The translations under genes were made by a program, and so were the position numbers. The notes beneath the pieces are model-generated. The model searched no databases and was not told the origin of the DNA. It saw only the letters and a list, made by a program, of their open reading frames with translations. A DNA stretch of 64,000 nucleotides, from positions 11,346,001-11,410,000 of the forward strand of contig CM069148.1 of the NCBI GenBank assembly GCA_035221665.1, in the 5' to 3' direction. Shown piece after piece: positions 1 through 64,000 of the stretch. This DNA is from Okamejei kenojei. Its lineage: Eukaryota. The first letter of the stretch is position 1; every line of letters begins with the position of its first letter.

Positions 1-149
1 AGCAAACAGTGTGATTATGCTCAAGTAATCAAGCAGAATAAGATAAACAAAAATCCTTGTTCAAGTAAAACTAATTATATTTAGGTACAGATATGACATC
101 CACAAAAAGAATTCTGTCGGTTGTCAAAACGGAGGCCCATTTGTGATAT

Positions 150-3100
150 TTTCTCTTATATTTACAGTAAGCAAATGTGGCTATCACCTTGCTTGCTGCC
201 CAAAAGCATTGCTGAATGATCTTTATTTTATTAAATGCACCAGTAAGCAGCCACGAAAACATGGCTTATGGGTTGGAAACCTTGACTGACTGCAGCTTTT
301 ATAAATTAAATTTATTTTGAGGCTTCAGCCATTGACAAATTGTCACATGCTGTTGTGGTAAACAGCCCTTAAAAGGGGCACAAAATTCAGAATGGATGTG
401 TAAAATAAATGAATATTTGGAAATGAAGCTCATTTATGACCGTTAGGAACTGGTGTATACATGAGGTCTGCTTTTAGCTTCGAGCGGTGTGAGCTCAAAT
501 CTAAGCTGATCTTTTGTGACAGGAACATTGGCTGAGTTGGTGCAGTCTAGTCATAGTTAAGGGAATTGGTAAACTCACTGGCCGAGTGGCTGCCTGGCTT
601 CCTCTGCGTGAGTATTCCCAAAAGCCTGCCTACAATGATGCACATCTGATTGAGCACTGTCTTGGTAATTTGGCTTGACAACATGCGAGTAGTTGCCATG
701 TTACTTTCACAGTCCTAATGCACAGTAAAAGATAAACAGCCTGACCAATAGATTGCTACATTGGGAGACAGTCAAAATGCAGATTCTGAAATGAAATCAA
801 TTACTACCTTATGGCAGACAAACTAATTAAAGAGCAAACTGTTAAATATCTATAAATCACTTGGGTACTTTGGTCACAATTAGACTTACCATGATAGTCC
901 TTGTAGATTGGATTGGTTTCTCTCTCAGAAGCATTAAATGATTCGAGACCAATCACCGTATCTGATAATTTTACCACACGGCCTATAACTGCTTTGTTCT
1001 GTAGAGGATAGAAGAAAATAGATTTAAAGAATTTAAATAAAGGAAAAGAACAAGTTTAGGCTAACCTCATAAATAAATAAAGCTTAGCAATGATTAGATA
1101 GTTCCCGAACTCATCTTTGTAAAGATGAAAATTTTAGTGGAAAAAATATTTTGGTTACAAATACATACTACGTTGATTTATGTGAAGTAATGAGATTAAG
1201 TGAATACTTAGTTATTATTTAACATTTAAATATTTCAATTGCATTAAAAGTCACATTACTGCTGTTAGGTTTTTTTTCACTGTTAACTTCCATTGAGTAG
1301 ATTTTATGGACAGCATAATGCTTTCTTTCATGCCAATTCATCTGCTATACACCAATTGTAAATGGAAAACAGCTTCAAAGCTGCAAAGTCATTGCCCTTC
1401 AATGCATCGTTTCTTGGTGCATTTTAATAAAAGAAAACATAAAGCGTACAAAATGTCCTGCATTAAATTATTACTTTTAAGGATGGATTGCTATTGCTAA
1501 TCTATCTCTAAAGACCTTCATGTTCATGTAAAATTATCTCTCCTGTAATGCTAGGTATTAGGAAGAAAATGTACAAATAATTGCATGCTCTACGAAAGCT
1601 GACATCTTAAAACATAACTTAATTTTGCAGGATTCGTTTCTTGTTTTGTTTTTTACTGTGTCCTTTTTGTTTTATGCCGTGCTTGCCTTTTATCTATTAA
1701 GAGACGGCATTTTAGGCTGCTTTATATATTTTTGTTTTTTACGAAACGTTTCCCAATTTTTATGCTATTTCCATTTAAGTTTTTTGAGCCTTGGCTTCTA
1801 TCTGTGTTTTTTTTTATTGTTTCAGCATGATTTGATTTTATACACTGGACTTTTGAGTTGCTGTTGGCTCAGGTTGGGGGAAGTAGGGAAATAAGAGAAC
1901 TAACTGGACATGGTATTGCTGAGGCTGGGCTGGAGGCAGCAGTGCTGGCAACCAGTACTGAGATGCCTCATGTGCAAAATATATTGGTAGGCAAGGCCCA
2001 GCTGAAGGGTGAGAGCTCCAGGAATACAGCAGAAGGCAAGCTTAAGGTCCCCGAGAGAGGGAAGGCCTGCACAGGAAAAAGCTGTTGGAGGTATTGAAAG
2101 ATTATGCATTGAGTTGATTAACAAAAAGACCAAGTCTATCATGGTTAAATAAGGTAATTTAAAGTATAATTTAGGGTCATATTGTCAACACGAGAACATT
2201 AAAAGGAGGTATGCACAAAACTTGAGATTTAATTTATATAGGTGATCGAAGAAACTAAAAAAAGGAAAATAACATCTGCTTTATTCAATATAATTAAATG
2301 TTTTGTGCTGATTCAGCCAGGCAATAATTTTTCAAGGTTTTAAATTGTCTGCAGATAGATGATTCTTGGTTATAAAATGGGTTTAGTTAATTTTTCTGTT
2401 TTATAATCATCTAGTACTTTGTAACAGAAATCACAATTGTTTTAATGCACATTGCTGATATAATATTGGCACATATAAAATTTTGTTAGTCATGAATTAT
2501 AGTATTTGACATAATCCAGTGCTGCAACTACATTAAGCTGTAAAGCTGTACAAATGGACCTCATTTACAAAGATAGCTTAAAGCTGGATGTGCATTATGA
2601 TGGGAGATATGACATGTACATTGATAAGTCAATTTGTAAAATAATCAACTTGCAATACATGTAATTCTACTCACTTAATCACCATTTTGTATTACCAAAA
2701 AATACCTTACTATCCTTATTAATAAGTTGATGCCTAAAGGCAGTGTTACATCGCCTTTTAAGAGGACACAGTTTACCCTTTATTCTGGTTTGTATTAGAG
2801 AGGTCAAAAATTATTGACGGATATCATATGTTCCAAAATAAATTAATTGTTTGGAAGGCTAGTCAAAATTATGCAGTTGTTTTTCTTTAGGGAAAAAAAT
2901 TCTAATGTGTGCTAATGTACTTAGGTGAAAGCAGAGTAAGCAATAAATGACAATATTCAGGGTGTTGCACAAGCATTGAAAATAAATACAACTTTATACT
3001 TCGGTGTAAAAAATATCTATAGTTTACACAAATGATTGATAATTCAAAAGTCAATAGAGAAAAAAACCCCAAAATAAATCTGTGAATCCTATGACACTCT

Positions 3101-6100
3101 CCGGATAGCAGGTACCCAGGTGATTTACTGTCTTACAATCATAGTGCCAATATTATGCACCATCAACATTCTATTTATTCAGCAGAAGATTAGCGATTGT
3201 TTTATTGTCAGTCTATGCTTGGGCTGTGGAAAAGTTCCTCCATAAACAATGTTATCAAACTACGTGAAATGACTTAACAAGAAGATAGTCAATGATGCCA
3301 TCTTCAATTTAATGTGATCAATTCCCCATGTTATCAAGATCCAAATGAATGTACAGAAAATTACCATCAAGATGGTACCATCAGTGTATAACTCTAAATG
3401 GACCATGGGTCAACAAACAGACAAATCAATTATTTAAACCTTGTAAACTCAAGACTGTTAAAACAAAACAGGGAAGAAAAGGGTGAGATGAAAATATTCA
3501 GACAAACGTCAGCAAGTAAATACACAAAAGCTGTTCAAAATTTAGAGGCAAAAAAAAACAGCTGACTCCTGTAATGAAGGTGCTGGCTACAGATACTGAA
3601 ACTTCCAAATGAGCTTATACTAATCCTGTACCAAGTGTTCGCACGTTGATGGGAGAAAAATTATAGCCTGTCATCAGAAGCAGACAGGCAGGCCTCGGTC
3701 CAGATGGGAGACTGGCTGGAAGAGGGGGCAGGTGGGAAGAATGATGGGAATGTGCTGGTATACAGAAGACTACTCCCTCTGCTGGCCAGATTGTCACCTG
3801 TTATGATTTTAGCAGCCTTGTGTACACTGACATGAGTAATATTAGTATTCTATGATTTTTTTAAATAATATTCTGCACGGCCCAACCCCCTCCCAGTCTG
3901 AAGGAATTAAAAAAAAATTTTCCTTTAGGCTTTCAGATAAAAACAGCCCTTTACTGTAGTGCAAACATCCACTTCAGTTAGTCCTTCAATCAAGCTCACA
4001 TTTAAGTCAATGTTCCGTTTCTAGGGATTAATTACCAGCAATATGTGAAATGATAAAGTTGCTATTAATTAAGTTAAAAAGGGCATTAATACCACCATGA
4101 TGCTCATTCACTACTTTCTAAATAAATCATTTCATCTCTGCACAAGAATTCTTTAAGTAATATGTTATTATCCACAATGATTTATACCAATTCAGTGATG
4201 AGCATGATAATTAAGACATCCAAGTCAGCCGAATGTGAAAACTAATAATACACAGATGTGACAGTAATGCAAGTTTTCTGTATTTTGATGGATACAAAGA
4301 GCATATTGGACACAGGAAAAATACAAGTGAGTGCTCTTAATTACAGCTACAATGAAGCATTTCTTTGATTTTTGTTCCCAGAAGCAGCCTTTTTCTTTGC
4401 CCCCTCCTTTGCTTGCCAGGTTATTAGGGCTACCAGTGCCTTCTGTTACAGGATCTAACTGCACTTCTGTTTCATGAGATTTTGGCCTTAAACCAGCATC
4501 TCCCAGAGCAGGAGGGATCAGCTTTTTCCCCACTGTTTTCATATAAAGCCTGGCTTCAAAGTTACTCCAGCTCCTTGCTTTCCAGAAGGTTCCATCCCAG
4601 GAACTCTCGCCTGCCATTTGGTTTGCTTTCTCATCTCAAAGGAATTGGCTTGCAGTGTTTCCCGATGTTGAACTGGCATTTGCTCTATGGAGTGAGTTAT
4701 TATTAAACTTTTAGGTCAATTGTGGCACTAACAACTCTTCAGAAGCTTTCAGACACACAGTACAATTTGCCTGCTAATTAAATATTAATATAAAGTGGTG
4801 CATTTGTAGATAAGAGCTTTCATGCTCTTTCTTCTCTTTCTGATGGGGAAGAAACGTTCTAAAGCACATTTCAAGAGTTCTATATTGCAATACACACTTC
4901 AGCCTGTGAAAAAAGCCACATGCTTGTGCAGTAAAAATATTAAAATGAAAGTTAAAAATGGAAACAGGCAAAACAAAGAAAATAGAATTTTCTTTCCTGC
5001 GCCTATCCATCAGGTCTTTCAATCCATGGTTAAGCAAATATCCAGTAGAAACAAAATTTGTATGTCCACATTATGTTGTATAATGATGAGACTGATAAGA
5101 CACAAAACTAATACTTGAAAGTCAGTGCCATATGTATACAATTTCCTATACATGCATTGTGTCTGCGTCTCTAAATGGGGCAAATCCAGAGGTTGTTTTA
5201 TCCTCTTTGTTCTGAATAGTTTACCAATGACCAAGATTATGTGTAATTACCGACTGTAGAGTATGGAAGCCAAAGATTCCATATGCCTGAACAGATGACT
5301 ATTCCCACACCATTATGAGAAGTTGACTGACTCAGGCTTACATCTTTTAGTTGTGGACCTAAAAACACCAGGCCTTGTTCCCAGATATGTTTTGTCCTAC
5401 TCTATTTCACTTATGTATATTTAGACAAATTAATTGGATGATGTTGCACAACTAAGTTTAATCCCGGGGAATCTTTTACAGGTACTTCTAAATGTTCTGC
5501 ACTTTTAACATTGTGGAAATTTCTAAGAATTAATAAATGACTGAATAATAGCAACTCGATATCTAGTGAGCATAATATTGTTGCATTTACTTGATCCATA
5601 TGTTACTTCAGAATAAATAATATTAAATAAACATGGGTTGAAATCAGTCCTAGACACTTGCAATCTGACTCTGACCCCATTCGGATAAGTAATTTCATTC
5701 AAAACAGCTGCTGTTATTTCTATGGGCATCCATCAGGTTCCAAAAGAGAGTTGAATATGGAATCTATATCTCTCTCTCAACACTTTGAAGTAAGTACTTG
5801 AATGAACAATCGTATACTTCATGTAATGTGAATTCTCTTTGTGTACCAGATATAGATGCTTAGTCTTGTAACCAGCAATAAAGAAAGCTATCTGTTGAAA
5901 GGGTATACTTATTTTAACTAATTTCCCATTTATATTCAAGCAACGTTCCATGACAAATAATGTTGACACTGATAGCGCCTTCCCTACATGTTTTCTTTTT
6001 TCTGTCATAATCATTGCAAAGGAAATAAAACAGTATGCTAGATGTACGGTTATGAGATCCCACACTGTCTCCAATGATTGGAGAATTAGCAGCACGTGAT

Positions 6101-7750
6101 GTTGTTTGAAGCTGTGGCAGAGCAGGAGCAGCAGGGGAGCTCTCTACTTTCCAATAAAAAGGCAAGTTTCTGAGGAATCGTTCTTCTTTTCATCATTTGT
6201 GGAACTGAAGAAAACAAAGTTGTTCAACAATGTGAACAGCTGCTATTATTAAACTAAAAGTCCACCAGTGCTTGAGACTGAGAGGCCCACATGTTCAGCT
6301 GTCCTCTCATCTTGCCATCCTATCCAATTAACTATTAACATGGAGGGCTTTACACATGCTCTCAGGGACTCTTTAACAGGCTTCTTGGAGAGTTAAACAA
6401 CTGCACAGCAGGGACTCTGGGAACTGAGTAGCACTGACTGCATGAAAATTCTTGCCAGCTTCACTCCACTTAATGACAGCTCACTCTGCAGTTTAGTGTT
6501 TGATTGAGACGGTCAGAAAATTTAACAATTTTTTACAAAATAGATCTGCCTATCAGAAACTTCTGCTTGTAAAACTAAACACAGTAATTCTTAACAAATA
6601 CATCTGCCCCTTCAAAACATTGATACAACAGTGGAATGCAGAAATAGTTATTTTTACTGAGGCTAATAATGTATGTACATTTACAGCAACATTAACAGCT
6701 GTCCATGCAACCAATAGTGAGCATAGCTGGAGTCTGAAGTATTCAATTTTTGGTGCAACTTAAATTAGCTTAACGTTTATGGATTATTCAATGTAGAATG
6801 TTCCTGCAACCATCGTATTTTCAAAAGTAAATTTGAATGCTCATCTACAGTCACTTTATAAAGATTTTATTTGGTTATTCACTCTTGTAGTTTCTTGATT
6901 AGTTACAGATTTCTCCAAGTAACCAGGACATCAGTTCCTCACTGACTTTGCCAATAGTCACTTTGACAATACTTTGAATTATTGTCTTTTTTTTTAAAGG
7001 AACTTGATAATTTGCAGATAGAATAAAACTCCTTAAAGAACTCATTAAATGTTCACAATATTTGCTTGGCATGTCTCCAATATGTCTTTTCCCTTCATAA
7101 GGAACATTAGAGCACTTCCTCTGAATTTCTAAGAAACCCCATGAGAACCAAAACAGTTCAACGTCTTAGGATTAGTGCAGTCACTGCCACTCAAACAGAA
7201 GTATCAACTGAATCTTAAGTGAATCCAAGTTAATTTTAGAGAGGATTGGAACACAATTTAGAAACTACCAAATAACACCGTCCAATTCTGATGTACTTTA
7301 TTTGTATATATATATTAAACTAAGCAGCCATCAAATTAAGGTGTTTTTTACTTTAATTACTAATTATTTTGTACAGGATTTGAGCATACAACATAATGTT
7401 AGGCCAGGGCAGGTTGTAAAATATTACAAAGTGTAATGCCAAAATAGTTGGCAATTACCCTTGTAAGCCATTGAAGGCTTCCAGTCTGTGCTGAGGTTTC
7501 TCTTGACTGCACTCTTGACATTGGCCACATGGTCCAGCAGTGGAGCGTAACCTTGATGCTATAACCCAGTGGCGATGCTGGGAAATCTGCTAAATAAACC
7601 TGAAGCAGGAACAGCCCATTAATTCCAATGAAGAAGAATGGCCGATGAGAACCGGATTTTAATACATTTTTCTACTTATTAATTGGATTTTTGTGCTCTG
7701 GTTAATTGTATTTTATTGTTTTTCCCCCAGTGTTTGAGGGTGTTTAGATT
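150..7750. promoter_or_regulatory. Transposon-free intronic block around exon 8; candidate PAX6 downstream regulatory enhancers
   Basis: No recognisable repeat over about 7.7 kb in an otherwise repeat-dense window; TAAT-rich, high-complexity sequence; ELP4 introns are known to hold PAX6 enhancers. Inference only. Confidence 0.55.
890..998 (-). CDS. ELP4: ELP4 coding exon (equivalent to human exon 8), 109 bp
   Basis: Acceptor ttcttctatcctctacag|, donor |gtaagt. Translates [36 protein letters not shown](G), matching remembered human ELP4 [37 protein letters not shown]. Confidence 0.97.
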
Positions 7751-7835
7751 CTTTAAAGCTCTTGACATGTTTCATAGTCATCAAAGACTTGGGACATCAT
7801 TTAGCTGACTTGCAATGTTTTTCAATTATGTTGAG

Positions 7836-7975
7836 AGCATCTCTGGAGAAAATGGATAGGTGACGTTTTGGGTCAGAGTCTGAAGAAGGATCCCAACCTG
7901 AAACGTCACCTATACCCCAGTATTTTGTGTCTATCTTTGGTATGAACCAGCATCTGCAGTACCTTTTTATTACAG
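7836..7975. mobile_element. PLE pLTR-derived short fold-back element, degenerate
   Basis: gcatctctggagaaaatggataggtgacgtttt..ctgaagaaggatcccaacctgaaacgtcacctat..ccagcatctgcagt matches the 3' end of the PLE at 44590-44720. Confidence 0.8.
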
Positions 7976-8399
7976 AACCATTTTCTTGGAATGCACAAGA
8001 ATAGACAACAGTGAATGAAAATCAAATTCAAAATTTGTCGTGCAATTTAATGGAACTAAAAGAGAAAAGGCTGGAATTACTCGACATCTAATTGCATGTT
8101 AGAGTGGAGTGGATTTAATATTTAGTCTTTCATCAGAAATGATCTGCTGAATATTTTCAAAGTTTTGTTTTTATTTCAGATTCCTAACATCTGCAATGTT
8201 TTGTTTTTGGATTACAGAATAGGCAGAAATTGTTCACAGATCATTCTGTCTATCCAAGAAAATAGTTGTTGCATTGTTGCTGGAAAAACATAGCTCTAAG
8301 AAGTGGGAGTACATTTATATACACTATTTTATCAAAAGAAAATAATTATTTAATAATTTGAGGTTGAGTTAACCCAGCCATTTAAAAACATAACAAATG

Positions 8400-8561
8400 N
8401 NNNNNNNNNNNNNNNNNNNNNNNNNNNNNNNNNNNNNNNNNNNNNNNNNNNNNNNNNNNNNNNNNNNNNNNNNNNNNNNNNNNNNNNNNNNNNNNNNNNN
8501 NNNNNNNNNNNNNNNNNNNNNNNNNNNNNNNNNNNNNNNNNNNNNNNNNNNNNNNNNNNNN
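8400..8561. other. Assembly gap (162 N)
   Basis: Run of N. Confidence 1.
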
Positions 8562-8679
8562 ATAATGGAAATGTTAACGACTTGGTTAAATACCTTGACC
8601 ATTTCCATGAACTTGAATATAACTTGATCTTCAATTGAACTAGAAATTTCAACAATATGCAAAAAAAAAACCAAAAAGG

Positions 8680-8900
8680 AACCCCGCAGATGCTGAAAAT
8701 ACTCAGGTGGTCAGGCAGCATCTGTAGAAAGGGAAACAAAATGAATGTTTCAGATTGAAGACCCTTAGTTGGATCTACCGGGAATGAGAGAAACATTTTT
8801 GAAGGGTCTTTCACTGGTAACATTAATTCTGTTTCTCTTTCAATGGGCTGATCTGTTGAGTTTCCAGCATTTTCTATTTTTATTGCAGCATTCCAAACTC
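8680..8900. mobile_element. Older PLE pLTR-derived fold-back element
   Basis: gcagatgctgaaaatactcaggtggtcaggcagcatctg...ctgttgagtttccagcattttct forms inverted arms. Confidence 0.65.
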
Positions 8901-9094
8901 AGCATTTAAAAATTTTCAATGGTGGAAGATTGATAAATATAGATGTCGATCATCAAAGAATAAAACCAATTCGATTGAAAATGCCAAATTCTTCCTTTAT
9001 GGAGGCGCAAGAAAATGATCAAATAAGGCCAAATCATACTGCATTACAATGTAAATTCCATTGAAAAGTAATCCATCGCAATAAATTTCCAAAT

Positions 9095-9493
9095 TCTCCC
9101 CTACTTGCGCAAAAAGCAACTTGTGTAAACTTGCACTTGCATAAACAATTCTGTACTCAGTCCATTGTGCAATCAAGGCAATTTGTATTTTCTACAACAG
9201 GATCGTTCAAGTTTATATTGTAAACAAGCTGGTAATGGTGGCGATGCTTACCCAGAAGGCTGCAGGCCACAGAAAGTGCCCCAAAGGTGAGATGGAACTC
9301 AAGCCTGCAATGGCGGTGCTTCTCCAAAAGGCCACGTTCTGGAGAAAGTGCCCCAGACGCAACCAAACGCTGCTGAGACGATTCTCACTGAGTTATTTCG
9401 GAGGGAATGGGCATGGCGATTCCAACTTATGCAAAATTTGACTTATGTAACTGTTCACAGAACATAACCCTTACATAAGTCAGGGAGAGCCTG
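9095..9493. mobile_element. Tigger/pogo-like (Tc1-mariner) MITE, old
   Basis: Right end ataagtcagggagagcctg|TA and degraded left end tctcccctacttgcg resemble the CAGG..TCCCCGACTTACG TIR; it interrupts one copy of a local duplication. Confidence 0.65.
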
Positions 9494-9584
9494 TATCAAA
9501 ACTTCTTTAAAAAACAAAGTGAAACAATATAAAAACTAAAACAAAATAAAGGCATAGAATGAAAATGTGCTTTCTTGAACAAGA

Positions 9585-9900
9585 AACAAAAGAAATAGGT
9601 ATGGGGCATTTGGGTCCCGTTTCCTGCTTCACCATTCAATAAATTAGGGTTGATCTTTATGTCATTGACACTTTCCCATACTAAATCTGTATCTCTTGAT
9701 TCCTTTAATATTAAACAAATATACTAATCTTTTCCCAAGGTATATTGGACTACTGAGCCTCCACAATCCGCATGGTTTCTTTTTTTTCATTTGAAGAATT
9801 TTCTCATCCATGTTCTGACTGGCTTGTTAATTTGAAACCTTGGCCATTCCATCTACCCTATCCAAAGAAATGTAATTCCAACATTGCAGTCCAATTTCCC
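9585..9900 (-). mobile_element. Degenerate CR1 3' fragment
   Basis: aagaaataggt..cctgcttcaccattcaataa..gttgatc resembles the CR1 3' UTR in reverse. Confidence 0.55.
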
Positions 9901-10249
9901 CCTCAAGCTTTTTATCCAGAAACAGACTGCACTTAAATGTAAATTCCATTCAAAAATCATCCATCCCAATACATTTTCAAATATATAAACTTCTTAAAAA
10001 AAATAACAGTGAAATAAAGGAAATATAACAAAATAAAGGCAGAAACAGAAAATGTGCTTTCTTGTACAAATCTAAAACTGTCACCTCTAGATAATGTTAG
10101 AAGATTGTGAGATAAAATCACTAATTTGCCGAGTTATTTCCTAGAGTGGCAGATGTAAAATATTTAGAGTTCTATTTGATGAAGAGAAGAAAATAATACA
10201 TCACAAAGTATTTCTCCTTAATTGGGTTTATGATTACTGCTTAAATGGG

Positions 10250-10659
10250 TTGGTTTGCTCATTTGCAGATGAAACAAAAATTGGAGTTGTGGACAATGAA
10301 GAAGGCTGTCAAAGGATGCAGCAGAATATAGATCAGTTAAAAATATGGGGGCCGGGGGGTGGTAGAGTATCATCGGTTGGGGCATTGAGTATAAAGTCAG
10401 GAAGTCATAATGCAATGAGAACTTTATAAATCTATGGTTAAGCTGTATTTGGATTGTCTGCAGTTTTGGTCGCCCCTTTACAGGAAGGATGTGGAGGCTT
10501 TGGAGAGGATGCAGGAGAAGTTTACCAGAATGCTGCCTGGATTTGAAGGTATGAGCTATAAGGAGGGATTGGATAATCTTGGATTGTTTTCTCTGGAACA
10601 TCAGAGGCTGCACAGAGACCTAATATAAATGTATAAAATTATGAGAGCCAAAAGACAAG
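10250..10659 (+). mobile_element. CR1 LINE RT C-terminal fragment
   Basis: ORF with QFWSPLYRKDVEALERMQEKFTRMLPG, a typical CR1 ORF2 motif. Confidence 0.9.
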
Positions 10660-10673
10660 GTAGTCTTATATGT

Positions 10674-10889
10674 TAAAGAAGGAACTGCAGATGCTGGAGA
10701 ATCGAGGGTACACAAAAGGCTGGAGAAACTCAGCGGGTGCAGCAGCATCTAAGGAGCGAAGGAGATAGGTGATGTTTCGGGTCAAGACCCTTCTTCAGAC
10801 TTCTGAAGAAGGGTCTCGACCCGAAACATCGCCTATCTCCTTCGCTCCTTAGATGCTGCTGCACCCGCTGAGTTTCTCCAGCCTTTTGT
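10674..10889. mobile_element. PLE pLTR-derived fold-back element with 14-bp TSD and hammerhead motifs on both strands
   Basis: About 90-bp near-perfect inverted arms centred at 10800; direct repeat gtagtcttatatgt at 10660-10673 and 10890-10903. Confidence 0.88.
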
Positions 10890-11659
10890 GTAGTCTTATA
10901 TGTAATTATCTCATGCAAAAAATTGTTTCATAAAAATTCTGGTGGATAACTGGAAAGTGATGATAACGAAACTACTATTGAATGTCAAAGAGTATCTATC
11001 ACATTAGCCCTATTATAAATTCAAGTAAATTCTGCAATTGAACAAACTCAGTCGTTGCTCAGAAATAGTTTATGAACATTGGTAATTGATAATGCAAAAA
11101 AATAGAAAACCATGTCAAGCAATCTCCCAAGTTATAGTTGTTGTTTTACAGTGAAAGAAATATGAACCCAGAGGCTGACTTGAAGACTGTTGTGAAGTGC
11201 AGTGCCGCAAGGAAATACATCACCTTATTGCTAATGTCACATTGATAGATGGCATGTTATTTTACAGAAAATACTTCAATCTGAAGTCTTGTCCTTTACA
11301 AATGCGCCGCTGATTTAATACATTCAGAAGCAGACATGAATTGAAAATGACATTCTTAAAAATTATTGGAGAATATTCTCAGAACTGCATTTTAATTCAG
11401 ACATGTTTTGAATAATCTTCATATTAGTGTTGCTACGGAGGCAAGCATCTATGGGGGAAAAAGTAGATTATCCCATAAAGTTACAGAACGTAGCTGCTTA
11501 TAAAGGGCGAAGGTTGTAACTGCACCGAGGCAAAGCAACAATAGCATCCCGAAATAAGTGTGGAAGGAACATGAACTGTATAAATATTTACATTCATATT
11601 TGATATTTGCCAAATGATTCTTTGAGCACCAATCAACATCTGGGATGTCAGCATTAATT

Positions 11660-11790
11660 CTCGATCAGTAAGGGTGTCAGGGGTTGCGGGGCGAAGGCAG
11701 GAGAACGGGGTTGTGAGGGAAGGATTGAATGGTGGAGTAGACTTGATTGGTCGAATAGCCCAATTCTGCTCCTAGAAGTTATGAACATTG
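11660..11790 (+). mobile_element. CR1 3' tail fragment
   Basis: aagggtgtcagggg..aaggcaggaga..gaatggtggagtagacttga..aattctgctcct. Confidence 0.8.
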
Positions 11791-11837
11791 GTAAAAAGGA
11801 TGAAATGGTAAACCACAACTATGACTCTTGACATGAG

Positions 11838-11980
11838 AGAACATAGAACAGTACAACACAGGAAACAGGCCAAACATGATGCCAAGTTAAACTAATCCCA
11901 TCTGCCTACATGTGATCTATATTGCTACATTCCCTGCATATCCTTGTGCTTATCCAAAAGCCTCTTAATCCCATACCATA
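11838..11980 (-). mobile_element. CR1 3' tail fragment
   Basis: gaacatagaacagtacaacacagg..tgcttatccaaaagcctcttaa. Confidence 0.75.
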
Positions 11981-12695
11981 TAGCACAGAAGACCTGGTGG
12001 TTTGCCCATTGAGTTATTAATAAGTTGTGCACGAGATGATGAGATACATCATCTGTATATCAAAGTTTGACTACTGAGGTTCAAATGACCATGGTACTGG
12101 AATGCAGTTGCTATTGGTTGAACAGTTTCCAATAGTTCTGAAAAATCAGCGCAAATCCCAAGGGGAAGTTTGTTGGAGGTAAGATGCAACACTGAGGTGA
12201 AAAAATTAGGAGAAACCTCACCAATTATTAATTAAAGCATATGAGGCGATGGGCCTTACACCCAGCAGCTGTGAGAGCAGGATCCTCCATCAACCGATCC
12301 CCACTGTACCACACTGCCCTCTGACAATAACAAAAAATCACAGCTAGATCTTGGAAAATATGAACCATTTACAAATTAAATCACTATCTTCTCCTTGGTC
12401 AACATCCGTAGAATTAAAAACCTTTAAATTATTCTTTGTCGGCAATGTTGGGCTGGCTGTGTAATTCGACTCCTGAAACATACAATCTATTGCACGTCCT
12501 GTTATGGCAAATTACCCGGTTGGACCCTTGATTTATCGAAAAGGAGCATTTGAGATGTAAAAATAACAATCTCAAACATTGTATTGATCAGTAGGAGGAT
12601 GAAATACCAAATATTGATTAAAAGCAGAAGTTACATGTGGCAATACTCAGCAAATCATCCCAATCTGTCAAACAAGGTATATTGAACAGCTCCAT

Positions 12696-12740
12696 CAAGA
12701 GTGTTTTATTGTCATATGTCCCAGATAGAGCAATGAAATC
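12696..12740 (-). mobile_element. Rex1 3' tail fragment
   Basis: Reverse complement of the Rex1 tail at 31220-31265. Confidence 0.65.
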
Positions 12741-13099
12741 CAATCCAATCCTGAATGTTCTTTCAGACCATATACCAATCTGACTGAGTCTATCACCTCG
12801 GATCATGTCCAACATGTCTCAAATTGGGTGGTCAGATTCTATACTAAAAAAGTGGCAACATTTTTGCATGCTGAACAACAATGCTATTGATGGAGGCATC
12901 TGCTTGCAATTATGTAAGAGTGCCCGAGGATGTTCGCCAACGCTTAACCCTCCTTTTATAGTAGATCCCAGTCCCATCTCCACCAAGAATGACAATCCCA
13001 ATTTCACTGGATTGGTATCAATTTAGAAACGTACACACCATGCCTTGAAACTTCTGAACTAATACAATCGAAGGGGTCATCATCATCATCAGAAGAATT

Positions 13100-14150
13100 G
13101 AAATAGCAGCAACAATAACGTACATAGCAGTTAGTATGAAGCAGAAAGTGAACAAGGCACCAAAACAATTCATGAAAGATTTATCAGAACAAATTTGAGA
13201 CAAAGCACAAAAACCTTTGTAAAAGAGGTGGATTTTAAGGAGACAATTACAGAAATGTTAGAAGATTTCAGCATCTGTGGAAAGAGAAAAAAAATGCAAG
13301 GGAGACATCTTCGTTAAGGGAGACATGACTGGAAGAGAAGCCACAGTGCATTTAACAGTGATAGAAAAAATAAAACTCTTAAATACTGGAATTTCAAACA
13401 GAAATTCAGGATAAACGCAGCATTTCAGAGTCATATTGCACAAAACAGGCCCTTTGGCTCAACTCATCAATGCCCTACCCATGCCAGTCCTGAAAAAAGA
13501 GAACCCAGTTAATGCTTTAGGTTGAAGAGTCTTCTTCTGAACTAAGGAAGAGAGAAAGCAATTTGTTTTAAAGATAACAGGAACTCTGGAGACGCTGCTC
13601 AGAAAGGTGAAATTTAGACCATTGTAATTATGCTGACTGAAAATTAAATTAGATTTGCTCATTAGTTTCTGACACCAGCCCTATAAGTACATCAAGAATG
13701 GGGAATGGGGTTAGGAGGGAGCGATATTTCCGCCATGATTGAATGGCAGAGTAGACTTGATGGACTGAATGTCCTAATTCTGCTCCTATTACTCATGACC
13801 TTAAGTGCTCATACACATACTTTTGAAAATGTGACATGGGTTTCTGCCTTCAGGTATTGAAAGTGAGACATGCAGATGTTTAAAGAAGAGATTTCTAATT
13901 TAGCTAGGCAGCCAAAGGCATTAGGAATGCACTAGGAGTCAACCTGGAGGATCAAACAACATTAGAAAGATTTGTGGGGGTGGATGTGGTTACAGGAAAG
14001 GACAACAGAAGAATTTGAAAATCAGCGTGCTGATTTTACAGTGAACACAATGATTTGGTGTACTCTACATGGGCAGAGTTTGCTAACAGCTCAGGTTTAC
14101 TTGTATGCATGGTGAAAGGCCAGCAAAGTGCATTTTAAAAGGACAGGCAA
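13100..14150 (-). mobile_element. Highly degenerate L2-like LINE 3' region, with a CR1 tail inserted at about 13700-13800
   Basis: gatttatcagaacaaatttgagac..aaagaggtggattttaaggag resembles the chondrichthyan L2 3' end. Confidence 0.45.
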
Positions 14151-14199
14151 AATTAAATAGCCCAAATATTTATGAAAGAGATAAAGGCATTCAAGAGGA

Positions 14200-15180
14200 A
14201 GGATCACTTTGCAGGTAGCCAAGAAGAAGCAAGAGGAGTTGTATATGGCCCTGAAGAAATGCAGAGTATACCATAAATCAAGAAACTAGAGGTGCATATA
14301 ACACAACACGATAATCAGAGGGGACTTTAATTTAGATCAGGCAAACCAAACGAAAAGTAAAATTGTGAAGAATAATTTCCTGCATTGTTAAAGAGCTGAT
14401 TTTCTAGATCAGTACAGTTGGGTACCAATGCAGGAAATGGTTATTTCAAATCTAGTAGCATAATGAGCAAGGATTTATTAGTATTCATGGATTTAAGGAG
14501 CCTTTAAAGCTCCGTGATCATAAAATGATCAGAATTTTCTACAAAAATTGAAAGTGATGTTGTTCAGTCTATTGGGGAACAAGTAAATGGTTCAGAAATA
14601 AAACAAATATTTTGTGTCTGGTTTTAAATGCTGCATTACAAATGTCCGGCAAATACTGGAGAACAGCAGTTCTGGAGTGAATGAGGAAATGAAATAAATT
14701 CAAAATGTATTAATAAGGAAAATTAATGCCATTCAATGATATTAAAACCCAACGCATTTATCCTCGTATTTTGAAGGAGATGGTGTTTAAGGAGATAGAA
14801 AATGCATCAGGTGTCATCTTCAAAGGATCCAGCATGGCTAATGAATGAATCTAGAATGGTTCCTGCAGCTTGGAAGACAGCAAATGTAACTCCACAATTT
14901 AAGGAAGGATGTAGATTAAAAACAAGATTCTATACATATGTTCACTTGATATTAGTTGTATGGTAAATGTTGTAGTCTACACTGAAATTAGTGGCCAAAG
15001 CATACTATAGAGTTGGAACTGAGTTTGAATTCAGGGGACATAGGTATTTTTGTACAAAAATGTGTGAACATTCACATGTATAGCAGAAAATCAAGTCAAA
15101 ATGAATGCTGGGCTTTACATAAAAGGATTTTAGTACAAAAATATATTGTTCCTATTGGATATAACCTTGATGAGACCAAT
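14200..15180 (+). mobile_element. Old degenerate CR1 ORF2 fragment
   Basis: gggactttaa (GDFN) and tggaagacagcaaatgtaactccacaatttaaggaagg (WKTANVTP-FK-G) remnants. Confidence 0.7.
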
Positions 15181-15214
15181 GTCTGAAAGTAATATGTGCA
15201 AGGACTGCATTTGG

Positions 15215-15393
15215 AAGATAGACACAAAATGCTGGGGTAATTCAGCGGGACAAGCACCGTCTCTGGAGAGTCTCTGGTGATGTTTGAGGTCGAATTCCTT
15301 CTCTCCAGAAATGCTGCCTGTCCTGCTGAGTTACTCCAGCATTTTGAGTCTATCTTCGAATGTAACCAACGTCTGCAGTTCTTTCCTACACAC
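15215..15393. mobile_element. PLE pLTR-derived fold-back element with 14-bp TSD
   Basis: Inverted arms; aggactg(c/g)atttgg at 15201-15214 and 15394-15407. Confidence 0.85.
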
Positions 15394-15639
15394 AGGACTG
15401 GATTTGGCTTGTTTTCTAATTATGCTATGCTTTATCTCAGAGCTCTGTATCTTTCCTCAATTTGAATATGTCTCTTTTTCTAATCATTCATGTCAAAATT
15501 GGCAATTTACTATGCTCAGATTATAGTAATTTTTTCAGATTTTAGCTTACTTAACTATATTCTTCCACAGCTTCCATATGTCCCAGCTTACTTCTTCGTA
15601 TCATGGCAGCTTTGGCAATTAGACCTTTGGTGCCATTAT

Positions 15640-16492
15640 AATGATGATACAAACGTTAGTGCTTTACAGATAGTGAAGAAGGTTGTGAACAATTTTAGCA
15701 GGATCTGGATCGATTGGCCAGGTTGGCAGAGGGATGGGTGATGGAATTTAATACGGAGAAGTGTGAGGGGTTGCATTTTGGGATGTCAAACAAGGGCAGG
15801 ACCTACACAGTAAATGGTAGGCCTCTGGGTAGTGTGGTAGAGCAGAGGGATCTAGGAGTACAAGTGCATGGTTCCTTGAAGGTCAAGTCACATGTAGATA
15901 AGGTGGTCAAAAAGGCTTTTGGCACTTTGACCTTCATCAGTCAGAGTAAGATGTTGGTGAGACCACATTTAGAATATTGTGTTCCGTTCTGGGCACCATG
16001 TTATGGGAAAGATATTGTCAAGCTTGAAAGAGTTCAGAAATGATTGACGAGGATGTTGCCAGGACTAGAGGGTGTGAGCCATAGGGAGAGGTTAAGTAGG
16101 CTGGGTCTCTATTCCATGGATCGTAGGAGGATGAGGGGAGATCTATAGACGTATACAAAATCATGAGAGGAATAGATTGGGTAGATGCACAGAGTCTTTT
16201 ACGCAGAGTAGGGGAATCAAGATCCAGAGGACATAGGTTCAAAGTGATGGGGAAAAGATTTAACAGGAATCCGAGGGGTAACTTTTTCACACAGAGGGTG
16301 GTTGGTGTATGGAACAAGCTGCCAGAGGAGGTTGTTGAGGGTGGGATTATCCCTTTGTTTAAGAAACAGTTGGACTGGTAAATGGATCAAGTGTAGGCAA
16401 GTGGGACTAGGGTAGCTGGGACATTGTTGGCCGGTGTGGGCGAGTTGGGCCGAAGGGCCTGTTTCCACACTGTATCACTCGATGACTCTATG
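15640..16492 (+). mobile_element. CR1 (HER1-like) LINE, 5'-truncated
   Basis: ORFs with MEFNTEKCEGLHFG, VRPHLEYCV and FFTQRVVGVWNKLP; tail gggccgaagggcctgtttcc..gactctatg. Confidence 0.95.
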
Positions 16493-16904
16493 CATGTTAG
16501 TTATAAAAGGGAGCTTGACTGGCAATGATATTTACACTGATCAGGGCATTTAAACCTGGGATTACTCATTTCTTTATCAGTAATAGAAATTTCTTTGTCC
16601 CGGGAGAAATAAATCTTTAGAAATCTCTGGCTGAGATGACTGAGGAGGCCAAGTTGCTGCATAAACTCATGGACGAGATTGATACGTTTTTACATATTAA
16701 AGAAACCAAGGGATAATTCAGGAGAATGGTGTCACAATCTCATTGAATATCAAAGCAGGCATAAAGAGTGAATGGCATACAATTTCTGGGCCAGTTCCTC
16801 ATCTGCTGGAATTCCCTGAAATTTATTTATTTCCTCTTTGAAAATCACCAATGAGCTTTCGTCCACAATACTCTAGCATAGATAATTCCAGCGATTTACT
16901 GCAT

Positions 16905-17060
16905 ATAACAGCATTTAAAAGATACTTGGACAGTTACATGGACAGGAAAGGTTTAGAGGGAAATGGCCACATGAGGGCAAATGGGACTAGTTTAGATAAG
17001 GCATCTTGGCTGGTATGACTAGTTAGGCCCAAGGACCTGTTTCCACACTCAATTACTCTA
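16905..17060 (+). mobile_element. CR1 3' end fragment
   Basis: gcatttaaaagatacttggacag..aaggacctgtttccacact. Confidence 0.8.
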
Positions 17061-17196
17061 AGATATTCCTATACGCCAGTAAATGCCCATTTGCCCCACC
17101 CCACCACTACCTCCTTATATTTTAACCATGGAAATTGGTGGTTTCAGGAGTGAGAATTTCAGGTCAGACACTCAACTGAAGTCAAGTTGTATTATT

Positions 17197-17503
17197 TAGT
17201 TTTTTTAGTTTAGTTTAGAGATACAGTGCGGAAACAGGCCCTTCAGCTCATCGAGTCCATGCCAGCCAGTAATCCCCGCACACCACACTCACTGGGGACA
17301 CTTTACAATTATATCAAGCCAATTAACCTACAAACCTGTACATCTTTGGAGTGTGGGAGGAAACCGGAGTACCCGGAGAAAACCCATGCAGGTCTTGGGG
17401 AGAATGTACAAACTCCATACAGGCAGCACCTGTAGTCAGGATCGAACCTGGGTCTTTGGCACTGTTAGGCAGTAATTCTACCACTGCGTCACTGAGCCAT
17501 CCT
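17197..17503 (-). mobile_element. HE1-type V-SINE, full length
   Basis: tRNA-derived head (B box ggttcgatcc on minus), V-domain tgtgggaggaaaccggagtacccggagaaaaccca, CR1-like tail with (aaact)n; TSD gt(t/c)gtattatt at 17186-17196 and 17504-17514. Confidence 0.92.
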
Positions 17504-18136
17504 GTCGTATTATTGTTGGATGATGTTGTTCAGGGGCAGCATGTAATTGAAAACCAAGAGATGTGTATACACCGATTCCTTTGAGGCTCCAGAGGTGGCA
17601 CTTTCTCAGAGAACTAGGGATGAGCAGTAAGTGAGAGTTTATCAGTATTGTCTATATTTTGAACAAATTGTCTCAATGGTAAACAGACAAAATAAATTGC
17701 TATTAATCAAAGTAATGGCATTGTTGTGTTTTTCAAAGTATGAATGATTTTTTTTAATTCACCTCAAAAATGATCAGGTGTGCTCCACTTTCTGAACAGT
17801 TCATTTACCTTAAAAGACAGCTGAAAAACATTTACTGCCAGAACATACTGGGCTTTAAATAAATGAATATACTCAATAATTATCTGCTACATTAAGCCTT
17901 TGTAACAATTAAATGTGGTAGCTATAAGTGCATATTCCCTTATTAATACGTTAATAGAATTCATTAAAAAGTTATTCAATCTGAAGCCATTGCCAAGCCA
18001 AGTTATCCACCACAGAAAATGTAAAATTATAGCCACTTTATTTGTATGTTCTTTTTAAAAGATATTTTGATACGCTGATTTATTATTGCTGCAAGAAAAT
18101 CAGGGAAATTGTGCCATTCTTGGTTGAGAACGTTAA

Positions 18137-18494
18137 GGGCCTGTCCCACTTACGCGACCTTTACAGGCGACTGCCGGCACGCGCCATAGGTCGCCGAAAT
18201 TTTCAACATGTTGAAAATTTAGCGGCGACCAGAAAGACGCTACGACTCTTTGGAGACCTTTCACGACCATAGGAGACCTCTCACGACCATGCAGGAGACC
18301 CCTGGCAACATGTTGCGGGTGACCTCTCATGATCATAGGAGACCTGTCACGATCATACAGCCTATGGTCGTGAGAGTCTCCAAAGAGTCGTAGCGTCTTT
18401 CTGGTCGCCGCTGAATTTTCAACGTTGAAAATTTTGGCGACCTATGACGTGTGCCAGCAGTCGTCTGTAAAGGTCACGTAAGCGGGAGAGGCCT
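18137..18494. mobile_element. Palindromic MITE flanked by TTAA (Kolobok- or PIF/Harbinger-type)
   Basis: TTAA|gggcctgtcccactt ... aagcgggagaggcct|TTAA; about 135-bp inverted arms and central 20-bp tandem units. Confidence 0.85.
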
Positions 18495-18629
18495 TTAAGA
18501 AATCATTTGTCCTTAATGTCAATTTAAATCTGGGTTTGTTATCGGACATCCACCGAACTTCACTAAATCATCACAAAAACAGTTTTGGGACAGTGTAAAC
18601 AAACCTCCAATTCCAAAGTGAAAATTAAA

Positions 18630-18750
18630 AATGCAGATGCTGGAAAAATGATAAAGTTCTGACAAAGGGTCTTAGACCTGAAACTTAACTTCGTGTTTCT
18701 CCCGACAGATGTGAGCTGGCACTCTAAGTGCTTCCAGCATTTTGTGTTTT
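18630..18750. mobile_element. Old PLE pLTR-derived fragment
   Basis: tgcagatgctgg..ctgacaaagggtcttagacctgaaac..ttccagcattttgtg. Confidence 0.65.
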
Positions 18751-19238
18751 TATTTTATCACCCTAATTTCAAAGTTCATTTAAGAACAATTTACAGCTAC
18801 TCCACTGTATCAAATGTAAAGTGCATACTTTGTTGCTCGACCAATGTCCATGCAGGACATGGTTTACTCTGGTTTATTCTGACCAGAGGTTTATTCACAA
18901 CTCTGGTTCAATCTACCCTTTTTTTCAGACATGACTCATCTCGTCCCACCATCATCCTGTGCAGCAACAGTGACATTCAGTCTTTGCACCATACCCTGCT
19001 GAGAAACATATTCAGTATATGAAATGGTGACAACATTTTTTGCAGTTTGAAACGGCAGGGTAATAAAACTTTTAAAAAACTAGAAATAATCAGCCTTTTC
19101 TCAGGCATTGTTGCTGGAAAACCATGCTGAGAAATCTCAAAATGAAATAAGCAAGTTTGCTCTAAGGAAATATGGTCTTATCACTCCTATTAAACCGAAA
19201 AGATAATTCAAATAACTATTCCACTTAAGGAGTCTAAC

Positions 19239-19427
19239 CTGGATAAGGTATGCTGGCACAGTAATCATACAGGCAGAGAGAGATGTTCTGAGAAGTCCAC
19301 GGAGTGCATAGAGAAATCTAGTGAGACTGTATGCAGATTCTGGGTTTTCATTAAGGCCAACATCGTCTCCCCATAACACTGAGCCAAGTGAGTGGATTCC
19401 TATTCGCAGGATGTTCCTCTGTTTAGT
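19239..19427 (-). CDS. ELP4: ELP4 coding exon (equivalent to exon 7), 189 bp, phase 0/0
   Basis: Acceptor ctcttcctgcag|, donor |gttaga. Translates [63 protein letters not shown] (within ORF 19137..19460). Confidence 0.97.
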
Positions 19428-20000
19428 CTGCAGGAAGAGAGGTGCAAATGAATGTGACAAAACAGCAGGGGTTTGCTTATAAATGACACCCTTCCTACCC
19501 AGTTTGCATTCTAACTTACAAGATCTACAACAGCTACTGGACAGGTGACGAGTCTTTGAAATTTCTGTCTGGACTTGCTTTCCAGCTGCCTAACGGCTCA
19601 TAAAACAGCTTGTTTCCTTGGCATATCAACAGGGAAGGATACCAGTAGAACCTTAATAAGAGCTGCACTTTTGCAAAAGCCTACATAGCTGCTAGCAAAG
19701 TGCCAAGAAAGGATCAGCGTATGCTAGACTTCCAGCTGGTTTGGGCTAGGATTCTGTTAACAAAAGCTGCCTGTGGTATCACAAACGATTCATGCTACCA
19801 AAAAGGATAGCTTATTCTACACTTTTACTTACATGGAGAGACCAGTTGCCTAGACACACAAAAAGCATTGTGTAAATTTTTGTTTGATCATAAGCGACTG
19901 GTTGTGACAAAGAGTCAAACTGAGATAGAAATCAGATGGAAATGTGCACAAATTAATTGCTGAAAAATATATCCAATAAAATGCACATAATTGAGCAAAT

Positions 20001-20158
20001 NNNNNNNNNNNNNNNNNNNNNNNNNNNNNNNNNNNNNNNNNNNNNNNNNNNNNNNNNNNNNNNNNNNNNNNNNNNNNNNNNNNNNNNNNNNNNNNNNNNN
20101 NNNNNNNNNNNNNNNNNNNNNNNNNNNNNNNNNNNNNNNNNNNNNNNNNNNNNNNNNN
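20001..20158. other. Assembly gap (158 N)
   Basis: Run of N. Confidence 1.
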
Positions 20159-20956
20159 ATTTTTTGACATTCCCTGCTTTGGAAAACCTGTCATCTTGCT
20201 ACAGAAACAGCTAGGCACACTGTACTGTGGGAACTGTTAAGACATGCCTGTTGCCATGGTTACTACTGGGAAGGGGAGAGGTGTCTGTCAGGGACCAATT
20301 TACTTCCCCAAAGGGGTTTTGCCTCCACAGGGAAAGACAGCCTGTCCAGATCTGTGTCGAAATCTCAGTAGAGATTGTGAGCTGAGCAATAACAAGCTAA
20401 ATTAAGAGACAAGCATTAGTAAAGCTAAAGTTGCTATGAAGTTTTTCTTCAGTCAGAGGCTAGGGCTCAGCCAATTTACATGAAATGGTGACTGAACAGC
20501 CTCCTACAAACTTAAATTATCTGATTTTTCGCTGTAACAAAACAAAGATTTTCTTGGTCATGGTTTTGTCAAGGCTACAAGTTTTACAACAAGGATATTT
20601 TCATTACATCAATGAAAAACGCCCAATGTAGCTTAATGTGGAGTCAGGCTAAGCCACTTTCTCGAATGGACAGCTCCTTTTTAGGTGCTCAGTGACTAAT
20701 GATGCCAGAGCACACTGCTTATGCACATCAATGCTTGTACCCAATAGAGTTGAGGAAAGCTCAAAACGTGAGGCAAATGCATATTAACATATGACCCATA
20801 CTCTGTCTTTGCAATGCTTGTTTACTTCATCTATGCTTAGAAACAGCTTGTTCATTGTTGATTATTCCAAGCCCTTCCGGCTGCACCCTGGAGAGCGCTA
20901 TGAAAACAACATTAGTTACTTGATTACAGAAGACACGAAGGGCTTGTGCACCATAC

Positions 20957-21041
20957 CTGGGGACTGGATCCATCAAATCCTTCCTCACGGATGACTCTCT
21001 GTATGGCTCGAAGCAGCTTGACGTAACCAAAGTTCATGTTA
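20957..21041 (-). CDS. ELP4: ELP4 coding exon (equivalent to exon 6), 85 bp, phase 2/0
   Basis: Acceptor ttttttttgatag|, donor |gtatgg. Translates (S)NMNFGYVKLLRAIQRVIREEGFDGSSPQ, compare human [24 protein letters not shown]. Confidence 0.96.
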
Positions 21042-21174
21042 CTATCAAAAAAAAGTGTGAAAAGGAAGTCACAAATTTAAAACATCACTTTAGCACCCTG
21101 TTGGTAGTTTTATGCTAAGGAAAGATGGGACTCAATCCACAACTTTGTACATGGCCATTCTCTATTGACAGAAT

Positions 21175-21310
21175 CTGGGGGGAAGTTGATGAGAATGTGG
21201 GGAGAAAAAAAAAAGATTCATGTAGCATTAGTGCGTTTGGGTGATTGACGGTTGGCGTGGATTCAATGGGCTGAAGGGCCTGTTTTTGTTCCATATCTCT
21301 CTATGACTCT
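21175..21310 (+). mobile_element. HE1 SINE / CR1 3' tail
   Basis: ggttggcgtggattcaatgggctgaagggcctgttt..ctatgactct. Confidence 0.75.
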
Positions 21311-23599
21311 AATATTAAAGTGCATGTCTTTTCTCCAAAACAACCTGAAGGAAAATTGTGATCTTTACCCTGTCTACAGTAGAATTTCATTTATCCAAAC
21401 TGAGAAAATTTCAGTTCAATGCCGATATAGCTGACTTATGATAAGCACATAATTTATCATTAATATTTTATTAATTAATATTTTGCTTTGGGTTACAATT
21501 ATAAATGGAAAACCACCAATACGTTAGATTAAAATGAGGGTATACTTTGCGTGGACCCAATATGAATCTATTACAGATTTGTTATAAACAAATTAAAAAC
21601 TAGCCAAAGTGTTTTTTTATATAACTTGTGGAATAATTACGAAGATTTGCCTAAATTGGGAGTGCTCAGATTTTAGTGCAATACAAAATACATGTATTTT
21701 GCCTTCCATCAGGTTTCTGCAGTACTAGTTCTATTTATAATCAGTGGTCCCAAGCCAGCACAAAATCTTAATTTCATTCTAAACTGCTTAAGTGAAAAAT
21801 AAACCGAACTAATAAATTGAGTTCACAGCACAGCCATATAAATAAAATGCACCCTGGGAGGCAGCCTTCATTCGCTTGTATTAACTACCTCAGTGACCTG
21901 ACACCATATGAAAGGGATATTCTGCAGAGACAAGGATGCCTTAATTATGTCAGGCTCACTTACCTCCTAGAAAATTAATGATTTAATGAAGCAACTTAAA
22001 AGATGAAACCACTACAGCATTTCTGTGTTAAATCATAGATTAATTAACATATCGTTAATGAACTGCCACAGCAAGCACACCTGATCAAAGTCCTAGTCAC
22101 CTGAGCTTATCTTGTTGAAAATTTGCAATTTTAATAAAAACATTTTGCAAAATGTTTTTTTCCCCCATTAATAATAAACTTGTTTGTGCCAACATATGTT
22201 ATTGTTCTAGTCAAGAAAATAAAAATAGAGTGCCATGCAAATATCCATTTTAAACTACATCCAGGTGAAGGTCAATGGAACAAAAATGAACATTAATGGA
22301 GAAAAATGTGCCCCAAAATTTTAGATGTATAAAGTTAAACAATGTACATATTATAATATGATGTATAAAGTAAACAACAGATGTCGTATAACACATTTTT
22401 TTAAAGTGTAAAACAAATAGAACACAGTAAATGAAGTGAAAAAAAAAATTTCATAACTAAATGATTAAATAGCACAGACAAAAGGCACAAATTAATTTCT
22501 GCCATCTTGCATGTGCAAACATATAGCAGGCTATGTCGTTCAGTGTTTATTGTTCTATTTAACGTGACATTTCATTAATTTAAAATATATTTTTGTCAGT
22601 TCCATATCCCAAGAACTATCCATTTCTTTTGAAGTGAAGAGAAACTTAAAACCTTCAAATGAGTGGACAGAGAAAATAGTGAACATGATTAGGCTAAGTT
22701 AGTAACATGTAACATATGGAAATAGCAGAAATATTTGCTTAGTTCTTATCATACTTGCAAAATAAATCTGCCCTTTCGTTCGCTTGACAATGATGTTCTC
22801 CCCCAATCTTCTTCACACTCATCAAGCAGATATCAAAAGTTGATGGTGTTACTTAGATTAACAGACCCAAGGTGAGCATAAAAGACACAATAATGTTTCA
22901 AACGGATTTACAAGAAAAAAACATTAATAATTGAGACGTTTATGCTTTCACCTCCATTTACCCAAACGATAACTAACATTCCAATTACCTGTGAAAGAAT
23001 TTCATTGAGATGAGGTCTGATCAGAAAAGAACAGCCACTGCAGTTTGGTTATGAAAACTTAAGAGTCAATTCAAATTGATCTAAAAATACCATGCCAAAA
23101 GTCTTGGTTTGCACTGTACAGTAAGCCTGAGCTAAATAATAAATCATGCAAGTTAGGAATCCTGAGGTTCTTTAGATTAGATAATCAATTTTTAAAAACT
23201 GTTAACCAATTAGAAAATCAAATCAAGAGATCGTGGAGTTGAAGTTGCCCTGTGTACTAATTATCTGGAAATTACAATATTAAGGTGGGGGTAGGTGTGG
23301 GGAGGGAATCAACCCATTTAGAGGAGGACCAGCATGATACTATTCACCTTGCAACACTGATCCTCCAGAAACATGGTCACTCCAACTTCAATCACTGAAG
23401 TGCAGCGAGTAAGTAAAGCAGGATTATGCACAAACTTCAAGTATTGTCAATTGGATCCCTGAAACATACAGAAGAATAAGTCCTATACTTAACATATGTA
23501 AAACAAAGATCTTCTACTAAACTGCTTCTTTGTATAACATTGCCCTTCAATAGTAAAGGTGCATACTAAAACCCTGAAAATACACCTTTCCCATATCGT

Positions 23600-24030
23600 A
23601 GGAGTCATTTCCCAATGAATTCAGACACTGATGACAAACAGTGCACTCGCATTGTTTTTGGCCAAATAAGGAGTGTTTTAGGTTTAAGACCTCTAAGCAA
23701 GCACAAAACTTATAGCCTGGAAGACAGCAGTGATCTGTCCTCCTGAGTGCTTTTAAGATATGGATACCTATAGCAGGTACCGAAGATACCATCAATGCTG
23801 CCTTGTGAAACTTCACTGGCATGTGAAGCAATCCAATGTCAGCATCCTATCCCTGATCAACATCCCCAGCATTGAGGTCGTAACTGCATTTGATTCGGAA
23901 GGGAAGGTCCCATTATTCTATACCCGGCACCACGCTCTTGAAATATCTACACTAAACACGATCATGGAATGAGATTACTAGCTGGATGAAGATAAAAAAC
24001 CCAAGAATAATTCTCTTTGAAAAATACGGT
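23600..24030 (+). mobile_element. Degenerate RTE (BovB-like) LINE fragment
   Basis: Peptide remnant YHQCCL..W..QSNVSILSLINIPSIE resembles the RTE C-terminal YHQRCLRKIL.I.W.D..TN.SVL..ANIPSIE. Confidence 0.65.
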
Positions 24031-24224
24031 GTATGTTAATCTTAGTCTTTTCTGTCATATAACACAATTCATCAAAAATGCAATAGCATCCCCACCAACC
24101 TTTGTGAATCCCTGTCCCATGGTTATTGAAAATGGAAAAACATTTATTATAATACTGAAAACCAATGCATAAATGTGGTGTAGGCAAGCCTCTGTCAGTG
24201 TTTCGACTTTTCCCTCCCCACCTG

Positions 24225-24420
24225 ACTCCATTTGCTAATTAACCTCTCCTCATTTGGAACCACCAATCGTTTGCCAGCTCTTGCAAAATCCTCCACCTCA
24301 CCTCTTTATACTGTTCATCTTCCCCCTACTCTTTCAGTCCAGATGAAGGGCTTTGACTGTCCATTTCCCTCCACAGATGCTGCCTGACGTGTTCCTCCAG
24401 CAATTTGTTTTTTCCTCACA
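24225..24420 (+). mobile_element. PLE 3' UTR/pLTR fragment
   Basis: ctttcagtccagatgaagggc..ccacagatgctgcctgac..ctccagca. Confidence 0.65.
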
Positions 24421-25034
24421 CACTGCATGCATCTCCTAAACTAACTGCGGCATAGATTAATGGTTCCACAAAGGCTTCATCAGCATTCTCAGAACCGGTG
24501 TGGATGCAAGTTAATCTCAGTCCTGGGGGACTGTTTAAATTAATGACCATCGGGTCTTCTGATTTAAAAAAAACTGTTAAGAAAACTGCATGTTATATGT
24601 ATCTATGTTTGTTGAATGTTTTTTTTTCAGTCTTTGTTCTGGGAATAGTTACCTTCATCACAGATATCCACTTTGTTAATACCCATTGCATCACCTACAA
24701 AACAAGACTATATCTACTTAAAATCACTAACGTGAATTTAGTGTATCCTTAAAGGACGCCTTGGAGTGGGTTAACACAGAATATCAGTTGCACAATTGTT
24801 GTAAGCCATTAAATTTGTTTGAAATCAAATTAAATTGGAAGTAATTGCTCAAAAACAAAACTCCATCAATAGTTTAATTATATCAAAAGTTATGCTTAAA
24901 AAAATAATGGCAGCCTTACGTCGACTGGATACCAATAGCTCTGATGTCCAAAAAATCAACTGATGAACATGAAGACAGAATAGCAATAAATGTTTTTTTT
25001 TTATTGCTGGTGATTCAGAATAATTATGTTATGT

Positions 25035-25454
25035 ATCAAAAAGGCCTTTGGCACATTGGCCTTCATGAGTATTGAGTATAGAAGTTGGGAGGTCATGTTG
25101 CAGTTGTATAAGACTTTGGAGGGACCGCACTTAGAGTATTGTCTTCAGTTCTGGGTACCATGTTATAGGGAAGATATTGTCAAGGTTGAAAGGGTTAAGA
25201 GTAGATTTATGAGGATGTTGCCAGGACAAGAGGGTCTGAGTTATCGGGAGAGGTTGAGTCGGCTGTGTCTCTATTCCTTGGAGCACAGGAGGATGAGGGG
25301 TAATCTTATAGAGGTGCATAAGATCATAAGAGGAATAGATCGGGTAGATGCACAGAGTCTCTTGCCCAGAGTAGGGGAATCAAGGATCAGAGGACATACT
25401 GTAAAGGTTAAAAGGAATAGTGTTCAAGGTGAAAAGGAAAAGATATAATAGGAA
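25035..25454 (+). mobile_element. CR1 LINE fragment, ending at the Helitron insertion
   Basis: ORF 25026..25448 with KKAFGTLAF, PHLEYCLQFW and RRMRGNLIEVHKI. Confidence 0.92.
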
Positions 25455-26320
25455 CTAGACTAAGTGGGAGCCGTTGGGTCCCTGTCACACGGAAGGCCTG
25501 GTCCCCCAACGCAACCCGTTCCCCAACGCAATATACCACCACTCACCTGTTCCCCAACGCCACTCGTTCCCCCAACGCAGTATTCCACCACTCACGCCTA
25601 TCCTCCTCCCATCAAATCCACCCCTCCCTGTCCCTCTACTCCCCCCCTCTATCCCACCATGCCGATCACCCCGGACCCCTTCTATCCACCTCCATTCCCC
25701 CCTGCACTCCACTACCTCTCTACCACACTCCCTCCCTCTCCCTCCCTCTCCCTTATCGCTCTATCCCTGCCCTCATCCCTCCCTCATTCCACTCTCCCCC
25801 CTCACTCATCCCACTCTCCCTCCCTCATCCCTCTCTCTCCCCCATGCTGTGGGCCAGGCTGCGGCGCTCCCTCTCTCCGTGTAGTGGTATGGCCCCCGAT
25901 GAGCTGGTACACCTTGACCCAGGCCCCGGGCTTGGGCACGACACCAGCCCTCAGCTCGGCCGCCGCCTGGGCTCCAGTCCAGTCCCCGACCATCTCCGGG
26001 CTCGTCCCTGACCCAGTACCCAGGCTCGTTCTTGGTTCCTGCCTAGGCCCAGTTCCCGGGCTCGTCCTTGGCTCTAGTTCGGGCCCAGTCACCAGGCTCA
26101 GCCTGCGGCGCCACCTTCCCCACCAGGTACTGTGCGGCCGCCACTCCTCGGGCTTTTACAATATACCATCGATCGGAATTAAACGTGTTGCACTCGCAGC
26201 ACGGGAGAATGGTGAGTAAGCTGGTGAAAAATCATAGTGCTATCGCGTACCGTTTTTGCACAAATAGAAAAACCACGCAATCAGGAAGAGCACAAGATCA
26301 GAGTTTTATTTATGTATAGA
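25455..26320 (-). mobile_element. Non-autonomous Helitron (866 bp)
   Basis: Minus strand starts TC(TATAC) and ends CTAG; hairpin gggaccc-aac-ggctccc lies 11 nt before the 3' end; inserted between host A and T with no TSD. Confidence 0.82.
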
Positions 26321-26489
26321 TATTTTTCAAGGAACTTTATTTGAACAATTTTGTCCAAATAAGTATTTCAACAGAGGAAATACCAAAAGTATTATATGTT
26401 TCTCACAGATTAAGATAAAATCTCTCAAAATATGACAACTTTCCAGTAACCAACTAGTAATTAATTCTGCACAACCCCGCGTTAGAACA

Positions 26490-26745
26490 AAGAGCAATGC
26501 AGCAGAGAAACTGGCCCTTTGGCCCACAATGTCCTTGACAAATATGATTTCAAGGTAGACTAATTGCACGTGATTCATATCCCAGAATACTCTACATATC
26601 CATGTGGCTATCTAAAAGCCTCTTAAACCTTTTATATCTGCCTCCACTACCACTTCTGGCAGTATGTTCCAGGTACCAACCACCATAGTGTAAAAAAACA
26701 GCCCCGCACATCTCCTTTAAACTTGGCCCTCTCATCTTTAACCTT
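26490..26745 (-). mobile_element. CR1 3' end fragment
   Basis: ggccctttggcccacaatgtc..ctatctaaaagcctcttaa..ccccgcacatctcctttaaac. Confidence 0.85.
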
Positions 26746-26869
26746 TCATTACTGATTCCACTATACTCCTAAAGTACAAAACCTGCCTTATAATATGCAT
26801 AATAGTATCATCTTGGTAATTCACCTTCTAATAATGACTGGCTCGTTATTAGAAAATTCCATTTGACCT

Positions 26870-27196
26870 GTTAAAATGTTAAAAATGTTAAATGGCCAGC
26901 TCGACATAGATTGCAAAACCTACACCAAACCCAAACCAATTAGGAGCAGACGAGGGCATTCGATCCAATTGAGGTACCAACTACCAAGACAGATGTGTAC
27001 AGCAATTCATTCTTCCCCTGCACAATTAAAGCATGGAATAGTATTCACCCTACCATAGTTACCCAACCAGATGCAACTAAATTTAAGGTTGCTCTTTCTT
27101 CCCAAGAACCCTTTCTGGCTTACGTCATCCCTCCACCACCTCCAGTTTAAATTCCATTTGGAATATTTTGGAGGACCAGGAAACCAAGAACCAAAG
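26870..27196 (+). mobile_element. Divergent CR1-group LINE 3' end with (AACCAAG)n tail
   Basis: Frameshifted KMLNGQLDID..RSRRGHSIQ / TDVYSNSFFPCTIKAWNS..ATKFK, then gaaaccaagaaccaaag. Confidence 0.75.
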
Positions 27197-30049
27197 CTCC
27201 CCACTATCCATATCGATTCCTATTTTACAAAGCTGATCACATAGTGATCATAATTAACTGAAGCATAATTTATTTTAAAATAAAAGTGAGAAATCTTTTT
27301 AACCAGCAATTGCTTACAATATTAAACTGACAAATACAAACAGTAATTGAGGTGATTATCAATGGCACGTTGCGAGAAAGCAGATGTACACAGGAGGTAA
27401 ACGATGAAAAGGATGTTTCTTAGAATTACTTTACGATAGCAAATGTATTGGTTTAGGCCAGTTGGACAGAAAGTAATTTCTGGGTATACATTTTATGTAA
27501 TGTCAATCAATAAATTATAACAAAAGAAATGTACACATTGCACAAGACTCTATACATAGATACAGTTAGAAGACTTAACTTGCAAACCTTAGTGAAAAAG
27601 AAACATTTTAAGAAATTAATTTTACAGGTAATGTTGCCAATAATGTAAAATTTACTCTTTCAGCTGCTCAGTTCATTTTAATTATAACTGAAATTTTTGT
27701 TATAAAATTACAGTCACACTTTATTTTGAGTAAACTGTCAACTGATAAAACGACAGCAAGCAGCTTGGTATCCTGGTAACGAACAAGTCTTATGCTGTTC
27801 CACTATGCTGTTTCCAAGCAGTTCCCCAAAGCAGAGCATCAAGAACATGACAAATAGAGTCAATATCTTTTCGTAGATCACATTAGAAATATTTTTAGCT
27901 GATTGACCTGTTTTTGGTTTAAGATGGAGCCATAATGATAATCTATGTCCATACCAATCTGAGGTGTAATCAAGACACTTTTTAGTTACCTTTACACAGC
28001 TTATAAATAAAATGGTTCCAATATTTTCAGAGTCCAAATCATGTAATAGAAAACAATCTGTATTTACAAACTCAATTTAAGGGGCAGAATGGTCAACAAA
28101 CATGCAGATGGTTGCAAATCCTGTGCAAAAGGACCAGTCGTCAAGGGGCAATGATCAATGTAATTGCCAAAAAAAAAGAAAATAAATTGTTTTTAATGCA
28201 TGAGATCCCATTATGTTAGAACCAGATCACTGCAAGGCATCATGATTGTATTATGAATGCATTATGTATCAAGTAGCATTTGTGTAACATTAAACCACTG
28301 GCAGGTAAAACAAAGAGCACTGCAATTTATGGCTAAACATTTGCTTGTATGGTATGATTTCCCTTGATAGAATACAAAACAAAGTTTTGCAAACTGTCTG
28401 TACTTGTGCAAGGTTGACCTATCTATACTTGTACAATGTGTCGACCATTCCAACAAATTTAGGATGGATCTTCAGTAGTGCTGATTTAACTCATCTCAGC
28501 TGGGACACCCCAATTATCCTCAGCGTCTTCAGATTAGGCACATGCTTTATCACTATTCAATGACTCAATGCTTCAGGTTCGTAAGGGTGAAACTTGGCTG
28601 AGGTCAGGGCTCCACTATAGAGGCCTCTATGGTCAAAATTCCTGTAAAATTTCTGTGCAGGGGCCACACATATAAAAAGAAAACTTGGAAAAGGAGTGCA
28701 AAGAGACAGAAATTTGTAGAGTAATGCTCCACCAGGGAATTAGCAGTTTCTTATAGAAAAAATAGCAAAAAGAAAGCTCTCAAGTAGTTTTAGTGACAAT
28801 TGGAATTAATTTTAATACAAGATTTCTTCCTGAAAATACTTGTTTCAATGAGAAAGTACTTGTGACATTTAAGACCAAATGGCTTGGAGGAGTCACTGTT
28901 TTCAACAATACAAGAAAGCTCAAACAAGAGAGTTAAAATGACACGGTTACTGAAGCATCGTGAATTAATTACTGCATTTCTACAGATTTAATTCAGCTAG
29001 CTCGCTGTTTGGCATGGTAGCTCCTCCCATCTAATTCTCCCAATTATGTTCTTAACATTCTTTAAATAAAACTTACAAAAACAGCACAAAAAAAGTCAAA
29101 TTTAATGAAGTTAATCAGAGTTCACATATGGTTTGACCTTTAAATGGTGACAAGATTACGCTTTTATGATCCAACCATTAACATGAATGTATAAGCCACC
29201 ATTACAAAATTGTACATCTTTTTCCATCTACTGTCCAACTTTTAATTACTGATTAGATGAATAATTTCAATGCAAACTGAAACATATGTACTCTTTCTTT
29301 CTTCACAGATGATGCCTGCCTTGGTGAGCCTTTTCCATTTTTTTTCTCCGTTTAAACTCATCAAGCAGGACTTTGTTTATGATAGAAAAATATCCTTATC
29401 TGTTTTTTTACAGATAACTGCAGCAAAATTCTATGTTTTAATGACAGTCAATGTCAGAAAGTTTGGTAAATATCATTGCATGTAATGCAATCTGAGGAAG
29501 TTTGGGTGGCTGAATACAGAAAGTTCTTGATATTATTAATGCTGTAGGGAGACCGGAAATCTTGTTGGCAAGAATATATTGGAAATTGATAAAAAAGAGA
29601 TGAGAAAGGATGAAGCAGATTGCAATCAGTCATACCAGTTCCTTAAAGCTGTGCTATACCTTATCAATTTGATTTCATCCAGTTGCCAGATGTTTTGAAC
29701 CATGCTCAGAGAAATTAGCAATGAACTCCATGAACATTTGAGAATCAACCCAATTAAAATTTGAAACCTATCTCCATAAAGGTGGTTGGCCACTGCGACC
29801 AATCCCATGAGGATCTTCTTTATATACATTGCTAAGAAATATTGGGGCTATGCACGTAAGGCATTTGGGGTCAGGATTTTTTATTTTGAAATGTCAGCAT
29901 CCATTCCCTGTATTTGTAGAGAAGGGAGTGGACATTAAAATGTTTCTTTAGGTTAGTCTGATGTTCCAACATGATGAATGATGTTCAAAAATATGCCAAG
30001 TCGAACAGCGGAATAGAAAATAGCATCTAATGTTTAAAACTGTACTTGA

Positions 30050-30205
30050 TAAGTTCATAAATAAGTTCTAGGAGCAGAATTAGGCCATTCGGCCCATGAA
30101 GTCTACTCCACTATTCAATCATGCTAACTTGTCCTCTCAACCCCATTCTCCTGCCTTCTCCCCATAATCCTTGACACCCATACTAATCAAGAATCTGTCA
30201 ATCAA
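30050..30205 (-). mobile_element. CR1 3' tail
   Basis: ggagcagaattaggccattcggccc..cctgccttctccccataa. Confidence 0.85.
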
Positions 30206-30710
30206 TGGTGATTAATTAATGGGTAATTTCTTGATGATAATTAAAAATACACCTTCCCATCAGTGCTATCAAAAATACAGAGAAACATTCTTATTACACA
30301 TTCTTATTTTGTTTACATTCTCTTTTCCAAATTCGTCAGGTCATCCAGCACAGATTTTGTTTTTTGCACAATAACCTCATCATTGTATGATGGTTGCTTG
30401 TTTGGCATCCAAGTTTTGGATTAGTCATAATTTCTCCACTTAAACAGTTTATGGCTGAAATCTCTCATAAAACTTTGTTTCCTTTAAACCCATTCCCCTC
30501 CATGTCCTGCCTCAGGGTGAACCAGACTATTTACAAATGAGTTGAGTTCTGCACCAAACGCCACAGTTCTCCATTTGCTAAGACTGCTGTTTCTATCACT
30601 GTAATATGCCTGCATCCTTTTTTGTGGAGAAGAGCACAGTTAAGGCCAATTTTACATCGCCATCAAGTAATCAAAGGGAATGCAGAAGAAAAGTCTTTGC
30701 TCAGTACTGG

Positions 30711-31280
30711 GTCGGTATGTCAAGGAGGACTCACTCGAACTTCTAAAGGTGCACAGTAGAGAGCATGTTGACCGGTTGCATCGTGGCTTGGTTCAGCAAC
30801 TTGAGTGTCCAGGAGCGGAAAAGACTGCAAAAAGTTGTCAACACTGCCCACCCAGTCCATCATCGGCTCTGACCTCCCTACCATCGAGGGGATCCATCGC
30901 AGTCGCTGCCTCAAAAAGGCTGCCAGCATCATCAAGGATCCACACCATCCTGGCCACTCACTCATCTCCCCACCGCCTTCAGGTAGAAGGTACAGGAGCC
31001 TGAAATCTACAACATCCAGGTTCAGGAATAGCTCTTCCCCACAGCCATCAGGCTATTAAACTCAACTCAAACAAAACTCTGATCATTAATAGCCCATTGC
31101 ACTTTATCTGTTTATTTATGTGTGTGTATATATATATTCATTGGTATATGGTCACACTGATCTGTTCTGTTCTGTATTTATTTATGCCTATTATATTCTG
31201 TTGAGTTGATGCAAAGCAAGAATTTCATTGTCCTATCTGGGGCACATGACAATAAACTCTCTTGAATCTTGAATCTTGAA
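30711..31280 (+). mobile_element. Rex1/Babar LINE, 5'-truncated
   Basis: RCLKKAASIIKDPHHPGHSL..PSGRRYRSLKSTTSRFRNS motif; tail aataaa-ctct(cttgaat)n. Confidence 0.92.
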
Positions 31281-32784
31281 ATTTACTACTTGAGAAACTA
31301 CTGAGAGAAACAGCCTGGTATGTTTAAGGATAAACTAAATTAAGAAGATACACATAGATGTTGTGAGAGGAAGGGCATATGAGTGGGCATGACTACAAGC
31401 TTGAACTTGTTGAGCAGAATTGGATATTTCTCTACATACTACATAAACATGTTTAAAATTAATAATGACAAATAATATTAGCAGGTTATGAAGGTGTTAG
31501 GTGAAGGAATTCCAAAATTAGCAGTACTGATCTAGGAAATACCAGCAATGTATAAAACATAAAAGTTATTTATTCACAGATTTCTTTGATATTTTGTGCT
31601 ATGTGATACTTACACCACTTTGGGATTCAAGTAGTTCTAAGCCCTTTTTTTTTTTTTAAATCCAGCCTAAAAGTAGAAGTGTTAGAGTTGATTTAATCTC
31701 ATTGGCAAATGCTTTTGGAGTTTGGATGAAATTGTCAATATGACTATTACCAACTTCATGCTACGAAGCAATCTTTTGGATGGCTATGCAATGTAAATGG
31801 AACAATTTTAAAAGCCTGTCGGTAGTACAAAGTCAAATTATACCGACTGTATGTGAGAGAGGGAAATGTGTTTGAATTTGTTTCAAATTTCATAAAAATA
31901 CATAGTTCATAAAAATATATATCTCAGTTCAAAATGACTTGCATAATTACAAATATTTAATATATTCCATTACATATCTGCCTTACCTTTCAACAAAGAT
32001 ATTCAGCAATACCACCATACTAAATAATTAACAGTTGTTTAACAAAATCTTCATATTGCTGTTACAAATAATTAACTAACGTTTAATAAAAGCTGCTGTA
32101 ACACTGCAATAATCAGTTAACAATATTCCTTAAATACAAACAACTGCAACATTTGCTAATTGTTCATAGGTCAACAGTTGTGCTGAAAATTGATCATGGA
32201 AGCTCCTTTATAAATATTTAATAACCAACAATTAAGCTGTTAATCACTTGTAGCTACAGTGCAATTAAATGTATAATGCTTGCTCAGAGTTTCGCACTTA
32301 AAATTGAAGTGTTTCTACTTGGAGCTACCCTGAGGTTAGAAATATTGGAGGTTACTGACCAGTTTCGAGATTGCAATGGCAAAGATCTGATGCCATAAAA
32401 TCGTTATGCCCTTACATTGCCAGAAAGCTTTGGCAGATACATGTTATAAACATTTACTGGTATAATTGACGTTTTGTAAGCCTGGCCATCTCCAAAGCAT
32501 TACATCTGGCTACCAGGTAAGAGGATCGGAAAGAGAAGGTGTTGGATTGGAAATATAATTCACAACTAAAGTTTTAGATTTTTTGCCCTCGTTTTCAATG
32601 CGAGTCGCCTGCAATGGAAACACACTTGTAGATTGCATGTGAAAGAATTATTTGGCCATAACTCCCAAAGAAAACCATTGTCACATTAACTTGAAATGGA
32701 GATAAAAACACTCCAAAATCACACGTGTATAATAGTTCAGAGAACATTTCTAAAACTATTCTTCAGGACATTTGCACGGGGCAT

Positions 32785-33313
32785 TTAGAAAATATTAACA
32801 GGATTAGAAAAAATCAACATGGATTAATGAAAGATAAATTTGATTTGAAAATCTACTAGATATTTTGTGGATGCATCAGCAACAATAGATAAGGGAGAAC
32901 TGCTGGATGTGATGTGTTTGTATTTTCATGAGATTCTTTTCTAAAGTTCCAAATTAGAAGTTAAGAGCGCAAAATGCAAACACAGGGAATTGAGGAGCGA
33001 AATACCAGCATGGATTGCTAACAGACAGTATTGATGGATGGGTCTTTCTCAGGGTGGCAGGAGTGGCCAATTGGTACCGCTTAAGCTGTATCTATTCATA
33101 CCATACATCAATGATTTAGTTGAGGGAACGGAACATAATATTTTGAAGTTTGCTGAAGACATGAAATTGACTTGGGTTGTGAGATGTCAGTAGGATGCAG
33201 AGGCTTGAAGGTGATGCACACAAGTTGATTGAACGGGCAAATACATGGCAGAGGCAGTATAACATGGAAAAATGTGAAGTTATCCACTTCCGTAAGGCAG
33301 ACAAGCAGAGAAT
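32785..33313 (+). mobile_element. Old CR1, left part (continues at 36035-36690)
   Basis: MQRLEGD..ANTWQRQYNMEKCEVIHF. Confidence 0.8.
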
Positions 33314-33314
33314 T

Positions 33315-36033
33315 AGTCATAGAGTGATACAGTGCGGCAAAACAGGACCTTCGGCCCAACACGCCCATACCAGCCAACAATGTCCCAGCTACACTAGTCT
33401 CACTTGCCCTCGCTTGGTCCATATCCCTCCAAACCTGTCCTATCCATGTACCTGTCTAAATGTTTCTTAAACAATGGGATAGTCCCAGCCTCAACTAACT
33501 CCACTGGCAGCTTGTTCCATACACTCACCACCCTTTGTGTGAAAAAGTTACCCCTCGGATTCCTAATCTTTTCCCCGTCACCTTGAACCTATGTCATCTT
33601 GCCTCGATTCCCCCACTCTGGGCAAAAGACTCTGTGCATCTACCCGATCTATTCCTCTCAAGATTTTGTATACCTCTATAAGGTCTCCCCTCATCCTCCT
33701 GCGATCAATGGAATGGAGACCCAGCCTACTCAACCTCTCCCTATAGCTCACACTGTCTAATCCTGGCAACATCCTCGTAAATCTTTTTTGAACCCTTTCA
33801 AGCTTGACAATATCTTTCCTATAACATGGTGCCCAGAACTGAACACAAGATTATAAATGCGGTCTCACCAATGTCTTAAACAACTGCAACATGACCACCC
33901 AACTTCTATACTCAACACTCTGACTGATGAAGGCCAAAATGCCAAAAGCCTTTTTGACCACCTTAATGACCTGCGACTCGACCTTCAAGGAGCCATGGAC
34001 CTGTACTCCTAGATCCCTCTGCTCTACAACATTACCCAGGGGCCTACCATTGACTGTGTAGGTCTTGCCCTTGTTCGACGTCACAAAATGCAACACCTCA
34101 CACTTTTCTGTATTAAATTTCATCAACCATTCCTCTGTCCACCTGGCCAATCGATCCAGATCCTGCTGCAATCTTTCACAACCATCTTCACTATGTGCAA
34201 AGCCACTAACTTTTGTACCATCAGCAAACTTGCTAATCTTGCCCTGTATGTTCTCATCCAAATCATTGATGTAGATGACAAACAGTAACGGGCTCAGCAC
34301 CGAACCCTGAGGCACACCACGAGTCACAGGCCTCCAGTCAGAGAAGCAACCTTCCACCATCACCCTCTGCTTCCTTCCATGGAGCCAATTTGCTATCCAT
34401 TCCGCTATCTCTCCTTGGATCCCATGTGATCTAACCTTCCAGAGAAGCCTCATGCGGAACCTTGTCGAACGCCTCTCTGAAGTCCATGTACACAACATCT
34501 ACAGCTCTGCCCTTAATCAACCATTTTGGTCGCGTATTCAAAAAAAATTAATTAGATTTGTGAGACACGACCTCCCATGTACAAAACCATGCTGACTATC
34601 CCTAATCAACTCTTGGCCATCTAAATGGCTGTATAACCTATTGCACAGATACTCTCTGGTACCTTCCAACTACATATTTTAAGCTCACCGGCCTATAGTT
34701 CCCAGCATTTCCCTGCAGCCCTTCTTGAAAAGAGGTACAACATTTGCCACCGTCTTTCGGCACCTTTCCTGTATTTAAGGACGACTCGTAAATTTCGAAC
34801 AGAGCTCCCGCAGTTTATTCTCTAGTTTCCCGCTATGTCCTCGGATATATCTGATCAGGCCCTGGAGATTTGTCTACATTCAAACACGACAGTACCTTCA
34901 GTACTTCTTCAACAGTAACCCTGACTGCTCTCAAGACACCTCCAGTGACTGCTCCAATTTCCTCCGTCTTACTGTCTTTCTCCACAGTAAATACAGAGGA
35001 GAAATACTAATTTAGGACATTGCCAATCTCCTGTGGCTCCACACAGAGGTGACCGCTTTAATTCCTGAGAGGTCCCACTCTGTCTCAAGTAATCCTTTTC
35101 CCCCTTATGTATTTATAAAATCTTTTGGGATTGTCCTTAATGCTCCGCGCCAGAGCTATCTCCTGGCCCCTTTTTGCCCTTCTGAGTTCCTTTTATAGTT
35201 TACTCCTTAGTTCCCAAAACTCCTCCAGTGATGCACTTGAACCCAGCTGTCTATACCTGTCCAATGCATTCTTCTTGTTTTTGACTAACTTCTCAATTTC
35301 CCTCGTCAGCCAGGCTTCCTTACTTTTTGCCTGCTTTGCCCTTCACTCCAACAGGAACGTACACATCCTGAACTTTCTTCAGTACACTTTTAAAAACATC
35401 CCACTTGGCCGATGTTCCATTCCCCTCAAATAACCTGCTCCAGTCAACTTGAGCGTGACCTTCTCTCATACTTTCAAAGTTGGTCTTACCCCAGTTGAGC
35501 ATTTTAACACGTGGACTCTCTCCAACCCTATCCATAACTTTCTTAAACCTAATCGAACTGTGATCACTGGTTGCAAAAGGTTCCTCCACACACACTTCAT
35601 TAATTTGCCTTTCCCAATTTCCCAATACTAGATCCAGCATTTCCTCTCATGTGTGGGGGCCTCCACATTCTGCTTAAGAAAACTCTCCTGAACACTTTTG
35701 AGGAATTGTACCCCATCTAAACCTTTCATGCTATGATTTCCCCAGTCTATATAGGGAAAGTTAAAATCCCCTACTACAACAATCTTATTTGACCTGCAGC
35801 TGTCCGCAATCTCCCGGAACATTTGTTCCTCTAATTCCCGTTGACTATTCAGGAGTAGTACACCCACAACAAGGTGATCATCCCTTTCTTGTTCCTTAGC
35901 TCCACCCATATAGCTTCACTAGATGAACCGTCCATAATGTCACCTCTGAACACAACCATGACATCCTCCAATGCAACCACCCTCCCCCTCCTCTTTTTCC
36001 CTCACCCCTGTCTCTCCTGAAGCTCCAGTATCC
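33315..36033 (-). mobile_element. CR1 (HER1-like) LINE, about 2.7 kb, endonuclease through RT and 3' UTR, frameshifted
   Basis: ORFs with VVVGDFNFP (APE endonuclease), [28 protein letters not shown] and KFADGTK. Confidence 0.96.
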
Positions 36034-36034
36034 T

Positions 36035-36690
36035 GTTTAAATAGTGAAAGAATGGGAACCTCACATGAGAAATACTTAATATGTCCTTGTATATCAGTCA
36101 CTGAATGCAAACATGCAGATGAAGCAGACAGTTAAGATATCAAATGGAACTTAGGCCTTTAGATTACAGGATCAAGGATAATTTACTGCAAATATACGTC
36201 AAAGGTGAGAACACACATGGACTATTTGGCACATTTCTGGTCTCCATACAGGTAGTTTACTAGATTGATTCCTGCAACATCAGGACTTTCTTAAGAGTGG
36301 GGCTGTCTTGTGAGGTGGGATTAGCCGACTAGTTATGTATTCGCTGGAAATTAGAAAAATGAGAGGATATTTCATTGAAAAGTTCAAATTCCTGACACGA
36401 CTTGACAGTCTTGATTCAAGGAGGATGCTTTCCCCAACAGAAATGGTCGCACCAAGGCGCATAGGATATGGGGCAAGACATTAAAGAATGAGATGGAGAA
36501 ATTATTTATTCACAAGATGAGCCACCTGTTGAATTCTGAACCAATGAGGGCTGAATATATTTACAATGATGATAAATAGTTTTCTGGACACAAAAGGTGT
36601 CAAGCAATATGGGGAAAGAGCAGGAATGAGGCACTGAGAAAGAGGATGAAGCATGATCGTGCTGAATGGTAGAGCATGTTCAAAGGACGC
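36035..36690 (+). mobile_element. Old CR1, right part
   Basis: Resumes the CR1 sequence (tttaaatagtgaaaga..cagtcactgaa) where 33313 stops; ends in a CR1 3' UTR. Confidence 0.75.
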
Positions 36691-37844
36691 GTAGGTTTCA
36701 GCTTACTTTATCTTGGGTATTTTGAAAGGGACAAAAGTGTTGACCATCACTACTTCATCTTATCATGGTTTTTCATATAATTATTTAAACTATGTGTGAT
36801 CAGAATTAAATACACTTATGTTTGAGTTTTATTCCTAGACAGGAACAACTTTCCATTGTTTAACTATTTTTAAACTTCCCCCCACAAATATTTATTTGTG
36901 TTACTTGCAATTTTAATAAGATGTATTCTGCTTATGATGCATCATTCTTTACACCAGAGAGCCTAAACACACATTGAAGGACACCTTGACTTAATGTTTC
37001 AGATGTGATATGAGATATCCCACTCCCAGCATGATCTTTCAGACATTGAAAGAACTTGTACCTTTCGTATTGTTCGTGCGACTCAATCTATTGCTATTGT
37101 CCAACAGACATTAGCCTCCCAAATAATTTTAATACAGCTCAAGGAATCTCACTAAACAGCCCTTCATCTTTTGTTAAAGGAGTGCAAGGCCTTCTAAAAA
37201 TGAGAGGAACATTTTAAGATGACTGTCATATTTAGCTTTCTCTTTATTGGGCTCAAATTATATTTAAACCTCCCATTCTCACATTGTCCTTTGCCTTGCC
37301 AGATTATCCTCTTATTACATTCCACTCTCTCAGAGATCATCCCTTTTGGTTTTACCTCACTTTCTACGGCTACATTTCCATTTTTTAAGTTTTATACATT
37401 TATATAATCCCCCTATTCTTTGGGGGAATTATAAAACAAACACCCATTCACCTGTAATAAGATATAAAGCAATTTAGCATTTACTCAAATGTCCCCTGCC
37501 CCTAATTTAAAGTTGACGGATTTGAGACGGACTTTAGGGACAGAAAGCTTCATTGTCCTGTCCAATTTCACTTTCAACTCGCTAAAAAACTATTAATTGG
37601 ACATTCCTGTTTTTGGAACCAGCACAGAAGCAAGTTGATTGTTCTCTTCCTATACATAAAGAATCACAGCAATAGTCATGTGCTGTAAAATGATTTGGGT
37701 CACATGGACATTGCAAAAGGTACAAGTTCTTTGTTTTTTTATATATTCCTCATTGTTGTGGTGCAAAGATCAATGGCAAATTCAATTACGTCCTTTTTTT
37801 TAAAGAAATTGGATCTGAAGCCCTAAGCCTTGCACCTGGTTAGA

Positions 37845-37910
37845 TGTAGATGTGTGTGTGCATATATATAAATGCATGTAGATATATATATATGTATGTA
37901 GATATATATG
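37845..37910. repeat. Imperfect (TG)/(TA) microsatellite
   Basis: tgtgtgtgtgcatatatata..gatatatatatatgtatgtagatatatatg. Confidence 0.8.
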
Positions 37911-38214
37911 CTCCACAACTAAATGCAAACACAAAAAAATAGCATTAGCCATGCAGCCTCTCACCCGGCCCTACTAGTCACTGATGAACTATTACATCAA
38001 CTTCAATTTACTGCCCTAATCCCATCTGTACCGTTAATATTAAGGCTTATGTATACTAATCAACTGAGTAAGTTCTACTTGAAGAACCAGAGCCACATGA
38101 GTCAAAAACACCTTCAGAAAATTAGAGGGAATGGTGCATAGGGTGAAAGATGAAAAGTGGGCCAAAGGGCATGTTTCCATGCTGTATCTTTATATTTCAC
38201 ATGCAACTGCACAA

Positions 38215-38350
38215 GATGGGTGCTGGAGAAACTCAGTGAGTCAGGCAACATCTGTTGTGGGAATGCCTAGATGTTTCAGGTGAAGAAGGGTCCCGACCTG
38301 CCCATTTCCTAATGTTCCCACACATGCTGCCTCCAGCTATTTGTGTTTTG
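38215..38350. mobile_element. PLE pLTR-derived fold-back remnant
   Basis: tgctggagaaactcagtgagtcaggcaacatctg..tgaagaagggtcccgacctg. Confidence 0.7.
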
Positions 38351-38539
38351 CTCTTTCTTCCTTGTACTGCTTTGGTAAATTCCATCTACACCCTACAGAA
38401 AATCATAATAGTCTTCCACAGCATCCCTTGTTTGATGCTTATAATTTAATGCACCTCCAGCTGAGGTTCTTCTAATCACTGTTTTATAAAGCCTTGGCTT
38501 CCTTGCCTTTTCATTGTCTCTCTACATTAAAAATGCTTT

Positions 38540-39600
38540 GGACTTCACGTGCTTTTTTTTAAAAAAGCCTTTCAAAAAATTCTACACAAATGTTCCCGGC
38601 TCTCTCTGTTTCTGCATTCAATTTAAAATTGTATCATTTTCATAAAATTGTGTTTTCATATTCATTCAAACAATAAATCTCTCTTTAAAGTGTTGGTGAA
38701 TCTCATTTGACATATGTTTATCCATTTCACCAGTCTATAACCATGTCTTTCTAATGCCAATTATTATTGCCCTCATTGTTTATTACATGCCCAAATTTAG
38801 TCTCAATTATTTCCAGATCATTAAAATGAATCAAAAACAACAGTGTCCCCGTTACTGACCCAGAGGGAACATTAAAGCACACCTTTTTTGTGTCTGAAAA
38901 ACAATAGTTCACAACTCCTCTCTGCTTTCTATACCCTAGACAATTTTGTAACCATGCTGCCACATGCCTTTAATTACTTGGGTATTAATTTTAGTAGGTT
39001 TATTTTACCATAATTTATCATTGTAAATCCAAATATCAACCCGTTACAGTATTTCCTCAAAGATCTTAATCCAAAATCACATCCCAATTCTGGTCTTTAA
39101 AATTTACAATACTACCAACTTTAGGCTGCAGTTGACAGGTTTAATCCTCTCTTTTTTCACATTTCGGGGGAAAAAGATAGGATCACCAAACATAAAAAAG
39201 AGATATAGAAAATTTCAGACTGGGCCTCTAAACTTCTACTATTGTTCTCCAAAGTTACATAGGATGAATCCCAAAAAGACCAAGTGATTATTGTTCTCCC
39301 TTTGACGTCATTTAAGCACCTCCGTGTTATCCTACCCAATACTGTAACCACCTCCTCCATTAGCAATATTCTCTTCTCTACTTAAGACAGATGCAACATG
39401 CTTGGTTGGCACATTAGCAACACTTTCTGCCTCCATTACAATATCTTATATGTTGTCCCTAATTGTTTCCTCTGTTCCATTGACTAACTTTTATTCTCTG
39501 TGTGTTCTTAAAAGATTCTGATTTTTTGCCAATCTCCCTTATGCCAAATCTGCCCTTTTTGATTCATTTTTAAATCTTCTCAGTACATTTTATTTTTGTG
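38540..39600 (-). mobile_element. Old degenerate CR1
   Basis: ORF 38751..38963 with WLQNCLGYRKQRGVV and VPSGSVTGTLLFLIHFNDL. Confidence 0.75.
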
Positions 39601-41152
39601 GCCCCATGAATTTTAACATTACGAAATACATACATGCAGTGTGCATTACAAACATTTACCCCAAAAACCACAAAGTGAACACACTTCACCTCCAGAAAAA
39701 AAAATCAATTTACTTGAATATATTTTAACCACCAATAAAGCAGTTTGACAAATTTTTGGTGAATGTTAACTGTTAATAGTTAGAGGATAAATGTGTTCTT
39801 AACATTTTGAAAAAAATAAGTGTGAATAATTTTTCAAAATGAAACATCTCCATTTTAAATAATTATCACCTTCTTTATTAGATTACCACCCCACATTCCC
39901 ACGGAGAATTTTAAGTGTTAATATATGGGATAAAATGTGTTAATGGAGAGGGGCAGAATTCATTTCCAACATATGTAAGTTGTGCAATGAACAGATGATT
40001 TTCTATATGTTAAATCACACAGAATCTTTCTAATTATTATTTTCTCAGTAAAAGCACAATATGAAGTTTGAAATGCTGCAGAATTTCTGCCATTTTAGCA
40101 CACGAATGAATTGTGAAAGGAACACATAATGTTTCTGTTTATTCCTATCCCCCTCATTTAAATAAGGATTTTTGTTAAGAATATGAATAGTTTCCAAGCA
40201 CTGTCAGGACAAACTCACAATACCAATCCTCAAAAAAGTACTCGAGTTTATAAAGATTTATACTGGGAATGTAATCTCTGTGATTGTAATTGATTTTCAA
40301 TATTTGTTTCAAATACTTTTCAAATATTTGTTTTATTTGCTTTCTTTTTACCTCAGAAAAAAACAATCCAGCTACTCTATCAAAATGATTTTGTATCCTG
40401 GCTGTTTGTATCAACAAGATTGTTAGATTGCTGCCAATTCTTGTGTAGTGGATTGGTGCCTACGTAAGCTGAATTGAGAGAAAGCCTATGTTCTTTTATT
40501 CATGACAGCCATGATGGAGAACATCATCTGTTCATTTCTATTTGAGCTGAATGATAGGTCACAGAGTTAAAAGGATGATGCTTCAATGTGTTGTACCAGT
40601 TCCTAAACCATTCTTCTAACAAGCAACAGTTGGCAACTAAACAGATGAACATCAGCGTATGTTATTCATACTGCAGTGAAAAGCAAATCTTAGTAAGACT
40701 AAGTTATTGTTTCTACAAACTGGGTACATTGACCAATGAAGGTTTAACAAGTAAAATTCCCCATTAAACAAAACTATAATCCAGAAAATCTATTTTCAAG
40801 AGTAATTTAAAGAAACTTCAGAAAATTAGAGAGTAAGTCCGTTTTTGAAAAACTTGATGTCTTTCTTTCAAATAAAGATATACTGGAAACTTTCCTCTGG
40901 GAAGGAAAACTGCAAGACAACTAAACGGAATAATTGATCCTGAAGCAATTAATCGCCACCAACAATTCTTAACAAGCTCCAGATGGAGTCACACGTTCAT
41001 CATTATCCTTTCCCCACTAGCCCTGAACCAGACAGCTTATAATTTCTGTTTTCCAAGCAGGGTTCAGACTGCATAGCCTCTTCATTAAAAATCATTTTCA
41101 CTGAGAGTCATTTTTTTGCTCTCCACCCGCTTTCACCCATCCTAATTTATCT

Positions 41153-41251
41153 GAATTAGTTTGAAGAAGGGTCTCGCCCCAAAACATCGGCCATTCCTTT
41201 TCTCCAGAGATGCTGCCTCACCCTCTGAGTTACTCCAGCATTTTGTGTCCA
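41153..41251 (+). mobile_element. PLE pLTR-derived short element with 12-bp TSD
   Basis: cctaatttatct at 41141-41152 and 41252-41263 flank gaagaagggtctcg..gatgctgcc..ctccagcattttgtgtc. Confidence 0.85.
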
Positions 41252-41269
41252 CCTAATTTATCTCAGTAT

Positions 41270-41775
41270 TTTTCTGAAGACCACATGCATGTCATTTCCC
41301 CTCACCAGAGTTTACTATTTCTCCACACGTTTGCTGGTACCCTTCTCCACCAATCTAAAAATTTCAGTTCATAAAAATTCTGCGGTTATGTTTTTCCTCA
41401 TTCAGAACCTCTGTCTTACGTCTCAATATTGATTCCTGGTCCTCTTTATATGCATGCTTGAAATTTCTTATTTTCCTAAATCATTTAAGGGCCTGACCCA
41501 TTATTTTTCATCAATCTCCTCCTATCACCTAATGGCTCCCAAATCTTCTGAAACCCCAATAACCTTTGACCACCATTAATATCAATCCGTCCAGAGCCCG
41601 ACTTTTACACTCTGGAATATCATCCCAAAAAACTCAATTTTCTTTGCATTTCTTGGAACACTGAAGCTTTTGGGTGCTGCTCCCCAAATCTCTTCCATTG
41701 ACTGCCTTTATGTTTTGATTATGCCTCGGTGAAGTGTTTTGGGACATTTTTCACTACGTAAACATAAGCTGCTTC
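41270..41775 (+). mobile_element. Degenerate L2-like 3' region
   Basis: actctggaat..gtgaagtgttttgggacatttttcactacgtaaa resembles an L2 tail. Confidence 0.5.
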
Positions 41776-42129
41776 TGAATCCCTAACCAATATCCAGCTC
41801 CTAATTAATAATTAACCTTCCTATAACAAATGGCTTGTTAAATCACAAAAAAAAACAAAAAACAAACTCAAAAGCAGGATTTTGCTGTTTCATAGCAGTC
41901 CACTAATAAATTAGGAAGGACGAATAGAGATTCACCATTGAATGAGGTCACCAGGCTGCCTGCAAATACATTCAACAATGCAAATATGTATTAAAAAAAA
42001 AGATTTCCTACAATGCATTTTTATTTTTGATTTCTAGGCTTTTTTTTTAAACAAAGTCAACTTAACTGCTGAATAATATAAACATAACAAGGAGCAGAAA
42101 TGTTAACAATTGTAGTCTTATGATATAAT

Positions 42130-43140
42130 TTACTAAATTCATAAGTTTGCAGAGGACACAAAGATTGGTGGTGTTGTGGACAGTGAAGAAGAATGTTAAG
42201 GCAGTGAAAAAGCAGGATGTAGATTGGTTACAGATATGGCCGAAGAAATGACAGATGGAGTTCAATTGTGAGGTGTTGCATTTTGGGAAGTTTAGTGTCA
42301 GGGGAACGTATAGTTAATGGTAGGATCCTTGACAGCATTGAGGTACAGAGTGATCATGGGCTCCAAGTCCACAGCTCTCTAAAACTAGCAACACGAGTGG
42401 ATAGAGTGGTAAAGGAAGCATATAGTTTGCTTACATTCAGGGTATTGAGTATAAGAATCAGTCAGTCATATTGCATCTATGCAAAACTTTGGTTGAGCCA
42501 TATTTGGAGTATTGTGAGTAATTGGTCGTCCCATTACAAGAATAATGTGGAGGCTTTGGGGAGGGTGTAGAAAAGGCTTATCAGGATGCTGCCTGGATTA
42601 GAGAGTATGAGCTATAATGATAGGTTGGACAAACTTGTTTTCTTTGGAGTGTCAGATGTTGAGTGGGAGACCTGATGAAAGTTTGTGAAATTATGGGAGG
42701 CATCGAAAGGGTAGACAGTCAGAAGATAGACACAAAAAGCTGGAGTAGCTCAGCGGGACGGGCAGCATCTCTGGAGAGAAGGAATGGGTGACGTTTCAGG
42801 TCGGGACCCTTCTTCAGTCAGAATATTTTTTCCTGGCTGGAAATGTCAAATACTATAGGGCATAGCTTTAAGGAGGGAGAAAATTTTGAAGATGTGTGGA
42901 GCAAGGTTTTTTTTCCACAAAAAGGGGTGGCAGGTGCCTGGAGCACATTGCCAAGAATGATGGTGGAAGTAGCTACGATCTTGGCGTTGAAGAGTCTTTT
43001 AGATAAACACATGAATGTGCAGGGAATGGTGGCATATGGATCATGTGCAAGCAGAAGGAAATTAATTTTCACATTATGTTCGGTACAGACATCATGGTCC
43101 AAAGAGCCTATCCCTGTGCTGTTCTGTTCGGTGTTCTTTG
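42130..43140 (+). mobile_element. CR1 LINE, 5'-truncated, interrupted at 42725-42814
   Basis: aagtttgcagaggacacaaagattggtgg (KFA.DTKIG), RVDRVVKEAY and AWSTLPRMMVE motifs. Confidence 0.9.
42725..42814 (-). mobile_element. PLE pLTR-derived short element with 9-bp TSD, inside a CR1
   Basis: cagtcagaa at 42716-42724 and 42815-42823. Confidence 0.85.
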
Positions 43141-43164
43141 TACAAAGTACTGATAATCTATTCA

Positions 43165-44720
43165 CCAGACTGGGCGATCAAACCTGCCGACAAGGGAGGT
43201 GCCATGGTAGTCTGGCACGCTGATCTCTACAAGGCTGAGGCCACGCGCCAACTCTCAGACACCTCCTCCTATTTATCCTTAGACCATGACCCCACAGATG
43301 AGCACCAGGCCACTATCTCTAGCACTATCACTGACTAAATCACTTCCGACTCCCTGCCCTCCCAAGCCTCCAAACTCATCGTTCCCCAGCCCCGCATGGC
43401 CCGATTTTACCTTCTCCCCAAAATCCACAAACCTGGCTGTCCTGGCAGATCTGTTATTTCTGCCTGTTCGTGTCCTACCAAAGTTATTTCCACATACCTC
43501 GTTCCATCCTATCCCCCCTGGTTAAATCCCTCCCTCCCTATGTTCAAGACACCTCACACGCTCTTCGTCTACTCCAGGACTTCCGTTCTCTACGCCCCCA
43601 TTCCCTCATCTGACATCCACTATAAACCCACTGACTACCATGGCTATCTGGACTACACTTCTTCCCATCCTGCTTCCTGTAAGGACTCCATCCCCTACTC
43701 CCAATTCCTCCATTTATGCTGCATCTGCACCCAGGATGAGGTGTTCCACATCAGGGCATCGGAGATGTCCTCATTCTTCAGGGAATGGAGGTTCCCCCTT
43801 CTACTATAGATGAAGCTCTCACCAGTGTCTCTTCTAAAACCCAAAACTCTGCTCTCACTCCATATCCCCCCACTCGTAACAAGGGCAGAGTCCCCCTTGT
43901 CCTCACCTTCCACCCATCACCTACAAGAAATAATCCTCCGACATTTTCGCCACCTCGAATGGGATCCCACCGCTGGCCACATTTTCCCATCTCCTCCCCT
44001 GTCTGCTTTCCGCAGAGACTGCTCCCTTCGTAACTCCCTGGTTAATTCGTCCCTTCCCACCCAAACCACCCCCTCTCCTGGCATTTTCCCTTGCAACCGC
44101 AGGAAATGCTACACATGTCGCTTTACCTCTCCCCTTGACTCCATTCAAGGACCCAAGCAGTCTTCCCAGGTGCGGCAGAGGTTCACCTGCACCTCCTCCA
44201 ACTTCATTTATTGCATCCGCTGCTCTAGGTGTCTGCTGCTCTACATCGGTGAGACCAAGCGAAGGCTTGGCGATCGCTTCGCCCAACACCTGCGCTCGGT
44301 TCGCATTAACCTGCCTGATCTCTCGGTGGCTCAGCACTTCAATTCCCCCTTCCATTCCGAATCCGACCTTTCTGTCCTGGGCCTCCTCCATGGCCAGAGT
44401 GAGGACCACCGTAAATTGGAGGAGCCGCACCTCATATTTCGCTTGAGCAGTTTGCACCCCAGTGGTATGAACATTGACTTCTCTAATTTCAGGTAGTCCC
44501 TGCTTTCTCCTCCCCTTCTCAGCTCTCCCTCAGCCCACTGTCTCCGCCTCTTCCTTTCTTCTTCCCGCCCTCCCCCACCACCCTCACATCAGTCTGAAGA
44601 GAGTCTCAACCTGAAACGTTGCCTGTTTCCTTCACTCCATAGATGCTGCCTCACCTGCTGAGTTTCTCCAGCATTTTTGTCTACCTTCGATTTTCCAGCA
44701 TCTGACGTTCCTTCTTAAAC
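43165..44720 (+). mobile_element. Penelope-like element (Neptune type), 5'-truncated and internally deleted, GIY-YIG frame open
   Basis: IKPADKGGA, FYLLPKIHK, YKPTD..YLDYTSSHP and IYCIRC..LYIGETKRRLGDRF..H motifs; 13-bp TSD gataatctattca at 43152-43164 and 44721-44733. Confidence 0.95.
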
Positions 44721-45408
44721 GATAATCTATTCAGTATACCTCACAAAGATAAAATGTCATTTATGAATTGTTTTATGTAAAATTGCAATAGTATACAGTT
44801 TGTCTTTTGGAGATTATTCAACATGAGCTCTGCTTCTAGGAATTTTATTTGCATGGGCCCTGCATCCAGCTTGCATTAAGTTTGTCTGACAATTCATGTA
44901 AGTAGCCATAGGTAAAATAAATAGATCAATCTACAGAAGAACTCAGAATCTTTTGATGTTTGACTAGGTTGAAGAAACCCTACAAATTCAGGTTATTGCT
45001 ACACTACTTCCACAATTGCTGAGCACAACATGCATTCAATAATGTGCAATGGCAATATAGATTAAAGATTCCGGTTTTGCACTGCATCATCTTCATCCTC
45101 ATTTCAGTTTAGAGTCTGTATAATAGCGGTAACAGAATAATTTGAATACCTTCAAAACTGATGAATAACTTTTGGGAAAAATGCACTCTGAGGCAGCTCC
45201 TGGCAGTCAGCCAATTTGCAGAAGATTTAACCTTAAAGGCTCCTAATAAATAGAGGCGATAAATGAGGAGGCAGGGTGCAGTGGTTATTAGATGAAACAC
45301 AAATCAACAAGCAAATCAAGGACAGTGAATGAGTGTTGTGGAGCATACTAATCAAGTTGTACACTGCAAAGTGGACTGGTGAAACACTGTAGTGGTGACT
45401 CAATTGTT

Positions 45409-45479
45409 ATCCGTTTCCAACTATGCTTGCTCCTCTCCTCCCAATCCGTTTTCCAACTATGCTTGCTCCTCTCCTCCCA
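45409..45479. repeat. 35/36-bp tandem duplication at the 5' junction of a CR1
   Basis: atccgttt(t)ccaactatgcttgctcctctcctccca twice. Confidence 0.9.
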
Positions 45480-45481
45480 AT

Positions 45482-46714
45482 GATGTAACTAGTAGCGTGG
45501 ATAAGGGAGAACCAGTGGATGTGGTATATCTGGACTTCCAGAAGGCTTTCGACAAGGTCCCACATAAGAGATTAGTATACAAACTTAAAGCATACGGTAT
45601 TAGGGGTTCAGTATTGATGTGGATAGAGAACTGGCTGGCAAACAGGAAGCAAAGAGTAGGAGTAAACGGGTCCTTTTCACAATGGCAGGCAGTAACTAGT
45701 GGGGTACCGCAGGGCTCAGTGCTGGGACCCCAGCTATTTACAATATATATTAATGATCTGGATGAGGGAATTGAAGGCAATATCTCCAAGTTTGCGGATG
45801 ACACTAAGCTGGGGCAGTGTTCGCTGTGAGGAGGATGCTAGGAGACTGCAAGGTGACTTGGATAGGCTGGGTGAGTGGGCAAATGTTTGGCAGATGCAGT
45901 ATAATGTGGATAAATGTGAGGTTATCCACTTTGGTGGCAAAAACAGGACTATTATTTAAATGGTGGCCGATTAGGAAAAGGGGAGATGCAGCGAGACCTG
46001 GGTGTCATGGTACACCAGTCATTGAAAGTAGGCATGCAGGTGCAGCAGGCAGTGAAAAAAGCGAATGGTATGTTAGCTTTCATAGCAAAAGGATTTGAGT
46101 ACAGGAGCAGGGAGGTTCTACTTCAGTTGTACAGGGTCTTGGTGAGACCACACCTGGAGTATTGCGTGCAGTTTTGGTCTCCAAATCTGAGGAAGGACAT
46201 TATTGCCATAGAGGGAGTGCAGAGAAGGTTCACCAGACTGATTCCTGGGATGTCAGGACTGTCTTATGAAGAAAGAGTGGATAGACTCGGTTTATACTCT
46301 CTGGAATTTAGGAGATTAAGAGGGGATCTTATAGAAACTTACAAAATTCTTAAGGGGTTGGACAGGCTAGATGCAGGAAGATTGTTCCCGATGTTGGGGA
46401 AGTCCAGGACAAGGGGTCACAGCTTAAGGATAAGGGGGAAATCCTTTAAGACCGAGATGAGAAAGACTTTTTTCACACAGAGAGTGGTGAGTCTCTGGAA
46501 CTCTCTGCCACAGAGGGTAGTTGAGGCCAGTTCATTGGCTATATTTAAGAGTGAGTTGGATGTGGCCCTTGTGGCTAAGGGGATCAGAGGGTATGGAGAG
46601 AAGGCAGGTACGGGATACTGAGTTGGATGATCAGCCATGATCATATTGAATGGCAGTGCAGGCTCGAAGGGCTGAATGGCCTACTCCTGCACCTAATTTC
46701 TATGTTTCTATGTT
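45482..46714 (+). mobile_element. Relatively young CR1 LINE, 5'-truncated
   Basis: [33 protein letters not shown], an open 211-aa C-terminal ORF, and a (tttctatg)n tail. Confidence 0.97.
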
Positions 46715-46805
46715 AATCCCTCCTTCAATATATAATAATTTGGGAGTTGGATGACCTCAGGATGAATTGGGCAAAAAAAAGCTCAACTGCCACTGTCAAG
46801 TGGTA

Positions 46806-46955
46806 AAAAGAACTGCAGATGCTTGTTTACACCGAAGATAGACACAGAATGTTGGAGTTACTCATCAGTCAGGCAGCATCTCTGGAGAAAGGAATAGGTT
46901 TTGGATTGAGTTCCTTCATCAGACGCTGATTATTCCAGCATTTTACGTCTATCTT
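46806..46955. mobile_element. PLE pLTR-derived element with 15-bp TSD
   Basis: cactgt(c/t)aagtggta at 46791-46805 and 46956-46970. Confidence 0.85.
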
Positions 46956-47594
46956 CACTGTTAAGTGGTAGCTGATGTGACTTCAGTACACAGGAAATAG
47001 ATTAAAACCAAGTCACTCCCAGCAAGGATCTTCAGAAGATCACAGCTTCACTAGAGCAGAATTCATCCTCGATTACCCCCATTAACACTTGAAACTAGAT
47101 ATCATCAAATCAATTTTGCTCGCCTCCGTGACCGTCCACAATTATAATGTTCCTCGACCTTTTGTATTAATCAAATTGGTGATAGGCATAATCGTTTACT
47201 TGCTCGTCCAGTCACACAAGGTACAGAAGCAATTCTTAAGACTGGCAGGAGAAGAAAGCACAGGTAATTTGTCACAAAGTTACATTTCACATTAAAATTA
47301 CCATCTCTTGTGTTTCCTCTTGAAAATAAACAAAATTCCCTTTAATACATCGACATTGTTATGGATTCCAAATTTAAAGCAAACTCCATTTAGTCCTATA
47401 AACTCAATCAAAGCTATAAATAGAAAACAATAGAAAAGTAATATGAAAAATCTGGCCGATATACCCAGAGTATCGACAACAGATTACTATACAATAAAAA
47501 TCTTTTGCAAGTACAAAGACATATTTGAATGCAATTGTGTTAAAGCATTATCATGATCATGAAACAACTATATCTGCTGCACTTAATATCAATT

Positions 47595-47820
47595 TAGAGA
47601 TTTAGATTTTAGACAATAGGTACAGGAGTAGGCCATTCGGCCCTTCAAGCCAGTAGGCCATTCGGCATTCAATGTGATCATGGCTGATCATCCCAAATCT
47701 GTACCCCGTTCCTGCCTTCTCCCCATATCCCCTGACTCCGTTATCTTTAAGAGCCCTATCTAGCTCTCTTTTGAAAGTATCAAGAAAAGTATCTTGAAAG
47801 TATCAACTCTCTTGAAAGTT
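47595..47820 (-). mobile_element. CR1 3' tail with small junction duplications
   Basis: aggagtaggccattcggccc..tggctgatcatcc; agtaggccattcggc twice and ttgaaagt three times. Confidence 0.85.
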
Positions 47821-47885
47821 TTGGGCAACATAATATCATAATGGGCAACATAAAGCTCTCACCAGAGCTCAAGTGAGGCACCTAC

Positions 47886-48028
47886 CTAAATTCAGCAGCT
47901 GCTAAATCCAGGGGAACTTCATCAGGTTGGAAAAAGCTGTGGCAGTTGACCGAGTGCTGAAGTTCGGGACTCATTGTTTTAGAAACATCGTAATAATGGC
48001 CAAATCTTGAGGAGGATGTCAAAGCTGT
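47886..48028 (-). CDS. ELP4: ELP4 coding exon (equivalent to exon 5), 143 bp, phase 0/2
   Basis: Acceptor ctcttcacttgacag|, donor |gtaggt. Translates TALTSSSRFGHYYDVSKTMSPELQHSVNCHSFFQPDEVPLDLAAAEF plus AG, completed by the T of the next exon; contains the SSSRFGHYYD motif. Confidence 0.96.
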
Positions 48029-51000
48029 CTGTCAAGTGAAGAGCAACACTTTAAAAGTCATGTGGAAATCATTCAAAATGTAGTTAATTGAATGCGAGGG
48101 AAATGTCATGATGGAATATTTAGAAGCAAATTCTTAGCTTTCCATTGTATAAACGCTATACTCCATTATGTTGAATATTGGTTTCACAATATCAGAACCA
48201 CAAAAAAACTAATAATCATTATAGTAATCATGGCAATGTAGAACATTTACTGGTTTTACTCGAGATTGCTTTGTATTGGGTTGAGACCAGAAATGGTGAT
48301 ATTCTGGGTGGAATTAGCAGAACTGTCTCAGTCTGCCAGAGCTGAAAATGCAAATTATGTCACTGAACTGAGGATTGTCATACACAACTGCCAAACACGA
48401 TGGGCGTAATTTTAGAAGATGTCATTCTTGCCTGAAAGAGAATACTGTGGGTTCACAGCCTGCTCCATTGATATACGGTAAGCAAAACATCTGGATAAAA
48501 CTGGCCAAGAAAAGATTTTCTAAATTAGAAATGAAAGGAAGCTGGTCTGCCCCTTCAGGTGAATGAAAAATATTCTGCAGCTCTATTTCGAATGAATTCA
48601 GAGAGTTTGCACAATTTAGATAGCCAATCCTCACCTATTGTAAGTTTATGGCACCTCCTGATGAACCAATTAACTCTCACCTTTCCTACAGTATTTCACG
48701 ATTACACCCAGAAACAACTTCATTGGCTGCAAAGCGATCTTGAAAATGTTATAAGGTTGTGAAATATGCAATATAAATGTAAGAGCTTCCTTGTAACCAG
48801 TTCGCCCATTGGTAGAGGTGTGGGCAGAGATGAGACGCAATCCTGTGTATGTGAAAAAACTAGTGGAACTTGCTGTCCTGTATCTCAAATGCAACAAAAC
48901 AAGATGGGTTACAGATGTGACTCGGCCCTGAGCATCGAGAGAGCTTCTTAAAGCAACTGACATAAGCCTTCAAAAATAAAATCACAAAACCTAATGGTTG
49001 GTTGTGTAGGATATTCAGAGTTTTAAGACAGAAATCGTACATTAGAAGACTAGCAATATTTTGTATCAATTGACATGTATTGTTTCAAGAGTGTTTCAAG
49101 TAAAAATAATGTGCAAGAGAAATAAGTAACTACTTAAATAGTAATTCTACCAGTAGATTCTACTAGTAGGTTCTGAATAACATTATCTTCTGAATTCATA
49201 CTTATTTCTTCACTATTGCAGTATCAATACAGAACATATATCCATGCTTTTCAGCAAGAAATGCTGTTATAGACAACCCAGCAGAGTGAACTTATTGACT
49301 TATTGTAGTGCAAGCTCTGAAAACAATTTATATTGCAGTTGTCCTTTGGGCTGTATAATCTGCCCTTTATCTGGATTACCCATCACAATGTTTTTATTGC
49401 ATTCTCTGCTAGAGCTCATCTTTTCATTGTGTACATCCTAGTCTCCTCAACATTTTAGCAAGGCCCTGACTAACTGAACTTTGATCTGATGTCTTCATTC
49501 AGGAAAGCACCAGGTAGTCTATTTCAGATGCAAATCCTCACTGAGGCCCCAATAGTGATTTCTAAGACAGCAAAGAGAAGAAACAACATTTCCAGGACCC
49601 ACTCAGAGGATTCCAGGGCACACTGATGTCCTTAATCCACAACACTATATGGATTAAGGTGGAGGATAACTCTTTTTTTTTATTCACAATAAAGAGAACT
49701 GCTTCTACAAGCTGGGTGGGGACAGAACTTACTATAATAAAACAGTATGTAATAAAAGCATGTTCTGTGTTGGAGAATTGTGAATAGGCCTCACTTTACA
49801 AATTCCCAGGCCCTGTGGGAAGCTTGCCAAGGCCTACCTGAAATAACTAACTGAGCGTAATCTGGCTTAGTTGAACGGCTACGGCAGAGCTTTTCTTTGC
49901 TTAGAAGTTGCAAAGTTGATAAATTCATTATTAAAGGCAGTACTTGTGCTTGTCCCCCTCTGCTTCAGCATGGAAAGACTGGAAGAGAGGAACAGGCAGT
50001 AGCTGTCAGATAGCAGACTGCTGGCTTTCAGTCTACTGTCTGCTGCTAAATGTTTCTAATTGCAACACTAATGTGTTAGAAATCTCAGATTCAAGATGAA
50101 CCTAGGCAGAAAATTGATTTCATGCTGTGACAGCTTATATATTGCCCCAAGTACACAAACATGTCATTGAGAAGCTTTTGCATCCCACAATTTTGTTTAC
50201 AGATGAATTGCAGTTACTTTAGTAACCTGAGATAAAAAGACTTTTTTGGTTTTTAAGAGCTCCTGCAGAGTGGGCTACTAGTGGACATTTCTGCCTGCAT
50301 TATGGAGCCATCTGCAAGATAACAGTACAGCGCCTTTGCAATAAATGCCAGTGAATCATTCACGTTTCAAGAGCTTATTTAAATTTTAAACCTGACATTG
50401 CTTCTGATTTGTGCAACTATCTGTAGAAATAACTGGGACTTACAAGCGTGGGAGAACTGGTGGGCCTTAAGGGGGCTAGAGCCTGCGGTCATTTTATGTC
50501 ACTAGTACGTTATCTTCACAATGATTAGATTGCTATGACAATGAAGCCGATACATTCTCAAGTGCTTTCTTTACTCATTTAGCACATGGATAAGCAAGTC
50601 AATTGCTTGATTCAGTGCTTTCCAATTGACAGATCATACTACCTCTGTCAAATCTTGTTCAACCATATTTGATTCAGTAACGGGTTTTGTTGTCTTGTGG
50701 CAGTACATGGATTTTAGATGGAATAAATACAAACTAATATGCCTTTCACATTTTAACCCCATGACTTGTGTCCGAAAACCTCCATGAGGTATTTTTAAAA
50801 ATACCAGGAAAAAAAATACTTATATTTGCCAAAAACAAAATTTAAGAATGAAGACTCGCCAGTAGATATCTGGCAAAACATTATGTACAATTATGTATTG
50901 GTGTTGTAAAAAGTAATATTTTTAACTGAAACTGTTAGATATGGGCTGGGAAAAGTTTATTATGAAGTGGGTAAAGATATAAAACATTTAGGTTGAAATC

Positions 51001-51252
51001 TTTACGTAATCTCAAGCACTGTGAAACACCAAAGATCTTGCTTCAAAGTTGAAAAATATTATGACACAATAATCTCACAATCACTGTAAAATCTATTATA
51101 TATTTTTGAGGTGACATCAGGCAGTTCCACTCCACGGAGAAAAGTACAAATGGTGAAGGGAAAGCATGATGTACAACTGAGAGGCATTTCTGAGAAGCAC
51201 TGAGACAAAGGCAAACACTTTTCTTTAGATTATTAAGGATCCTGTGACAATT

Positions 51253-51301
51253 CATTTCTCTGTTAATTGTATTGAAACATTTCTCTGTTAATTGTATTGA
51301 A
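51253..51301. repeat. Perfect 25-bp tandem duplication
   Basis: catttctctgttaattgtattgaa(a) twice. Confidence 0.95.
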
Positions 51302-52429
51302 TGTTTTGAAGTGAAATTCATGCATTCAATTATTTGCAATAGCCCAGCATCCTTTGGGTTAAGATCACAGTGCTTCAGAGGTTAATAAACCTTTTAAAAA
51401 ATAAACTTATTCACTTAAAAACTTAGATGAAACGTTTTATTTTAATTGTATAACATGCTGCTATATTAATAGGTCTGAACAAAGCAGATTATTTAGTTGG
51501 TATGCTTTATTTGATAATACACCAAGAAACCAAAAGCAATTTACATTTGAATAGAGCTTGTAGAAGCAGTACTCCTCTGCTAAATATGTACCAGTAATTT
51601 CACACTGTGAAATGGACTAAAGCCAGCACAAAGCAGGGATGAAATGTGATTTTGAAGATAAATTATGCTTGCCCTTGCCCTTCATGCACTGTATATTTGA
51701 ACATTTTTTAAAGTTGCGTATTATTCCCCACCAGCTCCCAGGGAATGGACATATAATGGCTTTTAGTATCCTGATCTTTGACCTTGGAAGAATGCTTACC
51801 AATGTACTACCTGGTTTATTAAATCTTATTAACACAACAATGCCTTGTAAAGTGAATTTAAATTATTAATTCAAGTATGTGGAATACATTAACATGGTGT
51901 CTCATTCTGTTCCAGCCTGAAAAGGGGCCGGTTTGTTGCCACATTAAAGTTGGAAAGAAAGGCATCCAAATTCACTTACTTGTCTCATGATTATTTCTAG
52001 CCGAGCTTCTCAATATGTGGAAGATGGTATTTACCAGGGATTGTTTCCTTTCACCCGACTGATCACAGTTTTTTTTAATGGGTGGGGAGGGAGCAAAGTA
52101 GTTGAGGAAATTTGAAGATGTTGGGAGGGCTGTTCAACAATGTATGGAACAACAGCAGTGGAAATGATTCTATAGGATTAACAGTTTTTCATATAGGTCA
52201 TGTGGAATTGGAAGTTTTCATTATTTGTGTATAGCTCTAACATTAGCAATAACAATGCCCACTTACGATCTACTGACTGAGTATACAATTGAAGTAGCTT
52301 AAATCAAAAGTTTCCATAGAAAATACGAAACAATCTCTCTAAAAGTTACCCAAAATTCTTAGAAGTGCTTCAGTCAGGAAAATATGGTATTTCTCTTTAA
52401 AATTAATCAGAACAAAGAATCAATCGTAG

Positions 52430-52730
52430 ATCATGAAAAGCACAAGAGAGGATGCAGAAGAGATTCCCAAAGATATTGTGAGAGTTCTAGAATTTTAGTG
52501 CAGGAGAGACTGATTTGTTATTTGTTTCAATTGAGGTACATAAAATAAAAGGCTTCAACAGAGAAAATAGTGAGGATCTGTGTATTTACTGAGATTGAAA
52601 GTTTGGGTGCATGGTAGATGGACCAGGGAGGAAAAAGCACCCAAAGAATGATAAGGGTCAGGGACCTACTGCCTGAAAGGGTGGTAGAGCTTGAAACCTT
52701 CAATATGTTTAAAAAGATGGAATTTATAAC
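52430..52730 (+). mobile_element. Old CR1 fragment
   Basis: gatgcagaagagattc..ctactgcctgaaagggtggtagag..tttaaaaag. Confidence 0.55.
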
Positions 52731-52811
52731 TAAATTAGTGAACAAATCAGATCTGAATAGTCATACATTTTTTTAGAATTTTCACATGTTGGGCCTGGTA
52801 ATGGCATATCT

Positions 52812-52935
52812 TTTGTGGGAAGGAACTGCAGATGCTGGTTTAATCTGAAGAAAGACACAAAATGCTGGAGTAACTCAGCGGGACAGGCAGCATCTCTGGA
52901 GAGAAGGAATGGGTGACACTTTGGGTTGAGACCCT
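52812..52935 (-). mobile_element. PLE pLTR-derived short element about 75 bp from the exon 4 donor
   Basis: aaggaactgcagatgctgg..gacacaaaatgctggagtaactcagcgggacaggcagcatctctgg. Confidence 0.85.
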
Positions 52936-53009
52936 TATCCTGTTGACTCAATTAACATACCTTTTGATTTCTTTCATTTGCTCATTTTTTAAAGAAATCA
53001 AAACTGTAC

Positions 53010-53159
53010 CTGTACTACTGGCAAGTTTTGGTATCGCCATGCTATTGACATGGAATCTTGGAGTGCGGCAGCAGAAGTGATATCCGCCAAATTGTCCTCT
53101 GTCTCTTTGTTAGATTCTTTAATCTCTATCACATCATCAAGCAGAGGGGCGGGAAGCTC
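53010..53159 (-). CDS. ELP4: ELP4 coding exon (equivalent to exon 4), 150 bp, phase 0/0
   Basis: Acceptor tttttcggatttaatag|, donor |gtacag. Translates ELPAPLLDDVIEIKESNKETEDNLADITSAAALQDSMSIAWRYQNLPVVQ (ELPAPLLDD and IAWRYQ motifs). Confidence 0.96.
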
Positions 53160-54261
53160 CTATTAAATCCGAAAAATGAAAAAAGATTTAAAAATTCACA
53201 ATATTTGTTGCAAAACACACATAAATCAAACATCTATATTAAATACATTGGAAAATTCTATACAATTTCAATATAATTTGAAAATTCTCCAGGGGAGGGG
53301 CAATCTTCCAAAATAAAGGTAATCTTTTTCGCAGCCTGAAATATGATAGAAGAACATAAATAAAGTTGAAAAAAATCTTAATAAAGTCGGTCACCAGTCA
53401 CAATTTAATCTCAGTACTGAAAGGTCTAGGAATGTAATGTGAATTAGAAACATTCAAAAATGAAGTAATTCAAGGGTTTAACATATTCACTCTTGCTTTA
53501 GTCCTCACTCTAATCTATAATATATAAAACTAGACAGTGAACTGCATTTCCGAAATTTGGAGAGAAAAACTTTGCATTCTACTACATTCTTCAATTTCAA
53601 AGAGACTTAAAAAAAAGTTTCCGTGCACTGAAATTCAGTAAAACAAAACAATGTCAACAGAAGCCATTGCCTTCAAAATAACACAATTTAACACCTGCAA
53701 CGTTTTCAGGCAGTGTTGTCTTCATTAACCTTGATTATCCAATGCCAATCAGTGATCCTTACAGATCATTTTGCTGGCAAAGATCATTAGGATAATTCCT
53801 ATTTAAACATTCACCTAACTCCCAGGGCTGTCTATTGTTTCAGCTTTTGCTACTGACATAATCAGTGGCACCTGTTGCTGTACCCTTGTACTGCACCAGA
53901 ACAAACCAACGCATACAGCAAACAAATCTCAAGAGCGAATTAACTATTTCTCACCAGTCAACTTCAATATAACAACAAGATGAATCCAGTATCCCTCTGA
54001 CAATGTAGCTCCCTGCATCCTAATGCTCCAATTAATTTCCAATGTAAATCAACTTCAATGTGCATACATATTCATCTACTCCAACATAATAGCTATTTGA
54101 CTATATTCTCTTAAAATTAATGGCACAGCCATGTTAGATGAAAAATTAAACCAAATGTGCTCACTCAAAATGTTAAAAAGAAAAGTAGTTTTTCATAACA
54201 AATATCGTTCTTTGGGTTTTTTTTTAATAACAAAGCTCACTGCAAAGTACTTTTACAAAGT

Positions 54262-54450
54262 AAAAAACAGAAAATGCTGGACAGACTCATCATGTCAGAG
54301 AACACAAATCAACATTTCAGGTTGCTAAACTTTTTATTTCCATTAACTCTACTTCCCTGTCAACATAAACTGCGTGAATTGCTGAACATTTCCAGAAAAT
54401 TGGGTTGTTTTATTTCACATTTTCAGCATTTGCAGTTTCCATTTCTTTTT
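54262..54450. mobile_element. Old PLE pLTR-derived fold-back remnant
   Basis: aaaacagaaaatgctgga..tgctgaacatttccag..ttcagcatttgcagt. Confidence 0.6.
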
Positions 54451-54662
54451 GTGGCTGAGATTTGAATATAACAAAATAAGAAAATTAGAACTGGATCAGT
54501 AAGAGGCCTTCTCTATCATTCACCAATTTCTGTGTTTTTTTCCTGCACTATCCCCATATGCTCAATGATAAGACTGTCATAGCCATCTAGCAAGGAGAAT
54601 TAAAACCATTTGGCTCTATTAGAATGAAGACATTTCTTCTCATTTCAGTGGACATCTCATTG

Positions 54663-54750
54663 GACACAAAGTGCTGGAGCAACACTGAATATAGACACAA
54701 AGAGCTGGAGCAACTCCGAAGATAGACACAAAGTGCTGGAGCTACTCAAG
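54663..54750. repeat. 31-bp tandem repeat, three copies, derived from the PLE pLTR
   Basis: gacacaaag(t/a)gctggagc units start at 54663, 54694 and 54725. Confidence 0.85.
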
Positions 54751-56401
54751 AATTATGTATGTTTCAGTAGACATGTTCTATTTTCTCAACACGACGGAAT
54801 ACACGCCCTAGTCTGCTCTAAATCTCTAAGTATGACAAGCCACCAACCCAGGAGCTAGACTGGTGAATCTTCACTGACAATCCACCATGCCAAATATATC
54901 CTCATTTAGCAAAGGAAATCAAACTGTACATTGCATCCAGCTGTTGTATTCTAAGTTACTATAAATGCCACAATGTTTCAAATTGCATTATTTAATAAAG
55001 TATCAGGAATAGAACAATGTTATAGTCAATAACTTACAAAAAGTCCTCCATCCCAACTGGGGCTTGGCACCATAAAAAGGTCATGTGAAGTTGGATTTAG
55101 GAAAATATTCAGGTCTTAGCTGAAATTTATTCTTGACAAAGTACACTGCTCAGTCTGGAATATAATTTACTGAATTTTATTTAATGACATTTATAAGATG
55201 AAACTGTTAATCTTAGCCTGGCTGATATATGGCTGTTGACTTAATTTTGCACTTACTTTCCTGTACAAATCTTTCACAACTAAATCTATTTATTAAATGG
55301 CCCAACTGAATTTCTTCATTAGCCTTCTTTGTTTTTACAGGAAAAATGCACCACTACTGATACATGACCCTTCTTACAAGTAAAATTCTCCAGAGCCTAA
55401 TAAAACTTAAAATACCCCACAATTAACGAGGCTTAACCTCACACCCTTCTAAGCTACCTTAATTGCTTGCGAATTAACTGAAATAAAGACATTGCATACC
55501 ACTCTACTCCATTTACAATAAAGGAGAAAAGATTATATTATGTCAAAGTTAAACTTCGATCACTGGCTTATGAGTGGGGGTAATTCATAATTCTTAAACA
55601 GCACTACTGAGAAAAGAACTTTGATCTTCACAGTCACACACAGCTTTTCAGCAATGTAATGAATGAAAGACCTTTGAAACACCAGTTGATCTGCATGATA
55701 ATCTTAGTATGGGATTAGCAGATAATTTATTAAAAATCAAACATGGAGTTGGATTTCTATAAAGTTAAACTCAACAAGTATATGCTTGAAAGTAATTCAT
55801 TGAAACATTGTGTTAGTGTGTAACCAACTCTATGAATTTTCCCTACCCCCAAAAGATATCCATCGAGAACAAAATAAAAATCCAATTCTGCTCTCAGCTT
55901 TTTTCATTATAAACACCAATAATTAAATTCTAGAATTATTACATTATTAGTTCAGAAATCAGAGTTCAAATTCCACCATGACTGTTGGGGAATTTAAATA
56001 TACTTTATGAGATATGTTTCTAAAAATATTGTCAGGGTAACTGAAATAATCGTAAAGTTGTTACAGTGAAGTAATACTCTTTTTCAAAAGATCGAGCACT
56101 TGTGGCACAGCACAGAGAAGTTATTGACTATAAAAAATCATTCTATTCCTGATACTTCGTTAAATAGAAGATTAAAACCAGATTGACCACTCAATATGAA
56201 TATCAGATTTGGACACAAGAGACACAATAAGCGCCCAGTCGGCACACAAGATACTTCAGATGCTGGAATCTGGTGCAAAAAACATACTTGCTGGCGGAAC
56301 TCGTTTGTTATCAAGCCAAATCAATCTTGTTTTGACATCTGGTCATTTGTGCCTAAATTTGGTGAGATAACCCACAAACCAGATACAAGAACTTACCAAT
56401 T

Positions 56402-56414
56402 CATGGGCCGCGAA

Positions 56415-56456
<42 letters not shown>

Positions 56457-56490
56457 CTGTGGCCCCCCCCACTTTTTTGGCTAGACATGT
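56402..56490 (+). mobile_element. hAT-like DNA transposon left terminus
   Basis: catgggccgcgaaacc-(G)39-ctgtggcccccccacttttt resembles the G-run/C-run subterminal hairpin of some hAT termini. No right end found. Confidence 0.55.
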
Positions 56491-56573
56491 TTCAATGCCT
56501 CCGGCTTTGGGAGGCGCTGCAGTGCTCTGAGAAACCTGGTCGTGGGTGTTGGAGAGCCGGGGCGGAGGGAGGG

Positions 56574-56815
56574 ATGGAAGCAGAACCAGCGGCGGGTGCA
56601 GATGCGGACGGGAAGCCGGGGCTGGCGAGTGTTTGCCGGGCTGGCGAGTTGCTCCCCGCAGCTCCAGCCATGGAGCAGCCTCAGTGCAAGAGTTGGAGGA
56701 GTCGGAAGCGTTGCACCGCTGCCGTGAGAGTCTCTGTGCCGAATTCGCCATGGTGAACGGCATGGACCAGGCTGCGGCTCAGTGCATCCAGGAGGACAAC
56801 CAGCGGCTGCTGGAA
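56574..56815 (+). pseudogene. TDP2: TDP2-like exon 1 copy (UBA-like N-terminus), frameshifted, with splice donor
   Basis: RESLCAEFAMVNGMDQAAAQCIQEDNQRLLE versus remembered human RRLLCVEFASVASCDAAVAQCFLAENDWEME, followed directly by GTAGGT (56816-56821). In-frame ATGs at 56574 and 56670 are one base out of frame with the domain. Confidence 0.75.
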
Positions 56816-56920
56816 GTAGGTGCCGAGCACAGGGTAGAAGCAGTGCAAGATAGTGGCCTTCAAATGGGGGTGGTTGGAGAAAGCATCCTGCTTGCCTGCT
56901 AGACTTTCACTTACTGTAAC

Positions 56921-57120
56921 TGCAGGAAAATTGTTCCCAATGTTGGGGGAGTCCAAAACCAGGGGTCACAGTTTAAGAATAAGGGGTTGGCCATTTAGGA
57001 CTGAGATGAGGACAAACTTTCTTCACCCAGAGAGTTGTGCATCTGTGTAATTATCTGCCACAGAAGGCAGTGGAGGCCAATTCACTGGATGTTTTCAAGA
57101 GAGAGTTACATTTAGCTCTC
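56921..57120 (+). mobile_element. CR1 fragment
   Basis: AGKLFPMLGESKTRGHSLRIRG. Confidence 0.9.
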
Positions 57121-57124
57121 ACCC

Positions 57125-57350
57125 GCCAAGTGTCCCAGCTACACTACCTGCTTTTGGTCCATATCCCTCCAAACCTGTCCTATCCATGTATCAGTCTGTT
57201 TCTTAAATGTTGGGATAGCCCCTGCCTCAACTACCTCCTCTGGCAGCTTGTTCCATACACCCACCACCCTTTGTGTGGAAAAAGTTACCCCTCATATTCC
57301 TATGAAATCTTTTCCCCTTCGCCTTAAATCTGTCCTCTGGTCCTCGATTT
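57125..57350 (-). mobile_element. CR1 (HER1-like) 3' fragment
   Basis: Closely similar to 33380-33610. Confidence 0.88.
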
Positions 57351-57409
57351 GTACTGTGTTAGCACAGTGTTAGACAATAAAAGCACCAATGAACCACCAT
57401 TGAACCATT

Positions 57410-57625
57410 GTGTAGAGTTTGTACATTTTCCCTGTGACCACATAGGTTTCCTCCAGGTGCTCTTGTTACCTCCCACAATCCAGACATGAGACAGATTACT
57501 TGGCCTCCGTAAATTGCCCCTTGTGTGAAGGACATAGAACTGGTGTGAACCAGTGATCTATGGTTGGCGTGGAATCGGTGGGCTGAAGGGCCTGTTATCA
57601 CGCTGCATCTCTGAAACTAAAACAC
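57410..57625 (+). mobile_element. HE1 V-SINE, 5'-truncated
   Basis: gagtttgtacattttccctgtgacc..gggctgaagggcctgtt..aaactaaaac. Confidence 0.85.
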
Positions 57626-57644
57626 TATAAAATATCAATGCTGT

Positions 57645-59620
57645 TAAGGGTCGGTATTAATTATGTATTTTTCCCTCATATTTGACCTCCCAAGGAGCAA
57701 CACCTCACTCTTGCTTGGATTAAATTCCACCTGCCATTTCTCCACCCATTTCTGTAGCTGATCTAATTCCCGCTGCATACTTCGACAGCCTTTTTTACAG
57801 TACGCGACCCCAGCAATCTTAGTGTCATCTGCAAACTTATTAACCGACCCGTCTACATTTACATCTAAGTAATTTATATATATTATAAACAGCAGAGGTC
57901 CCAGCACAGATCCCTGCGGAACTCCACCGGTCACAGATCTCCAGCCTGAATATTGTTTCTCAAACACAGCCTGTCTTCTGTCAGTAATCCGGTTATGAAT
58001 CTATACAATCGAGTCAGTGTTAATCCCGTGCATCTGAACCTTCTGATGGGGGATTTTATCAAATACAATCCATGTAAACAACATCCACTGTCCTATCTTT
58101 ATCACATTCACAAAAAAAACGATCAAATTAGTATGACATAAACTGCTATATACAAAGCAACACTGACTTTTCTTAATAATCCAATTCTTTTTCAAATGTG
58201 AGTAAATCCTATCCCAATAAATACTCTTCAATAGTTTCCCTACCTCTGACATGAAGCCCACTGGCATTTAATTCCCTGGATTGTTTCTACTTCCCATCTT
58301 AATCAAAGGAACAACATTAACTACTCTTCAGTCCTTCGGGACCTCGCCCGTGACTAGAGAAGACGCAAAGATCTTTGTCAAAACGCCACAATTTCCTCTC
58401 TTATCTCTCTCAATAACCTGGGATGGATTCCATCAAGTCATGGAGATTTATCTACCTTTATGCTCTTCAAGAGCCCCAACACCTCCTCCTCCTTAATCTC
58501 AAACTGCCCTTCCATTCTCAATAGAGATCTCATTGACATCCATATCTTTCTCCTTGGTGAAAACAGATACAAGTACTTGTTTATTACCCTGCCTACATTC
58601 CCTGATTCCAGCACAAATTCCCTCCTTTATCCTCTATGGTCCAACCTTCTCGCTCGTTACCCTTTTGTTTTTAGTGCAGGTATAAAAAGCCTTGTGATTT
58701 TCTTTAACCCGACTCGCCAGAGCTATTTTGTGGCCTCTTTTGGCCCTTCTAATCATTTGTTTCAGTTATTTCCTCCTTGCTTTATATTCCTTAAATACCC
58801 TATCTGATATCATCTTCCTAAACCTTGCATGAGCTTCCTTTCTGACCAAATTTATGATGTCTGTTCATCCAAGATTCCTTTACTTATCCCTCCTCCTTAC
58901 TGGAACATACTGGTCCTAACCCAATAACAATTGCTCCAAAAGTATCCTCTCAAGTTCCTGCCATAACATAATTTGCATTACTCCATTTTAGTACCTTTCC
59001 ACAAGGTCCCTATCAAAAACAATTTTAAAACATATGGAGTTGTGATCACTTAAACAGCAGTCACATGGCCAGACTCATTTCCCAACACAAGGCCCTGTAT
59101 GTTGCTTTCTCAAGTTGGACTGTTCACACACTGTTTAAACAAACCCTCCTGGATACATCTAACAAATTCCTCCCCATCTCAGTCTTTGGCACTGAGCAAG
59201 TTCCAGTTAATATTGGGTAAGTTAAAGTCAGCCACAAAGAAAACCCTGTTGCTTTGGCATCATTTGGTAATCTGTCTACGTATCTATTCCTCTCTCTCTC
59301 CCGATTTCTATTGGGCAGCCAATCGTACTATCCCATTAGAGTGCTTGCACCTTTTTTTATATTTAAACTCAACCTATATCACCTCAGCAGGTGAACCCTC
59401 CAATATGTCTTCTTCGAGTGCCGCCATGAGAGTCTCCCTGGTTAGTGGAGCAATAGCTCCACCTTTTTTTCCGTTCCTTCTCTCACATCTGAAACATTGA
59501 AACCCTGTCTAGTTGTGTCCCTCTTGCAATCACATTTCTGCAATGGCAACAACATCATAGTCCTAAGAACTGATCCAGGCTCTAAGTTCATCTGCCTTCT
59601 CCATAATACTCCTTGCACTC
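57645..59620 (-). mobile_element. CR1 LINE ORF2, about 2 kb, degenerate
   Basis: [18 protein letters not shown] and KFADDTKIAG; endonuclease remnants near 59200. Confidence 0.92.
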
Positions 59621-59859
59621 TCTTACATACTATTTGAGGTGCAATCTCATCTCTAGAATTGCAGTCAACCAGTAATCTGGCATTCCTAATTGCTTGCTGA
59701 ACCTATTTCAGTGACTTGCGTCCGAGCACCTGGATTGTTCAGAATATTTTCCAGTCTCTCAGCAGTTCAATAATATACCAACTTACTATTTTTAACCATC
59801 AAAATGGGTCACCTCACATTTCTGCACATTACACTACATTTACTATATCCTCACCCATT

Positions 59860-60275
59860 CATTTTGTCTGTTTAAATCATCTCTCTGCATTCCCCTCACA
59901 ACCCACACTGGCAAATAACTCTAAATTGGCTGTCCTAATTAAAATCTTTAAACATTGATTCTGAAAAGTTGGGTCTTCAGCACTGATCTCTGTGGCACCC
60001 CACTGATCACACTGCACAAACCAAATAAAGCCTCCTTTGTCTGTATTCTCTATTCTCTGTCGCTTAACTAATGCCAGCATATCACCCTTCCTCTCATCCC
60101 CAAACTCCCATGCTCTAGTTTTGGTTAAGAATCTTTTGTGCTCAAAAAGCGTTCAGAAAGGCATTCTTGGATGTCCAAATATACTGCATTCATTGCCCTC
60201 TTCATATTTATTTTGCTGGTCACAACCTCAAAAACGAACAGGTTTGTCAAACATGATTTCCCATTTCATGAATTG
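59860..60275 (-). mobile_element. Old CR1 fragment (appears to resume at about 61500-61620)
   Basis: gtggcaccccactgatcac..tttgtcaaacatgatttccc. Confidence 0.7.
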
Positions 60276-60299
60276 ATGGGGAAGTCTGCTCAATCCTAT

Positions 60300-61180
60300 T
60301 ATAAGCAGATGGGTTGGTACGTTTGCTGCTGACACCAACATTGGAGGAGATGCAGACAGTGAGGAATGTTGTCAGGAGATAAAGTGAGATATAGACCAGC
60401 TGCAGAAATGGGTGGAGAAATGGCAGATTGAGTTTAATACGATCACATGTAAGATGTTGCACTTTGGGAGGTTGAATGTAAGGAGAGAGTATACAGTTAA
60501 TGGCAAACCCTTAACAGCATTGACGTGCAGGGGGATCTTGGAGTCCAAGTTCATAGCTTCACTGAAAGAGGCAGCACGTGTTGATAGGGTGGTTAAGGCA
60601 GCATATGGTATGCTTGCCTTCATTGCTATGGGCATTTCATATAAAAGTCAGGATGACATAATGCATCTCTACAGGACTTTTGTTCGGCCTTTTAGAGTAT
60701 TGCATGCAGTTCTGGTTGTCCCATTACAGGAAAAATGTGGAAGCTTTGGAGAAGGATCAGAGGTTTATCAGTGCTGATTAGAGGGTTCCAGTTACAGGGC
60801 GAGGTTGAATAGATTTGAATTGTTTTTTTCTGGAACATCAGTGGTTAAGGGGAGTCTTGATAGAGGTATAAAGAATTACGAGAGGTATCAATAGAGTCAG
60901 AACCTTATTCCCCAAGGTGGAAATGTCCAACACTAGAGGGCATAGCTATAAAATGAGATGGGGAAAGTTTAATGGAGATGTGCAGGGGCAGGCTTTTTTT
61001 TACACAATGAGTGGTAGAGGCCTGGAATGCACTGCCAGGGGCGGTTGAAGCAGATACGATAGTGGTGTTTAAGAGGTTTATGATTGGCTGAAAGTGCAGG
61101 GAAATGGATCGTATTCAGTTTAACTTGACATCAAGTTTGTGGACTGTTGTAGGCCGAGGAGCCCATTCCTGTGATGTATT
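60300..61180 (+). mobile_element. CR1 LINE, 5'-truncated
   Basis: EKWQIEFN..CKMLHFGR and RVDRVVKAAYGMLAFI. Confidence 0.9.
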
Positions 61181-61186
61181 GTTTTA

Positions 61187-61491
61187 GTATTAGTTTTAGA
61201 TAGCGTAGAAACAGGCCCTTCAGCCCACGGAGTACATGCAGACCAACGATCACCTATACGTCAGTTAGGTTATCCCAGTTTCACATCCTACATACTAAGG
61301 GCAATTTACAGAAGTCAAATAACTTACAAACCTGCAAGTCTATGGAATGTGGGAAGAAATGGGAGCACCCGGAGAAAACCCACAAGGTCACAGAGAGAAC
61401 GTACAAACACTGTACAGACAGCATCCATAGTCAGGATTGAACTCAGGTCTCTGGCGCTGTGAGACAGCAGCTCTTTGCCACTGTCCCATCC
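61187..61491 (-). mobile_element. HE1 V-SINE
   Basis: Same structure as 17197-17503. Confidence 0.9.
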
Positions 61492-61697
61492 TTGTTCTAT
61501 AATCTATAATTATTATTTTCTAAGTGTCCTCTACCACTTAATGATTCTGGTATTTTCCTTGGTACTGATGTCAGGCTAACTGATGTGCAGTTCCCAGTTT
61601 TTATCCTTTCTCCTTATATTTGTGATCTTTCAATATGCAAGAATAATAATGTGGCCATTCTCCATCATGCTCTGTTGTACTGTCAGTAGGTTAAATG

Positions 61698-61913
61698 GAG
61701 GATAGACATAAAAAGCAGGAGTAACTCAGCAGGTCAGGCAGCATCTCTGGAGAAAATGAATAAGTGATGTTTTGGGTTGAGACTCTTCTTCAAGAAGGGT
61801 CTTGACCCAAAACATCACCTATTCCCCTTCTCCAGAAATGCTGTCTCACCCGCTGAGTTATTCCAGCTTTTTGTCCCTATCTTCGGTGTAAACCAGCATC
61901 TGCAGTTCCTTCC
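61698..61913. mobile_element. PLE pLTR-derived fold-back element
   Basis: Inverted arms centred near 61790 (ctcttcttc|aagaagggtcttgacccaaaacatcacc). Confidence 0.85.
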
Positions 61914-62039
61914 GATATTGAAAATGGAATGGGATGGCTTCAGAATGGATTTGTGTACTCAACTGATGATGTAGAACAGAACCAACAGCACAATGGAATT
62001 CCCAATTATTAATCTTGTGGACTGGTACTTCACCATAAG

Positions 62040-62450
62040 CAGGTGGATTGCATTAGTTATTTTTAATAGATCTTAATTAAGAATGGAAAGTCAGCACAGG
62101 CATTGTTACCAAATTTAAAAACTTGTGAAAAAAAGTCACAGTGTGAGATGCACGTGATAGCTAACACAGTATCTATATTTAAGAAGGGGCAGAATACACA
62201 TGCAGATAGAGAGATGGACTAGTCAACTTAGCGCTGGTGAGAAAAAATAAAAGAATCCCTTCCAAAAATAATTGAGTACGATATATGGTAGCATGGATTT
62301 TAAAAGTAAAATCTGGTCTGACGAGTCTTATTAGTTGCTTTGGAAAAAATATCAAGAGAGAATTGACGTGAGATTTTGCTGAGTACCTGATAAATAAGGC
62401 TTATGAATAAGGATGGAGAATGTGGAGCCAGCAAACAAGCAGTGATTGGA
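62040..62450 (+). mobile_element. Very old CR1 remnant
   Basis: gctaacacagtatctatatttaagaagggg..agcatggattt. Confidence 0.5.
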
Positions 62451-63184
62451 TTGGACCTAAACAACTGCAGATGCTAGTAAATTAAACCTAAAACAGAAAA
62501 TGCTGGATGCACGAGGTAAGTCAGTAGCATCTATGAAGAATGTTCTGAAGAAGATGAAGGGTCAGGACATGAAATATAGTTTTGTTTATTATTTCATGTG
62601 TACTGAAATACAGTGAAAAGCTTGTTCAGAATACTTTCAAATCACACTTTACACGAGTACAATAGATCCTCTTCTGGAACAGCATGCAGGAGTAGCCACG
62701 TTCCAGCGCCATCTTGCAAGTCTCAAGTCTCTGAAATATTCAATTGTCGCCTTAAGAGCTATGCAATTCTTATTTTCTTAGTTTAAATCCTGGCATCATG
62801 AGGACATTGCAACAATGAAATAGAGGTCAGCCTGACACAGCACTATTCCATCAGCTATTTCCATCGCTGTTCCATGCAGCTGTCGCAGGTAGCCCTCAAT
62901 TCGCCCGCTCATTTGGCTGCTGCAGGGCCTTCTGCGGCCTCCACCATCATCATGAAGCCGGACCACCGTAACTGCGGTTTCTTTCACTTTTAGCAGCCGC
63001 CACTCCGCTTCTGTTCACAAAGACCGTCTGTCGTGCCCCAGTTCTCGAGCTAATTGCAGAATTTTAGGGTCCTTTTCCAAGTTCCTGGGAGGCGACTTCG
63101 CTGACAGTCCGCTGCTGGCGATTTTCCCCTTCACCATCCACAGCCGCCACTTTGAAGATACCATCTTGGAGACATTGGAAATGT

Positions 63185-63810
63185 CGTTACTGAGAAGAGA
63201 AACGGAGTCAACATTTCAGGTTATGGACCTGACATCAGAACTGAAAAATAGATATGTTTGTAGAGCTGTGGGGAGATTGGGAAAGAGCATGTTTCTGAAA
63301 GGATATAACTGGGGTGACCATGAGGATTAGTTGTAAAATAGGTCATCTGGCCAATGAATAAATGGGAGCAGTTAGAGATTGGGAACATGGACAAAAGAAC
63401 ATTGCATTTGCAACTCTCTCCACCTTCTGTCAAGGTGGGAGGACAGGGCCAGAACATTAAGCTGATCATGTCCTCCATTCCCAGAGAATAAAAGGAAGGA
63501 GACAACAACAAGCTGAGCAATATTACAGATGGATGACTGACACAGTCTGAGATACCCAAGTACTTGAAATTATAGAATTCAATATTAGGTCCAGAAGGCT
63601 GCAACATACCCAGGCAGAAGACGAGATACTGTTCCTCAAGTGTGCATTAGCATTTGCTATGACAAAACAGGAGGCCACAGATCAGTAGGTCAGTGTGGGA
63701 GTGGGATGGGAAATTAAAGTGGCAGGTGATGGGAAGCTCAAGGTCGCCCGTGGACTGAATGCAATTACCCAATCTGTGTTTAATTTCTCCGATGTAGAGA
63801 CAACCTGACC
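63185..63810 (-). mobile_element. Old Penelope-like element (GIY-YIG C-terminus and 3' UTR), with an inverted UTR copy at about 63895-64000
   Basis: CLYIGEIKHRLG..CHFNFPSHSHTDL and LQPSGPNIEFYNF; gtgaccatg(a/g)ggattagttgtaaa present in both orientations. Confidence 0.82.
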
Positions 63811-64000
63811 CCCTGGGCCCGTCCTCACACTCTGCATCTCTCAACTATCTTATTCTTTTTTCTACGTGCACACTCTTTAACTTTTAATTACTTGATCAGA
63901 TAATTTGTTTACAACTAATCCCCATGGTCACACTGTTTTTACCTATCAGACACATACCTGTCTCCCACCCTCTCTGCAGCTTTGTTAGCTTCCTTTGTCT

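Follow-up and report, generated by a model that had tools for sequence, protein, structure and literature searches.

EN+ Penelope-like elements (PLEs) are known to insert with an inverted 5' copy of their pLTR and a tail on one side only (PMC8557442, PMC2377424, PMC8969392). In Penelope of D. virilis and Pen2a of A. vaga, this canonical tail measures 30-40 bp (PMC8557442, PMC3846280, PMC2377424). The origin of the inverted repeats of PLEs, and of a tail on one side only, has been called unresolved (PMC8557442); self-priming on an antisense template (PMC3846280) and a tail that arises as a product of EN resolution (PMC8557442) have been put forward. PAc (Anolis Poseidon) nicks and extends both strands, begins RT at either end of the tail and has been represented as a dimer in modelling; it does not require hammerhead cleavage, and its motif cleaved only with protein (PMC11167929). 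Inverted repeats are not treated in the accessible text of that study, where "inverted" is used solely for a blocking group. PLEs also carry minimal hammerheads, with CUGANGA, an extra base before stem II, a GAAAC-GUC palindrome and, in D. virilis, a 2-bp stem I, and dual motifs 100-700 bp apart on opposite strands have already been noted (PMC4209133). Non-LTR retrozymes are non-coding, pLTR-related and equipped with a type I hammerhead, and are described as head-to-tail tandems with at least two hammerheads on the same strand (bioRxiv 10.64898/2026.07.22.740005; PMC7229834).

The window analysed in this study is a 64-kb stretch of the Okamejei kenojei genome. At its positions 10660-10903, a 216-bp insert (10674-10889) is flanked by exact 14-bp copies of a target-site duplication (TSD) at 10660-10673 and 10890-10903 (both plus strand). 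The tailed (T) arm occupies 10674-10801 on the minus strand and corresponds to positions -2 to +126 of a PLE terminal segment, numbered from the T of TCTGAAGA as +1. Its tail (+92 to +126) lies at 10674-10708 on the minus strand, between what we infer to be two RT start sites, a meaning of the tail that follows the PAc work (PMC11167929). The tail-less (S) arm, +1 to +91, covers 10802-10892 on the plus strand, and its final three bases are common to the right TSD (microhomology). The arms meet head to head at 10801-10802, where -2 is joined bluntly to +1, and are 97.8% identical across 91 bp; the predicted RNA fold of the insert has an energy of -186.9 kcal/mol (z -28), a score equalled by none of 200 shuffles. 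Each arm bears a minimal type I hammerhead-like motif, at 10803-10830 on the plus strand in the tail-less arm and at 10798-10771 on the minus strand in the tailed arm, and in both the stem III G is lost (CATC). The initial annotation of this DNA had described the 216-bp insert with its 14-bp TSD, a hairpin of about 90 bp, and a minimal type I hammerhead motif with a short stem I on each strand, all of which was borne out; stem I measures 2 bp. In addition, a contig of run X20, from another organism, carries the empty site: it joins window position 10663 to 10894 and omits exactly 230 (216+14) bases. Together, the TSD and this empty site rule out an assembly artefact as the source of the hairpin. 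The target (window 10400-10660) is the edge of a decayed LINE fragment resembling an ORF at 45920-46621, and we take both to be CR1-like. The focal hairpin is a short, one-off insertion of a Penelope (PLE) end as an inverted pair, and an object of an ordinary kind.

The window contains 13 family loci at E<=1e-3, the focal copy and a PLE end included. This leaves 12 relatives, where more than a dozen had been claimed, and only five of the 13 loci (at 7836, 10672, 15214, 46807 and 61691) are head to head. The PLE itself (43165-44720, plus strand) is a broken, 5'-truncated member of an older subfamily with a 13-bp TSD; it comprises the 3' part of the RT, a Zn-finger-like linker, a GIY-YIG EN, the 3' UTR, the hammerhead and the tail. 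Two loci earlier listed as relatives, at 41153-41251 (plus strand) and 42725-42817 (minus strand), are single-arm, solo tail-less copies of an older subfamily. Their TSDs of 12 and 9 bp are exact as had been described; those claimed at 15215 and 46806 each contain one mismatch. They belong to an old head-to-head copy without the hammerhead apex (15214-15393, 14-bp TSD) and a decayed one (46807-46956, 15-bp TSD). The remaining old head-to-head copies lie at 61691-61913, with one tail-less and one tailed arm, and at 7836-7965, where part is deleted. A short direct tandem of a pLTR fragment was also seen on the minus strand at 54663-54748. Between the focal copy and the PLE end at 44591-44720, identity reaches only 82-84%; the nearest relatives of the focal copy (97-99%) form a young PLE subfamily. 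The match to the PLE 3' end at 44590-44720 that had been reported indicates a PLE origin correctly, but not the source of the focal copy.

A 28-mer of the young subfamily has 43,276 exact matches in the 2.76-Gb genome (control, 0), which confirms the great abundance first proposed for the family; its proposed PLE origin was upheld as well. We take this repeat to be typical of cartilaginous fishes. Walking along long copies gave the order of the unit: hammerhead segment, tail, long ORF, 3' UTR and the hammerhead segment repeated, with a length of about 3.9 kb in L126. The ORF has the EN+ PLE layout of RT, Zn-finger-like linker and C-terminal GIY-YIG EN with a CCHH motif, and the junctions of UTR, hammerhead, tail and ORF in L151, L153, L159, L161 and L164 reveal a partial tandem pLTR with a tail of 30-40 bp. 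The hammerhead segment is the 5' terminal part of the PLE, with the ORF directly next in full-length copies. The hairpins had been read as a ribozyme plus the terminus of the 3' end; the terminus is indeed that of a PLE, but the segment is its 5' terminal part, a minimal hammerhead plus a tail of about 34 nt. The linker of the window ORF carries Cx4CxxC, a Neptune/Nematis trait, and the family, judged by this motif, looks Neptune-like. A Pfam search of the window ORFs gave no matches, nor did a PDB sequence search with the ORF of L087. As in PAc (PMC11167929), a minimal hammerhead is followed, in the 5' part of the unit, by two 3' ends with a spacing of 30-40 nt; unlike in PAc, the ORF appears to begin after the tail, and the clade differs.

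To count ends, the first 100 listed places of the 28-mer were taken irrespective of structure; they cover the first 5.4 Mb of contig C1 only. With the anchor moved by one base, 96 of the places were found again, in 80 elements. These 80 elements comprised 52 single arms, 22 short and 4 long head-to-head copies and 2 short direct tandems. Among the single arms, 3' ends fell at about +94 (tail-less, 37) or about +128 (tailed, 14), with one elsewhere. Their 5' starts lay at -6 to +8 in 30 cases, at -242 to -1523 in 18 and elsewhere in 4, so that short 5' ends pile up at the 5' edge of the hammerhead. With two fixed 3' sites and a 5' pile-up, truncation is not random. Fold-backs, solo ends and long truncated PLEs form one continuum, in which the fold-backs are a single class. 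The initial annotation had proposed shared or random 5' ends as the test between a true family and truncated PLEs; the ends proved non-random, at +94, +128 and the 5' pile-up, and yet no separate family emerged. Extrapolation gives about 36,000 young elements and about 10,000 fold-backs that carry the exact 28-mer word. A head-to-head apex pattern occurs at 3,344 loci (control, 1), passengers in other repeats counted in, and the 41 loci counted in 170 kb, of which 12 have both strands, extrapolate roughly to about 190,000 inverted copies of all ages. The TSD mode is 14 bp both in pairs (n=63) and in singles (n=27). Two candidate causes of the 5' ends were discarded. Hammerhead cleavage does not explain them, as none of the 52 single arms begins near +30, and RT stalling at stem II was rejected because the pile-up sits 5' of the stem. 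Starts at +31 to +33 were found in 4 of 58 segments of multi-part elements; arms with such starts, in L184, L210, L226 and L232, begin near the predicted hammerhead cut after +29 and possibly stem from cleaved templates.

The pairing of the two 3' ends is nearly absolute. For its analysis, head-to-head loci with a TSD of at least 10 bp were de-duplicated and 9 loci picked for a tail were left out; pairs without such a TSD, the tailed/tailed L245 among them, were dropped. Regular expressions classified 43 of the 54 resulting pairs at both ends, and all 43 combined a tail-less with a tailed arm, where independent choice of ends at the frequencies of the singles (37/14/1) predicts 40% mixed pairs (p 6e-18). 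By eye, the other 11 comprised seven pairs of the same kind and four of a tailed and an early-ending arm; none was tail-less/tail-less or tailed/tailed. The exceptions to the rule are L245, which has no TSD, an older tail-less/tail-less passenger copy, short arms that end early at +65 to +81 (L255, L300, L315), chimeras of an old and a young arm (L124, L225, L314), and L024.

The probable reading of these genomic end patterns, on which the whole mechanism rests, is that a single RNA serves as template for both nicked strands of the target, primed by the PLE at its two RT start sites, and that the two cDNAs are then end-joined head to head. The endonuclease would nick the two strands about 14 bp apart. 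One 3'-OH would prime at +94 and be extended to the RNA 5' end near -2; the second would prime at +128, in the sole part that is still single-stranded, and its cDNA would have to displace the first and would often stop early. The cDNA 3' ends would be joined via microhomologies of 0-3 nt or short templated patches and then filled in. Single priming would yield solo short copies, and priming first at +128 single tailed copies; tail-less/tail-less pairs would not be expected. Long truncated copies and long inverted pairs would arise if a full transcript were primed at its 3' copy of the pLTR, and the fold-back, with its hammerhead buried, is predicted to be a dead end. Both target strands also prime on one RNA in LINE-1 twin priming, which gives an inversion made of two pieces from different stretches of the RNA, with their limits at random points. 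Unlike those, the pieces here overlap and start at two fixed sites.

Asymmetric apexes bear on the order of the two cDNAs. Among 191 loci of this kind, chosen without regard to their outer ends, 30 divide into 22 that have the tail on the truncated arm, 7 (4 independent) that have it on the complete one and 1 unclear case (p 5e-4). In the structure-blind sample, scored by eye and overlapping the asymmetric set at 2 loci, the tail was on the truncated arm in 13 cases and on the complete arm in 3, with 7 ties. A count of 22 to 4 is incompatible with a tailed first cDNA that copies itself by snapping back. This bears on the published proposal of self-priming (PMC3846280), in which a fold-back of cDNA or antisense RNA, formed at the 5' end of the pLTR, serves as template and EN opens the resulting duplex with a stagger of about 34 nt. 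Such a hairpin accounts for the fixed pairing of tail-less and tailed arms, for their shared variants and for apex microhomologies such as GAC/GTC and CAG/CTG, and its antisense-template version would be compatible with the sequence evidence. Target-primed snap-back, however, requires that the tailed arm be the complete one; solo and long copies use the same two end sites without any hairpin, and the long pairs would demand loops of about 800-1900 nt. Extra bases at both outer ends also speak against it and for double priming, as bases of an initiation type: in pairs, more than 3 extra C were found at 7 of 50 tail-less ends and at least 5 A at 12 of 56 tailed ends (singles, 3/18 and 0/6, respectively). 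Self-priming thus seems unlikely.

Double priming on one RNA further implies that the arms share a template. Arms shared 25 non-majority alleles, compared with 5.5 in shuffled pairs (maximum 13 in 2000 shuffles), and differed at 92 of 4463 sites. This indicates that the arms came from one template and were not kept homogenised, and later homogenisation, with 92 discordant against 25 shared sites, is not needed. The earlier proposal that both arms derive from one template lineage is thereby upheld. When one arm is long, moreover, its partner never starts at -6 to +8 (0 of 11, against 30 of 52 single arms; p 8e-5; 12 of 23 rows were dropped from this set as they lacked two pLTR-ending arms), which suggests that the two arms were primed on a single RNA, at one and the same of its pLTR copies. 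An asymmetric dimer could instead prime on two separate RNAs, with one subunit always at +94 and the other at +128. No strand displacement would then be necessary, and a few chimeric pairs (L124, L225, L314) and the discordance at +82 in L210, L260 and L303 fit such a scheme. Nearly all pairs nevertheless have the same allele of the common +82 polymorphism in both arms, the partners of long arms avoid the pile-up, and the chimeras, most of which have no clean TSD, may have arisen by insertion next to old copies, so we regard priming on two RNAs as quite unlikely. Agreement of alleles could also come about if one source locus dominated in each cell, but this would not yield the 0 of 11. L124, L183/L256, L225 and L314 combine an old with a young arm, from two templates or by insertion beside an older copy.

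The weakest step of double priming on one RNA is the putative RNA 5' end near -2. A cap-like G before -2 is only mildly enriched (37/100, p 0.014; 14/24 after post hoc removal of duplicates, p 0.001). The sequence near -2 presumably fits an initiator consensus, and it also resembles a 3' splice site. Just 5' of the hammerhead, both subfamilies (window 44490-44593; L064:2590-2633) have a pyrimidine tract, a branch-like word and CAG, like a 3' splice site, and no GT-AG joint ending at +1 was found among the 15 joints listed of 57, which gives no support to the use of this CAG in splicing. In D. virilis Penelope, an intron ends at helix I, and the Drosophila start site lies upstream of the intron, not at the hammerhead (PMC4209133, PMC2377424). 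The start site of PAc in vitro was no different between strands, which counts against strand-specific starts (PMC11167929); that PAc is a Poseidon enzyme and the family here looks Neptune-like also counts against the model.

In comparison with canonical EN+ PLEs (PMC8557442, PMC3846280, PMC2377424), the copies here have in common inverted head-to-head pLTRs, a one-sided tail, variable TSDs, apex palindromes and solo pLTRs. They differ in that both copies are often only the terminal ~95 and ~128 nt, without ORF, that about 10,000 are young, and that tail-less and tailed arms are paired so consistently. Inverted pLTRs with a tail are already known, and the double-priming mechanism was not found in the literature searched, namely openly accessible main texts on Penelope twin priming, RT initiation and tail, self-priming, and MITE-like or cartilaginous-fish copies. 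More tentatively, and with some doubt on our part, PLE inverted repeats at large might result from sequential double priming on one RNA; the tail would be a landing strip for the second priming, and the ~95/~128-nt copies would be strong-stop-like run-off cDNAs from a capped 5' end. If so, one rule would account, throughout the EN+ PLEs, for solo pLTRs, for fold-backs and for the inverted pLTR that canonically has its tail on one side.

The family motif, CUGAAGA-A-stem II-GAAAC-GUC with a 2-bp stem I, is of the minimal PLE type (PMC4209133). The modal core and stem II occur in 168 of 283 copies. Positions -3 to +28 are identical across three subfamily majorities (31/31), compared with 52-58 of 63 downstream (p 0.014 for the most distant pair), which suggests constraint on this sequence in active elements. 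Stem II covariation had been proposed as a check: stem II is 93.8% paired in 12 copies, and none of 19 stem pairs is changed on both sides, in a region almost invariant across subfamilies. RNAalifold did not recover the hammerhead fold (covariation term 0.03), and an Rfam scan of the window at E<=5 returned 10 matches, none of them a hammerhead and all under gathering scores. The focal copy departs from the minimal PLE hammerheads: the palindromic stem III is kept in the family (CGTC in 195 of 283) and broken in both focal arms, and the fold-back sequesters the motif. The predicted pairing probability of stem II is 0 within the fold-back and 0.03-0.10 in single arms. Hammerhead activity of this putative ribozyme in the focal hairpin is therefore predicted to be unlikely. 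In the tailed RNA (L161:899-1030; window 10674-10802), the tail end is predicted to pair with the hammerhead core, and a conserved 8-bp stem (95.8% paired) has an unpaired bulge close to the site at which tail-less arms end (z -2.0 and -0.9). This fold may bind protein.

The hairpins had been proposed to form a very abundant non-autonomous, retrozyme-like family, in which fold-back RNAs would cleave as dimers and be re-copied by PLE enzymes. The copies here resemble retrozymes in being non-coding and pLTR-related and in having a type I hammerhead, and the ~10,000 young fold-backs obtained by extrapolation, the recurrent apexes, the invariant hammerhead region and a few TSD-flanked pairs whose early-ending short arm could mark a re-copy are all in its favour. 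The evidence on structure and descent points the other way. Retrozymes are head-to-tail tandems, and the copies here are single head-to-head insertions: the blind sample held 52 single and 26 head-to-head elements among 80, and only 2 short direct tandems. A fold-back has one sense hammerhead per strand, buried and outside any tandem, with no stem pair changed on both sides. The exact 26-mer apex of the focal copy is found at 23 loci in total, of which the 20 viewed belong to several subfamilies and include both positions of the tail; apexes vary widely, with microhomologies of 0-3 nt, short templated repeats and many types in every lineage. Alleles at +82 and an A/AA variant occur alike in solo, paired and UTR-attached copies, no lineage allele confined to fold-backs was found among the structural classes compared, and none of 84 short copies tested at different sites had a non-PLE upstream flank in common. 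The two variants that the arms share are not private: in the subfamily the aaggagcgaagg word is the norm, and CATC is present in 32 copies of the hammerhead, against CGTC in 195, from a set of 283 in which some loci had been picked because they resemble the focal copy. True multi-copy fold-backs were found only as passengers of other repeats, with both flanks in common. We conclude that a retrozyme-like family is very improbable; the focal hairpin belongs to no new ribozyme family, and as a ribozyme family finding it is ordinary.

Several passengers were seen. L115, L119, L121, L122, L248, L249 and L322 (contig C1) have an old tail-less/tail-less fold-back inside a repeat of ~680 bp with terminal inverted repeats. 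This host repeat adjoins TTAA/TAA and is presumably a Harbinger-like MITE; the apex of its passenger has 227 exact copies. Another four young PLE pieces, each group of which has its TSD or flanks in common, have been amplified as passengers in GC-rich repeats of 0.4-2 kb (L290/L291/L308/L310; L116/L250; L257/L260/L262; L271/L273/L277/L285).

The genome holds thousands of young, TSD-flanked minimal products with countable ends, and the counts favour one bench-testable model, sequential priming of both strands on one RNA, that connects genomic structure with the pair of start sites used by PAc in vitro. The ~190,000 inverted copies, a rough extrapolation, are a large potential source of dsRNA. 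It is also possible to mistake such a hairpin for a MITE or for the precursor of a miRNA: plant miRNA models match the old fold-back at window 61714-61868 (MIR831, E 8.8e-5, well under the gathering score), which poses a risk of false positives.

Follow-up and report, generated by a model that had tools for sequence, protein, structure and literature searches.

A captured TDP2 first exon in intron 3 of skate ELP4: a probable decayed member of a large terminal-inverted-repeat transposon family

Transposons that carry pieces of host genes are described from animals and plants. A survey of 100 animal genomes reported 4 multicopy cases among 370 Pack-TIRs (Tan et al. 2021, PMC8277862); most captures were single-copy, and the multicopy examples it describes, such as Pack-hAT-N8_XT (CAPSL 5' UTR) and Ssk-FB4, have 3-4 copies. 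For the elephant shark this source gives 0, and its supplements list no skate or TDP2 entry. Capture by template switching or gap repair is modelled there. In vespertilionid bats, the element HelibatN3 is reported to have multiplied a first exon to about 1,000 copies (Thomas et al. 2014, PMC4224331). Among hAT-type groups, 5-bp target duplications are described as defining hAT5 and 6-bp duplications as defining hAT6 (PMC12730594, PMC9004415). No prior description of the TDP2-carrying skate family analysed here was found in the literature searched, a scope that leaves Repbase, Dfam and subscription journals outside.

The locus lies in a 64,000-nucleotide stretch of the Okamejei kenojei genome (the window), in which a sequence-only reading had recognized a TDP2 first exon behind a hAT-like transposon end at 56402-56920. 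The features it named were all found in place: the abrupt GC- and CpG-rich island, the left motif, the G39 run, the GC box, the ATGs, the TDP2-like peptide and the GTAGGT donor. The extent it gave was too short, as the element, in standalone (non-nested) form, spans 56402-57349. All parts are on the plus strand. The left terminal inverted repeat (56402-56417), recognized from genome-wide end matches and from the paired ends of complete copies, is preceded by CAATT (56397-56401), the candidate left half of a target duplication of the family's 5-bp length. The remainder of the left transposon arm (56418-56494), common to cargo-free sisters, consists of the G39 run (56418-56456 by direct reading), a C-run and a T-run. 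Block alignment with C2:145,913,050-145,913,230 assigns 56495-56573, with an approximate left boundary, to the TDP2 upstream region and 5' UTR, including the GC box at 56559-56565. The exon 1 coding cargo (56574-56815, 242 bp, frameshifted) encodes the N-terminal half of the UBA-like domain, has ATGs at 56574 and 56670, and yields the quoted peptide from 56690-56815, again by direct reading. The intron 1 splice donor, GTAGGT at 56816-56821, matches the position of the true gene's intron. It is followed by intron 1 cargo with two pre-existing repeat fragments (56822-57349), collinear with the true gene to about C2:145,914,222, missing about 250-265 bp at 57119/57120, and truncated on the right at 57349. 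Positions 56501-57000 have 59% GC and a CpG observed/expected ratio of 0.58, against 33-35% GC in the preceding three kilobases. Further GC- or CpG-rich patches of the window are at 25501-26500, 43501-44500 and 18001-18500.

The divergence of this copy from the family majority, 6.1%, is close to the family median of 5.8% (n=79). The frameshift noted earlier is real; its cause is a 10-bp deletion near 56693 (242 versus 252 bp) rather than the proposed single base. The L-to-Q and W-to-R changes that had been taken as signs of decay are private to this copy, other copies reading T at both 56790 and 56804. Neither the right end nor an 8-bp duplication was found in the window or the next 8 kb, in agreement with the initial report of no right terminal repeat or target duplication. 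The 57349/57350 junction is bridged by contigs of the related organisms A, B and E with 2, 1 and 10 differences, respectively. Outside the element, the unique flanking sequence of these contigs is about 3% (A), less than 1% (B) and 4-5% (E) divergent from the window. Organism B may be the source sample, so its contig does not count as independent evidence. Bridging in A and E indicates that insertion and truncation are older than the split from these two organisms. Because sister copies show the same end and G-run and contigs of three organisms bridge the right junction, the one compared with contigs, misassembly of this copy is unlikely.

The TDP2 identity of the peptide proposed in the sequence-only reading was borne out. 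The sole PDB match of the peptide is the TDP2 chain 6q00_B (E 0.012), and an intact-frame sister copy shares 73% identity (55/75 residues, E 1.6e-23) with Rhinoraja TDP2. A Pfam search of the window's own peptides gave no UBA match, and five intact copies match UBA_4 weakly, all below the cut-off. The true gene, expected elsewhere in the genome, is present on contig C2 with seven exons in all. Its exon 1 is at 145,913,232-145,913,501 (L049:8232-8501), exons 2-7 are 82-100% identical to Amblyraja TDP2, and no transposon arm aligns at exon 1, the parent gene thus not being flanked by element ends. One large and two partial copies of the family lie 17-25 kb upstream on the opposite strand (L047:3596-4572, L047:5022-5230, L048:1089-1252). 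A segmental duplication nearby (L053-L057, C2:145.71-145.76 Mb) holds partial TDP2 duplicates, one exon 1 and two last exons; the last exons carry stops or frameshifts, and one duplicate, full of small indels, may be a poorly polished false duplicate.

The element is collinear with the true gene over C2:145,913,215-145,914,222, and the cargo of complete elements runs from the upstream region across exon 1 and its donor into intron 1, of which about 700 bp are kept, two repeat fragments of TDP2's own intron among them. The retention of donor and intron 1 with these fragments implies DNA-level capture, as originally suggested, and not retrocopying. A processed pseudogene was rejected, as intron 1 follows exon 1 without exon joining and exon 2 does not follow in the element. 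Helitron capture was likewise rejected on the presence of both inverted ends and target duplications. The family majority exon is 252 bp with an open frame. A single left junction is common to all eight copies aligned (8/8), which points to one capture. The divergence of the copies from present TDP2 is 12% (exon) and 9% (intron), with many additional indels, and so exceeds the 6% that separates them from their own majority.

The family is large. At least 1,551 genome matches to a 25-base exon-end motif (up to 2 mismatches; control 0) were obtained in 2.76 Gb searched, a count that takes in the window copy and probably the host exon. The total may be near 2,000 copies, an estimate based on the motif catching roughly four-fifths of copies at 6-7% divergence. 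All 40 scored DNA matches, one of them the window itself, are 88-100% identical over most of 644 bases. All three related organisms compared (A, B and E) have the family in abundance; their summed contig depths were not used as copy counts. Three predicted proteins in public assemblies are element-derived.

The repeated terminus anticipated from the left motif alone is present, a genome search returning many copies with a matching end. The inner element begins with CATGGGCCGCGGAACC and ends with ...GCTCCGCGGCCCCTG, an imperfect inverse of about 15 bp; the left end has 271 genome matches, the right end 701, and controls 0. Complete copies have paired terminal inverted repeats, of which the ELP4-intron copy keeps the left only. 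Thirty loci picked by the left end comprise 18 with the exon, 10 cargo-free sisters and 2 with another insert. The cargo-free sisters have the same arms and measure 460-880 bp where both ends were found. Four loci (L178, L191, L145, L157) combine the same inner ends with other GC-rich inserts, and further host sequences may be captured.

Among 18 non-nested complete elements, cargo-free sisters included, a 5-bp duplication is exact in 7 and has at most one mismatch in 10 (shuffled control: mean 0.56, maximum 4). The filter that defined this set left out L179, whose duplication is exact. Eight of the 18 fall outside the one-mismatch fit, two of them fitting with a shift of 1-2 bases, and none shows a 6- or 8-bp duplication. 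The 5-bp sequences differ between copies. The family duplication is therefore 5 bp and not the 8 bp that had been expected (0/18).

About two-thirds of the sampled copies are nested inside a second, outer element; by eye, 20 of 30 right-end loci run on into one shared flank. The outer element is about 2-4 kb long and has inverted ends of its own; its duplication is 6 bp (exact in 6/21, at most one mismatch in 9/21, shuffled maximum 0); 12 of the 21 fall outside the one-mismatch fit, and an 8-bp duplication occurs in 0/21. The target pentamer GTTCA is single at empty sites and doubled around some nested copies. The reading of all 168 empty-site matches as empty outer elements was rejected, being true for only 1 of 20 loci examined, L243, where the outer element is complete, empty and has GTTCA once. 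The remaining loci have the same target sequence, mostly within a separate palindromic repeat. This GC-rich palindromic family, which holds the nested copy's target site, is seen at L228-L247. A young nested subfamily (L141, L144, L146, L159, L163, L166) has a frameshifted exon and a GTAAGT donor, nearer the splice consensus than the original donor.

The hAT-like assignment made at the outset stands in part. With an 8-bp duplication in 0/18 inner and 0/21 outer elements, a canonical 8-bp hAT is excluded, and the inner element is plausibly hAT5-like, its enzyme class being judged from the duplication length; the outer element would by the same measure be hAT6-like. No transposase gene was found with inner or outer ends within 1.5-kb flanks at the best 30 of 150 PF05699 loci or the best 30 of 95 PF14291 loci. 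A hAT transposase gene remnant lies in ELP4 intron 2 itself (L214 and L257, C18:11,432,674-11,435,491, minus strand), and the TDP2 family's ends were not found beside it. These 60 hAT loci without a matching enzyme leave some room for a carrier of non-hAT type, for instance Transib or a further cut-and-paste superfamily that makes 5-bp duplications, a reading we consider unlikely yet a genuine competitor. Duplications of 5 bp are a Transib trait as well, and count in its favor. Transib ends, however, start with CAC, whereas the skate ends start with CAT or CAG, and the short imperfect repeats and GC-rich subterminal runs resemble hAT non-autonomous elements, which counts against Transib. A hAT carrier is also in line with the report of hAT5 from fish (PMC9004415).

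Comparison of the host exon with the copies revealed a strongly directional difference. The host exon differs from the family majority by 21 AT-to-GC changes and 1 opposite change over 234 sites, against 12 and 6 over 288 sites in the intron; 12 of the 21 fall outside the CpG-decay class. The polarity of these changes rests on outgroup proteins. Of the 20 residues that differ, 14 match other skates in the element and 5 in the host, with one tie, and four of the five host-siding residues fall at the 24-bp deletion missing from long-form copies. The host exon lacks the ancestral start methionine, at or near which the ray and shark proteins having exon 1 begin. At the donor the host gene has GC; use of a GT and of an AG acceptor, each four bases on, would likewise keep the frame. 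In related-species RNA, where orthologue and element contigs are inseparable beyond L118:1291, no spliced TDP2 reads were found at the true exon 1. To judge from these alignments, the copies appear to keep the older exon sequence and the host exon to have taken an AT-to-GC burst. The plain explanation, from general background, is ordinary GC-biased conversion at a CpG island.

A bolder reading is that the 1,500 or more copies themselves reshaped the donor, through a post-capture AT-to-GC burst driven by GC-biased conversion or by escape from transposon silencing. This is a tentative idea that we think is probably wrong. On this reading the burst removed the start codon common to sharks and rays and changed the donor from GT to GC; if so, the dead copies would be a dated fossil series of the ancestral exon, and a vertebrate gene-capture conflict would be legible in the donor sequence. 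Feedback of captured copies on donor genes is supported in maize (10.1101/777037). In the tree, two long-form copies group with the host (support 96/93). The host branch measures 0.19 versus 0.06-0.08, and indels, as well as any delay separating capture from spread, have probably lengthened it. Two states are common to the host and later copies and absent from the two long-form copies grouped with the host, which argues against a simple story. The long-form copies (L193, L183, L168, L175) retain 24 bp absent from most copies; two have outgroup-like and two host-like states, which suggests parallel change or gene conversion.

The same comparison bears on whether the cargo came from the host's own TDP2 at all. 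It might derive from another skate lineage by horizontal transfer, or from a lost TDP2 paralog: the element peptide is nearer to Amblyraja exon 1 (65/81) than to the host's (58/78), the 14 of 20 residues siding with outgroup skates point the same way, TDP2 is locally duplicated in the host, and Amblyraja has two TDP2 proteins, encoded on contigs of equal length. Against this, the ratio of 21 to 1 is what a host-side burst would leave, some states common to host and element are missing from outgroup proteins, the host groups with long-form copies (96/93), and the family is abundant in each of the three related organisms. A foreign or paralogous source is accordingly rated as improbable, and capture from the host gene is preferred.

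The copies decay neutrally. The pN/pS ratio is 0.66 across 28 end-picked copies, compared with 0.67±0.07 and 0.71±0.07 in neutral simulations using the exon and intron mutation spectra. Constraint was therefore rejected, the raw pN/pS of 0.57-0.68 equalling the neutral expectation after mutation-spectrum simulation. The ATG, open frame and GT are kept together in 3 of 28 end-picked copies, and 18 of 27 copies are frameshifted. The youngest supported clade (9 rows, support 100/100) is largely frameshifted, so the reading frame is not needed for spread.

Expression was assessed in one poly(A) run of a related species, from 7.3 million reads, 6% of the run. With all copies taken together, the exon reaches a depth of about 10-16, with reads on both strands. 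No splicing was seen at the donor: among the matches listed, 23 of 23 covering reads continue into the intron, and 17 loose read ends at the donor region read the element's intron. The possible promoter and use of the 56816 donor raised earlier thus found no backing in this RNA.

The proposed antisense placement within ELP4 intron 3 was upheld. ELP4 is encoded on the minus strand. Exons 1 (C18:11,444,0xx), 2 (near 11,438,730) and 3 (C18:11,412,487-624, about 66487-66624 in window numbering) are all to the right of the window, and exon 4, identified by PF05625 matches and translation, is at 53010-53159. The TDP2-carrying copy lies 3.2 kb past exon 4, on the side away from a paired-box gene that faces ELP4 (C18:11,205,307-11,206,234) about 196 kb from the copy. 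A mouse table of PAX6 enhancers and hypersensitive sites (PMC3248410) places them on the PAX6 side of Elp4 exon 4; it stops at that exon and is hence silent on intron 3. With at least 1,551 dispersed copies, the chance of one per 64-kb window is a few percent, so that a site near PAX6 needs no special cause. The significance attached to the PAX6 regulatory domain accordingly loses most of its weight; the location looks incidental and adds little.

A function of this copy in the PAX6-ELP4 domain, as antisense promoter, splice donor or enhancer, is very improbable. It would account for the retained GC box, two ATGs and canonical donor, the insertion is common to three organisms with flanks up to 3-5% apart, and a captured first exon in the bat Helitron gives a transcript a splice site (PMC4224331). 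The copy is nevertheless frameshifted, has two deletions and an ordinary 6.1% divergence, and sits beyond ELP4 exon 4, some 196 kb from the paired box; exon RNA is sparse family-wide (a both-strand depth of about 10-16 from 7.3 million reads), and all 23 donor reads, which come from a related species and are not assignable to this copy, run through. The best reading is that it is probably an inert passenger.

A retrocopy or assembly artefact has next to no chance, and for the family as a whole is refuted: the long G-run at the left junction would fit an artefact, but donor and intron are kept with exon 2 absent, sister copies repeat the end and G-run, and the right junction, the one compared with contigs, is bridged in organism B with one difference.

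The reading that best joins these observations, to which we assign a probability of about 85%, is that the ELP4-intron copy is a decayed member of a skate hAT-type terminal-inverted-repeat family that spread a captured TDP2 5' end. A small cargo-free element with matching terminal inverted repeats exists, and the cargo is genomic TDP2, presumably taken up by template switching or gap repair in a single event within the skate lineage. The family was spread to at least 1,551 places, most likely by cut-and-paste enzymes of hAT type supplied in trans, plausibly hAT5- and hAT6-like. One copy entered a second element, duplicating GTTCA, and the composite spread in turn with 6-bp duplications. Copies, the young frameshifted subfamily included, decay neutrally, the one in ELP4 intron 3 being a right-truncated and probably inert example. 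A Pack-type transposon moving a TDP2 exon, as first envisaged, fits this reading; the framing as a single event gives way to a large family, and a promoter or donor role is not upheld.

The copy number lies far above that of animal terminal-repeat gene capture found reported, on the scale of bat Helitrons, and most of the family arose by hitch-hiking in a second transposon, a two-stage route. More than 1,500 GC-rich first exons with splice donors are scattered in skate genomes as raw material for chimeric transcripts, and the copies are a source of false TDP2 annotations. The family also makes it possible to ask directly whether mass capture acts back on a donor gene.

Like the animal Pack-TIRs described in PMC8277862, the skate elements are non-autonomous, have terminal repeats, carry GC-rich 5' sequence taken from an unlinked host gene, have moved repeatedly with different target duplications, and derive from a parent gene without flanking termini. 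What sets them apart is copy number (at least 1,551), the 5-bp length of the duplication, cargo that includes a coding exon and its donor, and a second spreading round within another element. HelibatN3 is a rolling-circle Helitron (PMC4224331), whereas the skate element has paired inverted ends and target duplications. Plant Pack-MULE, Pack-hAT and Pack-CACTA elements (PMC8903248) share DNA-level capture and spread of gene fragments as well as nesting; in that source, plant hAT members have 8-bp duplications, against 5 bp for the skate inner element, and the largest Pack-TYPE clusters named hold somewhat more than 100 elements, below the skate family. The inner 5-bp and outer 6-bp duplications and short terminal repeats resemble those of the hAT5 and hAT6 groups (PMC9004415, PMC12730594), which are set by transposase phylogeny; no enzyme matching the skate ends was found at the 60 hAT loci examined. 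The skate family is thus of the known Pack-TIR type, unusual in its scale and its two-stage spread.
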